Notes under the pieces: model-generated
Seen by the model: the letters and a program-made list of their open reading frames with translations, nothing else
What the model was told of the DNA's origin: nothing
Database searches by the model: none
Program-made: the position numbers and the translations under genes
Assembly: GCA_900128565.1 (NCBI GenBank)
Contig: LT635934.1
Span: 1-42,912, forward strand
Length of the DNA stretch: 42,912 nucleotides
Direction: 5' to 3'
From: Stramenopiles sp. TOSAG23-6
Taxonomy: Eukaryota
In this document: in pieces, positions 1-42,912 of the stretch
Position numbering within the stretch: the first letter of the stretch is position 1
Layout: every line of letters starts with the position of its first letter

Positions 1-1334
1 CACCGCGCACAGATCTGATTTTTTTTGAAGATTAAGGATTTTTGGAAAAAATGGTAGGGGGTCTGAAATTTGACAAAAAATCAATTGTATACGGATTTTC
101 GTACCTAAGGCTCCTGAGCGTCCATATTTGTCGATATTTTTAGATAATTCTTTGGTGCAGCTGCAACATTATCTGCAGGGATTTGTTAGTAAAAATGGAA
201 GGGGTCTGAAAGTTCAAACCTTCGAGTATGTCAAGGAGAACTCGGATTTTAAAATAATGCATTTTTGACTTTCGTATGGTTCGACCAAAGTAAAGTATAT
301 TGTTTCGTCTGCATTATATACATTGTTCATTGTATCATTTCAAAAAACCAAACCCCCAGTGACATACTATGCGATTAGAACAGATCAACAGTAAAACTTT
401 GGTCTTGAAAGATGAAATATTTTTTTTTGGAGGTGCACCACAAAATAGTTTCTCAATTTCCCACGAAATGGGGGGTGGAATTGGTCGCCGCAAATGTCGT
501 ACAAAGACTACTTTGAAAAAGTCTGAAATACCTACAGTTGATGTTGCTGATATTGCATATAATAATTACAACGGTCAGCACTTTAAAATCACATATAGCG
601 AACTTGTAGGTCAAGAAAATACACCTGTGAATACCTCAAATACAAAGAAATCACATCAAAAGATCTTTATGTAAACTCCTTAAGGAAGTTACTACCCAAC
701 ATAATGATAATGTAGAAATATGAAAATTGATGGATACTGAAGCGAAATAAAACGCATATATTACTGGAGATGCAACCAGAGTTGAGTTTCCAGCAAGTAT
801 TAAGCTATTATTGCAATGGTACTAGACATGTGGTCTTTGTTCATTTATGAGAGAAACACTTAACCTTGTAAACAACTTATTTTTCAAGAATTGTCTTTAT
901 TTTAGTGCATATGAAATATACTAGACCAATCTAAAATAACAGGAAAACGTACCAATGCAATAATTAAGTTTGATATTAACTTTATCTTTTGATTTTAGTT
1001 GTCTTCTGTTGCATGCCCATGGCACGGCAATTTATCTGTAAAGATGACAAATAAGTACGAAATTTTGTACCAAAAAAAAATATCCCCTTTTCACTCAATA
1101 ACTTTACACCAATTAATAGAGGAAGGTTCTGTGAGTTCAGAAGTGTCTTTACATTGAAAAAATATTAATTCTTTGTCATTCTACAATAAATCTATTTTGA
1201 ACTGTTTTAGAGTATTTTAGAGTAAAACAGCTCAAAAATTTCAGACCCCTTGCCATTTTTGCCTTTTTGGTACGAATTTTTTCGTACTTAATATTTTTCT
1301 TAATCTTCAAAAAAAATGAAATCTGAGCGCGGTG
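1..1334. mobile_element. Putative non-autonomous TIR DNA transposon (MITE/MULE-like relic); left end at or beyond the window edge
   Basis: 1-36 (CACCGCGCACAGATCTGATTTTTTTTGAAGATTAAG) is the reverse complement of 1299-1334 at 33/36 positions. A second inverted block pairs ~46-72 (AAAAATGGTAGGGGGTCTGAAATTT) with ~1236-1260, with a further direct copy at ~191-212. TACGAAnTTTCGTAC-like palindromic motifs occur at ~90, ~1055 and ~1270. No transposase is recognisable inside, and a TSD cannot be assessed. Confidence 0.6.
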
Positions 1335-1538
1335 GCATCATCTCTCTCAGAATCCGATTCTAGCACGGGAAGGAAAAAAATTCAAAAAAATTCTTCTCCT
1401 ATTTGGAACAAACTTGTTACTATTATATCAAAAGTATTCAGTCCATTCCTTTTTCGTGTCGTGTGCGTTCTTCTTCTTTGTTTGGGCGTGCTTGTGGGTG
1501 TGTTTATTGTAGTATTTTCCCCTCAACCCATAAAGAAA

Positions 1539-2550
1539 ATGTCTAAAGTTAATGAAGTACTCCTCTCCAAAGCTGTGGACTGTGTCCTCGCATATGCTAA
1601 AGGCGAAAAGGAAGTAAAACTCCTGAACGGTGAAGTTGTCGATGGTAAAGTCCGTAAGTTCCAAGAAACCGTTGAACTTCAGATCGCATTGAAGAACTAC
1701 GACGCTTCTAAAGACAAACGTTTTAATGGTTCTTTCAAACTTCCAAACGTTCCACGCCCAAATTTCAAAGTTTGTGTTCTTGCTAACGCTGTACACGAAG
1801 AGATCTGTAAAAAGGAAGGTATTGATTTCATGAACGTCGACATGCTCAAGAAGCTCAACAAGGACAAGAAACTTGTCAAGAAGCTCGCTGGCAAGTATGA
1901 TGGCTTCGTCTGTTCTGATACCCTCATTAAGCTCATCCCACGTTTGTTGGGTCCTGGTCTTAACCGTGCTGGTAAATTTCCACTCCGTTGTGGTTCTGAT
2001 GAAGATATCACTGCTAAGGTAAGTTATAACTAATTAAATTCATTGGTAAGAATGCACACATGTCTATATCGGGCTAACGCGCATCTTTCGAAGTTTCCTT
2101 TAAAATTTTCCTTTTCCTTTAAATTTTACTTTGTATTTAAAATGACGAAAAAGCATATTTCGACGTATCCTATTTATAGGTATGACGAAGCAAAACTTCA
2201 CTTTGAACTGATTTAATACTCTGTTTACATCAAACTTTGAAGTTGTTTCTTTTTGGTTGTTATCCATTACTATTCACTTACACTCAGTTTACTCAAACAT
2301 ATCATTTTTTGACATTTATCACTTTACTTTACAGATCACTGAGCTCCAATCTACCATCAAGTTCCAGCTTAAGAAAGTTATGTGCATGAACGTCGCTGTT
2401 GGCCACGTTGGTATGACCGCTGACGAGCTTCTTCTCAACACGACTCTGGCTTGTAACTTCCTTGCTTCTTTAACAAAGAAAGGATGGCAAAATATTCAGG
2501 TTCTCTACATCAAGTCTACTATGGGCCCAGCTCAACAGTTCCACTTCTAA
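1539..2550 (+). CDS. RPL10A: 60S ribosomal protein L10a (uL1); 2 exons 1539-2018 and 2335-2550, 231 aa
   Basis: Motifs [51 protein letters not shown] and KSTMGP. A phase-0 GTAAGT...TTTACAG intron at 2019-2334 joins ...DITAK to ITELQST in frame. Confidence 0.97.
2133..2219 (+). ncRNA. Intronic box C/D snoRNA with a U37/SNORD37-type LSU rRNA guide
   Basis: Terminal stem GTATTTAAA/TTTAATAC; box C variant ATGACGA 2142-2148; C' ATGACGA 2182-2188; box D CTGA 2208-2211. The guide CTTCACTTTGA (2196-2206) is complementary to conserved LSU rRNA UCAAAGUGAAG. An internal hairpin CCTAT/ATAGG is present. Confidence 0.75.
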
Positions 2551-2943
2551 GTGTGTTATTGTAGCATAGTTTTTATAGATATATCTTTTTGAGAATATGG
2601 TGTATAATTGTATGTTCATATTGATATTTTATAGAAACTCCGAGAATAGTATATGGTAATTTATGTATGTGATAGATTGAAACGAGATACTACAGTTATT
2701 GTTAGTATTACAGAGTCAATTGTAATATCTATATTGTTTTATACGAAGCTCAGTAAATGGTGGGTATATTATATTTCTTATGAAATTTTATATATTTACT
2801 TCGTTTCAATGGTAACATTGATTCAAATTAATTGGCGGAAAACCTACAACAGTGGCAGGATCGATTAATAAAGACCCGCGATGACCACATTTACTTGTAT
2901 TTTTTTTTATTGTTTTAAAATATATATTATTGCCTTGTAGGTA

Positions 2944-5900
2944 TTAACTGAAATATCTGAACACAGCTATAGCTAAAACTATAAAATTTGTTGTGATCGT
3001 CAAGCCGGTTTCGCATACTAATTTAGGTGCAAAAATAGCCCATACCATGAGGTGTCTTCTATGTATAAATGCTGTGAATGCAGCAGCAGCGAGGAACGTA
3101 CCACTAATAAGAACACACAATATCAAGGAATAATTTACTGCAAGATTATATGCATCTCTCCATAATATAACAGTATCATCATTCTTTTTATATGGGGTCA
3201 TTGCCACTGCCACAATATACAACGATATAATTCCAATTAGATGCCCTCCCACAGTATTCAGCCATACTAAACCACCTGATCCATAAAGATTAAAATTACG
3301 AAGCCCTATATAACCACAATTATATTGTAAACTAGAAAATTGATAGTCGTGACCAGTAGAGTAGTAAAAATTGATTATAAGAGACATCCACCAACATATA
3401 ATACATCCTACTGAGTATGTATTACTCAAATAAATCTCAGTACTATTATTATTCCTTTGCATTTTTGATTTTTTTATGACATGCATAGTAAAATTTTTCA
3501 CAGCAGATAAGTCGCGTATAATGCTAAGCATCCCTCCAGCGGCACAAATAGCAAAAACAATTACAATTGGTGATGCGGGTCCTTGTACCAACGCTAACAG
3601 TGTTAAAAATGGTAATATTCGTAAAAGAAAAAGATATTCAGTAATAATACTCTGAGAAAGCCCAAAATTACCAATACATTTTTTTTTCTCTTCATATTGT
3701 ATTTTAGGGAAAGTTATAAATGTACACAGAAATACACATATACATGCTACAAATATAAATCTAGGGAGTGTAATCAATATTATATCATCATTGATATGTT
3801 CAGCATCACCTATATTTTGTTTACCATGATGTAACGTTGTTGTATTCGTTTCAGCATCGTGACTCAAAGATGACAAATACCAATAAAAATATACACTAAC
3901 ATTTGATAGAGTAGAGACAATCAATACTATAGCATAAGAATTCCCCCAAAGAATATTACAATTAGTAGTAGATTTTTGAATGTTATTGTTCTTTGTACGT
4001 GTGTATTGCTCGACTAAGGTGTTTAATCGCAAACGAAATATAAATGGAATAAGGAGCAAAGGAATCAAAGATCCTATATAAGACGGAGCTTCACTGCAGC
4101 CCAGAGGCCCGCCAACATTTCTACGGATGGCTAGCCAAGCATACATGCCTCTTACAGAACAAAGTAACACACATGTTCTCAAGACGATATTAAGTGATTC
4201 CTCATGACCAATAGGTAATTTTATTGATAGATTTGATACTCGCGATTGTCCTATTGCACCAAGCAAAGACCGTGTATGCAGTATCGATAATGTTGCAAAA
4301 GTGTACAACATGACGCTTGATGAAGCATTCACATATGAATTAGATGTGACGCTGTAATTAACGAGTAAAAATACAAGAATAGTAATGACACGAAGAGCAC
4401 CCAAATTCCATATAAAGTTGATTGTAATCCTCCAATAGTCATTATTGTATTTTTTTAAATATCTTGGTTTTGATGAGCCTACATCACTAATTGCACGATA
4501 ATTATTATCTTTGTCATTCATATACAGAACTAAACCAGCGATAATGAATGAGAAAATGATACCTAATCCCAAGCCCATTAATTTCAAATCAAATTGAGTC
4601 CACTCTTCACGACACATACGAAGAGCATCACTAAGAAATTCATAATAAAGTTTAATTGAATTGTTCTTCAAATCATAAATTTCCGAAAGTTTAGATTTTG
4701 TATCGTTTGACTCGTCACGAATTGTAGACAAACTTTGCCATCTCAGGTCAGTTTTCCACGCACGCTCATAAATATTTTCCAACTGACTCATTCTATATGA
4801 TGGAAATGCGCCACCTACAAATTGTGATTGATAACTCATTAGATATCTCTGTACCTGTGCTGAATTTATACGAACTGCAGATATCTTTGTATCATCATAT
4901 ACTGAAACTTGAGGATTTACTTCATTATCATTGTCGTTATCTATAAATAAAGGACTAATGACAGCACCTAGATTACCAAATGGAATAGGCACTCCCAAAA
5001 GAAGACATAATGTTGGTACAAGGTCTACTTGTGAAACTGGTACATTTAATACATTTGTTTCATTGTTTAGTGTATCTGAAGGATTACGTCCAGCACTAAT
5101 AAAAGAAGGTAATTTATGCAAATCATTCTTAGAATACATAAATAATGTAGATTCAACTTCCTCTTTTGTTGCACCACCATGATTCCCATCCGATGTCATG
5201 CCATGGTCACCCATTACTACTAGTAGAGTATCATCCTCCATTTCAATAACTACTGATCGAATTATATCATCCATTTGTTCAAGTTTTGCTGCCATAGCTG
5301 AGTGTTCTGGGCCATATCTATGACCCACGTGATCTACACCCAGAAAATGTCCAATAATTACATCCCAATCCTTTTTTTGCATCTCAGGAATTAAGTGTTC
5401 CACAACTCCATCGTCCACAGTATGTAGATCTTTTACATCGAATGATGGGTAAGGATAACTTCGATGAAACAAACCTGGAAAGAGAGACTCCCAAGTATCG
5501 TCTCCCATAAATACAATTTTTTTATCTGCTTTGAGTAATTGAAATATAGTATTGTCTTCATTTATAGCAGGACTTGCAAAATTATTACTTGCATCCATAA
5601 ATGTTGGCAATCCTCCTGTCATCATGCCTTTTAATCGTTGCATTGTCACAGTCGGTGGGTCAGCTAAAAAAGGTGCTAGTAAAGCATGGTGTGGCGATTC
5701 AACAAGAAGTTCTCGAAAGAATGGCATATGTGACAAATAATTCTCTTTACCAGATTTCCGTTTTTGAGGAGGAGAATTTCCTCTTAGATTGAGACTGGAT
5801 TTTGCAAAGTCGTACCGTAAGGCATCAATCATCAGCACAATAGCACGTTTATATTTTGGTTTTCCAGATGTCCAGCACGAAAGACTCGATTGAGCTTTGT

Positions 5901-6033
5901 CGTAGTCAACATTTAGAGGTATTTTATCACATGAACTAATATCAGGTAATTCTAAACGAGTCAAGAAGAAACCACGGAAGAAAATGAAAATACCAAATAT
6001 CTGGGAGATTGCATATATAGGCCAATATTGCAT
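2944..6033 (-). CDS. PIGO: GPI ethanolamine phosphate transferase 3 (PIG-O/Gpi13); an in-frame upstream ATG exists at 6126
   Basis: Motifs GFFLTRLEL, IDALRYDF, ADPPTVTMQRLKG, FMGDDTW, HFLGVDHVGH, GDHGMT..GNHGG and C-terminal RRHLMVWAIFAPK; multi-TM C-terminal half. Confidence 0.95.
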   Translation of the reverse strand: MQYWPIYAISQIFGIFIFFRGFFLTRLELPDISSCDKIPLNVDYDKAQSSLSCWTSGKPKYKRAIVLMIDALRYDFAKSSLNLRGNSPPQKRKSGKENYLSHMPFFRELLVESPHHALLAPFLADPPTVTMQRLKGMMTGGLPTFMDASNNFASPAINEDNTIFQLLKADKKIVFMGDDTWESLFPGLFHRSYPYPSFDVKDLHTVDDGVVEHLIPEMQKKDWDVIIGHFLGVDHVGHRYGPEHSAMAAKLEQMDDIIRSVVIEMEDDTLLVVMGDHGMTSDGNHGGATKEEVESTLFMYSKNDLHKLPSFISAGRNPSDTLNNETNVLNVPVSQVDLVPTLCLLLGVPIPFGNLGAVISPLFIDNDNDNEVNPQVSVYDDTKISAVRINSAQVQRYLMSYQSQFVGGAFPSYRMSQLENIYERAWKTDLRWQSLSTIRDESNDTKSKLSEIYDLKNNSIKLYYEFLSDALRMCREEWTQFDLKLMGLGLGIIFSFIIAGLVLYMNDKDNNYRAISDVGSSKPRYLKKYNNDYWRITINFIWNLGALRVITILVFLLVNYSVTSNSYVNASSSVMLYTFATLSILHTRSLLGAIGQSRVSNLSIKLPIGHEESLNIVLRTCVLLCSVRGMYAWLAIRRNVGGPLGCSEAPSYIGSLIPLLLIPFIFRLRLNTLVEQYTRTKNNNIQKSTTNCNILWGNSYAIVLIVSTLSNVSVYFYWYLSSLSHDAETNTTTLHHGKQNIGDAEHINDDIILITLPRFIFVACICVFLCTFITFPKIQYEEKKKCIGNFGLSQSIITEYLFLLRILPFLTLLALVQGPASPIVIVFAICAAGGMLSIIRDLSAVKNFTMHVIKKSKMQRNNNSTEIYLSNTYSVGCIICWWMSLIINFYYSTGHDYQFSSLQYNCGYIGLRNFNLYGSGGLVWLNTVGGHLIGIISLYIVAVAMTPYKKNDDTVILWRDAYNLAVNYSLILCVLISGTFLAAAAFTAFIHRRHLMVWAIFAPKLVCETGLTITTNFIVLAIAVFRYFS

Positions 6034-6354
6034 GTTATCTAATGATAATTCTTGAGCTATTGGATATCGAAGACGATAACACGATACCTGACCGCGACCT
6101 GAATTCGAGTGAAAATTTGGAATCATCGGCGATTTTATTTATTTACAGTTACCACCTCAGGCAGGCAGGCTCAGTAGTAGCTATATATACGTATGCATCT
6201 ATACCCTTCAGTGTCCCTGATGACTATTAAGCTACCCTTTGTGTACGGTACGCATTAAGCTTTGTGCTTTACAAGATTTATCCCATGGTGGGGTTGGAAC
6301 ACACCGCTAGGACCATTGTAGGCTATCAGAAGTTATAGGAAGCTTCTTCAAGCC

Positions 6355-8694
6355 ATGGGTGACCATAGAAGAGATGATTGCGTGAAGGTTGTTGTACGGT
6401 TGCGTCCTTTTAATTCCCAAGAAAAACGCGACGGACGTCAACAGATTGTCTCAATGAATCTTCCCATTAATCAGTGTGTTATTGTTAATCGAGGAAAACG
6501 TGAAAGTTCATCTAATAATCTTCAACAAAAACTAGTCAACGGAGACAGTAAAAAGTTCACGTTTGACTGTGTCTTTGACATGAACGTCACACAACAGGAA
6601 GTATACGAGGAAACTGGTTATAAGCTTGTAGAGAGTGTGATGCAAGGGTTTAATGGTACGCTGTTTGCGTATGGACAAACAGGGTGTGGGAAAACATTTA
6701 CAATGCAAGGCGTTGATGATTCACCTGAGCTTAGAGGTGTGATTCCTCGCGCGTTTGACCACTTATTCGAAAACATTCTTGCATCAGATACTACAGAATA
6801 TTTAGTTCAAGCTTCGTACCTAGAAATATACAACGAGGAGGTCCGCGATTTGCTCGGAGTTGATTCTAAAAAAGCACTTGAACTGAAGGAGCATCCAGAA
6901 AAAGGCGTTTACGTCAAAGGCTTAAGCACACATGTTGTAGAGAGTGTTGCAGCAATTGAAGACGTCATGCGCAAAGGTTTTGCTAAACGAGCAGTCGGCT
7001 CGACAATGATGAATGCAGAATCATCGCGCTCACATTCTATATTTACGATTGTAATTGAGTCAAACACACCGGATGAACAAGGTAATAATCATTTTCGTTC
7101 CGGCAAACTTAATCTAGTAGATTTGGCAGGCTCTGAAAGAGCAAATAAAACCGGAGCAACAGGATCAAGAATGAAGGAAGGTATCAAGATTAATTTATCG
7201 CTATCAGCATTAGGAAATGTGATTAAAGCTCTTGTTGATGGTAAGGGTACACATATCCCATATAGAGATTCAAAACTAACACGCTTATTACAAGAATCTC
7301 TCGGGGGTAATGCAAAAACTGTGATGTGTGCAGCTATAGGTCCTGCCTGTTACAACTATGAAGAAACATTATCCACATTGAGATATGCTAATAGAGCAAA
7401 GAATATAAAGAATAAAGCGGTTATAAACGAGGATCCTAAAGATGCCCTCCTCCGTCAATATAAGGACGAAATACAAAAATTGAAGGGTATGCTTTCAACG
7501 GGCAATGGTGGGGAAATGATCATGGGTGACTTATCTGGAAACACTTCATCTGTAGCCTTCTCCGAGGGTAGACTGCAAAACGTAACACAGATTGAAAAAC
7601 TTGTCGAAGTTCAGGTCATTAAAGAGGTCATACCTAAAAGTCATGTAGCACAGAAAGCAGCGTTAGAAAATTTAAATGACGCAGTCGTCGCACAACGTAA
7701 CAAAATGGGCGAAGAATTAGAGGCGAAGGAGGCAGAGCTGGCAAAAGATCAAAAACGTCTTATGGATGTCCAAAACCAGTTAGCCCAATTACAACAAAGA
7801 GTGATCGGAAATGCAGCAATTGCATTAGGACTAGAAATAGGCGGAAATGGAAAGAACTCTGTTTGTCTCAATGAAGATCCTGCACGGCTATTAGCAAAAC
7901 AGCAATCTGAGTATAGACGAGCCCAGTATAAACTAAAAAAACAAAAGAGAGAACAGAAGAAACTGCAAGCCTTGCGACTTAAAGCGGAAGAAGAAAAAAG
8001 AGAAGTGGAAGTGATGATGCAACAACGAGAAGAAAATATTGCACAAGAAAAGAGTGAAATTTTAAAAGAGTTGCAACTTTATAAAGCAAAAATGAGAAAA
8101 CAAAGTAGAGCATTAAAGTCTGCCAGGCAAGATATAAAAGATTTGGTAAAAGAATTTCAAGAAGAGCGTGAAGGATACTTAAATAACATACGTCAATCAA
8201 ATCGAGATATTTCAATGTTTGCTGAACTCGTGGAAAAATTTTTACCACCTTCGGAAATTGCTAAGTTATGGGAAAGAGTTCGATTCAATGAAGATCTTAA
8301 TTCTTGGATATTTCCTTCTCTCAAGCCACGTCACGATTGGCGTGCTGCATTATTAGGTCAGTCCCATCGTGGAAGAAATCCAAATGTAAAATCTAGCGAA
8401 ATGACACAATTAAATTCGTCTATAGGTTTGGAAACACAATGGGGGCGACCTAAAATGCAAACACCAATAAATAATGACAGTAGCCGTCCCCATTCAAGAG
8501 ACACCGTCCACCGACATTTCGATGGGTTAAATGATCATAAAAAGAAAAAAAAGAAAGCAGAGAAGAAAGAAAAGCGAAGGAAACAGTTGGAAGCACGGGC
8601 TGAAGAAAAACGGATGTATAAAGCAATGTCAAAAGAGGAACGCAAACGATATAGAGCAACAAAAAAGATAGAAAAATTAAGCCGCATTAATTAG
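6355..8694 (+). CDS. Kinesin-2 family motor (KIF3/KIF17-like), probably IFT
   Basis: P-loop GQTGCGKT, switch motifs NAESSRSH and [41 protein letters not shown] neck, coiled-coil stalk, and a FLPPSE..KLW..W tail typical of kinesin-2. Confidence 0.9.
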
Positions 8695-8805
8695 AATTAT
8701 AAAAGGCACTACTTTATAGCAACATACTCGCAGAATATATATTTGTAGATTAATGAAAAAAGCGGCGAACAATCTGACTGTGTTTTTCTTATATTTAATA
8801 TTAGT

Positions 8806-9597
8806 TTATACTGTTGTTGAATTTGAAGATTTACCAAAGACTTTGTAATTTTCCATCTTTGGTGCATACATATTTTTTAATAGTGCAACTTTGAGTGATT
8901 TTTTCGCTGCAATGTCATTATTCACTGGTACTATTTTTGAATGAGCTACGCCTAACGCGTTTATAGTTAGTTCATTTTCAAGAATTTTTTCCTGAAAATT
9001 TTCAATACCAGGGTTATTCAGTAAGTGACTCCGGTATTGAAGTAAAGTACGTAAATAAGTTGCCAAATCAACCATCTCTTGTTCTAAAATGCCTTTGTTT
9101 ACTAGTTCTTCAGGTGTAGTAGGGGGTACCACATGAACTTCCGCGATATCTTGTGTTCCTAGTGTTGTAGTGACATTAAATAAAGTGACTTGACAGAAAG
9201 CACCACTCCACTTCTCTGTGCAATTGCACACTGAATGAAATGTTGTTTTATTTAATATACAGTGACCGTGTCCACTACACTTGTTATAACAGACTGGGGC
9301 CAAATCTAAAGAAAGCACTGTCTTATTTTTCTTTTTATCTTTTTCGCACTTTTTACACGGTGGACCTGCTAGTACTGAAGTATCATTTATATCGCTACTT
9401 TCGGTATTTCCTTCAAAATCTCCCATACCTATTTCGTTTAACGTTGCATTAGCTTCGCGAAACCTAGGCTCTAATACAACGTTCTTCCGATTAATTTTGC
9501 GTCTCGGTGAACGAAACACACTTATTCCTACATCATTCATCACTGCTAGCAGCAATAAAATGGTGGGCACATTGAAGTACATGGTCAAGGGTGACAT
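8806..9597 (-). CDS. Secreted or membrane-anchored protein with one EGF-like domain
   Basis: Hydrophobic N-terminus; tenascin-type EGF repeat CYNKCSGHGHC..CNC...WSGAFC; many NxS/T sequons. Confidence 0.75.
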   Translation of the reverse strand: MSPLTMYFNVPTILLLLAVMNDVGISVFRSPRRKINRKNVVLEPRFREANATLNEIGMGDFEGNTESSDINDTSVLAGPPCKKCEKDKKKNKTVLSLDLAPVCYNKCSGHGHCILNKTTFHSVCNCTEKWSGAFCQVTLFNVTTTLGTQDIAEVHVVPPTTPEELVNKGILEQEMVDLATYLRTLLQYRSHLLNNPGIENFQEKILENELTINALGVAHSKIVPVNNDIAAKKSLKVALLKNMYAPKMENYKVFGKSSNSTTV

Positions 9598-9844
9598 TTG
9601 TACGTTTTTAGTCTCATTACGATTTATTATTGATTACACACACAGGAACGAAAAATTTCAAATTTCAAATTTTTATTTATTTTTTTTCGTGTTTTTTTTG
9701 TGAAGAAGTCGAAAAAAGTCAAGGAAAGTCAAAAAGTCACTCATCAAAACCGTCAAACTCAAATTGATCAAAAAAGGATCAAATGTATCCTTTTGCGAGT
9801 AACACTTACATTACTTACTAGCCAATAAATCAAGCGAGATAAAA

Positions 9845-10441
9845 ATGACCTCAAATGCGTGTGAGGTTAAAGTGGTACTACTTGGAGACACAGGAGTGGG
9901 AAAGTCTAGTTTAGTTTTACGGTTCGTTACGAAGACGTTTCGCTCGACTTCGGAATCAACAATTGGGGCATCATTCATGTCAAAGTTAATTGTAGTTGAC
10001 GGTATAGCTGTAAAATATCAAATTTGGGATACTGCAGGCCAAGAAAAGTATCATGGGATTTCACCAATGTATTATCGTGGAGCTGGTGCTGCAATAATGG
10101 TATTTGATATTACAAATAAGGAATCTTTTGCAAAATGTAAAGGTTGGATTACAGAGCTTCAGAGTTACGGACCGGAGGACATTGTTCTTGTTTTAGTTGG
10201 AAATAAATTAGATTTGGCAAATAATCGTGAGGTTGAAACAGAAACAGCAAAGAAATATGCAGAACAAATAGGCGCACTGTTCTTTGAGACAAGTGCTAAA
10301 GAAAATACAAATGTAACCCAAGCTTTTGAAGATATCAGTCGAAAATTGAGACCTGACTTAAGGTCTGACTTATTAATTGACCCAAATGATATTCGTTTAG
10401 GTCGTTTCACTGGGAATGGTACGAAACGATGTTGTTGCTAG
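9845..10441 (+). CDS. Rab GTPase, Rab5 group (Rab22/Rab31-like)
   Basis: Motifs GDTGVGKS, TIGASF, WDTAGQE, PMYYRGA, GNKLD and ETSAK; C-terminal CCC prenylation site. Confidence 0.93.
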   Translation: MTSNACEVKVVLLGDTGVGKSSLVLRFVTKTFRSTSESTIGASFMSKLIVVDGIAVKYQIWDTAGQEKYHGISPMYYRGAGAAIMVFDITNKESFAKCKGWITELQSYGPEDIVLVLVGNKLDLANNREVETETAKKYAEQIGALFFETSAKENTNVTQAFEDISRKLRPDLRSDLLIDPNDIRLGRFTGNGTKRCCC

Positions 10442-10814
10442 ATAAATAATTCTTTTTATTACAACGTATAAAATTTATTAATCATCCTGTATTATTTCCA
10501 CTATAAATGCTCTTGATAAATAAAACAGTCAGAAAGAATGATAAACGTGTGACAGATTTTTACCTAAACTTTTTTAAATTGATATAAAAATATAATACTT
10601 CAACCTACAGTGTATTTTATGTAACACGTACTTCAACATACGGTTGTGCATAAATTTACAATGTCATTTAGTGGCGTTTGTCACATTGCGTCTTCAGAAA
10701 TAAAATTTAGTAAATAATAATGAGACAACAACATCAATACTCGGATTTATTGGATTTAGGAATGGCAAAAGCGTAGAGTAGGACAGTCTTTTGATTAATA
10801 AACTTTTCAAATTA

Positions 10815-13040
10815 TTATTTTATTGCTTCAATAATCATGATCTTGTGTCCAGACCAGCGACACATCATAGAGTGAACTTCTTCGAATGAGATCCAATGGC
10901 GTGGTCTCTGGCCCTTACGCGCAGTCAATAATTCACGATGAAAAATTGTAGTTTTACTTGCCTTAGTGACGTCATCATGGCTTGTATTATCACGGCTAAA
11001 TTCCTCCCATTCCCTCATGGCAAATATCATAGCGTAATGGTTTTTCCAATGGCCTATAAGTGCTGTACCCGATCGCGAAAACTCAGCTTTGAGCTGACCC
11101 CATAACCATGTTTTTTGCAAAGGTGAATCATTTGATTTTACTGAAAGAAAATTGATGTTTCCTTTACTTTTAATTGTATTTCGCAGTCTACCTGAAGTTC
11201 GACTGTTCATTGTCTTCCGTGTGATATTAGCTTTCGGCATTCTATACGCTTTTGCGCGTTCTCTTCTTAACAATACGGCGGTTCTAGCCTCACGTTTTGT
11301 TCTTTCTTCTGTGGTTTCATTTGTATTTATATCTAATAAATTACTTTGAGAACATTCTTCTGCATCTATTTGTGTATGTTTTTTCTCTGATTTGTTTTCA
11401 TCATCACTTGCTAACTTAGATTGTGTTACACATACAGTCTTGTCATTGATACTTGAAACCTTCTTCAGTTTCTTAGATGATTTCTTATTTCCATGAATAG
11501 CACCCATCAGGAGTTTCACTGTTACATTACTTCCTCCAGATGTTCCATTCATCTCCTTGATACATTCCAAGACTCCCCAATTTCCAAATGCTGCTGTTGA
11601 AGGACGGGGATTTGCATCTTCGGATACTTTCCAGTACCCAAGACTACTTTTAAGTATAGTGACAAGATCAGTTTTCCATTTCCATTTTTTTGAAGATATT
11701 TTAGATTTTCTTTTGTTATCTATTTGTACATTTGAGGTACAATCATCAACATCAGATTGATTATCACTTGATGTTGATTCATTTGCACAATCTCTCGGAG
11801 TACCATCTATTATATCATTTGAATCATTCTCACTACAAACAAGTTCATCTTCCATCAACAGTTCATGGATTCTTGAAAAACAGTCCCTTTCTCCATTTTG
11901 TTTTTGAATGGTGTTATCTTCAAAATGAATATCTGCAACACTGTTGTTTGTATTTGATAAAGTCCGTTGCTTGATTTCTTTTTGAATATCTGCAACACTG
12001 TTGTTTGTATTTGATAAAGCCCGTTGCTTGATTTCGTTTTGAACAATATTTACGATTAATCTATATATTTTCTTTCTACTGGCACCTTTAATCTTCTTTC
12101 CGCGAGTTAACCCAGCAGCTATATCATCTTTTGATAATGGGTGATATTTTGGCGCTTCAGGATCAATATCAATGACGCCAGGATATTGCTGTCGAAGAGA
12201 CATAACTAGAGGATGTAAATCAAGATATATTGAATGCTCAGCGTCAAGGAAAGATACAGGAAGTTTGCTGGTTTCATAAAAATATTTTGACATATCTAAC
12301 TGCTCCGTTCCAGTTGGGATACTCACATCAGATATTGTTTGAGTTTCGTTGAAACAAAGTATTTCAGTAGTTGTTCCCATAAGTCTTAAAAACCGTTGGA
12401 CTTTCTTCTTTATTCTTCTTCCTAATAAATCACGAAGAATACTTAAAGTGTCGTGGTGAGATGTAGCTTGCACGGCAGGTATTTCACATAAAGTGGATGC
12501 TGCTTTTCCATACTCAGAAGCAATAAACTTTTTCCCTTTAATTTCAATATTGGGCCTTAAAAGATAAAGCGAAGTGTTCCAAGCACCAGCTGAAGCAGAT
12601 GCACAACAACATGGACTTGGTTGTTTTACCCAGCCTTTAAAAGCAGCATGGTTGACGGAAATAGAAAATTTCAAGTATCGAGGGTCACTTCCGTCGACAC
12701 ACTTCGGGGTTGGGAAAAGAAGTGAACGCATTTCTTCTGGGTCAAGACCCTCTTTTACAGCAGTGTCACACTCAAACTTTGGTTGTTCGAATATTGCATC
12801 AATTGTTGCGTCAATGTTTACATCTTCCTGTATCTTAGTTGGCAAAATAGGTGGAATGATTTCATCAGAAAAATTTGAATTTACAAAGCTGAGAATAGAT
12901 AGACTTGGATTCTTTGGTTGCTCCAGAGCCAAATGGCGAACAATTTTTTTAAGGAGTTCATCTGCCCCACTTTTTGAAAAATATTCTTTATTCATGGCAC
13001 GATAGTGTTCTTCAATGTCATTTTTTACAGTTGGTAGCAT
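10815..13040 (-). CDS. Uncharacterised protein: N-terminal Dpy-30/RIIa-like docking motif plus a split papain/C39-like (BIVM-like) domain
   Basis: 741-aa ORF. EYFSKSGADELLKKIVRHLALEQPKNP resembles Dpy-30/RIIa. KQPSPCCCASA..AWN and HWKNHYAMIF resemble the Gln/Cys and His motifs of C39-like/BIVM folds. The domain call is by eye. Confidence 0.65.
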   Translation of the reverse strand: MLPTVKNDIEEHYRAMNKEYFSKSGADELLKKIVRHLALEQPKNPSLSILSFVNSNFSDEIIPPILPTKIQEDVNIDATIDAIFEQPKFECDTAVKEGLDPEEMRSLLFPTPKCVDGSDPRYLKFSISVNHAAFKGWVKQPSPCCCASASAGAWNTSLYLLRPNIEIKGKKFIASEYGKAASTLCEIPAVQATSHHDTLSILRDLLGRRIKKKVQRFLRLMGTTTEILCFNETQTISDVSIPTGTEQLDMSKYFYETSKLPVSFLDAEHSIYLDLHPLVMSLRQQYPGVIDIDPEAPKYHPLSKDDIAAGLTRGKKIKGASRKKIYRLIVNIVQNEIKQRALSNTNNSVADIQKEIKQRTLSNTNNSVADIHFEDNTIQKQNGERDCFSRIHELLMEDELVCSENDSNDIIDGTPRDCANESTSSDNQSDVDDCTSNVQIDNKRKSKISSKKWKWKTDLVTILKSSLGYWKVSEDANPRPSTAAFGNWGVLECIKEMNGTSGGSNVTVKLLMGAIHGNKKSSKKLKKVSSINDKTVCVTQSKLASDDENKSEKKHTQIDAEECSQSNLLDINTNETTEERTKREARTAVLLRRERAKAYRMPKANITRKTMNSRTSGRLRNTIKSKGNINFLSVKSNDSPLQKTWLWGQLKAEFSRSGTALIGHWKNHYAMIFAMREWEEFSRDNTSHDDVTKASKTTIFHRELLTARKGQRPRHWISFEEVHSMMCRWSGHKIMIIEAIK
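11926..12043. repeat. Coding tandem duplication, 2 x 57 bp (19 aa EIKQRxLSNTNNSVADIxx)
   Basis: TGAATATCTGCAACACTGTTGTTTGTATTTGATAAAG... recurs at 11926 and 11983. Confidence 0.9.
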
Positions 13041-13298
13041 GCGACAGCTATAAGTATATGAACTGACGAAAATAATACATACTACTTGCTTTTACTTCAT
13101 GGACCTCACCTCCTCAAATGTAGTACTACGGTAGTAGTAGCCTAGTAGCTGTTGACAAAAGTAGCAAATTTTTGATTCACGGTTACTTTTTGTTGTTTTT
13201 GACTACCGAAGTAAGTCGTGTCTTTTACGGGTTGTACGTTTATAGTACTAGACTGCTATAGATTGTCTGCACACAGGCCGCAACAACAGGTACAGCGA

Positions 13299-14240
13299 AT
13301 GTCAGCACCACCTCCAGATCCAGCAAGGCTTCCCAAGAATCAAGGCTACAGCTGGGGATCCTCAACGTCTATTTCCACAAAGCACGTTAACGGTAATATT
13401 GTTAAAACAACGATAACGAAATATAAGGTCACACTTACCGATGGTACTCTCTACGACTCGTGGGAGGAGGTAAAAACTGAAGATTGTGGTTCTGTGAAAA
13501 CAAAAGAAATGAGTGTAGTACCTGGAACAAAGGATAAAAAGAAACAAAGCGTAGCACCTCCAGATCCATCAAGACTTCCCAAGAATCAAGGCTACAGCTG
13601 GGGATCCTCAACATCTACTTCCACAAAGCACGTTAACGGTAATATTGTTAAAACAACGATAACGAAATATAAGGTCACACTTACCGATGGTACTCTCTAC
13701 GACTCGTGGGAGGAGGTAAAAACTGAAGATGGGGGTTCTGTGGAAAAAGAAGCTCTTGGTGTATTACCTGGAAAAGATGATCTTCAAAAACAATGCACTC
13801 TTTGCCTCAATAAAGGTTTGCCTTTAAATGAAAAGTTATTAAAATTTGTTTACTCAAAACATTCACAAAAAATCGGAGATGGGCAGTGTTATGCAACAGC
13901 TGCTGTAACTTTGTCTAGTATTGGTGCACGAGAAGCTCGTGGCTTCGATTTTGGAAAGAAGATAAAAGAGACTGAAATTTATCCTGGTGATATTATTCAA
14001 TTCAGCTGGGCTAAATTTAAAGGTAATAGTGTGGGAGGTGGTACGTATCAGAAAAATTGTGGAAATGCCGCTTCAAATGGAGCACATACAGCCATTGTTT
14101 ATTCTTACGATGTCAATACCCGATCTGTATGTACACTAGAACAGAATATGAATAATATATTAAAGGTATGCTTTGGTGGATATGCATTCGAGGACATGTA
14201 TGAAGGTAGTTTTGATGTATTTAGACCAGTTGCGAAATAA
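13299..14240 (+). CDS. Protein with two near-identical N-terminal repeats and a C-terminal CHAP/cysteine-proteinase-like fold (AIM3/BBC1 C-terminal-like)
   Basis: First ATG at 13299; the C-terminal domain carries IGDGQC, PGDIIQF, HTAIV and LEQN, a Cys-His-Glu CHAP-like arrangement. Confidence 0.7.
   Translation: MSAPPPDPARLPKNQGYSWGSSTSISTKHVNGNIVKTTITKYKVTLTDGTLYDSWEEVKTEDCGSVKTKEMSVVPGTKDKKKQSVAPPDPSRLPKNQGYSWGSSTSTSTKHVNGNIVKTTITKYKVTLTDGTLYDSWEEVKTEDGGSVEKEALGVLPGKDDLQKQCTLCLNKGLPLNEKLLKFVYSKHSQKIGDGQCYATAAVTLSSIGAREARGFDFGKKIKETEIYPGDIIQFSWAKFKGNSVGGGTYQKNCGNAASNGAHTAIVYSYDVNTRSVCTLEQNMNNILKVCFGGYAFEDMYEGSFDVFRPVAK
13307..13742 (+). repeat. Internal direct duplication of ~190 bp, period 246 bp
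   Basis: 13329-13484 and 13575-13730 differ at only 2 positions; both encode LPKNQGYSWGSST...WEEVKTED. Confidence 0.95.
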
Positions 14241-14407
14241 TCATTGGTATGATAAATTTATTATTTTAGCACAACATTTATAAGATTATTCGATAGAAAT
14301 GCCACCAATAATAAACTTCTTTAGTGTCTAATATTAAAGTAGCTTTCGCTTCAGATACTTTCTTATTATATCAGTATGCAATATATATAAAATAATATCT
14401 AGCTACG

Positions 14408-14839
14408 TTAATTTTCACTAATTTTTTTCATCCCTTCTTCGACCTCAGGTAGGCTTTCTTCACCCATCATCGTACGCGAGAGATCTATCCAATCTATTAT
14501 TGCAGGTATATGGTCCGTCTGATTAGGGGTTTCGTCATGGTTCCACTGGGTAATCGATTTGAAACAGCTCTTTGCTTGCCAAACACGCTGACCTTCGGAT
14601 ATTTCTGCTTCTGTCGCAAGACTTGGTTCCAATATTAATCCTGTAGTATTCTGTGGCAATGGATACGTTTTACCCACAAGTTCTCGTCCACGAAAAGAAG
14701 CACGCGATATTCCATCTTTTGAAGAGTGTCTTAGAAAGTAACCTGAAACTGGTGCTGGACCATTGTACTGAATTTTGCAAGGTAAGTGTTGTAATTCCTG
14801 TACTTCCGTGCTTCTGGAAACATGTACATTCACCGACAT
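14408..14839 (-). CDS. RNASEH2C: Ribonuclease H2 subunit C
   Basis: Motifs HLPCKIQYNGPAPVSGYF, ASFRGRELVG, FKSITQWNHDETP and W at the C-terminus. Confidence 0.9.
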   Translation of the reverse strand: MSVNVHVSRSTEVQELQHLPCKIQYNGPAPVSGYFLRHSSKDGISRASFRGRELVGKTYPLPQNTTGLILEPSLATEAEISEGQRVWQAKSCFKSITQWNHDETPNQTDHIPAIIDWIDLSRTMMGEESLPEVEEGMKKISEN

Positions 14840-15041
14840 CAAATAAAACTCAAATTATATGGGTAAGAACTTCGTGTATGAGTAGCTTCTATCTTCTTTT
14901 CAGTAGTTTGTCTTTTTATTCATTCAAATTTCAGATCAAAATACGTAATTATATTTAGGCTAATAGGCTACGTCCTTGCAATTGAGGCTTTTGACTGCCG
15001 ACTGTTCTTTTTGACTCTCAAAAATTGAAAATTCATCTCCG

Positions 15042-15094
15042 CCGCCAAAAAATTGATGATGCCTCGATTTTTTCGGGCAGACATGTTATTGCGC
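15042..15094. promoter_or_regulatory. E2F-like site (CCGCCAAA) plus TGTTATTGCGC motif in the divergent RNASEH2C/TOP1 promoter
   Basis: CCGCCAAA at 15042-15049 and TGTTATTGCGC at 15084-15094; the same pair occurs upstream of the CDK gene. Confidence 0.5.
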
Positions 15095-15221
15095 TCCCCG
15101 CAAAAGAGACCTCGTTGCTACAATAAAGCTCCTTATTTTCTGGGCATCAAGAAAGGAACAGCAGGAAGTTTAATTGGGTGGAGGAAACTGGTCGTGTCTC
15201 TTTCAATAATTGAATTTAGCA

Positions 15222-17634
15222 ATGCTTGACGAGTCCGATGATGATATTCCCCTCAGTATGATGTCGAAGAAAGTCAAGAAAAAGGAAAAACATGCCGACT
15301 CGTCTGATTCTGAAGATGATAAGCCCTTGAGTAAGTTGAGTGTTATTAAGCAAATTGGAAAAAAAGTGAAGAAAGAAAAACTTGTCACGAAGGATCAAAA
15401 TAGTAAGGTCTTTACTAGTCCAAGTGTTATTAAGCAAATTGGAAAGAAAGTGAAGAAGGAGAAAAAGGTGAAAAAAGAGAAAAAGCACAAGAAGGAAAAG
15501 AAGCACAAGAAGGAGAAAAAGCACAAGAAAGATAAAAAGCACAAGAAAGAAAAGAAATCATCCAAAAAACGATTATTATCCTCAATTTCGAAGAATTCTC
15601 CAAAAATAACAAAAAAACGACGAAAGAGTAGCACATCTAAAGGCAAGAGTGGTCCCCAGCGAAGCATGAAAGTGATAAATGAGACAGAAATGCTTGACGG
15701 CGCCATGAAAGCTCACAAGTGGTGGGAAGATCCACCTACTAAAGAGGTGATGGGAGATAATGGTGAAATGTTTTTGCCTCAGTGGTCTTCAATGGAACAT
15801 ATTGGTGTTATATTTCCTGAGGCGCACGATTACTCGTATGATGACAATGGTAATCGTGTCTGTATGAAATATGATGGTCAGGATGTTGATCTTACTCTTG
15901 AGCAAGATGAAGTTGCGTATTTTTACGCTAAATCTTTAACTGCGATGCAACTTCAAAAAGAAGAAACAGCAAAGATATTTAACAAAAACTTTTTTGCTGG
16001 TTTCAAGAAAGTTTTGGGTAGAGGCCACATAATAAAAGATTTCAAAAAGTGTGACTTCACTCCTATCAAAGCTAGGTTGGACGTGTTGCGTGACCGGAAG
16101 AAAGAATCCAGTAAAGCTGTAAAGAATGCCGAAAAGGAGAAACGCGCTGTGGTGCAACGTACGTATGGTTATGCTTTAGTCAACGGTCGTGTCCAACGAG
16201 TCGGAAATACTACTATTGAGCCTCCAGGACTTTTCAGAGGTCGTGGTATTCATCCTAAAATGGGAACTATTAAGAATCGTGTACCACCAGAAGCTATCGC
16301 TATTAATGTATCTCGATGTGCTGCTGTGCCGAAATGTCCCGTCCCAGGACATGCTTGGGGTGCTATCGTACACAAACCTGATGTCACATGGCTGGCTATG
16401 TGGAAAGAGAACATCAATGGCAGTGTTAAATATGTTTACTTAAATAGTGGTTCTGCATTCAAGGGAAAATCAGATAGATCTAAATACGAGAAAGCGCGAA
16501 AGTTGAAAAATTATATCTCGAAAATTCGCAAGGATTATCGAAAAAAACTTACTGCCAAAAATTTAGAAACTGCACAACTTGCGACAGCTATGTATGTTGT
16601 TGTTTTTTTCAATTTCGAATTTATTTTTTTCATACGAAATTTCGTACCTAACAAAAACAAAAGAAAATATTTTTTTACAATACATGTGGGTCATTGATGT
16701 ATTAGCACTTCGTGTTGGTGGAGAAAAGGGCGAAGACGAAGCTGATACTGTTGGATGTTGCTCTTTACGAAAGGAACATTTTACGTTTGAACCAACGGAG
16801 GATACACCATATCCTTCTGATATGTGTTTTACGCTTGATTTTCTTGGTAAAGATTCTATGCGTTATTTTGAAGTAATTGACTTAGGTACCGAACGACACC
16901 AGGTTGACGGTATTGGAGCCAAAGTGTTTGCTAATATTAAGAGATTTTGGAAAAAGGCCAAGAAACCTGGTGATGATATATTTGATAGACTCAATCCGTC
17001 ACTATTGAACGACCATTTAAGAAGTCTCATGCCTGGATTAAGCGCCAAGGTATTTCGTACTTTTAATGCTTCAATCACATTAGAAGAAAAGTTACCGCTT
17101 CGTATACCTTCTGATCTAGCTGGCGCTGAACAGTTGCTTATATATAATGCCGCTAATCGTGATGTGGCTATTTTATGTAATCATCAACGGTCGGTTCCTG
17201 CTAGTTTCGATAGTAGTTTCAAGAAGTTGAAAGATCGTGAAAAGTTGAAAAGCAAACAACTCTCCGAATTAAAGGAACATCTCAAGCGACGTAAAAAAGG
17301 TAAGGACATTAAACTACAGCCTAAGGAAATGCCAACTGATAAAGCAGAAAGAGCAAAAATCTCACATCTATACAAGTCTCAGCCAGATCCATCAAAGTTG
17401 CGCAATCGTATTGCAACATTCGAAAAACAGGTAAAGAATATGCGCGATAACATAAAAAACAAAGATGACAACAAGACAGTTTCTCTCTCTACATCAAAGA
17501 TTAATTATATGGATCCTCGCGTGACTGTTGCATGGTGCAAGCGTAATGAAGTTCCTATAGAGCGTGTATTTCCAAAAGCTTTGCAAGATAAATTTCCTTG
17601 GGCTATGAGTGTCCCTGAGTCATGGAGATTTTAA
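15222..17634 (+). CDS. TOP1: DNA topoisomerase IB; exons 15222-16591 and 16686-17634 (772 aa if spliced)
   Basis: Lys-rich N-terminus; EPPGLFRGRG.HPKMG; KYEKAR; catalytic ALRVG, FLGKD, KVFRT, CNHQ and INYMDP motifs all intact. Removing 94 nt restores QLATAM-WVIDVLALR. Confidence 0.93.
15339..15556 (+). repeat. Lys-rich coding repeats in the TOP1 N-terminus (SVIKQIGKKVKKEK x2; KKEKKH-type 18-bp units)
   Basis: Visible in both DNA and translation. Confidence 0.85.
16592..16685 (+). other. Non-canonical 94-nt intron (GT...AT, equivalently AT...AC at 16590-16683)
   Basis: GTATGT donor, CTAAC branch-like motif 16648-16652, T-tract and end TACAT. ATGT is duplicated at both junctions. Removal is required to restore the TOP1 frame and a conserved motif. 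Confidence 0.75.
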
Positions 17635-17967
17635 TTCTGGGTACCTCATACTATGTCATGCAGTAATAACAAACAAGGCTACTTTTTCTATGATGGTTCA
17701 TGTACACAGATGTATTTTCCAGTTTGAAGTAGAATTGTTTTTTACTTTTTTTTCTAATAAACGAATTGTCGCTTCATATCGATCTATATCTGAATAATGT
17801 AAGCAATTCTGCAACTTATTATTGTGTGGTGTACTACTTTTCGTGTTTTCACAAACCAAGGTTACTCATACTATTTCTACTATATTACAAGGAACAAGAA
17901 GAAAATTAGTAAAATTAAAAAAGACAAACTGAAAAGCTATTTTATTATCAAAAACGGAAGCTATAAT

Positions 17968-18588
17968 TTATGCAGTGAGTTTACTTATTACACCACTCAG
18001 CTGAGAAAACTGAATAGACTCCTCAAACTGCTTTGGTCTCTCTTGGTTATGGGCGTTAGGTGGAAAGCTCACAAGTTCACCGTTGGATTCCCAACCCATT
18101 TTAGCCACAAATGCACTTACATCTGATTCTTTCAAATCCAAACTGGTCTGTAACACATGGATAGGAATGTTGCGGTATGTGCACATGAGAACATTGATTA
18201 TAAATTCGCGCATGGCTTCTTCAAAACCAGCGACGTGAGGAATATTAGAATCTGCCATTTGCTTTGAGCTAGCCCAGAATTTAGCAAAGTTAGCTGATTC
18301 CAGGGAAGTGTTAAGCTCAGAAATCAATTTCATAGAAGGGTTTTCCATGAAAATATCTTCAGAGATAAGGTAATTAAGCTTGAGGAAATCATTATTTGGT
18401 TTCTGCATCAATGCCTTCAACAAGATAAGTACGATATTCTCAGTCTTCAAGTGCTCTGGAAACATGCGGTATAGTTTGACAATTGCCAAGTTTGTTTCAA
18501 TATCATATGTATTTTTATTCACCTGTTCCGTAAGTTCGCTTTCTAATCGATTCAAGTCATCCGGTCTCGGCAACGTTATGAGTGTCAT
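17968..18588 (-). CDS. EIF3K: Eukaryotic translation initiation factor 3 subunit K
   Basis: Motifs EQV...YDIETNLAIVKLY..P, ILLKALM..P..DF, LESANFAKFW, GFEEAMR.FI and ESIQF (CSN8/PSMD8/eIF3K-type PCI domain). Confidence 0.9.
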   Translation of the reverse strand: MTLITLPRPDDLNRLESELTEQVNKNTYDIETNLAIVKLYRMFPEHLKTENIVLILLKALMQKPNNDFLKLNYLISEDIFMENPSMKLISELNTSLESANFAKFWASSKQMADSNIPHVAGFEEAMREFIINVLMCTYRNIPIHVLQTSLDLKESDVSAFVAKMGWESNGELVSFPPNAHNQERPKQFEESIQFSQLSGVISKLTA

Positions 18589-18731
18589 TTTCCCAATTAT
18601 CGGTATGTTTTATCGAAAATATGTGTGACAATATTCTATTTTTATCCTATCCGAACTCGAGTTGTTGCGCTAATCTATATCCTTGGTCACAAAAACAATG
18701 TCTGACTGACGACTGACTTTCAATGCTATCG

Positions 18732-18750
18732 CTAGGGTTAGGGTTAGGGT
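18732..18750. repeat. Interstitial telomere-like repeat (telo-box) CTAGGG-TTAGGG-TTAGGG-T in the EIF3K/BRX1 divergent promoter
   Basis: Seen directly in the sequence. Confidence 0.8.
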
Positions 18751-18886
18751 CATAAAATTAAGAATTGTTAGATTTCGTGTGCAATCAAATTGGAGTCAGC
18801 AATCTCAAATCGAGAAACTTACTAGTTGTATCACGATTCAACAGTTATTAGAATATTATAGTAGTAGCACTTATTCTGGAAATAAA

Positions 18887-19876
18887 ATGTCTGCTTACAA
18901 AAGAGGATTAAAGCGCTCGGCGCCTCTACAGGTTGCGGAAGAAGATGATATAGATAATGAGTATGCAAAAAACAGAGCTGCTCGTCTGGATAAGGAGTTT
19001 GAAGAAGGAAAAGCGCGCAGGGCAAAGATTGCTGAGCGCCGTGTGCTTGTTTTCTCCAGTCGTGGCCTTGTCTCTCGTTTCCGCCACTTAATGCTTGATA
19101 TACGCAAACTTCTTCCTCACCACAAAAAGGAAGTCAAATTTGATCAGCGTAATAAACTCTATGAAATCACCGACATCTGTGAAGTAAAGAGCTGTAAAAG
19201 TTGCTTGTTTTTCGAGTGTCGTAAGAAGAAGGATCTGTACATGTGGTTGACCAAAGCCCCAAATGGCCCTTCTGTAAGATTCCATGTACAGAATATCCAC
19301 ACCATGGAAGAATTGAAATTTACTGGTAATTGTCTACTTGGATCTCGTCCTCTTGTCTGTTTTGATAAAGCTTTTGACAGTGCTCCACACTTGCAATTGA
19401 TCAAAGAGATGTTTACTCAAGTCTTTGCAACTCCAAACGGACATCCGAAGTCTAAACCTTTTGTTGACCATTCTATCAATTTTTTCCTTGCCGATGGAAA
19501 GATCTGGTTTCGACATTTCCAAATTGTCTCAGACAGTGAAAAAAGTGCTTTAAAGGCTTCGGGTAAAATTATTGAGGCTGAGAAAGACGATGTTGGTGGT
19601 GCAGCTGCTGCATCTTTGAAAGCTGGAGAAGGAACTGAACTAGTTGAAATTGGTCCACGTTTCTGTTTAGATATTGTGCGCATGTTTGCCGGATCTTTTG
19701 GTGGACCAACCATATATCAGAATTTTGCATACACTTCACCTAACGCAGTTCGACGTGAGATGCATAAAAAGAAGCAAAAATGTTATGGTAACAGAATTGA
19801 CCAAGTTGAAAAACGGCGTAAAAGAGCAGAAGAAAATGTTCTTCCAGAAGATGAACTTCAATCAGTATTTCAATAA
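18887..19876 (+). CDS. BRIX1: Ribosome biogenesis protein BRX1 (Brix domain)
   Basis: Motifs VLVFSSRG..RFRHLM.D..LLPH.KKE.K, FFECRKKKDLYMW, NGPS..F.V.NIHTMEEL..TGNCL.GSRP, EIGPRF and GSFGGPTIY.N. First ATG at 18887. Confidence 0.95.
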   Translation: MSAYKRGLKRSAPLQVAEEDDIDNEYAKNRAARLDKEFEEGKARRAKIAERRVLVFSSRGLVSRFRHLMLDIRKLLPHHKKEVKFDQRNKLYEITDICEVKSCKSCLFFECRKKKDLYMWLTKAPNGPSVRFHVQNIHTMEELKFTGNCLLGSRPLVCFDKAFDSAPHLQLIKEMFTQVFATPNGHPKSKPFVDHSINFFLADGKIWFRHFQIVSDSEKSALKASGKIIEAEKDDVGGAAAASLKAGEGTELVEIGPRFCLDIVRMFAGSFGGPTIYQNFAYTSPNAVRREMHKKKQKCYGNRIDQVEKRRKRAEENVLPEDELQSVFQ

Positions 19877-20054
19877 ATCATTAGTGTTCACGATTCAGTT
19901 GTACTTGAAGAATATAATAAAGTGCACAATTTCGAAATTGATAAGTTTTTGTGTTTTATTTTATATGTACAACAGAAAATAGGAGTATTTCTTTGAGAAA
20001 TATTACCTCTGTTGTATAAAGATTTGGATATTTATATAGTGTCACAGTGTTTTG

Positions 20055-21497
20055 CTAGACACATTCGCTACACTCGCAGTCACTAGAATGTTCATCAGTA
20101 GAATCGTTGTCATACTCACCACCAGTTGAATTTGTTTTATCAACAAGTGTATTTGGGTTGGGGTTATCAACAAGTGTATCAACCTGTACTACTACGTCTA
20201 AATCATTTGTTTTATTTTCCTTTTGTGAAGAGGGAAAAATCCTACTCTCTTTTTTATTACTACAATTTTTAGCTACTTCTATATCACACTTTTCAATATT
20301 ATATTTCGTTGTTTTTTTATCTGTGTTCAATGCAACTAATCTAGCATTCTCTGTCTTTACAGATATTAGCTCTGCTTTGAGCGTATTTACACGCTCTACA
20401 GCTTTTTGCATACCAGCTAGAAGTTGCTGCTGCATAGCTGCGGTCTGTTTTGCAAATTTCGAGTGTGATAACTCTGCTTCTGACGCCATAGTTTGTAGTT
20501 CACACTCGTGTGATTTTGTGATACTATTAACATGTTCTCGTTGTTGTTGGACAAATACAGCTCGCTCAAAAAAAAGAGCACGAATTTCAACTCGAAATCC
20601 ATTCACAAGACGTTCAATAGCTCCTGGTAACTCTGGCAGATTTTTTGAAAGACACTGCTGTTTTATCTCTTCCAATCTCAAATTCAATGGTAACTGGTTT
20701 TCTCCTGAAGCCTTCAGCCTTTGTTCATCTTCTCTTTTAGCTGGTGAAGAATGGTTTATTCTTTCTCGATCACGACTGTTTGACTTACAAAAGTCAATGT
20801 CTGAAATACGATTTTTAAATTCTTCATCCATCTTGACATTTGCAGAACGGCAATCTGACATCAATTTGTATAATTTTGATACATCTTTCTTTGCAAGTGG
20901 TTTATTCAAATTTTGTTTACACAGATTACTCAATTCTGAAAAAATAATAGAAGGTTCAGCGGTGGATGAAACGTCTATTTTCTCGATTGAATCATGTACA
21001 TCATCAGACACTTTATTTGTATGCTTTATCGTATTAAATGGGGTTGCAACTAGGCAGTTGTCGCTTTTATTTGTCGTTGCAAAGACGTCACCAGAATTCA
21101 GTCCGCAATTTTCCTTTTGTAGTGAATTCTTCGTATTTCGGGCATTGTTGTTTTCATCCGATCGACTGCGTTTCATCAAGACACGTCCTGTCTTTGAAAG
21201 CGTAGTTGCATTTCTTGCATATGCACTTTGATTGGATGTGCCATATTTTGGTAAAGGAGTACTGACAGCGTCAAAATTTCCGACAGAGGGTCTCCTCTTA
21301 CGCTTTGAAGTTTCTAGTCTATTAAGCGGGGTATTCATACACTGCGTGGACAGTGCAGATTTTTTGACAAATTTCTTTGATGAAGACATGGTTTTAGACT
21401 TTACAGTGCTGTTGTTGTTTGATACTGGGGTTTGGCCCCTTTTTTTCATTTGCCAGGCTTTCAGTGCCTCTCGTCTTGGATCACTCGAAGAGCTCAT
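20055..21497 (-). CDS. Uncharacterised basic/coiled-coil protein with KEN boxes, possibly mitotic or microtubule-associated (upstream in-frame ATG at 21578)
   Basis: Long ORF; N-terminal RREALKAWQMKK helix; two KEN motifs; TP/SP sites; C-terminal coiled coil. Confidence 0.7.
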   Translation of the reverse strand: MSSSSDPRREALKAWQMKKRGQTPVSNNNSTVKSKTMSSSKKFVKKSALSTQCMNTPLNRLETSKRKRRPSVGNFDAVSTPLPKYGTSNQSAYARNATTLSKTGRVLMKRSRSDENNNARNTKNSLQKENCGLNSGDVFATTNKSDNCLVATPFNTIKHTNKVSDDVHDSIEKIDVSSTAEPSIIFSELSNLCKQNLNKPLAKKDVSKLYKLMSDCRSANVKMDEEFKNRISDIDFCKSNSRDRERINHSSPAKREDEQRLKASGENQLPLNLRLEEIKQQCLSKNLPELPGAIERLVNGFRVEIRALFFERAVFVQQQREHVNSITKSHECELQTMASEAELSHSKFAKQTAAMQQQLLAGMQKAVERVNTLKAELISVKTENARLVALNTDKKTTKYNIEKCDIEVAKNCSNKKESRIFPSSQKENKTNDLDVVVQVDTLVDNPNPNTLVDKTNSTGGEYDNDSTDEHSSDCECSECV

Positions 21498-21893
21498 TGT
21501 TCTATTCAAAAATGGATAAGAGAACCCAATTACTTCTGCCGCACTTCTCGAGTGAATATAACAGTCTAAAGGATTCAAAATCTAGGTTAGTAATCGACTG
21601 GGAGAAAGTTATACAATAAATGTACGTCGCGACGACTTTGCGATCTCGACTCAAGGAAAAAGAAGAGAATGTGTGTGATATAAATTGATCATAAGAAATC
21701 TCTACCGACACAGGAGCGATTTTTCAGAATTCTCAAATCTGCGATGATGCCGACGATTTGATTTAGATTTCGATTTCGATTTTCGCGCATTTTAGAAAAA
21801 TTAATTTTTTTTATATTATTTTCAATAAAATAAGGCATTTATAAGTTTTTTTATGAGGTCGTGTTTGAAACTAGAGCATCGCGCAGCAAAGAC

Positions 21894-23270
21894 TTAGTTA
21901 GTATAATAAATAGGCCCATTCTCCTCGGACGCTGGGTTCTCCTTTTTCACGATAACTGGATTATCGGTAGAGGCATGCTCTACAAGCCTTGTACCACAAT
22001 ATTTTCCTGTGTAGTCTTCATTGCAGACACAGTACGAACCACTCGATCTAATCTCACACGTTCCATGACTGTTACAATTTCTGAGGCATATTTCCTCTTC
22101 GCATGTAATTCCCTGATACCCTTGTTCGCAAACGCAACGACCATCACTACAGTACCCATTAACACATCTATCACTACAACCTTTATCTTGACAACTTGCA
22201 CCTTGATATGGTGTTTGACATTTACAAAATCCTTTACTATTACAAGCTCCATGACCATTGCAGTTTTGTGGGCATGTAACTTTCGAGCAATCATTCCCGG
22301 TAAAAAACTCGTCGCATTCACAAATCCCACTTGAATTACAAACTCCATTACCTGAGCAAAGATTTGGACATAACTTTTTACAAGGAAAACCTCCATAACC
22401 ACTTTTACATACACAAAAAGAATCATTTAGACAAATTCCATTTTCACAAGCCCCACATGTACGCTGGGAACAATCCTCGCCAATAAAACCTCGTGTACAA
22501 TCACACTTCTTACTACGACATACGCCGTGTCCACTGCAACTATTTGGACAGACAGTAGCTCCTTCAGTGCAGTCAACGGTGTCTTTATCAGTACCTCCGT
22601 TAACTCTTCTTCCATTGATAAATAGGTTGGCAACAAAATCTGCTGTATGAGATATGTTATTTAACATATCATCGACTATTGTATCCTCGACAGGCTTAGA
22701 TGCAAAGTTATGAATAACAGATAGAGAGTTTGGGCACTTGCAAACACCATTAAAACACTGCTTGCCATTAAAACACCCACCTACACAGATCTTAACCTCA
22801 CAAGCAGTTCCTGTATATCCTTCAATACACATGCACCCATTTTCTGTACATCGGGCATTTTTGCCACAATTTTCTTTACACTGGCTTTCAGAGCATGAAC
22901 TTCCCGAATACATATCATAACAACGACAAAACGAAGTTTTCTCTGACCACGACCACAAACAATCACCGTGACCAGAGCAACTATTGGAACACTTAGTGGC
23001 AGGTATGGGTACGGTTTCCTTGCTACAATCATTACCAGTATAATTAGGATAACAAATGCAGCTACCGCCGGAGCATGCTCCCTTTCCGGAGCAGTTTTTG
23101 GGACATCCTTGGGTTACACGTGTTCGTAAACTCTTTGAAACTTTTCCCAGCTTGCGTTTAGAATTTGTACGTATTGCTAACATTTCCCGTATTTTCTTTC
23201 GAGAGCGGTTGGTCTTACCTTGCGCGAGGATTCCCGTGAATACAAAAAAGAGCAAAATATTTCTAGTCAT
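21894..23270 (-). CDS. Secreted tenascin-type EGF-repeat protein (10 EGF-like repeats)
   Basis: Signal peptide MTRNILLFFVFTGILAQG; repeated CPxxCSGxGxC...CxC..G..G.DC; no TM anchor. Confidence 0.9.
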   Translation of the reverse strand: MTRNILLFFVFTGILAQGKTNRSRKKIREMLAIRTNSKRKLGKVSKSLRTRVTQGCPKNCSGKGACSGGSCICYPNYTGNDCSKETVPIPATKCSNSCSGHGDCLWSWSEKTSFCRCYDMYSGSSCSESQCKENCGKNARCTENGCMCIEGYTGTACEVKICVGGCFNGKQCFNGVCKCPNSLSVIHNFASKPVEDTIVDDMLNNISHTADFVANLFINGRRVNGGTDKDTVDCTEGATVCPNSCSGHGVCRSKKCDCTRGFIGEDCSQRTCGACENGICLNDSFCVCKSGYGGFPCKKLCPNLCSGNGVCNSSGICECDEFFTGNDCSKVTCPQNCNGHGACNSKGFCKCQTPYQGASCQDKGCSDRCVNGYCSDGRCVCEQGYQGITCEEEICLRNCNSHGTCEIRSSGSYCVCNEDYTGKYCGTRLVEHASTDNPVIVKKENPASEENGPIYYTN

Positions 23271-23579
23271 AGTATCTGCCTGTTAATATAGAATGATTTT
23301 CATTGAAATTATAATGAATATGGAAGGAAAAAGGGTATACGGCGGCGGGTACGGGTACCATATTCCAACTGGAACAGGAACGAGTTTTTGAATTTAAAAA
23401 AAAAAGAAAAATCGAAAAATCACCCGATATTTCAAAAATAGCAGATTTGATAATTGATTTCGATTTTTTTTCGATTTGATTTCGTTAACGGTCGAACGAA
23501 GCAAAAAAAAATAAATACGATTTTTCGGATATACTTTTAATAATTTTATGTTATATAAATAAACCACTACTTTTTTTAT

Positions 23580-24482
23580 TTACTGGGTAGCTTGTTCGCT
23601 AGTATTTGTGCCAGCTTTCATATCTGAAGTAGAGTTATCTCCAGTATTTCCTGTACTTTCTAATTTATTTTCTTGGGATTCTCCAGTATTTCGTGTACTC
23701 ATCTCTATTTCTTTTTTTTCTTCAGATTCTCGAGATCTCCCTTTCTTTTTTCTAGTTTTAATATTTAGCCTCTCACGGAGACTTTTACTGTTTGAGGTTT
23801 TACTTTCACCCGTAATTTTATCATCTTTAGTCTCTTTAGTCTCATGATAGTGATCTTCATCTTTTTCCTTTGTCAAAAGTTGATCAGTCTCCAACGTTGT
23901 TCCCGCAGCTGTATTTTTCCTCACTGAAGAAAACATTTCCAGAAACTCAGCACAAGGACTATGATACTCTTTTCGTCGACTTCTAATTTCTCGGCTTGTC
24001 CAATTGAAAAATATTGCAAATCCAGATGATGTCAACTCACCTAAAAAAGGCGGAAGGCAGAATAATAAAAATATTGCCAAGAGCCTCGAACTTTCCCAAC
24101 CATCAAGGACAAAACCAAGCATAGCAAAAGAACCGGCAAGGTGACACGTTATACTACACATTGTATTCCTAGAAGACATAACTGAAGCTCCGTACAGAAA
24201 CCCAACAATTTCAAGGGAAATGCAAAGAAATGAAAAAGTTTCAACTAATCTATAGTCTGACATATACTTATCGAGAAGGTCATCAAGTGCAGTCTTGGAG
24301 CAGTTGGTATCGACACAGGAACTACTTTGCTTGTATCGGAGCCACAAGTCTTTTGTAGTTAGCATAGCTCTTACATTGGGTGATGGGCCCAGAGAACTCG
24401 CCCATAGCAATAATAAATGTGTACATATGGAGATAAAACGAGTGCCCATAAGTCTCATACCAAGGTGCTGGCTTTTCGTCAT
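23580..24482 (-). CDS. TMEM107: Ciliary transition-zone protein TMEM107 with a charged C-terminal extension
   Basis: RFISICTHL, NVRAML, EIVGFLYGASV, SITCH, W-E and FCLPPFLGE align by eye with TMEM107 motifs; 4 TM helices. Confidence 0.7.
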   Translation of the reverse strand: MTKSQHLGMRLMGTRFISICTHLLLLWASSLGPSPNVRAMLTTKDLWLRYKQSSSCVDTNCSKTALDDLLDKYMSDYRLVETFSFLCISLEIVGFLYGASVMSSRNTMCSITCHLAGSFAMLGFVLDGWESSRLLAIFLLFCLPPFLGELTSSGFAIFFNWTSREIRSRRKEYHSPCAEFLEMFSSVRKNTAAGTTLETDQLLTKEKDEDHYHETKETKDDKITGESKTSNSKSLRERLNIKTRKKKGRSRESEEKKEIEMSTRNTGESQENKLESTGNTGDNSTSDMKAGTNTSEQATQ

Positions 24483-24818
24483 GATGAAAAACCTAGAAAC
24501 TAAACACTCTATGCCTTAGCAAATAAAAATTCCGTTTCAACCTATTGCAGTTAAAATATTGATATTGCTATCTGATAGAATTCGTAAAGTTTGCTTCCTC
24601 TGAAAGTTACTGTGGTTAGAAATGATTACTCTGTCCACGAATTTGCTCGCAAGCGGTTACTGTGTAGATCTTTGTCAGAGTAACGGTTATTTTAACGTAC
24701 TACATCTATGACGTCATCATCTCGGGGACAAAATATTTAGATTAATCATTCATGTGTTCTTCTTCATCAAAAATTAAAATTCTTGTAAATCTTTTGTGCA
24801 TTTCAAATTATTTATAAA

Positions 24819-26063
24819 ATGTTAAAAGCATGTTCACGGTTTGCACGCCGAAGAACTTTCTGTCGTACAATCCCTACAACGACGAAAAGTCGTGAGTTTA
24901 GTTTACGTCCTGCGGTGACCACACTGAATGAAGAAGAAACCATGATAAAAGATGCAGCGCGATTGTGGTCGGAGAATACTCTGCGCCCTCTTGTTACTGA
25001 AATGGATCGGGACTCGAAAATGAGCGACAGTCTGATTACAAGCCTCTTTGAAAATGGTTTAATGGGGGTTGAATTGCCTGAGAAATGGGGTGGCTCACAA
25101 GCTTCCTTTACTAGTGCCATTGCTGTAGTTGAAGAAATCGCAAAAGTTGACGCATCTGTTGGTGTACTTTGTGACATTCAAAATACTCTTATAAATAATA
25201 TGTTTAAATTCTGGGCAAGTGAAGCACTTCAAGAAGAGTGGTGTCCTCGTCTTGCGAAAAATACAGTCGGATCTTTCTGTTTATCAGAACCATCTTCTGG
25301 CTCAGACGCTTTCTCTCTAAAGACAGTTGCTGAAGAATCGCCCGATGGCAGCTATTATACCATAAACGGATCTAAGTCGTGGATAAGCAATGCAGAACAT
25401 GCAGGTGTCTTTCTCGTAATGGCAAACGCGGATCCTTCAAAGGGCTATCGCGGCATAACTTGCTTTGTCGTAGATGCAAACACTGACGGTATTGAAGTAG
25501 GAAAACCTGAAGATAAACTTGGTATTAAGGCGTCTAGTACATGTGGCCTTAGTTTCACTGATTGTAAAGTTCCGGCTTCTCATATCTTAGGTAAAAAGGG
25601 ATTAGGGTACAAGTATGCAATAGAAATTCTCAACGAGGGAAGAATTGGAATAGGTGCCCAAATGGTAGGGTTAGCGCAAGGTGCTTATGAATCAACTATG
25701 CCTTACCTCTTCCAGCGGGAACAATTTGGTTCATATATTGGTGACTTTCAAGCGATGGAACAAACATATGCTCGCCTTGCAACAGAGATTGAATGCTCAA
25801 GACTTTTGGTATATAATGCAGCAAGGTTAAAGGAACAAGGGTTGCCATTTGTAAAGGAAGCAGCTATGGCAAAACTATATTGTGCCGAAGTAGGTGAGAG
25901 AACTGCGTCAGCATGCATAGAATTAGTGGGTGGTGTAGGATTCACTAAAGACTTACCATTAGAGAAATATTACAGGGATAGTAAGGTTGGTTCTATATAT
26001 GAAGGAACAGCGAATATTCAGTTAGCAACTATTGCTAAACTACTCAAAGCGGACTGGAAATAG
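24819..26063 (+). CDS. ACADSB: Mitochondrial short/branched-chain acyl-CoA dehydrogenase
   Basis: Mitochondrial-type presequence; motifs VDASVGVLCDIQNTL, GSFCLSEPSSGSDAF, LNEGRIGIGAQMVG and YRDSKVGSIYEGTANIQL. Confidence 0.92.
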   Translation: MLKACSRFARRRTFCRTIPTTTKSREFSLRPAVTTLNEEETMIKDAARLWSENTLRPLVTEMDRDSKMSDSLITSLFENGLMGVELPEKWGGSQASFTSAIAVVEEIAKVDASVGVLCDIQNTLINNMFKFWASEALQEEWCPRLAKNTVGSFCLSEPSSGSDAFSLKTVAEESPDGSYYTINGSKSWISNAEHAGVFLVMANADPSKGYRGITCFVVDANTDGIEVGKPEDKLGIKASSTCGLSFTDCKVPASHILGKKGLGYKYAIEILNEGRIGIGAQMVGLAQGAYESTMPYLFQREQFGSYIGDFQAMEQTYARLATEIECSRLLVYNAARLKEQGLPFVKEAAMAKLYCAEVGERTASACIELVGGVGFTKDLPLEKYYRDSKVGSIYEGTANIQLATIAKLLKADWK

Positions 26064-26305
26064 TCTAGATATAGATAAAAATATACAAAGGATGTCTTTG
26101 AGAATTAATTATAGGACACTTTTTTTTAGTCAACTTTGAAGACAACATTGCAATAAAAATATCGCGTAAAAACTATCAAAGATATTGTATTTCATAAATT
26201 CAAAAAAAATAATTTCATCAACACAAGCAGCGATCATCAATGAATAATGCTTTCTAATTATCGACCCTGTTTTGATAATTACTACAATATTTTCATTTCA
26301 ATAAG

Positions 26306-27202
26306 TCATGATCCTTTGCTTTTCAAGTCATTGAACCATGGGTGCTGTAATGCTGCTTTAGCAGAAATACGTTTCGTTGGATCAAACATCATCATTTTAG
26401 TCAACAAATCTATGCCGTTCGCATCTAGCTGGGGACACTTTGCGGTTAGATCCTGAGTTGGCCATTTAGGAAATGATGCTTTGAAATCTGGAAGAGCAGA
26501 GACGCCCGGCCAAATCTTTTCTGTTGGTGTTCCAAGGAGACGGAATATGCGAAAGAGCATGTCAATTTCAGAATCACCTGGCCAAAGAGGTCGCTTATTT
26601 GCCAACTCCGCCATAATACAACCAATTGACCATATGTCAACACCAGTGGAATAATGACGAGATCCAAGAAGAATTTCTGGTGCACGATACCAGAGTGTAA
26701 TAACCTCATGTGTGTATGCCCTGACTGGAATACAGAACGCTCGAGCAAGACCAAAATCAGCAAGTTTCAAACGACCGTTCATATCAATTAGTAAATTTTG
26801 TGGCTTCAAATCACGGTGCATTACACCACGTTTATGACAAAAATCAATACCTAAGAGCATTTGACAAACATACGATTTAACAAGCATTGGTTTTAAATAC
26901 TTGGTTTTGACATTATCCATATGTTTCTTTAAATCTTGGTCAAGGTATTCGAAGACAAGGTATAAACGATTATCACTGTGCTCAACATCTTTGAGTTTTA
27001 CGACATTTGGGTGCTCAAGAGTTTTTAACACAGAAATTTCACGAAGAGCAGTAGATGGCACACCTTCATCCTCTACTTCCAGGCGGATCTTTTTCAATGC
27101 TACAGTCTCTCCAGTTTCGATATTCTTGGCTTTATATACTACTCCATATGTTCCTTCACCGAGAGGTTTTTCAATCTTCTCATACTTGGCAAGACAACTC
27201 AT
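26306..27202 (-). CDS. CDK1: Cyclin-dependent kinase, CDK1-type with PSTALRE motif (stramenopile CDKA2-like)
   Basis: Motifs [34 protein letters not shown] and [14 protein letters not shown]. Confidence 0.95.
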
Positions 27203-27383
27203 ACTAATTTCTTAGAGATGTTATCTAGAATGTTCAATATATTTGACACTTTAAATGTTAATGAGATACTTAAATACCTATATAGCGTATATAATGTGAA
27301 AAAGCAGTGGGAAAGATAGGGGGAAAGCCAGATAATTCCAACGAATGAGCACAACCACAAAGAGACGTGATTTCAAAATTTTC

Positions 27384-27483
27384 CTGAAGGGGAAAAACAA
27401 GAATAGAAAAACAAATCTACCGAATGGTCACGTATACATTACGGGTAACTAGAAGAGGTTCTATTGATAGACGTAAAACTTAC
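27384..27483 (-). other. Candidate canonical 5'-UTR intron of the CDK gene (100 nt)
   Basis: Minus strand reads GTAAGT...TTTTTCTATTCTTGTTTTTCCCCTTCAG: a strong donor, a pyrimidine tract and CAG. Confidence 0.5.
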
Positions 27484-27589
27484 AAGCACTTTTTCCACCG
27501 AAAGATGGATGATGTTTGAGGGGGAGGTTGTTTTCTCTTTGCAATTGCATGCAGCAGAATTTTCAAATGATGTCAAAACCTTTTCAAGT

Positions 27590-27642
27590 CGCGCCAAAAA
27601 AGGATTCAAAAAAAAAACTTAAAATGACACGTGTTATTGCGC
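27590..27642. promoter_or_regulatory. E2F site (CGCGCCAAA) plus TGTTATTGCGC motif upstream of the CDK gene
   Basis: GCGCCAAA at 27591-27598 is TTTGGCGC on the minus strand; TGTTATTGCGC at 27632-27642; CHR-like TTCAAA nearby. Confidence 0.55.
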
Positions 27643-27795
27643 GCGATGGGGTCGAGTCACAACACCACACCAACGGTTAATGCAGTAAGAAGTTGTGTGG
27701 TATACAGACTCCACAGACTCCGTGACAGTCAGGAAAGCAACGTAGAAGAAGAAATATATTCAAAATACTTACGTTGTGAATAAAATTCAACATCG

Positions 27796-27984
27796 ATGAA
27801 TACAGAAACCCGTAAAAAAGAGTTAGAGCGTCAACTGCGTGCCCTTAGTCGTGTTGAAGCTAATATCTCATCTCAACTAGCACATGTCAAAGCAGAAGAA
27901 GCTGTTCTCATTAGTCTTTTAAACGAAACTACAAGTAGTTCGATGAAATCCGCAGTGGATTGTGCAACTGCTCTAAACAAATGA
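27796..27984 (+). CDS. Small coiled-coil protein, SNAPC5/SNAP19-like
   Basis: LSRVEANISSQLAHVKAEEAVLISLL resembles the SNAPC5 pattern L..L..QL..LK.EE..L.S. The ORF has coding-like composition and AT-rich flanks. Confidence 0.5.
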   Translation: MNTETRKKELERQLRALSRVEANISSQLAHVKAEEAVLISLLNETTSSSMKSAVDCATALNK

Positions 27985-28048
27985 ACCCAATTAGAGTATA
28001 TATATATATATATCAATGTATTATTAAAATTATAAAGTATAAATATTA

Positions 28049-31000
28049 CTATCTAGCCGAAGGTGCAGGAGTCCAAGCTCTTCCAATGTTTCTAGTTCCA
28101 CGACCGAGAAAAAACTTTCCTTTATCCTGTGCTTCTCTTTTTAGTCTTAGTTGCTCCTTAGTTACATCCCTTGCCTTCTTATGACGTAGTAGTGCATGAA
28201 TACCCACATGCTGCTTTCTAGGTACGTATTTAACAGACCCAATACTACGAGTACTTGATATAGACGTAGTTGACCTCCGAGACCTTGAGGTGGGCAATCT
28301 ACTTCTATTACTTCTTTGACTTTTGAGACCTCCATGGTTGACACGTTGAGATAAACCTCTCAGGTCTGATAAGTCCGGAATTGAGTTTACATCTACTTTT
28401 GCTCTAATAGCGCGAACTCCATTTAGCCCTCCTCCAGTAGCTGAAGAACTACTTGAGTCTTTTACTACTGCCGGTGTTGGAGGTCGAGGAGGGGCCCAAG
28501 CTTTTCTCCTTAAGCCCGATTTATCTGTATTTTCATCCTCTGCATTCCAAACTCGCTTTCCTTGTGTTGAATTCCCAAATGTAGCACCGTCGCTACAAAC
28601 ATCTACATTGGCAAGTGCATCTGCAAGTGCATCAGTAGCTTTCTGCTTCTTACGCGACTGAGCTGCGGCATTTACGTTTCTTGCTCCCATCTTCTGAGCA
28701 ATTTTGTACCTCTGGGCACTGTTGGTTGATCGAAGGTGAATATCGAAGTCTTGTCGTTTGCAAGTACGTGCCGCTTTTGGTGATTCTCTGCAGTGTGTAA
28801 TTGCCCATGTGTCGTGATATAGGCCCTGTTCTAATACAGCTTTCGTCCCATCTTTGTATAATTTGTGTACAAATGTTTTGTAGTTAAAGCGGCCTTGCTG
28901 AGCATTATCAAGACGTCGAAAGAGTCGTGCAGTTCCTTTGTCAGATATAAGTAATTGACTGGGATGAGGTGCTGGAATTTNGTTCATTGGTACTTGCCTC
29001 TTCTTCAATTTTCTCGATGTTTTAGACGCTGATGAAGATCGTCTGGCGAAGGAAACCTTGTGTTGGCTAAAATTACTTCGATCGTACAAATCCTGCAAAC
29101 CTCGACGTAAGTCTCCTAAAGTCAGTGTATCATCCCCTTGACCTGATCTAGCTGCAAACGAAAGTGATCCTAGAAGTTTCCTAAGAGGTACTGTCTCCTC
29201 AAGAAATTTTAATATACGAACTTCCTCTGGTGCCAATGGAGCTGCTCTTGCCGCGCGAGTGTCAATTAATTTCACATTACTGAAAAGCTGCTTTACAAAA
29301 TATGTGTAGTTAATATACCCAGCATTTTCGGTGTCTGCTTGTAGAAAGGCAGACCGTGCGAGTGATGCATTATTACACTCACCACCAAGTCGAGTGATCA
29401 CTGTGCAAAACTGCCTCGCACTGACAACTGCGGAAGCTGAAGCCATTCGACGAAATAGTAAACACAGATTATCAGCTGTAATTAGTTGACCCTTTACAAG
29501 AATTTCCCGAAGTACTTCCATTGCGGAAAGACGAGATCGACGAAGGCGTATTTCTTCCTGAATTTGCCTTTCTTTCGCCTCCTTTGCAAGCTTTGCTTCA
29601 AGTTTTCTTCCATCCTCTTCCCAGTTACCTTTATTCAATCTCTCAAGATCATTGACTCTTTGGATCCATGCTTTGGTACCTACAGGGTTGTAGAGAACAT
29701 CACAAAATTCATCGAAAGTAATTTCACCAGACATATCTACGTCTATTGATGCGAATAGTTGCTCAGATAAAATGGTTGGCATTTTAAGTCCCAAGACTTG
29801 CATCAGCTTGTTCCATCCATTTTGTGTATACGAAGATGGCATTCCAAGCTTCCTACAAAGTCTCAGTAATCCTCCTGCATTATCGTCATTACATTTATTG
29901 GCAACTCTGTCTTTCAGTAGTTTCATTGCCCCCTTGAGATTTTGTGGGTTTGCCTTCAAGACACGTAAATGAGTATAATGTGCACGTTTTTCGCGCTTTT
30001 GATGAGCTTGAGCTAACATCCAATCTGAGTGAGGTTCAAACCTACCTCCTCCTTTGAGAGTTGCATCAGGGACTAATTTCAAGAATTCTTCCACTTCAAT
30101 GAAACCACATCCATTCTTTTCAAGTTGATTGAATATCCTTTCTGTAAGATCGTCGCAACTTATACCACATCCACGCAATGCTTTGTGAAACTGATTAAAA
30201 TCTAATTTCGTATGTTGGATTCCACCAAAGTCAGTGCAAGCACGGCGAAATCGGCGTCGCGTATCGGATGTGCTTTTTGATACTTGAGAAAACAATTTTA
30301 GGAGATATTTGACTGGATCTTCTTCATCAAGTGCTTTTGATTTAGCTGATTGTTTTAGGTCTCTTCGAATTGCTCTCTTTTCTTTCTCTGTCAATGCAGC
30401 CCAAGCTGTACGCCTTTTTAGAGAAGGATCTGGATTTATCTCCTCAGAGAACTGGAGACCTGCCGTTTGTGAATAACCCTCATCTTCTCCAAAAACTACC
30501 CATAAAAACTCCTGAAATTCGATTAATCCAGATCCATCAGCATCGATCTGTTCAAATACCTGGCGTTTCAATGATTCGCTACAAATTACACCAAAAGTAT
30601 TAAGGACAAATTTGAAGCCTTTGAAATCTAAACTTGTATTACCTGTGTCATAAGAAGGTGGTACTAATGTACGTAACATATACATAAGACCTCTCGAAGG
30701 ATGACTACCTAGCTTATCACTGGCTTTACAGCGAAGAGTATGAAGCACATTCTTTACAGTATGGATGTGAGATAATTTTAGATTTTGAGCCTTTATTTTC
30801 GTCTTAGCTTCCTCTTCCGTCGAAGAATTAACAGTCGCTTCTCCAAGGACATTTTCAGTTTCCATCAAACCTTGTACAAATTCACCAAAATCAATGTTGC
30901 CGCTTCCATCTTCATCTAATTCATCAAATCCATTTTGAATCAATCTTTCATTTTCAGGATTTTCTGTATCGATAATATTCCACATTTGACATAACCTCCT

Positions 31001-32608
31001 GAATTCAGCTACATTGATATCTGATGTCTTTGAACCCGCACTATATCGAAATTGTTTAAATGCTCGAGCAAGTTCTCCGGGGCCTCCAGATTTCCATTGT
31101 CTTACTTTGGAACGAAGCATCTTCACAACATTAACATTCTGTTCTGACTTTGTTTGTGCTTTATTAGTTCTTTGCTTTCTCCGTTCAACAGCACTAAATT
31201 GTTGTTGCTTCAACCACTTTGAACTTATTTGTAGTGCACCGTGTTTACTTTCATTCTTTTCAACTGCAACCCAGTCAGTCATACCACCAGTGACAATTGC
31301 TGTTGCAAAAGCAGATGGTTCCACTCCTCCTCTATTGTCTTTATCGAGAGACTCATATAAAGTACGACATGCATTATTTGTTGCCAAAACACCAATTTTC
31401 TTCAGTATCAATTTAAATCTAGAATAGCTGATTAGTTCATCTTCATCGATACCACAGATTTTGAACGCACGATAACATCCACGTCGACCTTTCACTCCGC
31501 GCGACTCAATCTTTTGTAAAAGTATCTCGAGTATAAGATTCGTGTCTTCCAGTAATACTCTTCTTTCATTGAATTCTTCGATTTGAGTTTCCTGTTCCTT
31601 AACTCTGCGACGCATAAACGATAAAATTGATTGACACTTTTGAGGGGATGTAACACATGAAGCTACAAATTCAGAGAAATTAATTATTCCGGTTTTATCG
31701 GGATCCATGGAGTCAAACAACGATGCTGTTTTTCGGTGATTACATAATTCCCAGTTTGCAACCCCACGACTAAATTCACTTTTAGTTATAAGAAGTTTAT
31801 TTGTACTGCTGCATTTACATCGGAAATGTGCAAATGCATCGCACAGACCATTACTTGATCCTTCGAGTCCCTTTAATTTAGTCATAATTGTACCAAACAA
31901 GTCATTTCCCGCAGAACGTTCGGCGGCAACCTTTTCCAGCCTCTTCTGGCGACGTATTTCATCCAATTTTTCTTGTTCCTCTTGTGCTTTTATCTTTTGC
32001 TTCATTATAAATTCGGTAGATGGTCGGCTGTTTCTGGAGTCTTTACCCTCAATTATACCTTCTAGCTCTTCATCCTGTAATTTATTGTACTGCTCCAAGG
32101 TCAATGATACTCCCTGCAAAGCTACAGCATCTGGTCCTAATAATCGTTCAAGGAAATCTTTGTATTTTATACTACCCAATTTCTCTGTATCCATGATATC
32201 AAATAACGACCTTATTGTTGATATAGAAGATACTCCACAATAACGAAGGGATGTGCGTAAACCTCTTTGGTTCACTCGGTCCTTAGAACGAGACTGCTTC
32301 ACTGCCTGAGATTTGAGAGCTCTTCGTAGTCCTGCAACTCCCATATTTGAACGTTCTACTTTTTTCCTTACCGATGCCCAAATTTCATCTTGAAAATTAC
32401 TAGTTGTTGTTTTTGAATCGATAAAGTCGTTGGCTTTAACTTCATCCAACGTGGATCGAGAAGCAGTGTTTTCAGTTGTGCGATTCCTACTTACACGCTG
32501 AGCTGCAGCAGTTCTACCACGCGATTGACTCCCACCAAGACTTGAACGTAACACATGTCTATTCTGCGCTGGTGGACGTTTTGATTTCATCATGGAGCGA
32601 ATGTTCAT
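28049..32608 (-). CDS. Large multi-EF-hand calcium-binding protein (EFCAB6-like architecture)
   Basis: About 9 EF-loop motifs (e.g. DPDKTGIINFSEF, DEDGSGNIDFGEF, DADGSGLIEFQEF, DVDMSGEITFDEF); one N at 28981. Confidence 0.88.
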   Translation of the reverse strand: MNIRSMMKSKRPPAQNRHVLRSSLGGSQSRGRTAAAQRVSRNRTTENTASRSTLDEVKANDFIDSKTTTSNFQDEIWASVRKKVERSNMGVAGLRRALKSQAVKQSRSKDRVNQRGLRTSLRYCGVSSISTIRSLFDIMDTEKLGSIKYKDFLERLLGPDAVALQGVSLTLEQYNKLQDEELEGIIEGKDSRNSRPSTEFIMKQKIKAQEEQEKLDEIRRQKRLEKVAAERSAGNDLFGTIMTKLKGLEGSSNGLCDAFAHFRCKCSSTNKLLITKSEFSRGVANWELCNHRKTASLFDSMDPDKTGIINFSEFVASCVTSPQKCQSILSFMRRRVKEQETQIEEFNERRVLLEDTNLILEILLQKIESRGVKGRRGCYRAFKICGIDEDELISYSRFKLILKKIGVLATNNACRTLYESLDKDNRGGVEPSAFATAIVTGGMTDWVAVEKNESKHGALQISSKWLKQQQFSAVERRKQRTNKAQTKSEQNVNVVKMLRSKVRQWKSGGPGELARAFKQFRYSAGSKTSDINVAEFRRLCQMWNIIDTENPENERLIQNGFDELDEDGSGNIDFGEFVQGLMETENVLGEATVNSSTEEEAKTKIKAQNLKLSHIHTVKNVLHTLRCKASDKLGSHPSRGLMYMLRTLVPPSYDTGNTSLDFKGFKFVLNTFGVICSESLKRQVFEQIDADGSGLIEFQEFLWVVFGEDEGYSQTAGLQFSEEINPDPSLKRRTAWAALTEKEKRAIRRDLKQSAKSKALDEEDPVKYLLKLFSQVSKSTSDTRRRFRRACTDFGGIQHTKLDFNQFHKALRGCGISCDDLTERIFNQLEKNGCGFIEVEEFLKLVPDATLKGGGRFEPHSDWMLAQAHQKREKRAHYTHLRVLKANPQNLKGAMKLLKDRVANKCNDDNAGGLLRLCRKLGMPSSYTQNGWNKLMQVLGLKMPTILSEQLFASIDVDMSGEITFDEFCDVLYNPVGTKAWIQRVNDLERLNKGNWEEDGRKLEAKLAKEAKERQIQEEIRLRRSRLSAMEVLREILVKGQLITADNLCLLFRRMASASAVVSARQFCTVITRLGGECNNASLARSAFLQADTENAGYINYTYFVKQLFSNVKLIDTRAARAAPLAPEEVRILKFLEETVPLRKLLGSLSFAARSGQGDDTLTLGDLRRGLQDLYDRSNFSQHKVSFARRSSSASKTSRKLKKRQVPMNXIPAPHPSQLLISDKGTARLFRRLDNAQQGRFNYKTFVHKLYKDGTKAVLEQGLYHDTWAITHCRESPKAARTCKRQDFDIHLRSTNSAQRYKIAQKMGARNVNAAAQSRKKQKATDALADALANVDVCSDGATFGNSTQGKRVWNAEDENTDKSGLRRKAWAPPRPPTPAVVKDSSSSSATGGGLNGVRAIRAKVDVNSIPDLSDLRGLSQRVNHGGLKSQRSNRSRLPTSRSRRSTTSISSTRSIGSVKYVPRKQHVGIHALLRHKKARDVTKEQLRLKREAQDKGKFFLGRGTRNIGRAWTPAPSAR

Positions 32609-32932
32609 TGTCGCACACTTTAATCACTTTTTTTGGAAACTTATCTAATCCCAAGGATTAGGATTAAGTTTTGAAGGGTAAATTGTAGAAGTAAGATACG
32701 CCCAACGGAACGTTTTTTTTCTTTTTTTGGTCGGTTACTTTTTTCTCGATCTTTTCGTTTTGCGTAAACATCAATATCTTATATACTGCTACTACCCCAC
32801 ATTACTTTACGATATATGTACACTAGATCTACCTACACAAGATTAAATTTACTCGCTTTCATCCATCGTTGTAATTCATCCATGAAGATGAATATTTTAA
32901 GGATAATCAATTGAATACCAGCGAAATAGGAA

Positions 32933-35900
32933 ATGAATATGTTTGAGGTGAGAAGTGAGTCTTCGGATTCATTCCAGTCTTCGGAATCATTCCAAGAAGT
33001 TGACGAATTAGCTAGTAATATAAAGTTGGGAGCTAGTGTTATTCCTGATATTCAGCATTCTTCATCAATCCATATGGAGAGTAAAAGAAATACATTCAAT
33101 CAAATATATAGATCAAATCTTCTTGAGAAAAAACTAAGTTGGAAAAGTGGACAGGTAAAGTCCCTTAAAGCAAAAATAAAAGCACTAGAAGTGAAATCTA
33201 ACTATGGAAAAAGACAGCATGCTTTGGGAATGAAAAACATGGAAGATAAAGTTAAAGATCTGGTCAAAACTAATCACAAAACCATTAAGGAAATAACTGA
33301 TTTGCATCAGCTTGAACTTGATAAATTAAAATATATTCATGAGAAAAAGATCATTGAGCTTGGTAACGAATTGCTTCAGAAGCACGCTGAAGAAAAAAAG
33401 CTTATTAGGAAATCTACGAATGAAATGTTAGAATTGAAGGATCAAACTATAAAAAAACAAGATCGGGAATTATATGAAGAACGATCACAAAATTGGAAAT
33501 TAGAAATCAATAATAAGGAGTTATCGAATTCTCATAGTTTAACTTTAAAAAGAAAGATAGAAAATCATCACGACGAAATTGTTTCACTTTCAAAGAAACA
33601 ACAACTATCACTAGAACAGCTTAAAACACTTCACGAATTAGAAAATTCAGGTAAGATACAGAACTTGAAGGCGAAACAGAGCGAGGTAATTCGGTTGTTA
33701 AAAATGAGAATACGTGCTGAGGAAGAAGCACACGAGGACACTAGAAAAAAGAGTAGCACTGCAATGGCTGAAGCTCATGGAATTCACAATAGTGCAATTC
33801 AAACACTATCAAAAAAACACCAGCAGGAAACTGAATCATTGAAAAAACAAAATGAACTTCAGTTGGCAATTTCAATGAAAAACCAAGCTAAAACACATCG
33901 ATCAGAAATTGACCGATTGAAGTCTCTTTCAGAAAATGATATTGGTCACTTTGAGGAACTTCTGAAACGCTCAGATGCCCAGGCTAAATTTCATAAGAGT
34001 AAAGTAAAAGAATGTGAAGAGAAACACGATGCTGTTTTAAAAAAACATGTAAATACATTAAATGAAAAAGAAAAGATGTCAGCAGATCTTCTCCGCAAAA
34101 CGATAAATCTGCATACAGAAGAGATTTCGAAAATCAAAGCTGAATACGAAAACAAACAAAATGCTGCTGTGCGAGAAATAGTAGAAAGTAATTCGTTAGA
34201 AATGCAACAAATGAAAGATGTAGCGCGCAAAACGAAAATAGAAATGGATGAAATAAAAATCAAGCACAAAGCTGAAGTTGATTCTCTTAATTGTAGCGTG
34301 GATGAAGTTAAAATACTTTATAACAAAGCCCTTCAAAAGCATGATGTAACAATGAACAAACAGAAACAACAACATGGGAATGATTTATTGGAGGTGGAAA
34401 GGAAATACGAAGAGAAGCTGTCCGTTTCAGCAAAGAAATTGCACTCTGATCATATCAAGAAAACGAGTAATCTTTCTGAGATACACTATAAAAAAATTGA
34501 AGAACTTGAAACTAAATTGAGAGACTGTGAAATAAATTGCGCTGCTGTACAGCAAGCTAAAGCAATAGAATTGAGTCAGAAAGATATCGCTCACAAAAAA
34601 GCTATGGCAGAATTATCTACTGCCCATATTGGGGCGATGGCAACTGCAGCCATCAAGTCAAATGGTGAATTGGAACATACAGTTGCCGAGATTTCCGATA
34701 AACACTTGTCGGAAACTAAGCGTATTACATCGCTGGCGGAACAGGACAAACAGAATTATTTAGACTTACTTGAAAAATGCAGATCAGAAACTTTGAAATA
34801 CAAGGCCGACGTTGAAGTGAATAAGCTCAATGATGCTAAAACATTAGAAAGACATGCAAAAATACTCTTAGATAAAGAAAAGGATCATGAAGCAACATTA
34901 CATGAAGTAAAACAAGTACATGAAAAACATCTTTCAAAACAAGCAAACGAACATGATTTAAAATGTTTAGAACTAGCAGAAAAATTCAAGAAACAGCAAG
35001 ATGACACATTATGTGAACTCCAAATTGAACGTAAAAGACATGGAAATACTTTATCAGAGTGGGAATCGAAATATAATCATGCTATACAAAAACATAAAAT
35101 ATCTGAACAGCGCATGGAAAATGCACACCACTTAGCCTTGGAAGAAATCCGTAAAGAGTTAAATGAAAAAAATACTTTCTTAGCAGCTAAATATTCTAGA
35201 GAAAATGCTGTTTTAGTGAATGATCTCAAAAGCATTCACGAAAAGCAGATTAGATCACTCCAGTCAGAACAATATACTGCGATAAACAAACTTAAAGATA
35301 ATCATGCGAAGGACGTAAAGGGATTAGAATTAGAATTACGAAATTGGGAAATTAGGTGCAACAAAAACAACAACACACACGCAGCAATGATCCGTGGTAC
35401 AGAAACAGCCCAACGAGATGCAATTCACACATTACGTCAAAAGCACGAAGTGGAACTATCTGATGTGGTAAGAAAGTATCATGGAGAACGCAAAGTTACA
35501 ATAACTGATTTGAAAAGCAAACATAGAGCAGAGGTCGAAGCTTTGAATACTAAAAATATAAAATTACAAAATGAATCTATTGAATGGGAAGAAAAGTATG
35601 CTAATTTGATGAATTCTACATCAATAAATAGTCGAGAGCAAGATAAAAAGCTTCACAAACAAATCTCCGAGTTGGAGGAATACCGACGCACAATTGCAGA
35701 GATGTCAGTGAAGCATCAAAAGAAAATTACGGATTTGACTTTAATTTCCAAAGATTGGGAAGAGAAACATACTAAGATGATGGCAAAATATCATATTTCG
35801 ATGAAGGATAAAGAAGATGAACACGCTACTGCTTTAGACTTACATTTGAATACTTTGAAGGAGACCAAGGAAGAGCATCAAAAGATTAAGACTGAAATGA

Positions 35901-36541
35901 TTGCGAAACATCATCATGAACTAGAAAAACAAAGGGGTGAGTTTGCGATTGGTCTCAAAAAGGAACTCAATCGTATGGCTAAAACACATTCAAAGGTAAT
36001 GAAACAACATGAAGCAGCTTCAAAAAAAGATCAAAAAAGGGTTGATGCTATCATACGTGAACACAATAATGAACTGAAGCAGTACAATAAATCAATTGGA
36101 TCATTTTGGGAACATCAAGAAAGGTTCCAAAAAGATGCAATTAATGCAATATTAACAAAATACGAAGCTGAACTTGAAATATCAATGAAAAAGTATAGAG
36201 GAGATGTTAACCTAGCAATTCGTGAAGTTGTAGGGAGACACACAAAAGAGATATCAAGAAATATATCTAAAGCAGTTATACATTGGCTTGCAATCGAATC
36301 TCTGAAAGAATCGCACAAGAAAGAATTTGACTCATTTCTGAAGAATAGATCTGAGTCATATAAACCCTCAGATGTGAATTCTAAAGAAACTAATTACGCT
36401 GATGCTGTAGATAAACTTCAGAAAAAGTATCAACCTGAAGTACTAAATTTCAAAAAAAGTAATCTCGCCTCAGCACTTCAATGTGAAGTAATAGCAAATA
36501 CAACAGAATGGGTCAAAGAACGGAAGTTTGATACAGGTTGA
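32933..36541 (+). CDS. Large His/Lys/Glu-rich coiled-coil protein, unknown function
   Basis: 1202-aa uninterrupted ORF, almost Pro-free, with recurring KHxxE-like helical motifs. Confidence 0.85.
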   Translation: MNMFEVRSESSDSFQSSESFQEVDELASNIKLGASVIPDIQHSSSIHMESKRNTFNQIYRSNLLEKKLSWKSGQVKSLKAKIKALEVKSNYGKRQHALGMKNMEDKVKDLVKTNHKTIKEITDLHQLELDKLKYIHEKKIIELGNELLQKHAEEKKLIRKSTNEMLELKDQTIKKQDRELYEERSQNWKLEINNKELSNSHSLTLKRKIENHHDEIVSLSKKQQLSLEQLKTLHELENSGKIQNLKAKQSEVIRLLKMRIRAEEEAHEDTRKKSSTAMAEAHGIHNSAIQTLSKKHQQETESLKKQNELQLAISMKNQAKTHRSEIDRLKSLSENDIGHFEELLKRSDAQAKFHKSKVKECEEKHDAVLKKHVNTLNEKEKMSADLLRKTINLHTEEISKIKAEYENKQNAAVREIVESNSLEMQQMKDVARKTKIEMDEIKIKHKAEVDSLNCSVDEVKILYNKALQKHDVTMNKQKQQHGNDLLEVERKYEEKLSVSAKKLHSDHIKKTSNLSEIHYKKIEELETKLRDCEINCAAVQQAKAIELSQKDIAHKKAMAELSTAHIGAMATAAIKSNGELEHTVAEISDKHLSETKRITSLAEQDKQNYLDLLEKCRSETLKYKADVEVNKLNDAKTLERHAKILLDKEKDHEATLHEVKQVHEKHLSKQANEHDLKCLELAEKFKKQQDDTLCELQIERKRHGNTLSEWESKYNHAIQKHKISEQRMENAHHLALEEIRKELNEKNTFLAAKYSRENAVLVNDLKSIHEKQIRSLQSEQYTAINKLKDNHAKDVKGLELELRNWEIRCNKNNNTHAAMIRGTETAQRDAIHTLRQKHEVELSDVVRKYHGERKVTITDLKSKHRAEVEALNTKNIKLQNESIEWEEKYANLMNSTSINSREQDKKLHKQISELEEYRRTIAEMSVKHQKKITDLTLISKDWEEKHTKMMAKYHISMKDKEDEHATALDLHLNTLKETKEEHQKIKTEMIAKHHHELEKQRGEFAIGLKKELNRMAKTHSKVMKQHEAASKKDQKRVDAIIREHNNELKQYNKSIGSFWEHQERFQKDAINAILTKYEAELEISMKKYRGDVNLAIREVVGRHTKEISRNISKAVIHWLAIESLKESHKKEFDSFLKNRSESYKPSDVNSKETNYADAVDKLQKKYQPEVLNFKKSNLASALQCEVIANTTEWVKERKFDTG

Positions 36542-36675
36542 AACACAGCATATTAAAATTCTCAAAAATAAACATGATAATTCTTTTAGGTATTTTTATT
36601 TTTCTACCAACATACATTCGTCAGTTAAGGTTAATATGTTTTGGACATTTCATATTTTTGAAAATGCACAATATT

Positions 36676-38055
36676 TTAATTACGTAACACAGCAGATGCT
36701 ACTAAAGTTACCAAACCACACCAATACAGTGACATTAATGCCAACTGTGAAAAGGCTGGTTTCAAGGTAGTTTGAATCGTTGAATACGGAGAATTTTTGT
36801 CAGCCAGAATAAAAAGATGAGCAGTTGATAATGCTGCAGCACCAGTTAAGCCAAGCCACTGTGGAAGCGATTCTTGTTTTAAAGAAATTGGATGTCCGTA
36901 ACCAATTCTTGCAGCCGCGCGCCAACACATACCCCCAATAACACCAAAGAAAGTACAAAGTATAGCATCCAAACGAAAATCACCTAATCTGGTGGACATG
37001 AACAATAACATTAGCGGTACAATGGTGATTAACATTAGAGTGGCTTCAAATGGAACGAGTTCACCTTTGTGTGTCGCTGAGTTAAATGCAAGAGCAAAAG
37101 CAAAATTTCCAACTGTGTAGGACATAAGCATTACAATAAAATTCGAAGTTTCATCACTTCTAAGTGGATTGATGTTAATATGCTGTAATATTTCTGCTGC
37201 AATATACCACACCATTCCAATGGCAATCCATCTTGCGTATTTTTCTTTTTCTCCCTTGACTTTAAGCACTGCAAAAAGAGAAATTAGGGATGGAACTACC
37301 ATTGTGGAAAGACGAATCCAACGCAACACTGACTGTGCTCCTTTCAATGTACCATCTTCGTACATTTTTGCAACATTTGTTTCATGCACACCATTGGTAG
37401 TGTCTTCCCAACCTGTTTCACTTGGGCTGTCCAAAATATTTGCAGGCCACCACCAAGGGCCCTGAGCGCCGTGAGTTTTTAGTGTTCTTTCAAGACCTCC
37501 GTGTACAAGAAAAGCACAGAGAACGTTTGATACAATACAAAAACCTAAAAATGTAAATAATAGAATTGCTCTTACATTAATACCTTCTGATATATCGTGG
37601 AATGAGGGCACTCTTCCTCTTGATTCTTTGGGTGTCTTCACTGATTTCTTAGTTTTGGTTTTGGGTGTTCGTTTCTTGAGTTTTGGAGACTCAGACTGTG
37701 GAGATGATTGTTTTGAAGATGAAGATTTACGAAGGGGTGTCTTCGATCGACTTCGCTTGGTTGGTGTTTTCTTGGGTGTCCCCTTTTTAGATTTTATTGG
37801 TGTTTTCTTGGGTGTCCCCTTTTTAGATTTTATTGGTGTTTTCTTGCCTGCTCCTTTTTTAGCCTTCAATTTTTTTTCGAACTCTTGGATATCCTTCTTC
37901 ATACCATCGGATATCATGTGTTTCCGAGTTTCCCATGTGTTGTCCGAAGTGGAATAACCTTCCCATTTGATCAAATATTGAATAACCCCTTTATGCTTTC
38001 TTTTATCCAGGATTTTTTCAATAGTAAAGTATTCATCTGCATCTGCATTTCCCAT
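36676..38055 (-). CDS. Chromodomain + basic TPxK linker + YhhN/TMEM86-like multi-pass membrane protein
   Basis: EYFTIEKILDKR....QYLIKWEGY...NTWE chromodomain; C-terminal helices with MCWRA, GAAAL and LYWCG..LVASA similar to the YhhN family. Confidence 0.85.
   Translation of the reverse strand: MGNADADEYFTIEKILDKRKHKGVIQYLIKWEGYSTSDNTWETRKHMISDGMKKDIQEFEKKLKAKKGAGKKTPIKSKKGTPKKTPIKSKKGTPKKTPTKRSRSKTPLRKSSSSKQSSPQSESPKLKKRTPKTKTKKSVKTPKESRGRVPSFHDISEGINVRAILLFTFLGFCIVSNVLCAFLVHGGLERTLKTHGAQGPWWWPANILDSPSETGWEDTTNGVHETNVAKMYEDGTLKGAQSVLRWIRLSTMVVPSLISLFAVLKVKGEKEKYARWIAIGMVWYIAAEILQHININPLRSDETSNFIVMLMSYTVGNFAFALAFNSATHKGELVPFEATLMLITIVPLMLLFMSTRLGDFRLDAILCTFFGVIGGMCWRAAARIGYGHPISLKQESLPQWLGLTGAAALSTAHLFILADKNSPYSTIQTTLKPAFSQLALMSLYWCGLVTLVASAVLRN
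37761..37846. repeat. Coding tandem repeat, 36-bp unit x ~2.4 (KKTPIKSKKGTP)
   Basis: Exact repeats start at 37761 and 37797, with a partial copy at 37833. Confidence 0.95.
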
Positions 38056-38161
38056 TTTGCTATCTTCGAGATGAGAGAGTTGCTCGATCTCAGATCATTC
38101 ATTCAAATACGCCTCAGGTTCGCGTGTACACGTTTTTTTTTGAAGTCGAAGTCAGTGTTTA

Positions 38162-38173
38162 TTTCCCGCCAAA
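38162..38173. promoter_or_regulatory. Canonical E2F site TTTCCCGCCAAA upstream of the chromodomain gene
   Basis: Double-overlapping E2F consensus ~107 bp upstream of the ATG at 38055. Confidence 0.55.
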
Positions 38174-38287
38174 AACAAACACGAAAAACCTTCAAAAATT
38201 CAAAGACATCAGATGTCGATGACAAATTGACGATCGAAGTTCGAAGTTCGAGCCTCGAGGTATAAAATAGTAGTATGAAGCAAAAAT

Positions 38288-39295
38288 ATGAAAAGCATTT
38301 ATCAATGTAATGTAGTAGGAGTATTCTTTGTAGCTCTTTTTTTTCTTTTAAGCCATCAATATATTTTAAATCATAAAAATGTTGTGGAACTCAAACTTGC
38401 ATTCTGTCCCGGGATAGGTACAAACAATCGTGGAATAATTTATAACAAAGTCCCAAAATCTGCAAGTACTACAGTTGTTGAGTGGATGAAAATACGAAGT
38501 ACAGAAGTATCAAAACTTAATAGTGACAAGCATTCTAATATTCTGATTCGTGTCTTTGGTAACCCAAAGCATAGATGGTTTACCCCGTATCAAGAAAAAG
38601 AACTAATAGTGCACTTTACACGCCTTACTAAAGTTTATCCAAAGTTTGTATATATCCGGCACATGTTTTGGCCCAATTTTGCCCTCTATAGTCAAAACAA
38701 ACCTACAATGCTAACAGTGGTCCGCCACCCTGTTGATCGTTGTATTTCTCGATATTATTATGAAATTTCAAGTGGTAGATTGAAAAATGAAAGTCTTGAT
38801 GATTGTATATTATCTGATCGTTGTCGTTTTAAAGAGTGGAATATTCTTGAAGCGAAACGAGAATATAGTTCTTCAAATGAAGATTCGATGCTGCTTTTAT
38901 TGGATGAATGTAATAATTATTTGACCCGTTGGTTTTGCGGTCATAGTGCAGAATGTCATCCTAGTTCAAATCAAACAGCAGTGCAGTCAAACAAAAAAGC
39001 ATTACTCTTGGCCAAGAAAAGAGTCCAAGAAGAATATATTTACGTTGGTTTGGCAGAAGATTTAGTAAATAGCCTTGTTGTTATTCAAAAGATGATGCCA
39101 ACATATTTCGGTAGCAATACTCTCTGGAGAAACAAACATCTACCAAGAAAAAATATGAGTAATCGTCCACAGTCAGTGATGCGTAGAAGCGTATTAGAGC
39201 TATTGCTCAAATTAAATGAATTTGATGTGGAGTTATATGAATACATAAAGCAACTTCATTATAATAAATTGAAAAGGTGTCAAGTTCATTCATAA
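38288..39295 (+). CDS. Golgi type II membrane sulfotransferase (heparan sulfate/uronyl 2-O-sulfotransferase-like)
   Basis: N-terminal TM; 5'-PSB motif IIYNKVPKSASTT; 3'-PB motif VRHPVDRCISRYYY; WFCGH; ELYEY. Confidence 0.85.
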   Translation: MKSIYQCNVVGVFFVALFFLLSHQYILNHKNVVELKLAFCPGIGTNNRGIIYNKVPKSASTTVVEWMKIRSTEVSKLNSDKHSNILIRVFGNPKHRWFTPYQEKELIVHFTRLTKVYPKFVYIRHMFWPNFALYSQNKPTMLTVVRHPVDRCISRYYYEISSGRLKNESLDDCILSDRCRFKEWNILEAKREYSSSNEDSMLLLLDECNNYLTRWFCGHSAECHPSSNQTAVQSNKKALLLAKKRVQEEYIYVGLAEDLVNSLVVIQKMMPTYFGSNTLWRNKHLPRKNMSNRPQSVMRRSVLELLLKLNEFDVELYEYIKQLHYNKLKRCQVHS

Positions 39296-39334
39296 AAATA
39301 ACAAATAAAAATGTATAATTCTTTTTATATGTGT

Positions 39335-41293
39335 TTAATACAATTTATATACAATGCCTATTAAAAGAGACAACGCTATACCAAAAATAACAACTAATTG
39401 TAGCTTCTCCACACGATGAAGTAGACTATGACCGTATTGAATAATCTCTGAAAACTTCAACTTTTTGTTCACATCACGTAAATATTCAATACAATTCTTA
39501 TAATCAATATTTTCATATATGGTACAAACCAAGACATAAAATTCTCTCTCATTATTGGGAAATTTTCTTCCGATTAATTTTTCTACTAGCAGTACAATCT
39601 TTGCTATTGTAAACAAATATATTTTTCTCATTGCATGCAAAGAGAAATACGATGAGTAATTAAAATACAATGGCTTAATATCAATTCGAAAACGTTCTGC
39701 TAATTCTTCGTGACTCGATAAAGATACTTCACATTTAGCAATATAATTTTTCTGAAAATCAGGCATTGGTTTAGAAAGTAATTTTGGAATTTCACTATGG
39801 GTCCATTCATCAGGTATCCATCCAAAGCAACGACTCTTTCCTAATACATGAGGTTTCTTCATGGCAAGTCTCATTAGTGTTTTAGGTGGAATGTCATTAA
39901 ACATTTTTAAACTTAAAGCTATCACAATTTCAATATTTATTGTGCGTTGATGATCATGATCATGATCATGATCATCATTGTTATCTGTATTCGTATTTAC
40001 ACTACTATTGACACTACTATTAAATTTACTATTCAAACTACTAGAACTCGTCATAAAACTATCGTTGCTCCGAATTTTATGAGGAGTTTCATATCTAAAT
40101 GATATATTATTAGTATGTTTTTGATCAGTTTGATGATTTGAACTATTATGAGATCTATTCCTTAGTGGACTATTATGAGATCTATTCCTTAGTGGACTAT
40201 CTGAATAAATTGATGTAATGGAAACGCTACGAGAACGATGTCTTCTTCTATTAAACTTGATCCTTTCTGAGGATTTATTTTTACACTGATTTTTCTTTTT
40301 TTCGTGTAATATTGGTGAAGGCATAGTCTGGAAAAATTTATGCACTTCAGCAAAATCACATTCTGATTCTAGTAAAGCTTCTCTTTGGTGTAGTATTAAA
40401 GCACCACTGAAATATAGCGGCATCAACGGATGCGTCGCAATGAAAAAGTCAAAAATACGACAGATCGTATCAAAGTTATCAAGATGATGTGAAAACCACG
40501 TAATATACCAAGGTAGGGCAAATACAGGTCCAATACCATTTGGGCAATCTCTCAACGTCCCTGCATCTTTCAGAAACTTCCACACATCCATATCCTCTTC
40601 GTATAAAAGAACAGGAAGTAAAGCAAGGATACCCATAGTAATAGACATATCTACAGACATGATTGGACGTAAATGATACATTGAAATTTTATGTACTAAT
40701 GCTCGAGCCATGCGAGGTCCACATACTTCCATAAATATAACACATATATCATGGAATCCTTGAATATAGTATAGTCTAGAGTCTCCACCTATTATATCAT
40801 TTATCATTTCTGTAAGATCTTTCCTCTTCTTTTTCAATTGCACCTCACTCATATTCTTTGTCCGATCTAAACTGTAAAATGAACGAGCTACATCAGCATC
40901 AACTACCTTAATGTCACGGTGGTCTACTTCGTTAGCATTTGAGCATGCAGGTCCAAGATATGCGTAAGGATCAATACCTAATAATAGTGGCCAAGCTTTA
41001 GAGCGTAGCTCATGGGTAAGTAAACCACCAGGTCCAACGGCAGCAGCACGAAGGGCAGATACAGGTAATGGTCGCATCTCCAATATCGAGGAAATATGAC
41101 CAACTCGCCAAGAATGTTTTGAATTAGGTAATATAGATGACAAAGCATGGTTACCAAGTCGCTGGACAGCCTCGTCTGCTAGAGTTGCTACGTCACGTGC
41201 GGCAGTTTCGAGGTGCTCCACATCTACAATTGAGCCAATTTTCTCGCGTATTTTCTTCATATTTGGAGAATACTCTTCTTTAATATCCAACAT
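39335..41293 (-). CDS. TBC1D20: Rab GAP TBC1D20/Gyp8-like with a C-terminal TM anchor
   Basis: Motifs GGLLTHELRSKAWPLLLG, DVARS, YYIQGFHDI, FALPWYITWFSH and HPLMPLYF; C-terminal hydrophobic tail. Confidence 0.88.
   Translation of the reverse strand: MLDIKEEYSPNMKKIREKIGSIVDVEHLETAARDVATLADEAVQRLGNHALSSILPNSKHSWRVGHISSILEMRPLPVSALRAAAVGPGGLLTHELRSKAWPLLLGIDPYAYLGPACSNANEVDHRDIKVVDADVARSFYSLDRTKNMSEVQLKKKRKDLTEMINDIIGGDSRLYYIQGFHDICVIFMEVCGPRMARALVHKISMYHLRPIMSVDMSITMGILALLPVLLYEEDMDVWKFLKDAGTLRDCPNGIGPVFALPWYITWFSHHLDNFDTICRIFDFFIATHPLMPLYFSGALILHQREALLESECDFAEVHKFFQTMPSPILHEKKKNQCKNKSSERIKFNRRRHRSRSVSITSIYSDSPLRNRSHNSPLRNRSHNSSNHQTDQKHTNNISFRYETPHKIRSNDSFMTSSSSLNSKFNSSVNSSVNTNTDNNDDHDHDHDHQRTINIEIVIALSLKMFNDIPPKTLMRLAMKKPHVLGKSRCFGWIPDEWTHSEIPKLLSKPMPDFQKNYIAKCEVSLSSHEELAERFRIDIKPLYFNYSSYFSLHAMRKIYLFTIAKIVLLVEKLIGRKFPNNEREFYVLVCTIYENIDYKNCIEYLRDVNKKLKFSEIIQYGHSLLHRVEKLQLVVIFGIALSLLIGIVYKLY
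40142..40200. repeat. Coding tandem repeat, 2 x 27 bp (SPLRNRSHN)
   Basis: ACTATTATGAGATCTATTCCTTAGTGG occurs twice; a (TGATCA)n DH-repeat lies nearby at ~39948-39975. Confidence 0.9.
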
Positions 41294-41628
41294 GATCTTA
41301 TATAGACAAATATAGACAACAACAAATTCAAAGAAAATGAGTTTGTCTTAAATTGGATAAGAGTCAATGTATACGAATGGAAATGTTGTCGTTGTGAGAA
41401 GCAATTAATGTGACAACAGACTGAACTAAAATGAAAATGACACGTGGCGGTGGCTGGCCAGCTGAATTGCGATTGGCCAACCTATGAACAGTCTCGTACA
41501 AAACACAATAGCTATATCGGAAATATTATTATAGACTGCGATCACGTTATTAGCCTTATTGAAAATACTGATTCACCGCGATTGTATATCACTGACAATT
41601 TCTTTGGATTAGACGAAAGTTTTATAGA

Positions 41629-41883
41629 ATGTCTCTTCTTATAAAGAAACCGTACGTTCCTACCTTTGAGGAATTCATTGTCCAGGCCAAGTCCATGTTT
41701 CTGCAAAACCCGAAGACCAGATTTTCCATGAAGTACAGAGGTGTACCCCCAAGTTCTATCATTGTTGTAAAAGTAACAGATGACCAGCGGATTGTGAAAT
41801 TCAGGACTGATCAATATCGGGATGTAAAAGCTCTTGTTGCCTTCAACTCTTGGCTAATGACACACTGTGTCGAAGAAGATTAG
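41629..41883 (+). CDS. SRP9: Signal recognition particle 9 kDa protein
   Basis: PYV.TFEEF..A..F..NP.TRF.MKYR...VKVTDD...KFRTDQ pattern. Confidence 0.88.
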   Translation: MSLLIKKPYVPTFEEFIVQAKSMFLQNPKTRFSMKYRGVPPSSIIVVKVTDDQRIVKFRTDQYRDVKALVAFNSWLMTHCVEED

Positions 41884-41979
41884 TACGCGCTCTATAGTGA
41901 ACAATATAGTGAACAAATATATGAACGAATAAAGATATTTAATAGACAGTGCAATATATCAATATGAATTTATATTTTT

Positions 41980-42912
41980 TTAAAGTGGTTGTCTGTGTAG
42001 AACTTGATCGATTTGTTGAGTGAAATCAGCAGTATTGGTCTCAACTTTTAGTTTCTTTCCTTCACTTATGGAAGTACTTTTTGTACTTGTAGGTTTATTA
42101 TCATTTTCCTTACGCTTTCCCTGATACTTTATCTTTCCAAAATTTGTGTTCTTAAATTGAAGCCAATTATCATCAGCAGTAATAATTGCTTCTTCTATAG
42201 TTGAATCATTTTTTATCGTACTGTCATCATCAATACTATAAGACATATTATCATCAAAACCATTTGTAAGTGAAGTATTTAATGCATGAGAACTTGATCT
42301 TTTATGAAAACGGATACGATCCCTTGAATTTGTGGTAAAACCGTCGGTGATATTTGTATATATATCCCTGGTATGATCGATTCTTTGTGTGTGATTTCTT
42401 TGTATAGATGATTTTGTCCTAGAATGTTCCGTCAAAGAAAATGGTTTTCGAAGTTCTCCTAAAAGTTCGAGCATATCAGTGTATACATCACCTGTTGAAT
42501 GTGATACCTTGTCCATTTCAGTTCCTATTATCTGTAAATTGTTTTCCATCAATGTGTTGTATTTCTTCAATGATTGAAAATCCGTTTTTTGATTTTGCTC
42601 ATGAAAAATATCTTTCGTTTTTACTATATTTTTTTCCATTAATGTGTAATACTTTTTTGAAGATTTGAAATCCTTGTCTTGATTTTGCTCATGAAAAGTA
42701 TCTTTAGCTTGTAGCATGTTTTTCGCAATTTCAATTTCATCATGGGTGAAAATTTTGACATTTGAGGGAATTTGCATCTCTGTCTTTCGTTGTATTATCT
42801 TCATATCAACTGAATCTTGTTGCGTAAAATTATCATCTGTTTTAACTTGCTGTGATCTACCTGAATTTTCTAATTCGTGAAGTGTTTTAAGCTGTTCTAG
42901 TGATAGTTGTTG
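41980..42912 (-). CDS. 5'-truncated gene; shares an in-frame segment with the 1202-aa coiled-coil protein
   Basis: Frame is open to the window end (QQLSLEQLKTLHELENSGRSQQ...DMKIIQ); internal 90-bp-period repeat at ~42541-42705. Confidence 0.7.
   Translation of the reverse strand, partial: QQLSLEQLKTLHELENSGRSQQVKTDDNFTQQDSVDMKIIQRKTEMQIPSNVKIFTHDEIEIAKNMLQAKDTFHEQNQDKDFKSSKKYYTLMEKNIVKTKDIFHEQNQKTDFQSLKKYNTLMENNLQIIGTEMDKVSHSTGDVYTDMLELLGELRKPFSLTEHSRTKSSIQRNHTQRIDHTRDIYTNITDGFTTNSRDRIRFHKRSSSHALNTSLTNGFDDNMSYSIDDDSTIKNDSTIEEAIITADDNWLQFKNTNFGKIKYQGKRKENDNKPTSTKSTSISEGKKLKVETNTADFTQQIDQVLHRQPL
42858..42912 (-). repeat. Exact 55-bp inverted copy of 33599-33653
   Basis: The reverse complement reads CAACAACTATCACTAGAACAGCTTAAAACACTTCACGAATTAGAAAATTCAGGTA, identical to 33599-33653. 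Confidence 0.97.

Follow-up and report, generated by a model that had tools for sequence, protein, structure and literature searches.

The type IB topoisomerase gene (TOP1) of Stramenopiles sp. TOSAG23-6 is interrupted by 94 nt that, judged by their motifs, look like a U2-type intron standing one base short of the canonical form (CAT|G vs. CAG|G). The base in question is the T at position 16685. We tentatively prefer, with somewhat less than even confidence, to regard it as a defect of the template or the assembly, or as a private allele, of an ordinary U2-type intron. The gene lies in a 42,912-nt stretch of DNA (contig LT635934.1; hereafter the window) that is AT-rich (GC 0.32-0.42) and densely filled by long single ORFs.

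The TOP1 gene and its insert

TOP1 occupies positions 15222-17634 of the forward strand. Two ORFs on that strand, 15210-16697 and 16567-17634, have frames that lie +1 apart and together make up a type IB topoisomerase; with lengths of 457 and 315 codons both are intact, and the conserved motifs are all kept. Exon 1 (15222-16591) begins with the ATG at 15222 and, in the GT-AT register, ends with an AT that is part of a Met codon. Exon 2 (16686-17634, stop codon included) carries the motifs CCSLR, GKDSMRY, KVFRTFNAS, LCNHQR and SKINYMDPR. Pfam profiles matched both parts: exon 1 contained Topoisom_I_N (PF02919; E = 1.6e-73) followed by profile positions 2-48 of Topoisom_I (PF01028), and exon 2 contained positions 49-227 of PF01028 (E = 2.3e-63) followed by the Topo_C_assoc C-terminal domain (E = 3.5e-32). 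The eukaryotic type IB domain set (Topoisom_I_N, Topoisom_I, Topo_C_assoc) is complete and its active-site motifs are conserved. When compared with human TOP1 structures, exon 2 gave a match with E = 6e-63 in which CCSLR, GKDSxRY, KVFRTxNAS, LCNHQR and SKxNYxDPR were retained, motifs that we take to be the seats of the catalytic residues.

The closest TOP1 proteins in a large protein collection were 78% (P0001) and 71% (P0002) identical, and the named matches came from oomycetes, diatoms and one labyrinthulomycete, at ~47-50% identity, which marks the host as a stramenopile. A near-identical TOP1 protein was not found in this collection, the best values across searches being 78%, 57% (full coverage) and 59%; likewise, the products of three window ORFs that were looked up there were all absent (0/3). 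Parts of both TOP1 exons were covered by contigs from RNA libraries. Since the exons are intact and conserved, and both are partly covered in RNA libraries, TOP1 is a live gene and not a decayed one.

The sequence of exon 1 ends in ...GCT ATG, with the ATG at 16590-16592, and the tryptophan of WVIDVLALR is encoded by the TGG at 16687-16689. Between them lies the insert, 94 nt in length and 80% A+T, which can be written as 16592-16685 (GT...AT) or as 16590-16683 (AT...AC). As ATGT is found at both 16590-16593 and 16684-16687, there are five equivalent registers for a 94-nt deletion, all of which yield the same product. Exact removal joins position 48 of PF01028 to position 49, with no loss of profile across the gap, and regains ...QLATAM|WVIDVLALR..., a segment that reads uninterrupted in all seven of the homologues fetched (7/7). 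The site in P0002, for example, reads ...ETAQIATAMWVVDILALR... without a break. Together, the Pfam join and the homologue alignments bear out the proposal of a first-pass annotation of this DNA that the insert has to be removed precisely.

Splice pairs were enumerated by combining donors at 16450-16659 with acceptors at 16620-16799, of the GT/GC-AG and AT-AC types, and by retaining pairs that were in frame and free of stop codons. This produced 110 open pairs, 30 of them GT/GC-AG and 80 AT-AC. QLATAMWVIDVLALR was regained solely by the AT-AC pair 16590-16683, which is equivalent to GT-AT 16592-16685. No GT/GC-AG pair restored TOP1 (0/30); each lost conserved residues or gained residues encoded by the insert, in agreement with the earlier statement that the locus offers no usable AG. 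In fact, just two AGs occur within 16592-16720, ending at 16663 and 16705. Translation through the insert as a frameshift, which would place ~31 residues into a conserved helix, was considered as well and rejected by inference.

Splicing signals, repeats and folding

The insert opens with GTATGT (16592-16597, + strand), a 5' splice-site consensus of which the window holds 28 copies on both strands (3.3e-4 per position). A branch-site-like CTAAC follows at 16648-16652. Its putative branch point, A16651, precedes 16685 by 34 nt, G16663 by 12 nt and G16705 by 54 nt, and a CTAAC located 15-50 nt from the 3' end was obtained in 2.9% of 50,000 shuffles of the insert (p = 0.029). A tract of seven T residues (poly-U in the RNA) at 16670-16676 lies just 5' of the end of the insert, which reads U7-ACAAUA-CAU in RNA letters. 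The insert therefore has a GTRNGT-like donor, a branch motif within 10-60 nt of its 3' end and a pyrimidine tract, as U2-type GT-AG introns do, and it fails to show their terminal AG, having AT at 16684-16685. Where a CAG acceptor would be expected, at 16683-16685, the sequence is CAT. Replacing T by G at 16685 alone would give the canonical GTATGT...TACAG|G, or, with the internal signals included, a textbook GTATGT...CTAAC...U7...ACAATACAG|G.

Neither of the two AGs offers a substitute. The sole AG within the insert, the AAG at 16661-16663, is near the branch motif, and no GT in its vicinity is in frame with it. The nearest downstream YAG is a TAG at 16703-16705, in exon 2 and 20 nt past the end of the insert; it is a potential competing acceptor that would shift the frame. 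The presence of GTATGT, CTAAC and the T tract upholds the U2-type appearance claimed in the first-pass annotation, and chance is a poor explanation for a GTATGT donor, a suitably placed CTAAC and a U tract occurring together.

Two other intron types were compared with the insert. Introns of the U12-type class tolerate non-AG ends; their consensus consists of an [AG]TATCCTT donor and a TCCTTAAC branch motif ~10-20 nt from the 3' end. Although the CCTAAC of the insert is similar to a portion of the U12 branch motif, the [AG]TATCCTT donor is absent from the insert, where GTATGTTG and ATGTATGT are found instead. No TCCTTAAC motif is present ~10-20 nt from the 3' end, the nearest approach being TACCTAAC, which agrees at 6 of 8 positions and places its A 34 nt away. 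The donor and the branch distance support the earlier exclusion of a U12-type intron. Introns of the U2-type AT-AC kind have an ATAAGT-like donor. The insert shows AT...AC termini in the register 16590-16683, one of the five equivalent ones, but its donor would be ATGTAT, which would pair poorly with U1 and U6, and a perfect GTATGT lies 2 nt downstream. U2-type, 'type II' AT-AC introns provide the precedent for A...C ends (PMC7072748; PMC1557818). If the T is real, a GU-AU intron is favored over an AT-AC intron because the AUGUAU donor is weak and GUAUGU begins 2 nt further on.

The ends of the insert are repetitive, as had been described: ATGT is directly repeated, and ATGTAT (16590-16595) is the reverse complement of ATACAT (16680-16685) over 6 bp. 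While both repeats are present, the significance given to them did not survive comparison with shuffled sequences. With the ends AT|GTATGT...CAT|GT held fixed, the direct repeat was automatic (100% of 20,000 shuffles) and the 6-bp inverted repeat arose in 6.0% of 50,000 shuffles (p ~0.06). Neither repeat counts as evidence in itself, since the direct one is automatic and the inverted one is at chance level. The predicted fold was equally unremarkable. The insert with its flanks (118 nt) had a folding energy of -15.7 kcal/mol vs. -16.18 +/- 2.76 for shuffles (z = 0.17), and the insert (96 nt) folded no better than shuffles (z = 0.28). These z scores, along with the p ~0.06 of the inverted repeat, lend no support to the structure-assisted intron class that had been proposed for this lineage.

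Other elements were sought in and around the insert. When target duplications of TA, ATG or ATGT were considered, inspection by eye gave no terminal inverted repeats, and a second copy of the insert was not found within the 42.9-kb window. An Rfam scan of the window gave no family at the gathering score; five weak matches fell below it (E = 0.26-4.4), none of which was snoRNA-like. Two core patterns had no matches (0) in viral contigs. The insert does contain a palindrome, TACGAAATTTCGTA, at 16633-16646 (not assigned to a strand), with similar ones at 1056 and 1271; palindromes of this type had three matches in the window vs. a mean of 0.08 in shuffles. It is common to the insert and the region upstream of RPL10A, and is located 38 nt before the ATG at 16684. 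A pile-up was also seen over 16603-16661, with a summed depth of 4087 in X3, an independent seawater metagenome, and 771 in X8, an RNA library. Read by eye on the opposite strand, the shared flank of this pile-up resembled the beginning of a gene (M K K I N S K F...) from an AT-rich organism present in abundance. The pile-up may reflect chance or low complexity, and was treated as such and not as a repeat family.

Independent DNA, RNA libraries and related loci

A 766-nt contig from X3 covers positions 16633-17398 with two mismatches and no gaps (~99.7% identity). The 3' part of the insert is joined to exon 2 in this contig, which indicates that the arrangement occurs in nature and did not come about as a chimera of amplification. 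By sequence-word content, the independent metagenomes X3-X5 contained 0.67-0.88 of the words, and the organism is also represented in the poly(A) metatranscriptomes X6, X8 and X10-X20. The contig spans 16685, and the places of its two mismatches are not among the listed differences between X3 and the window. There were 27 such listed differences (11 synonymous, 7 non-synonymous and 9 non-coding), and they behave like natural polymorphism and not like errors; the sole one among them in TOP1, 15989 C>T, is synonymous. Across 18.7 kb of X3, T>G occurred at exactly one place, which is not among the listed places, and A>C at three. Taken with the two mismatches per 766 nt, these counts weakly favor, by ~2-fold, a T at this position in X3 also. 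The consensus of the window is itself not flawless, as it has an N at 28981.

Among the matches listed for the RNA libraries X6, X7 and X8, no contig joined 16591 to 16686 or bridged the insert. Evidence of splicing did come from RPL10A, which contains the sole other intron found in the ~two dozen genes of the window (2019-2334, 316 nt, GTAAGT...TTACAG). This intron was joined in RNA-library contigs from X6 (depth 6.6) and X7 (depth 27.3), showing that these libraries contain real mRNA of the same or a very close organism, one that splices canonically. The other suggestion of the first-pass annotation, a relaxed 3' splice-site rule in this lineage, stays a conjecture, the one further intron found in the window being GT-AG. 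In ten other ORFs of the window, the Pfam matches were undivided or there was no match.

Related loci in metagenomes (80 fetched; best 59% identity; none of them from this species) were contiguous across the TOP1 site in 76 cases and lacked the junction motif in 3. Another, L035, carries the motif and has a stop codon six codons upstream of the site. None of the 77 loci with the junction motif was interrupted there (0/77; 13 were also checked by eye), and by this comparison the insert appears to be lineage-specific. Two GT-AG introns with GTACGT donors were noticed nearby in one relative (L002, 59% identity).

A gene that is intact and conserved, that is represented in RNA libraries, and whose insert is found in two independent DNA samples must have that insert removed. 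Given the signals described above, the spliceosome is the obvious route.

Alternative readings of T16685 and their meaning

If T16685 is a defect or a private allele, as we tentatively prefer, GUAUGU at 16592 would be recognized by U1 and U6, the branch would form at the A16651 of CUAAC, and the U7 tract would lead to an acceptor at 16685|16686. The T would have arisen as a base error while the sequenced template was amplified or assembled, or else the cell in question would carry a private or heterozygous variant of the splice site; neither would call for a new intron class or splicing rule. Several observations are in keeping with this reading. GTATGT stands in the one working register, with CTAAC and T7 correctly placed behind it, and the predicted effect of a single T to G change is a canonical intron. 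The one further intron found here, that of RPL10A, is GT-AG and supported by RNA, so the organism does splice canonically, and the N at 28981 is a flaw in the same consensus. Under known rules, CAU would compete poorly with the UAG at 16703-16705, and both AGs shift the frame. Burset et al. (2000) reportedly traced the majority of apparent 'other' non-canonical splice sites to sequence or annotation errors. The insert is also much like the canonical U2 GT-AG introns of intron-poor eukaryotes (GUAUGU/UACUAAC/YAG), with which it shares GTATGT, CTAAC 34 nt off, a U tract, a modest 94-nt length and an intron-poor host; it differs in ending with T and not G (CAT for CAG), and its splicing is deduced from the sequence. 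On the other side, the X3 counts fit a T slightly better (~2-fold, a weak hint), and the listed places at which the window and X3 differ are polymorphism-like. Of the three substitutions that the last base could undergo, T gives the non-G end best tolerated by yeast spliceosomes (CAU, UAU), and the poly(U) tract that favors such ends is present in the insert (PMC10711555).

We also hold it possible, at about one chance in three, that the T is real and that the insert is a genuine U2-type GU-AU intron. Its exons would be ligated at CAU|G after branching at CUAAC, with U7 helping, and the AAG ending at 16663 and the UAG ending at 16705 would be avoided or their products cleared by nonsense-mediated decay. 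All the other splicing signals are strong and correctly placed, the 3' part of the insert is joined to exon 2 at ~99.7% identity in X3, TOP1 is unbroken and conserved and turns up in RNA libraries, and the X3 mismatch counts lean weakly (~2-fold) the same way. S. cerevisiae lacking Prp18p uses non-YAG 3' sites, CAU and UAU being the most efficient of those without G, and upstream poly(U), as well as a potential contact with the first base of the intron, raises their use (PMC10711555). The insert resembles these HAU (CAU/UAU) sites in its CAU end, the strong poly(U) before it and the G with which it starts. The 3' site is further described as more flexible than the 5' site across kingdoms (PMC7072748). 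Against a GU-AU intron, the 16591|16686 junction is in no RNA contig among the matches listed, a UAG that fits the consensus follows after 20 nt, and the one other intron found is canonical. Wild-type yeast uses such sites at a low level only, and HAU sites are low-level or mutant-dependent alternatives (PMC10711555), whereas a presumably essential gene of a wild organism would here depend on CAU as its one productive acceptor. Minor non-canonical combinations are rare too, for example 0.09% combined in plants (PMC7072748). That a free-living marine stramenopile productively splices TOP1 at CAU, with a second step guided to its acceptor by the U tract and the distance from the branch, is in our view less likely than not.

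Readings that give up ordinary removal of the insert fare worse. It is improbable that a real T has spread widely while productive splicing fails, which would make this TOP1 copy a pseudogene of very recent origin or a gene that the organism can do without, possibly with a paralogue elsewhere in the genome. Under standard rules every choice of AG does cause a frameshift, but neither ORF (457 and 315 codons) is broken and every conserved motif is kept, the sole listed polymorphism in TOP1 (15989 C>T) is synonymous, and RNA-library contigs cover both exons. More improbable still is an insertion- or transposon-derived intron of the Amoebophrya or euglenid kind, with ATGT as its footprint, pairing of its ends bringing the exons together and removal that is free of AG. 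The Amoebophrya introners and the nonconventional introns of euglenids have boundary direct repeats, complementary ends and non-canonical termini (PMC7789003; PMC3935182), and the introner elements carry direct repeats of 3-5 nt and inverted repeats of 8-20 nt (PMC7789003). The TOP1 insert has a 4-nt direct repeat over both boundaries and a 6-bp inverted repeat, and it is lineage-specific, with 0/77 related loci interrupted. Yet the direct repeat follows automatically from the end sequences, the inverted repeat falls below the 8-20 range (p = 0.06), folding is no better than in shuffles, no second copy or family is found within the 42.9-kb window, no reading of a target duplication yields terminal inverted repeats, and the conventional signals are all there. 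We give the least credence of all to the insert staying in the RNA, with ribosomes bypassing it from the ATG at 16590 to the ATG at 16684, or with two polypeptides being made, the second ORF being read from the ATG at 16684. Identical ATGs flank the gap, one of them opens exon 2, and the palindrome 38 nt before the ATG at 16684 is shared with the region upstream of RPL10A. However, the take-off codon is followed by neither a stop codon nor a hairpin, a split gene would be broken within the PF01028 domain, and in either case the intron signals would be a coincidence. We know of no precedent for ribosomal bypass in nuclear genes.

Taken as a whole, the intron itself would be a lineage-specific member of the known U2-type kind, and its exotic part, which is unproven, hangs on one nucleotide. 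If the T turns out to be a defect of the template, the locus would illustrate how one wrong base or a private variant, in an assembly made from single cells or metagenomes, can pass for an exotic intron class, and how direct and inverted repeats at intron ends may be mere by-products of the splice sites. Were the T real and the junction in use, TOP1 would be a natural, wild-type case in which the major spliceosome ligates exons independently of AG; to our knowledge, AG-independent 3' selection is so far known from yeast mutants alone. Use of CAU would mean that the second-step factors Prp18, Slu7, Prp8 and Prp22 select by branch distance and the U tract, and not by AG. It would also serve as a warning to gene finders against splitting such genes, and an intron-poor protist would allow the rule to be worked out on few introns.

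Introns of RPL10A and of a related TOP1

The RPL10A gene (1540-2550) contains a single intron of 316 nt (2019-2334) with canonical GT-AG ends, and its joined exons were present in contigs from two RNA libraries, X6 and X7. Analysis of L002, a metagenome locus whose TOP1 shares 59% identity with that of the window, showed that this gene is interrupted by two short introns (1690-1760 and 1832-1895 in L002 numbering), both with GT-AG ends and a GTACGT donor. One of them sits 11 codons upstream of the site of the window's TOP1 intron, and the first (1690-1760) is flanked by a direct repeat, AAGTACG.

Contigs matching TOP1

Summed contig depth was very high over the core of the TOP1 insert (16603-16661), reaching 4087 in the seawater metagenome X3 and 771 in RNA library X8. 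Five X3 contigs matching this core had one flank in common, the opposite strand of which, read by eye, looks like a gene start from an abundant AT-rich organism. The similarity to the core is probably due to chance or low complexity. Foreign contigs were drawn by the low-complexity coding DNA of the N-terminal part of TOP1, where a run of KKEKKH/KKDKKH repeats occurs (15400-15560).

Other coding regions of the window

A single N at position 28981, inside a 1524-codon ORF on the minus strand (28052-32623), shows that the window consensus is imperfect in places. In the ORF at 13215-14237, an AIM3/BBC1 cysteine-proteinase-fold domain (E = 7.9e-16) is preceded by two near-identical tandem units of ~90 residues each (...PPDPxRLPKNQGYSWGSSTS...KYKVTLTDGTLYDSWEEVKTED...). 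Teneurin-type EGF-repeat proteins are also encoded by this protist genome, at 21897-23282 and 8809-9633 (minus strand), the product of the first matching PF25024 (E = 6.4e-51).

A palindrome shared by TOP1 and the RPL10A upstream region

The palindrome TAC(G)AA-[A/T]n-TT(C/T)GTA occurred three times in the window, whereas 200 shuffles gave a mean of 0.08 occurrences and a maximum of two. The copies at 1056-1072 and 1271-1288 are upstream of RPL10A, and the third is within the TOP1 insert (16633-16646). One possible role for this palindrome is as a site of regulation or protein binding.

Follow-up and report, generated by a model that had tools for sequence, protein, structure and literature searches.

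Introduction

Spliceosomal introns near-universally run from GT to AG, and few splicing signals are more conserved than the 3' AG; to our knowledge, mass departures from it have been described in few lineages. In the DNA analysed here, the 42,912-nucleotide contig LT635934.1 of Stramenopiles sp. TOSAG23-6 (hereafter the window), the TOP1 gene consists of two overlapping ORFs in different frames, with 94 nt between its coding parts that begin with GT and end with AT. A preliminary description of the window had proposed that this insert shares a palindromic motif with an element bounded by terminal inverted repeats (TIRs) at the left end of the window, and that a transposon family seeds new, non-canonical introns. 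What the insert is, how it may be removed from the message and whether the TIR element is its source are the questions considered below. On balance, we regard it as likely that a short mobile element gives rise to introns of the type GT...AT and that the TIR element is not its direct parent.

An insert in the TOP1 gene

Deletion of the 94 nt (Table 1) returns TOP1 to a single frame in which the terminal stop is the only one. The junction then reads ATAMWVIDVLALRVG, and the segment is ungapped in the 30 best homologues listed; at the same place the spliced ORF, ATAMWVIDVLALR, is homologue-like. The closest named relatives of the protein belong to labyrinthulomycetes, oomycetes and other stramenopiles, at ~45-53% identity, and further matches reach 55-77%. 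The DNA also occurs in seawater sequencing runs, so that the source is presumably an uncultured marine stramenopile. Near the insert, 24 in-frame pairs of a GT or GC donor with an AG acceptor can be formed, all of which remove or replace WVIDVLALRVG, and the putative intron is therefore without a usable AG. The preliminary description had suggested asking whether the intron position is absent from relatives. Metagenome TOP1 loci are continuous across the site in 70 of 80 cases (best 59% identity), and the remaining 10 are truncated, break a few codons upstream or contain an in-frame stop; none of the 80 loci, which are distant homologues at no more than 59% identity and some of them possibly transcripts, has an insert at the site, and none contains the core motif described below. 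Judged against these distant homologues, which do not bracket its age, the intron position appears not to be ancient.

Table 1. Coordinates in the window of the TIR element, of TOP1 and of the putative TOP1 intron.
Feature	Position	Strand	Remarks
Non-autonomous TIR element, CAC...GTG ends	1..1334	.	Two assembly copies; flanking duplications GC or TCA
Left TIR	1..36	+	Inverted-repeat pair
Right TIR	1299..1334	-	Inverted-repeat pair
Second subterminal repeat, TIR element	40-71, 183-214, inverted at 1236-1263
Motif copy 1, TIR element	89..108	+	18/20; without introner flanks
Host-like piece in TIR element	896..1011	+	C97 79%; C70 89% over 950-1011
Motif copy 2, TIR element	1055..1083	+	Common to non-intronic repeats on C3243 and C141
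Motif copy 3, TIR element	1270..1291	+	Upstream T run, downstream ATATTTTTC, as in introner
TOP1 exon 1, coding part	15222..16591	+	ORF 15210-16697
Duplication AT, upstream copy	16590..16591	+	Exonic; bases 1-2 of Met codon
Putative TOP1 intron, 94 nt, GT...AT	16592..16685	+	Single-ORF restoration and family membership
Make-up of putative intron	16592-16683 and downstream copy of duplicated AT		Mobile element plus duplicated AT
Putative 5' splice site GTATGT, element left end	16592..16597	+	GTAT is the inverse of terminal ATAC
14-bp palindrome TACGAAATTTCGTA	16633..16646	.	Conservation asymmetric across family
Branch-point-like CTAAC	16648..16652	+	Putative branch A 16651, 34 nt before intron end
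T-tract and element right end (TTTTTTTACAATAC)	16670..16683	+
Duplication AT, downstream copy	16684..16685	+	Inferred 3' splice site, context CAT
TOP1 exon 2, coding part	16686..17634	+	Protein matches carry PF01028 and PF14370

A family of thousands of copies

Used as a query, the insert gave 2,336 first-look candidates, and 40 of the 40 that were scored were matches of 82-100% that begin and stop near the insert borders. The exact core, TACGAAATTTYGTACCTAAC, has 4,852 matches in the 21.1-Mb assembly and its reversed control has none; since the assembly is partly redundant (C13 and C14 repeat each other, as do C443 and C444), this count overstates the distinct loci. In 200 kb chosen blind, a relaxed core has 72 matches against 21 for the exact one. 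The copy number of the family is thus in the thousands, and a figure of about ten thousand would be an extrapolation. The genome-wide search proposed in the preliminary description therefore returned thousands of copies, lying in unrelated genes and, in coding sequence, in the sense direction. Viral contigs contained no match to the core motif.

From 318 core matches, 34 near contig edges, 59 with failing boundary scores and 7 that were duplicate, in tandem or of odd length were dropped, leaving 218 copies for analysis; many of the loci had been fetched because they hold copies, which biases copy density. The putative introns have a median length of 98 nt (range 81-138). In a computation from DNA only, excision of the element plus 2 nt gives an open reading frame in the sense direction for 176 of the 206 copies with clean flanks, compared with 49, 51, 48 and 52 of 206 when the cut is the element plus 0, 1, 3 or 4 nt and with 35 in the antisense direction. 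All three intron phases are used (68/48/59).

The core motif and the putative branch site

The 20-mer ATACGAAATTTCGTACCTAA at 16632-16651 matches positions 89-108 of the window with two mismatches (18/20), precisely as had been reported, and the further variants mentioned there were also recovered, at 1055-1074 with three mismatches and at 1270-1291 with a longer T run. At up to three mismatches the 20-mer has three sites in the window (89-108, 1055-1074 and 16632-16651), where shuffled sequences lead one to expect 0.01. The 14-bp core is a perfect palindrome and CTAAC stands just past it, both in agreement with the earlier reading. Across the 218 copies, the 3' half of the palindrome, which overlaps the putative branch site, is conserved and the 5' half is variable without compensatory changes, a contrast that is inflated by the selection of the copies on the 3' half. 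The palindrome is therefore not kept as a hairpin. A hairpin function for the TOP1 intron had also been considered and was rejected, as shuffled versions of the sequence fold equally well (z=0.49). The T, A and A of CTAAC are conserved in 218, 215 and 218 of the 218 copies, which were found with the same core.

A two-base target duplication

The preliminary description had noted short inverted ends, which are indeed present (the element is GTAT...ATAC), and a duplication of AT or ATGT, of which only the shorter version stood. In a within-locus versus shuffled comparison, after PMC9860276, the base before the left T equals the base before the right T in 154 of 218 copies against 128.0 expected (p=2e-4, permutation), and the second duplicated position matches in 172 against 163.3 expected (p=0.002). 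The positions that flank these two bases are not significant (p 0.30-0.99). A 4-bp ATGT duplication was rejected, as its third and fourth bases are not locus-specific across the 218 copies (p=0.77 and 0.94).

The two copies of the duplication differ in constancy. With T on both sides (n=166), a left A is accompanied by a right A in 115 of 118 copies; the 48 copies whose left base is C, G or T divide into 30 with A on the right and 18 with the left base repeated there, and a third base never appears. Conversely, 21 copies have something other than A on the right, and in 18 of these the identical base stands on the left (GT/GT 8, TT/TT 8, CT/CT 2). The 2-bp duplication is real, and it is accompanied by an asymmetry in which the right copy tends to AT. 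The left base is more often a base other than A where it falls at a third codon position (21/48 vs 34/127, p=0.044), with no such excess for the right base (3/48 vs 20/127), and matching non-AT pairs are closer to the family templates than are copies with another dinucleotide on the left and AT on the right (median 5.13 for n=22 vs 4.64 for n=47, p=0.033); both p values are uncorrected among several tests. Such XY/AT copies account for 14 of the 72 in the third most similar to the templates, and pure drift therefore explains the pattern poorly.

The target context is enriched in C at -3 (0.37 vs a background of 0.16) and in G at +3 (0.55 vs 0.20). This palindromic CATG preference fits a dimeric transposase, and it also resembles the proto-splice site consensus. 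The inverted repeat of the element itself comprises 4 bp only (GTAY/RTAC-like), or 6 with the duplication, the threshold for a clear TIR in a survey of introners being 6 nt (PMC9860276).

An alternative is that the family spread through RNA, by reverse splicing, or by blunt insertion at NAT|G, in which case the apparent duplication would be no more than an insertion context that looks like the end of the intron itself. The AT found on the right in 30 of the 48 sites with a non-A left base would agree with such an origin, as would the very short TIR, the proto-splice-like flank preference and the sense orientation of every frame-tested copy; such orientation, however, is expected from selection under any mechanism. 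Against it stand the locus-specific match in the permutation and the 18 of 21 right-hand bases that repeat a left base other than A: a fixed end cannot yield matching pairs, which excludes an element with fixed ends for the GT/GT, TT/TT and CT/CT copies. An origin of this kind is accordingly quite unlikely. A Helitron-like blunt insertion between A and T was rejected as well, as it fails to explain the same pairs.

Splice register and splicing signals

In the family the putative splicing signals are ordered as a GTAYGT donor, a CCTAAC branch motif, a T-tract, A/CAATAY and the duplicated dinucleotide. The donor is GTATGT in 99 and GTACGT in 61 of 218 copies, hence GTAYGT in 160, and the 3' end is of the YAY form used to describe Fritillaria introns, with CAT in 133 and TAT in 29 of 218 copies. 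AT accounts for only 137 of the 218 left dinucleotides, which vary as coding DNA does, whereas the right one is AT in 162 and AG in 8. As the downstream copy is thus intron-like and the upstream copy exon-like, most ends would be GT-AT; by class, the ends are GT-AT in 144 of 218 copies, GT-GT in 11, GT-TT in 9, AT-AT in 7 and GT-AG in 6, the rare classes including mis-called ends. Genome-wide, 1,012 occurrences of the family's 3' motif continue with AT and 48 with AG. We place the intron at GT...AT on the strength of the asymmetric duplication, the standard GTAYGT donor and the eight copies that end in AG.

If the cut were made two bases earlier, the family would consist of AT-AC introns, either of U12 type or of the U2-type AT-AC class. 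For TOP1 and the 115 AT/AT copies both registers would give an identical mRNA, and the element ends with AC in most copies. Against this stand the coding-like variation of the left dinucleotide, the standard donor hexamer that follows it and the greater constancy of the right copy, which is sometimes AG. Among the 44 asymmetric copies listed, which had been preselected for an open frame in the GT-AT register and are biased towards it, the earlier register also introduces a stop in 2. U12 introns have the 5' splice site consensus RTATCC, and no ATATCC-like 5' site is present; nor do the copies combine RTATCC with a short branch-to-end distance, since they carry GTATGT or GTACGT and the distance has quartiles of 34/38/42 nt (range 31-58 nt, 218 copies). 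U2 snRNA is present in the genome, and a search for U12 snRNA gave no genome match, the control query being likewise without one. We consider the AT-AC register very improbable and retain GT...AT.

The family lies beside ordinary introns: a ribosomal protein gene in the window has a GT-AG intron at ~2019-2334, and both end types are thus in use. An AG occurs after the putative branch site in 57 of 218 copies, including TOP1 (16662-63), and would have to be skipped, so the intron end is not the first AG. Exclusion of AG between branch and end was discarded as a signal, for both halves of the element are poor in AG (35 vs 142 expected; 60 vs 145) and the test does not discriminate.

RNA and DNA reads

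Two RNA and two DNA runs were compared with C18:20501-29767, a region of 16 parsed copies chosen for its asymmetric copies, such as the one at C18:28316-28439 with TT on the left and AT on the right. No spliced junction is found among the 15 joints displayed, with 429 hidden and the output dominated by repeat contigs, and the listed RNA-run pieces that touch intron borders carry intron bases; RNA piece 6044-6114 was rejected as a spliced junction, as it starts with intron bases. Where its listed pieces reach, DNA run X3 continues from the flanks into the elements at ~0.6% other differences, which indicates that these insertions are common to another population; no empty allele is found there, in contigs that drop rare alleles.

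These results bear on whether the inserts are removed exactly at all, the alternatives being broken genes, mis-assembly or splicing at an ordinary AG close by. In favour of these alternatives, no direct RNA junction is among the joints displayed, and some copies do have in-frame AGs nearby: among the non-AG copies, 68 of 174 have some in-frame AG within -45..+30 nt, 14 of them within 9 nt, and a minority of copies could use canonical AG splicing. However, 106 of 174 are without such an AG, and in-frame downstream AGs are only slightly commoner than in a control stretch (103/84/82 vs 88/89/95). The frame is restored in 176 of 206 copies, the AG alternatives in TOP1 would delete a conserved LALR segment, and an independent seawater DNA run has the elements at the same sites, so that inexact removal or mis-assembly is extremely doubtful as a general account. 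Exact splicing of the inserts remains the probable reading.

Relationship to the 1,334-bp TIR element

The arms of the TIR element are 36 bp long and 92% complementary, and its longest stop-free frame, of 103 aa, has no Pfam match. A second copy, identical over 1-1334, opens contig C206, with left flanks on C437 and C2743; pairing of the flanks, which is inferred from a collapsed assembly, gives duplications of GC (2 bp) and TCA (3 bp). CMC elements (CACTA/Mirage/Chapaev) have CAC termini and subterminal repeats and capture host DNA. With its CAC ends and duplications of 2-3 bp, the 1,334-bp element may be a non-autonomous relative of this kind, which shares with that group the subterminal repeats and host-like DNA, and which differs from it in having no transposase match, two copies only and duplications of different length. 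Duplications made by CMC elements are of 2-4 bp (PMC4482050).

The proposed link between the element and the introner fared unevenly. Enrichment of the motif stood: the element has 3 copies in 1,334 bp, compared with 8 matches outside an introner-like context in 785 kb under a loose criterion. Its role as the source family was not supported, since the termini differ (CACCGCGC...GCGCGGTG vs GTAY...ATAY), homology is limited to the motif of ~20-30 nt and no ORF of transposase size is present. The introner could still derive from a CAC-ended transposon family, or be mobilised by one in trans, with the palindrome as a subterminal protein-binding site. Two of the three motif copies lie near the ends of the element, non-introner matches are as few as stated, one copy of the element has a 2-bp flanking duplication, within the CMC range, and a related motif forms non-intronic clusters on C3243 and C1264 (16 exact matches genome-wide). 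On the other side, in addition to the unrelated termini and the motif-only homology, the 5' half of the palindrome is unconserved and uncompensated, the element is present at two copies only, and a search of the incomplete assembly for the PF02992 transposase had no match, the control also being without one. Two of the three motif copies, moreover, keep introner-like flanks, as captured pieces would. We regard derivation from, or mobilisation by, the CAC-ended family as unlikely. Given the different termini, the motif-only homology and the host DNA in the element, capture is at least as likely as parentage; indeed, the element is probably not the parent, and its motif copies may be captured or decayed pieces of introners or a common ancestral motif.

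Other candidate transposons

A Harbinger-type element of 3.1 kb (C2432:503-3609) has two ORFs, GGCC ends, a PF04827/PF13359 transposase and TAA on the one flank read. It was ruled out as the introner parent by its GGCC ends, and a shrunken introner copy lies in the 3' UTR of its transposase. This copy and the host-like piece in the TIR element suggest that the motif entered transposons rather than arose there. Searches of the incomplete assembly with PF13359 and PF02992 found no transposase with introner ends, the ends of the transposase on C4153 being unplaced. ISL2EU elements (PHIS group) make a 2-bp AT duplication in the target A|AT|T (PMC4482050). The introner resembles them in its AT duplication and differs from them in its flanks, where A (0.24 at -3) and T (0.16 at +3) fall below background and the enriched bases are C and G; no ISL2EU-type element with introner ends was found.

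Origin of the family and its implications

The proposal that a transposon family seeds new introns is borne out by the high copy number, the sense orientation, the exact restoration of frame, the 2-bp duplication and the absence of the site from distant homologues, and the family appears, as judged from DNA, to be a real case, in a new lineage, of introners whose acceptor is the non-canonical AT. We propose that the TOP1 insert is one copy of a non-autonomous DNA element, only ~80-135 nt long and with ends GTAY...ATAY, which presumably moves by cut-and-paste, prefers C-AT-G-like targets and would duplicate two target bases on insertion. The element would supply the 5' splice site (GTAYGT), the branch site (GTACCTAAC) and the T-tract, and the downstream copy of the duplication would complete the intron with its final two bases. 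The major (U2) spliceosome would then cut GT...AT, less often GT...GT, GT...TT or GT...AG, and restore the coding sequence exactly, the 3' cut being placed probably by the T-tract and the A/CAATAY motif and not by scanning for AG. Later, the exonic copy may drift, AT may replace non-AT acceptors, or both.

A bolder version of this scenario, which we rate as rather improbable, is that the major spliceosome of this stramenopile relaxed its check of the AG independently of tunicates, so that nearly any 2-bp duplication serves as an acceptor and ~ten thousand introns resulted, with the shared palindrome acting both as branch-site context and as a binding site through which CAC transposons mobilise the element.

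Thousands of GT-AT introns beside ordinary GT-AG introns would make this stramenopile an independent case of acceptor change. In it one could test directly whether the acceptor was relaxed first, opening the way for introners, or only after they had invaded, and which parts of the spliceosome change. The pattern of NT/NT and NT/AT copies may serve as a record of the insertion footprint and of later acceptor selection. In addition, genes like TOP1 would be broken up by standard gene finders in this genome, and the family would escape any introner survey that starts from annotated introns.

Comparison with known introns

In the literature we found no description of AT acceptors in stramenopiles, nor of introners of the GT-AT type there, although the family tables of the surveys could still bear on this, and the available portions of PMC12130899, PMC5778133 and bioRxiv 10.64898/2026.04.17.719054 contain none. 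Families with unfamiliar splice sites were kept in one survey only where RNA support was given (PMC12130899).

Introners are known from Micromonas pusilla, Aureococcus, Chrysochromulina and others (PMC9860276, PMC11282704). In Chrysochromulina the introner carries a 5' splice site of its own, while the 3' site comes from the duplicated target, and introner duplications in the survey are of 3-9 bp (PMC9860276). Compared with these published descriptions, the present family is likewise short, multi-copy and found at new positions, and would likewise combine its own 5' site with a duplication-derived 3' site and leave mRNA length unchanged; it differs in its duplication of 2 bp, its AT, GT or TT acceptor in place of AG and its TIR of ~4 bp.

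Other non-canonical introns have been described in Polarella and euglenids, and in Amoebophrya they are multi-copy, with 3-5 nt target duplications, TIRs and varied boundaries, in a genome apparently without U1 (PMC11282704). The stramenopile family resembles those of Amoebophrya, as portrayed there, in being multi-copy, non-canonical and flanked by target duplications in a marine protist, and differs in its canonical 5' site and branch motif.

Among the non-canonical, transposon-derived introns of the tunicate Fritillaria, AT is the most frequent 3' end (44% for F. pellucida and 34% for F. borealis), and a YAY triplet is found at the end of the intron and, in many cases, also ahead of the 5' site. 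These introns are handled by the U2 spliceosome, the U2AF subunits are duplicated, and the main intron classes of F. borealis start with AG (PMC13326754). The two cases, one in a tunicate and one in a stramenopile, would be of independent origin. As far as the Fritillaria account extends, they are alike in the prevalence of AT ends, in YAY at the 3' end and, presumably, in their dependence on the U2 spliceosome, and unlike in that the stramenopile family has a standard donor and branch site, so that only the acceptor deviates, and is dominated by a single sequence family.

Distribution of family introns and other features of the window

The density of family introns, the introner-like elements of about 100 nt, is uneven along the assembly: the window holds a single copy in its 43 kb, the first 50 kb of contig C437 (1-50000) hold none, and some 10-kb loci hold 16-18 each. 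This unevenness may reflect either true regional exclusion or assembly bias, the latter being conceivable because repeats break contigs. At the contig end of the window, an exact 55-nt inverted match (33599-33653 versus 42858-42912) is probably an assembly overlap, and the last ORF may be a piece of the coiled-coil gene or a misjoin. In addition, a pair of 242-nt direct repeats (window 13309-13796, 90%) produces a duplicated domain within one ORF.

Positions of transposase-bearing elements, variant family copies and a fusion gene
Feature	Locus or contig	Position	Strand
Two-ORF PIF/Harbinger-type element, apparently intact	L147, G000 C2432	503-3609	
Second DDE_Tnp_4 transposase, 420-aa frame	L146, G000 C4153	389-1648	
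Family copies with changed first bases (AT, GC, GA)	L086	2736	
	L097	5908	
	L119	2171, 3977	
	L123	2403	
Tandem or nested family copies, each abutting the next	L006	~750-900	
	L016	~900	
	L056		
	L086	6486-6648	
Chromodomain and multi-pass membrane domain fusion	Window	36676-38094	minus

Transposable elements and variation of the family

The L147 element, a Harbinger-type transposon whose locus is carried by four redundant contigs, bears its transposase domains in the first ORF, a 508-aa frame; the second, a convergent 350-aa frame, looks Myb/SANT-like by eye, without Pfam support. Of the two copies of the non-autonomous TIR element with CAC ends, the second appears to have inserted directly downstream of a minus-strand family core motif (L022 1335-1400, C206; L023, C2743), apparently inside an intron-like stretch with an AG end. 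Clusters of GTACGAAATTTTGTACCAAAAA were also observed outside introns, without the branch motif, at L027 (C3243:3050-3385), on C1264 and at L029 (C141).

Telomere-like CCCTAA repeats (TAACCCTAACCCTAA) were found within the element of several family introns (L002 ~1990-2030, L086, L092, L093 and L143). Among the 11 family copies starting with AT, three end in AC, a pairing of AT starts with AC ends that recalls first/last-base covariation.

Follow-up and report, generated by a model that had tools for sequence, protein, structure and literature searches.

In the account given by PMC5617974, a single protein, the lamin B receptor (LBR), brings together a histone reader, an RS domain that contains a CDK1 site, and eight membrane segments that stem from a lipid enzyme. 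The same source describes a conserved RSRSPGR motif together with the CDK1 site, a nucleoplasmic location for both termini, retained sterol reductase activity and a known role in envelope reassembly. According to PMC7889174, LBR itself is not pan-eukaryotic, whereas its sterol-reductase domain alone is. A second anchor, C. elegans CEC-4, is described in PMC4783997 as an inner-nuclear-membrane chromodomain protein that becomes displaced in mitosis. YhhN proteins have eight helices, as reported in PMC11994398, and in the results given in PMC11994398 and PMC9283435, alanine mutants of TMEM86A and TMEM86B at eight conserved, putative active-site positions mark all but G81/G87 as crucial, with D82A and D190A abolishing activity.

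Here, we compare these systems with a gene from Stramenopiles sp. TOSAG23-6, found in a 42,912-nucleotide stretch of DNA (contig LT635934.1) whose full length is called the window. In our judgment, the encoded protein has about an even chance of being a membrane-anchored chromatin reader retained at the inner nuclear membrane, an analogue of both LBR and CEC-4 and a homologue of neither, a reading for which we infer the location, the histone binding and the mitotic release. The locus is organized as follows (coordinates in the window, residues in the encoded protein):

36676..38055, minus strand: whole gene, a single-exon open reading frame (ORF) of 459 aa that starts at the first ATG of the open frame, with the stop codon at 36676-36678
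37870..38028, minus strand: chromodomain, residues 10-62 (Pfam PF00385), with F10, W31 and Y34 as cage candidates
37588..37869, minus strand: basic disordered linker, residues 63-156, with 34 K/R, 10 [ST]P and six [ST]Px[KR]
37729..37755, minus strand: linker motif RSRSKTPLR, residues 101-109, with a conserved core R-x-R-S-K-T-P
37761..37846, minus strand: perfect 36-bp tandem repeat (2.4 copies, 100% matches) encoding the duplicated TPIK/TPKK block
37501..37569, minus strand: TM1, residues ~163-185, a probable signal-anchor with a conserved juxtamembrane F-x-D/E-V/I just before it
37324..37500, minus strand: TM1-TM2 loop of 59 residues (186-244), Trp-rich and acidic, with GPWWWP, predicted to be luminal
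36685..37323, minus strand: TM2-TM8, the YhhN-homologous core, residues 245-457, with M252, A287-E288, N317 and A412-H413 substituted
38162-38173, no strand assigned: E2F-like palindromic 12-mer TTTGGCGGGAAA, 107 nt upstream of the ATG
38288-39295, plus strand: sulfotransferase-like gene, the divergent neighbor
26306-27202: CDK with a PSTALRE motif, encoded in the same window

Gene structure and conservation of the fusion

A preliminary description of the locus had taken the single uninterrupted ORF as an argument against an annotation fusion, and both RNA records and relatives uphold it. A 1390-nt RNA-library contig from run X1 spans 36686-38111 as a single record, with the chromodomain and the membrane domain both inside, and an independent assembly yields a 447-aa protein that is 97% identical to the window protein. 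The locus is one gene and not an annotation fusion, because the ORF is single, the RNA contig bridges both domains and the architecture is kept across five divergent lineages. An artifact, be it an assembly chimera or a pair of neighboring genes read as one ORF, is exceedingly improbable in light of the uninterrupted frame, the bridging contig, the independently assembled protein and an architecture that recurs across five divergent lineages of 39-62% GC; no observation was found in its favor. Seventeen RNA runs from eight studies, mostly polyA seawater metatranscriptomes, contain the stretch. On the 5' side, RNA contigs end at 38111 (X1, X2) and 38143 (X8); positions 36300-36669 and 38150-38500 are without contig cover in four RNA runs, which provides no evidence for transcript ends.

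The order of chromodomain, basic linker and YhhN-like domain is common to the window protein, P0006, P0007, P0009 and an ORF in L002, and the membrane cores of the divergent lineages share 21-31% identity with that of the window protein. The Pfam cut-offs for both Chromo and YhhN are passed by P0007, P0020 and P0018. Two apparent exceptions, P0008 and P0003, proved to be truncated in their gene models: in L002, the complete ORF of P0008 opens with a chromodomain (E 5.3e-13), and in L001 the 5' extension of P0003 runs into an RS/TP linker. The nearest-neighbor pairs are identical for the chromodomain and the membrane domain, and one old fusion therefore fits. As judged from the identity between P0001 and P0006 (62% in the chromodomain and 31% in the membrane core), the membrane core is the faster evolving of the two.

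Upstream of the ORF, the reported E2F site was recovered as the E2F-like 12-mer located 107 nt 5' of the ATG. The pattern that matches it was written post hoc and has its sole match in the window here, with 0.02 matches expected and 2 of 100 shuffles having one. The element lies in a 232-bp divergent intergenic region common to the ORF and the sulfotransferase-like gene. A bacterial promoter/terminator scan of 38000-38300, irrelevant for a eukaryote, returned 0 sites.

The chromodomain and its basic linker

Residues 10-62 match Pfam PF00385 over the full model (1-53) with an E-value of 1.1e-14 and 54.5 bits against a cut-off of 25.1, and in a PDB sequence search HP1alpha/CBX5 supplies the closest solved chromodomain (E 1.3e-12). 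The alignment pairs F10, W31 and Y34 with Y, W and F of CBX5; these CBX5 residues form its aromatic cage, so that the window protein has an aromatic residue at each of the three HP1 cage positions. The N-terminal chromodomain with an intact aromatic cage that had been described from the sequence is thus borne out by the Pfam match and the CBX5 alignment. Across the lineages, the cage is aromatic in four of five, and the fifth has His at position 1; this position is F, Y or H, while W and Y/F are invariant. Foldseek, run with the full-length model, gave 0 matches at E<=0.001; its high-probability rows are chromodomains only (probability 0.9-1.0), yet with E-values of at least 0.15.

The top PDB matches are all histone readers, comprising HP1 (with CBX5, CBX1 and Drosophila HP1), CDYL, MPP8, CBX and CHD1, with the H3K9me readers HP1alpha/beta, CDYL and MPP8 nearest. 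Chromodomains can also take non-histone partners, and a chain of cpSRP43, whose chromodomains bind membrane-protein tails and might serve as a model here, is found among the weaker sequence matches (E 8.7e-6). By that analogy, the chromodomain could read a methylated or ARKS-like motif in a non-histone ligand, making the protein an adaptor or regulator at the ER, Golgi or plasma membrane. The cpSRP43 match and the His at cage position 1 in one lineage point in this direction, and nuclear residence is not proven by sequence; the exclusively histone-reading top matches, the H1/LBR-like S/TP-K and RS linker kept in all lineages and the lack of an N-terminal targeting peptide by hydropathy make it an unlikely explanation.

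S/TPKK motifs are DNA minor-groove binders and CDK targets, and linkers with S/TP-K and RS elements are typical of DNA/chromatin-binding tails. The linker of the window protein (94 aa) has 34 K+R and 3 D+E, and its six [ST]Px[KR] sites (TPIK and TPKK twice each, TPTK and TPLR) are accompanied by RSRS at residues 101-104, so that residue counts and motif positions agree with the highly basic linker, six CDK consensus sites and RSRS of the preliminary description. In the full-length model, residues 70-151 have a pLDDT <50. Two of the six sites come from the 36-bp tandem repeat, the copy number of which is variable: contigs from three of four RNA runs skip 36 nt at 37761-37796, leaving one copy fewer, and P0002 is 12 aa shorter at the repeat, also equal to one copy fewer. 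The R-x-R-S-K-T-P core is present in all six lineages with a known linker, none of which has fewer than two [ST]Px[KR] sites.

A divergent YhhN membrane domain

Hydropathy places eight hydrophobic segments after the linker, and a domain-only AlphaFold model consists of eight long helices (pLDDT 78), consistent with the approximately eight transmembrane helices first described. Because the N-terminus is hydrophilic and acidic, with the first hydrophobic segment from about residue 155, there is no N-terminal hydrophobic signal. On sequence features, the topology falls on the side expected in the preliminary description: the N-terminus is most likely cytosolic/nucleoplasmic, as judged from this missing signal, the strongly basic N-flank of TM1 and a modest charge bias in the short loops (10 K+R inside versus 5 outside, with the 59-aa loop set aside). 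The 59-residue loop is common to L001/P0003 and P0005 only, does not occur in canonical YhhN and is modeled at low pLDDT.

The membrane domain had been likened by eye to YhhN/TMEM86, a resemblance that holds through intermediates even though the window protein itself fails the Pfam model. Residues 156-459 have 0 matches to Pfam YhhN (PF07947) or any other Pfam family, even at E<=10, and the membrane domain has 0 matches among PDB sequences at E<=10. A phmmer search with residues 156-459 against 1.84 billion representatives finds the bona fide YhhN proteins P0014 (E 1.9e-4) and P0016 (E 6.1e-4), the former matching Pfam YhhN with an E-value of 1.2e-43; 16 proteins in this collection reach E<=1e-3, consistent with a small family. 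Several relatives exceed the YhhN cut-off of 25.6 bits, namely P0003 (40.9 bits, E 2.3e-10), P0007 (39.9 bits, E 4.7e-10), P0004 (31.9 bits) and P0015 (32.7 bits), and a relative 44% identical to the window membrane domain passes the model. Pairwise BLASTP of the membrane domain against a bona fide YhhN gives 2e-13, with the motifs in register. An Atlas feature search put YhhN clusters forward at a score of 0.82, no more than a lead; with P0007, it returned 0 feature matches and structure rows all at TM<=0.25. In a word-indexed protein search, the whole protein retrieved at least two sequences and the family alignment at least three, and residues 240-459 retrieved one; the first two counts say nothing on rarity, as the 8000 candidates scored for each were those with the most shared words and were probably crowded by the low-complexity linker.

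In a wide VIA-align search with the membrane-domain model, the best match is a 7TM adhesion GPCR (Z 12.0, rmsd 4.2 Å, 184 residues, 11% identity), and numerous GPCR and rhodopsin bundles come next at Z 8-10; scores of this size can reflect no more than a shared helical arrangement of a common kind, and therefore no fold is assigned.

Canonical P0014 and P0016 have the full set of functionally important residues (K,G,D,H,G,S,D,Y; 8/8), whereas the window protein has M252, A287, E288, N317, G405, A412, H413 and Y444 (M,A,E,N,G,A,H,Y; 2/8). The GD pair has become A287-E288, AH has become G316-N317 and SD has become A412-H413, exactly the replacements reported earlier (AE, GN, AH), and K has become M. 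The second Asp is missing from all 15 non-canonical rows covering the position. One subfamily, B (P0007, P0010, P0015 and L002), retains the first Asp and the His, and the domain may therefore still be an enzyme there. The core of the window protein retains G405, Y444 and the WRAAARIGYG loop; conservation across the entire membrane domain peaks at WRAAARxGYG, which bacterial YhhN also has, and this suggests a role beyond that of a passive anchor. On sequence evidence, the membrane domain is homologous to YhhN/TMEM86 but divergent, and six of the eight functionally important residues are missing.

The chemistry might also be altered, with E288, N317 and H413 in place of D, H and D, in a lipid-processing or lipid-sensing YhhN of the ER/nuclear envelope that is placed or regulated by its chromatin-binding N-terminus, with the membrane domain as the working part. 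The retention of WRAAARxGYG, G405 and Y444 from bacteria to the chromo-YhhN family, the still polar nature of the substituted positions (E, N, H) and the residues kept in subfamily B would suit such an enzyme, for which LBR, as described in PMC5617974, is a dual-function precedent. This explanation is quite unlikely, given the six changed positions and the missing Pfam YhhN match of the window protein, the faster evolution of the membrane core relative to the chromodomain and the consistent loss of the second Asp, whose alanine mutant is inactive in TMEM86A/B in the results given in PMC11994398 and PMC9283435. With moderate confidence, the product may be regarded as an integral membrane protein with its N-terminal 155 residues in the cytosol/nucleoplasm and an eight-helix, YhhN/TMEM86-derived scaffold without the lysoplasmalogenase active site.

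Proposed tethering mechanism and comparison with known systems

As a chromatin reader at the inner nuclear membrane, the protein would be inserted into the ER through TM1 as a signal-anchor and would diffuse via the pore membrane, its extralumenal part being ~17 kDa, disordered and NLS-like. Retention at the inner nuclear membrane would follow from binding of the HP1-type chromodomain to methyl-lysine histone tails (H3K9me or H3K27me), helped by the H1-like S/TPKK-rich linker on DNA, and silent chromatin would thereby be tied to the nuclear envelope. CDK-type and perhaps SRPK/AGC-type kinases might phosphorylate the [ST]Px[KR] sites and R-x-R-S-K-T-P, which would neutralize the linker and loosen the tether in mitosis, and the E2F-like promoter element could confer cell-cycle-timed expression. 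The same features, including the many CDK-consensus sites and the E2F-like element, are shared by a mitotic/post-mitotic recruiter that would return ER/nuclear-envelope membrane to the chromosomes at mitotic exit, with the linker dephosphorylated and no interphase tether. LBR has a role in envelope reassembly (as described in PMC5617974), and sequence gives no separation between recruiter and tether; we regard the recruiter as improbable.

Extended to the whole marine protist family, the tether reading becomes more tentative: the family possibly represents a one-polypeptide link between methylated histones and the inner nuclear membrane, independent of LBR and CEC-4, with an HP1-type chromodomain, an H1/RS-like, CDK-gated linker and a YhhN pseudoenzyme whose retained, lipid-facing WRAAARxGYG loop might sense the state of lysolipid or plasmalogen. 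If the loop senses lipids, membrane composition would be coupled to heterochromatin anchoring. If the tether is real, it would unite histone-mark reader and membrane anchor in one chain and be simpler than any other of its kind so far known, and the recruitment of a second, independent lipid enzyme as a nuclear-envelope anchor would suggest a general evolutionary route. Judging from its residues, the family would also add a clear pseudoenzyme branch to the little-studied YhhN/TMEM86 family. [quoted passage not shown] The chromodomain-YhhN architecture was not found in the literature searched, which left most subscription journals outside its scope, and neither were YhhN with the nuclear envelope or a chromodomain combined with the inner nuclear membrane, transmembrane and diatom; chromodomain with TMEM86 gave irrelevant gene lists only.

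Among soluble chromatin proteins, HP1/CBX chromodomains are the best sequence matches, with aligned aromatic positions; unlike them, the window protein is without a chromoshadow domain, and its chromodomain, instead of belonging to a soluble dimer, is joined to a membrane domain. Histone H1/sperm-histone S/TPKK tails share the repeated TPKK/TPIK in a lysine-rich disordered linker; the window protein differs from H1 in being without a globular H1 domain, and its DNA binding, by analogy, is putative. The YhhN/TMEM86A/TMEM86B lysoplasmalogenases (PF07947) have a homologous membrane domain of eight helices, with the WRAAARxGYG loop, the G of QWxGxxG and the Y of YW in common. In contrast to them, the window protein misses the Pfam model, has K, G, D, H, S and D replaced (residue list as given in PMC11994398) and adds a 155-residue chromatin-type N-terminus and a 59-residue loop insertion. 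CEC-4 is likewise a perinuclear chromodomain anchor; compared by description only, it differs in that a multi-pass membrane domain does not figure in the part of PMC4783997 drawn on here, whereas the window protein has an explicit eight-helix anchor.

LBR is alike in its order of an N-terminal histone-mark reader, a basic RS linker and eight lipid-enzyme-derived membrane segments (as described in PMC5617974). The RSRSPGR and CDK1 site of its linker, given in the same source, have their counterpart in the R-x-R-S-K-T-P and [ST]Px[KR] sites of chromo-YhhN proteins, and an LBR-type RS-rich, putatively phosphorylatable linker is present between reader and membrane domain in the window protein. The reader is a Tudor domain in LBR and a chromodomain here; the membrane domain is a C14-sterol reductase in LBR and YhhN-like here; enzyme activity is kept in LBR according to PMC5617974, whereas six of eight key residues are lost in the window protein. 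No Pfam match to Tudor was obtained in the window protein at E<=1, nor to C14-sterol reductase (ERG4/ERG24) in residues 156-459 at E<=10, and the relatives match YhhN instead. Since neither domain is detected, there is no homology, and the likeness to LBR is convergent. The parallel with LBR drawn in the preliminary description is apt in its reader, RS/CDK-type linker and eight lipid-enzyme-derived segments (PMC5617974).

A single gene for chromodomain and membrane domain

The chromodomain-YhhN protein is encoded by a genuine ORF, whose start codon is the first in-frame ATG:

36676..38055, minus strand: whole gene, 459 residues

The preliminary description took this to be one gene and not an annotation fusion, as confirmed by the uninterrupted ORF, by a 1390-nt contig from RNA run X1 that spans 36686-38111 with both domains joined, and by the same architecture in divergent relatives. 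The X1 contig differs from the window by three synonymous changes and by two others, adjacent in one codon, that produce E233R. The stretch was found in 17 runs recorded as RNA, from eight studies, mainly polyA seawater metatranscriptomes; such contigs are no proof of a transcript, and they show that the joined form is present in RNA libraries. In the related proteins P0006, P0007 and P0009, the order is likewise chromodomain, basic linker, YhhN-like domain, and their membrane cores are 21-31% identical to that of the window protein. Both Pfam cut-offs (Chromo and YhhN) are passed by P0007, P0018 and P0020. Nearest-neighbour pairs are identical for the two domains, and the chromodomain is the better conserved (62% identity between P0001 and P0006, vs 31% for the membrane core). 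GC content is 57-62% in related loci vs 39% in the window gene, so these loci come from different organisms. An artefactual join is extremely unlikely.

Two relatives, P0008 and P0003, were considered as exceptions to the fused architecture and rejected: both are short gene models with fuller ORFs in their DNA loci, L002 and L001. The L002 ORF begins with a chromodomain (Pfam 5.3e-13), and the L001 ORF, open at its 5' end, extends into an RS/TP-rich linker. Separately, P0011, a 961-residue EukProt model, has a YhhN-like N-terminus followed by RhoGEF-PH-FYVE. Since it departs from the nearly identical P0010 immediately ahead of the final helix, two genes merged in the model are more probable than a true fusion.

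Chromodomain and phosphorylatable linker

The Pfam Chromo match (residues 10-62) covers the entire model, with an E-value of 1.1e-14 and 54.5 bits against a cut-off of 25.1. The best solved-structure matches are HP1alpha/CBX5 (1.3e-12), HP1beta, CDYL, Drosophila HP1 and MPP8. In the structure-sequence search alignment, F10, W31 and Y34 pair with the CBX5 residues Y, W and F, which we take to be the methyl-lysine cage, in agreement with the intact aromatic cage proposed earlier. The N-terminus reads MGNADAD (residues 1-7; 38050-38055, minus strand); Gly2 fits the N-myristoylation consensus and could be a candidate site. Gly2 is not conserved: relatives begin MSEE, MTSY, MESH or METY.

Linker residues 63-156 contain 34 K/R vs 3 D/E, ten [ST]P sites, six full [ST]Px[KR] (CDK-consensus) sites and RSRS, matching the basic, CDK-site-rich linker first described; AlphaFold assigns pLDDT <50 to residues 70-151. 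Part of the linker is repetitive:

37761-37846: perfect tandem repeat within the linker (36-bp unit, 2.4 copies), source of two of the six [ST]Px[KR] sites

The repeat has one copy fewer in P0002 (97% identical, 447 residues) and in contigs of three of the four RNA runs compared, so that [ST]Px[KR] number varies by allele, from six in the window protein to four in the shorter-repeat form. Each of the six lineages with a known linker has at least two such sites, and all six have R-x-R-S-K-T-P (RSRSKTPLR in the window protein). A juxtamembrane F-x-D/E-V/I motif lies just before TM1.

A divergent YhhN membrane domain

The membrane domain comprises eight hydrophobic segments, and a domain-only structure model (pLDDT 78, pTM 0.77) shows eight long helices, as expected from the roughly eight TM helices seen by eye. 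Alone, it matched no Pfam family, even at E<=10. An exhaustive phmmer search with residues 156-459 against 1.84 billion representatives returned 16 proteins at E<=1e-3, among them P0003 (44% identity; Pfam YhhN 2.3e-10), P0004, P0007 and P0015, each over the Pfam YhhN cut-off, and the canonical YhhN proteins P0014 (1.9e-4; Pfam 1.2e-43) and P0016 (6.1e-4). By these matches, and by pairwise BLASTP with P0014 (2e-13, family motifs in register), the domain is a divergent YhhN homologue, which upholds the YhhN/TMEM86 resemblance first suggested.

In PMC11994398, eight conserved residues of TMEM86A are put forward as catalytic (K43, G81, D82, H104, G182, S189, D190, Y213), and alanine scanning found them crucial, G81/G87 excepted. 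Loss of activity in D82A and D190A was known earlier (PMC11994398, PMC9283435); judging from the mutagenesis primers of PMC9283435, D82 belongs to a GD motif and D190 to an SD motif. Canonical proteins in our alignment have K, G, D, H, G, S, D and Y at these positions; the homologous window domain has M252, A287, E288, N317, G405, A412, H413 and Y444, retaining two of eight, and the replacement of GD, AH and SD by AE, GN and AH had been read exactly right. The second Asp is absent from all 15 non-canonical rows covering the position. The first is retained in 10 of 18, one subfamily retaining the His too, and a WRAAARxGYG loop persists from bacteria through the chromodomain-YhhN family. The window protein is a YhhN lysoplasmalogenase homologue and probably not a functional member; that the domain is still active or lipid-sensing, as such retained features might suggest, is distinctly unlikely.

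The N-terminus is hydrophilic and acidic, the first hydrophobic stretch starts near residue 155, and the flank leading into TM1 is extremely basic. Among the short loops, those predicted to lie inside have 10 K/R and those outside 5, leaving out a 59-residue acidic loop. By sequence rules, not a dedicated predictor, both protein ends would lie on the cytosolic/nucleoplasmic side, because there are eight helices. The Trp-rich loop omitted from this count (GPWWWP...GWE, TM1-TM2; 37324-37500, minus strand) is common only to the closest subfamily (L001, P0005), is missing from canonical YhhN, and is predicted to face the lumen or perinuclear space.

Genomic setting and proposed function

Upstream of the gene lies one candidate regulatory element:

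38162-38173: E2F-like 12-mer TTTGGCGGGAAA, 107 nt before the ATG; the window has no other 12-mer match

Such a match is expected 0.02 times in the window and occurred in 2 of 100 shuffles, for a pattern chosen after the site was seen. Of the E2F site claimed earlier, the 12-mer itself stands; its role as a promoter element of this gene is only hinted at, the pattern being post hoc and the 232-bp intergenic region being shared with a divergent gene. The looser E2F-like 8-mer TTTSSCGS occurs 11 times vs 5.0 expected, a count reached by 3 of 100 shuffles, and 5 of the 11 are intergenic by the ORF list. One (27591-27598) lies ~390 nt upstream of the ATG of a CDK gene, another (15042-15049) upstream of topoisomerase I.

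The window (~36% GC, many genes, few introns) is of cellular-eukaryote type and encodes a kinesin, Rab, topoisomerase I, CSN8, a Brix protein, TMEM107, acyl-CoA dehydrogenase, a kinase, a TBC RabGAP and a sulfotransferase-like gene. Individual neighbours are as follows:

32933-36541, plus strand: 1202-residue K/E/H-rich ORF without a Pfam family match, its product resembling a coiled coil; convergent with the chromodomain-YhhN gene, 134 bp between stop codons
15222-17634, plus strand: topoisomerase I in two overlapping ORFs (15222-16697 and 16594-17634) jointly spanning the Pfam domains, probably split by a short intron or frameshift
23580-24482, minus strand: homologue (Pfam 5.7e-17) of TMEM107, a ciliary transition-zone protein, which makes a flagellated stage probable in this organism
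26306-27202, minus strand: 298-residue protein kinase (Pfam Pkinase 5.9e-75), identified as a CDK by its PSTALRE cyclin-binding motif and encoded in the same window as the putative tether gene

We propose that the protein may be a membrane-anchored chromatin reader that would tie methylated chromatin to the envelope and be loosened by linker phosphorylation, a reading to which we give about an even chance. It is favoured because a caged chromodomain and an H1/LBR-like linker on a membrane protein could reach chromatin only at the inner nuclear membrane or, if mitosis is open, from the ER. We consider a role limited to membrane recruitment at mitotic exit improbable, and a non-histone ligand at another membrane unlikely.

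Neither a chromodomain linked with YhhN or TMEM86 in the literature searched, nor a protein of this type in the nuclear-envelope literature sampled, was found, most subscription journals and supplements lying outside the scope of both. The proposed tether would resemble the lamin B receptor (LBR) and CEC-4, the chromodomain anchor of C. elegans, in mode of action and would belong to neither family; unlike LBR, the window protein has no Tudor or sterol reductase domain detectable by Pfam. According to PMC5617974, LBR has a conserved RSRSPGR adjoining its RS repeats, with a CDK1 site just upstream, an arrangement that may be likened to the R-x-R-S-K-T-P and [ST]Px[KR] motifs of the chromodomain-YhhN family.
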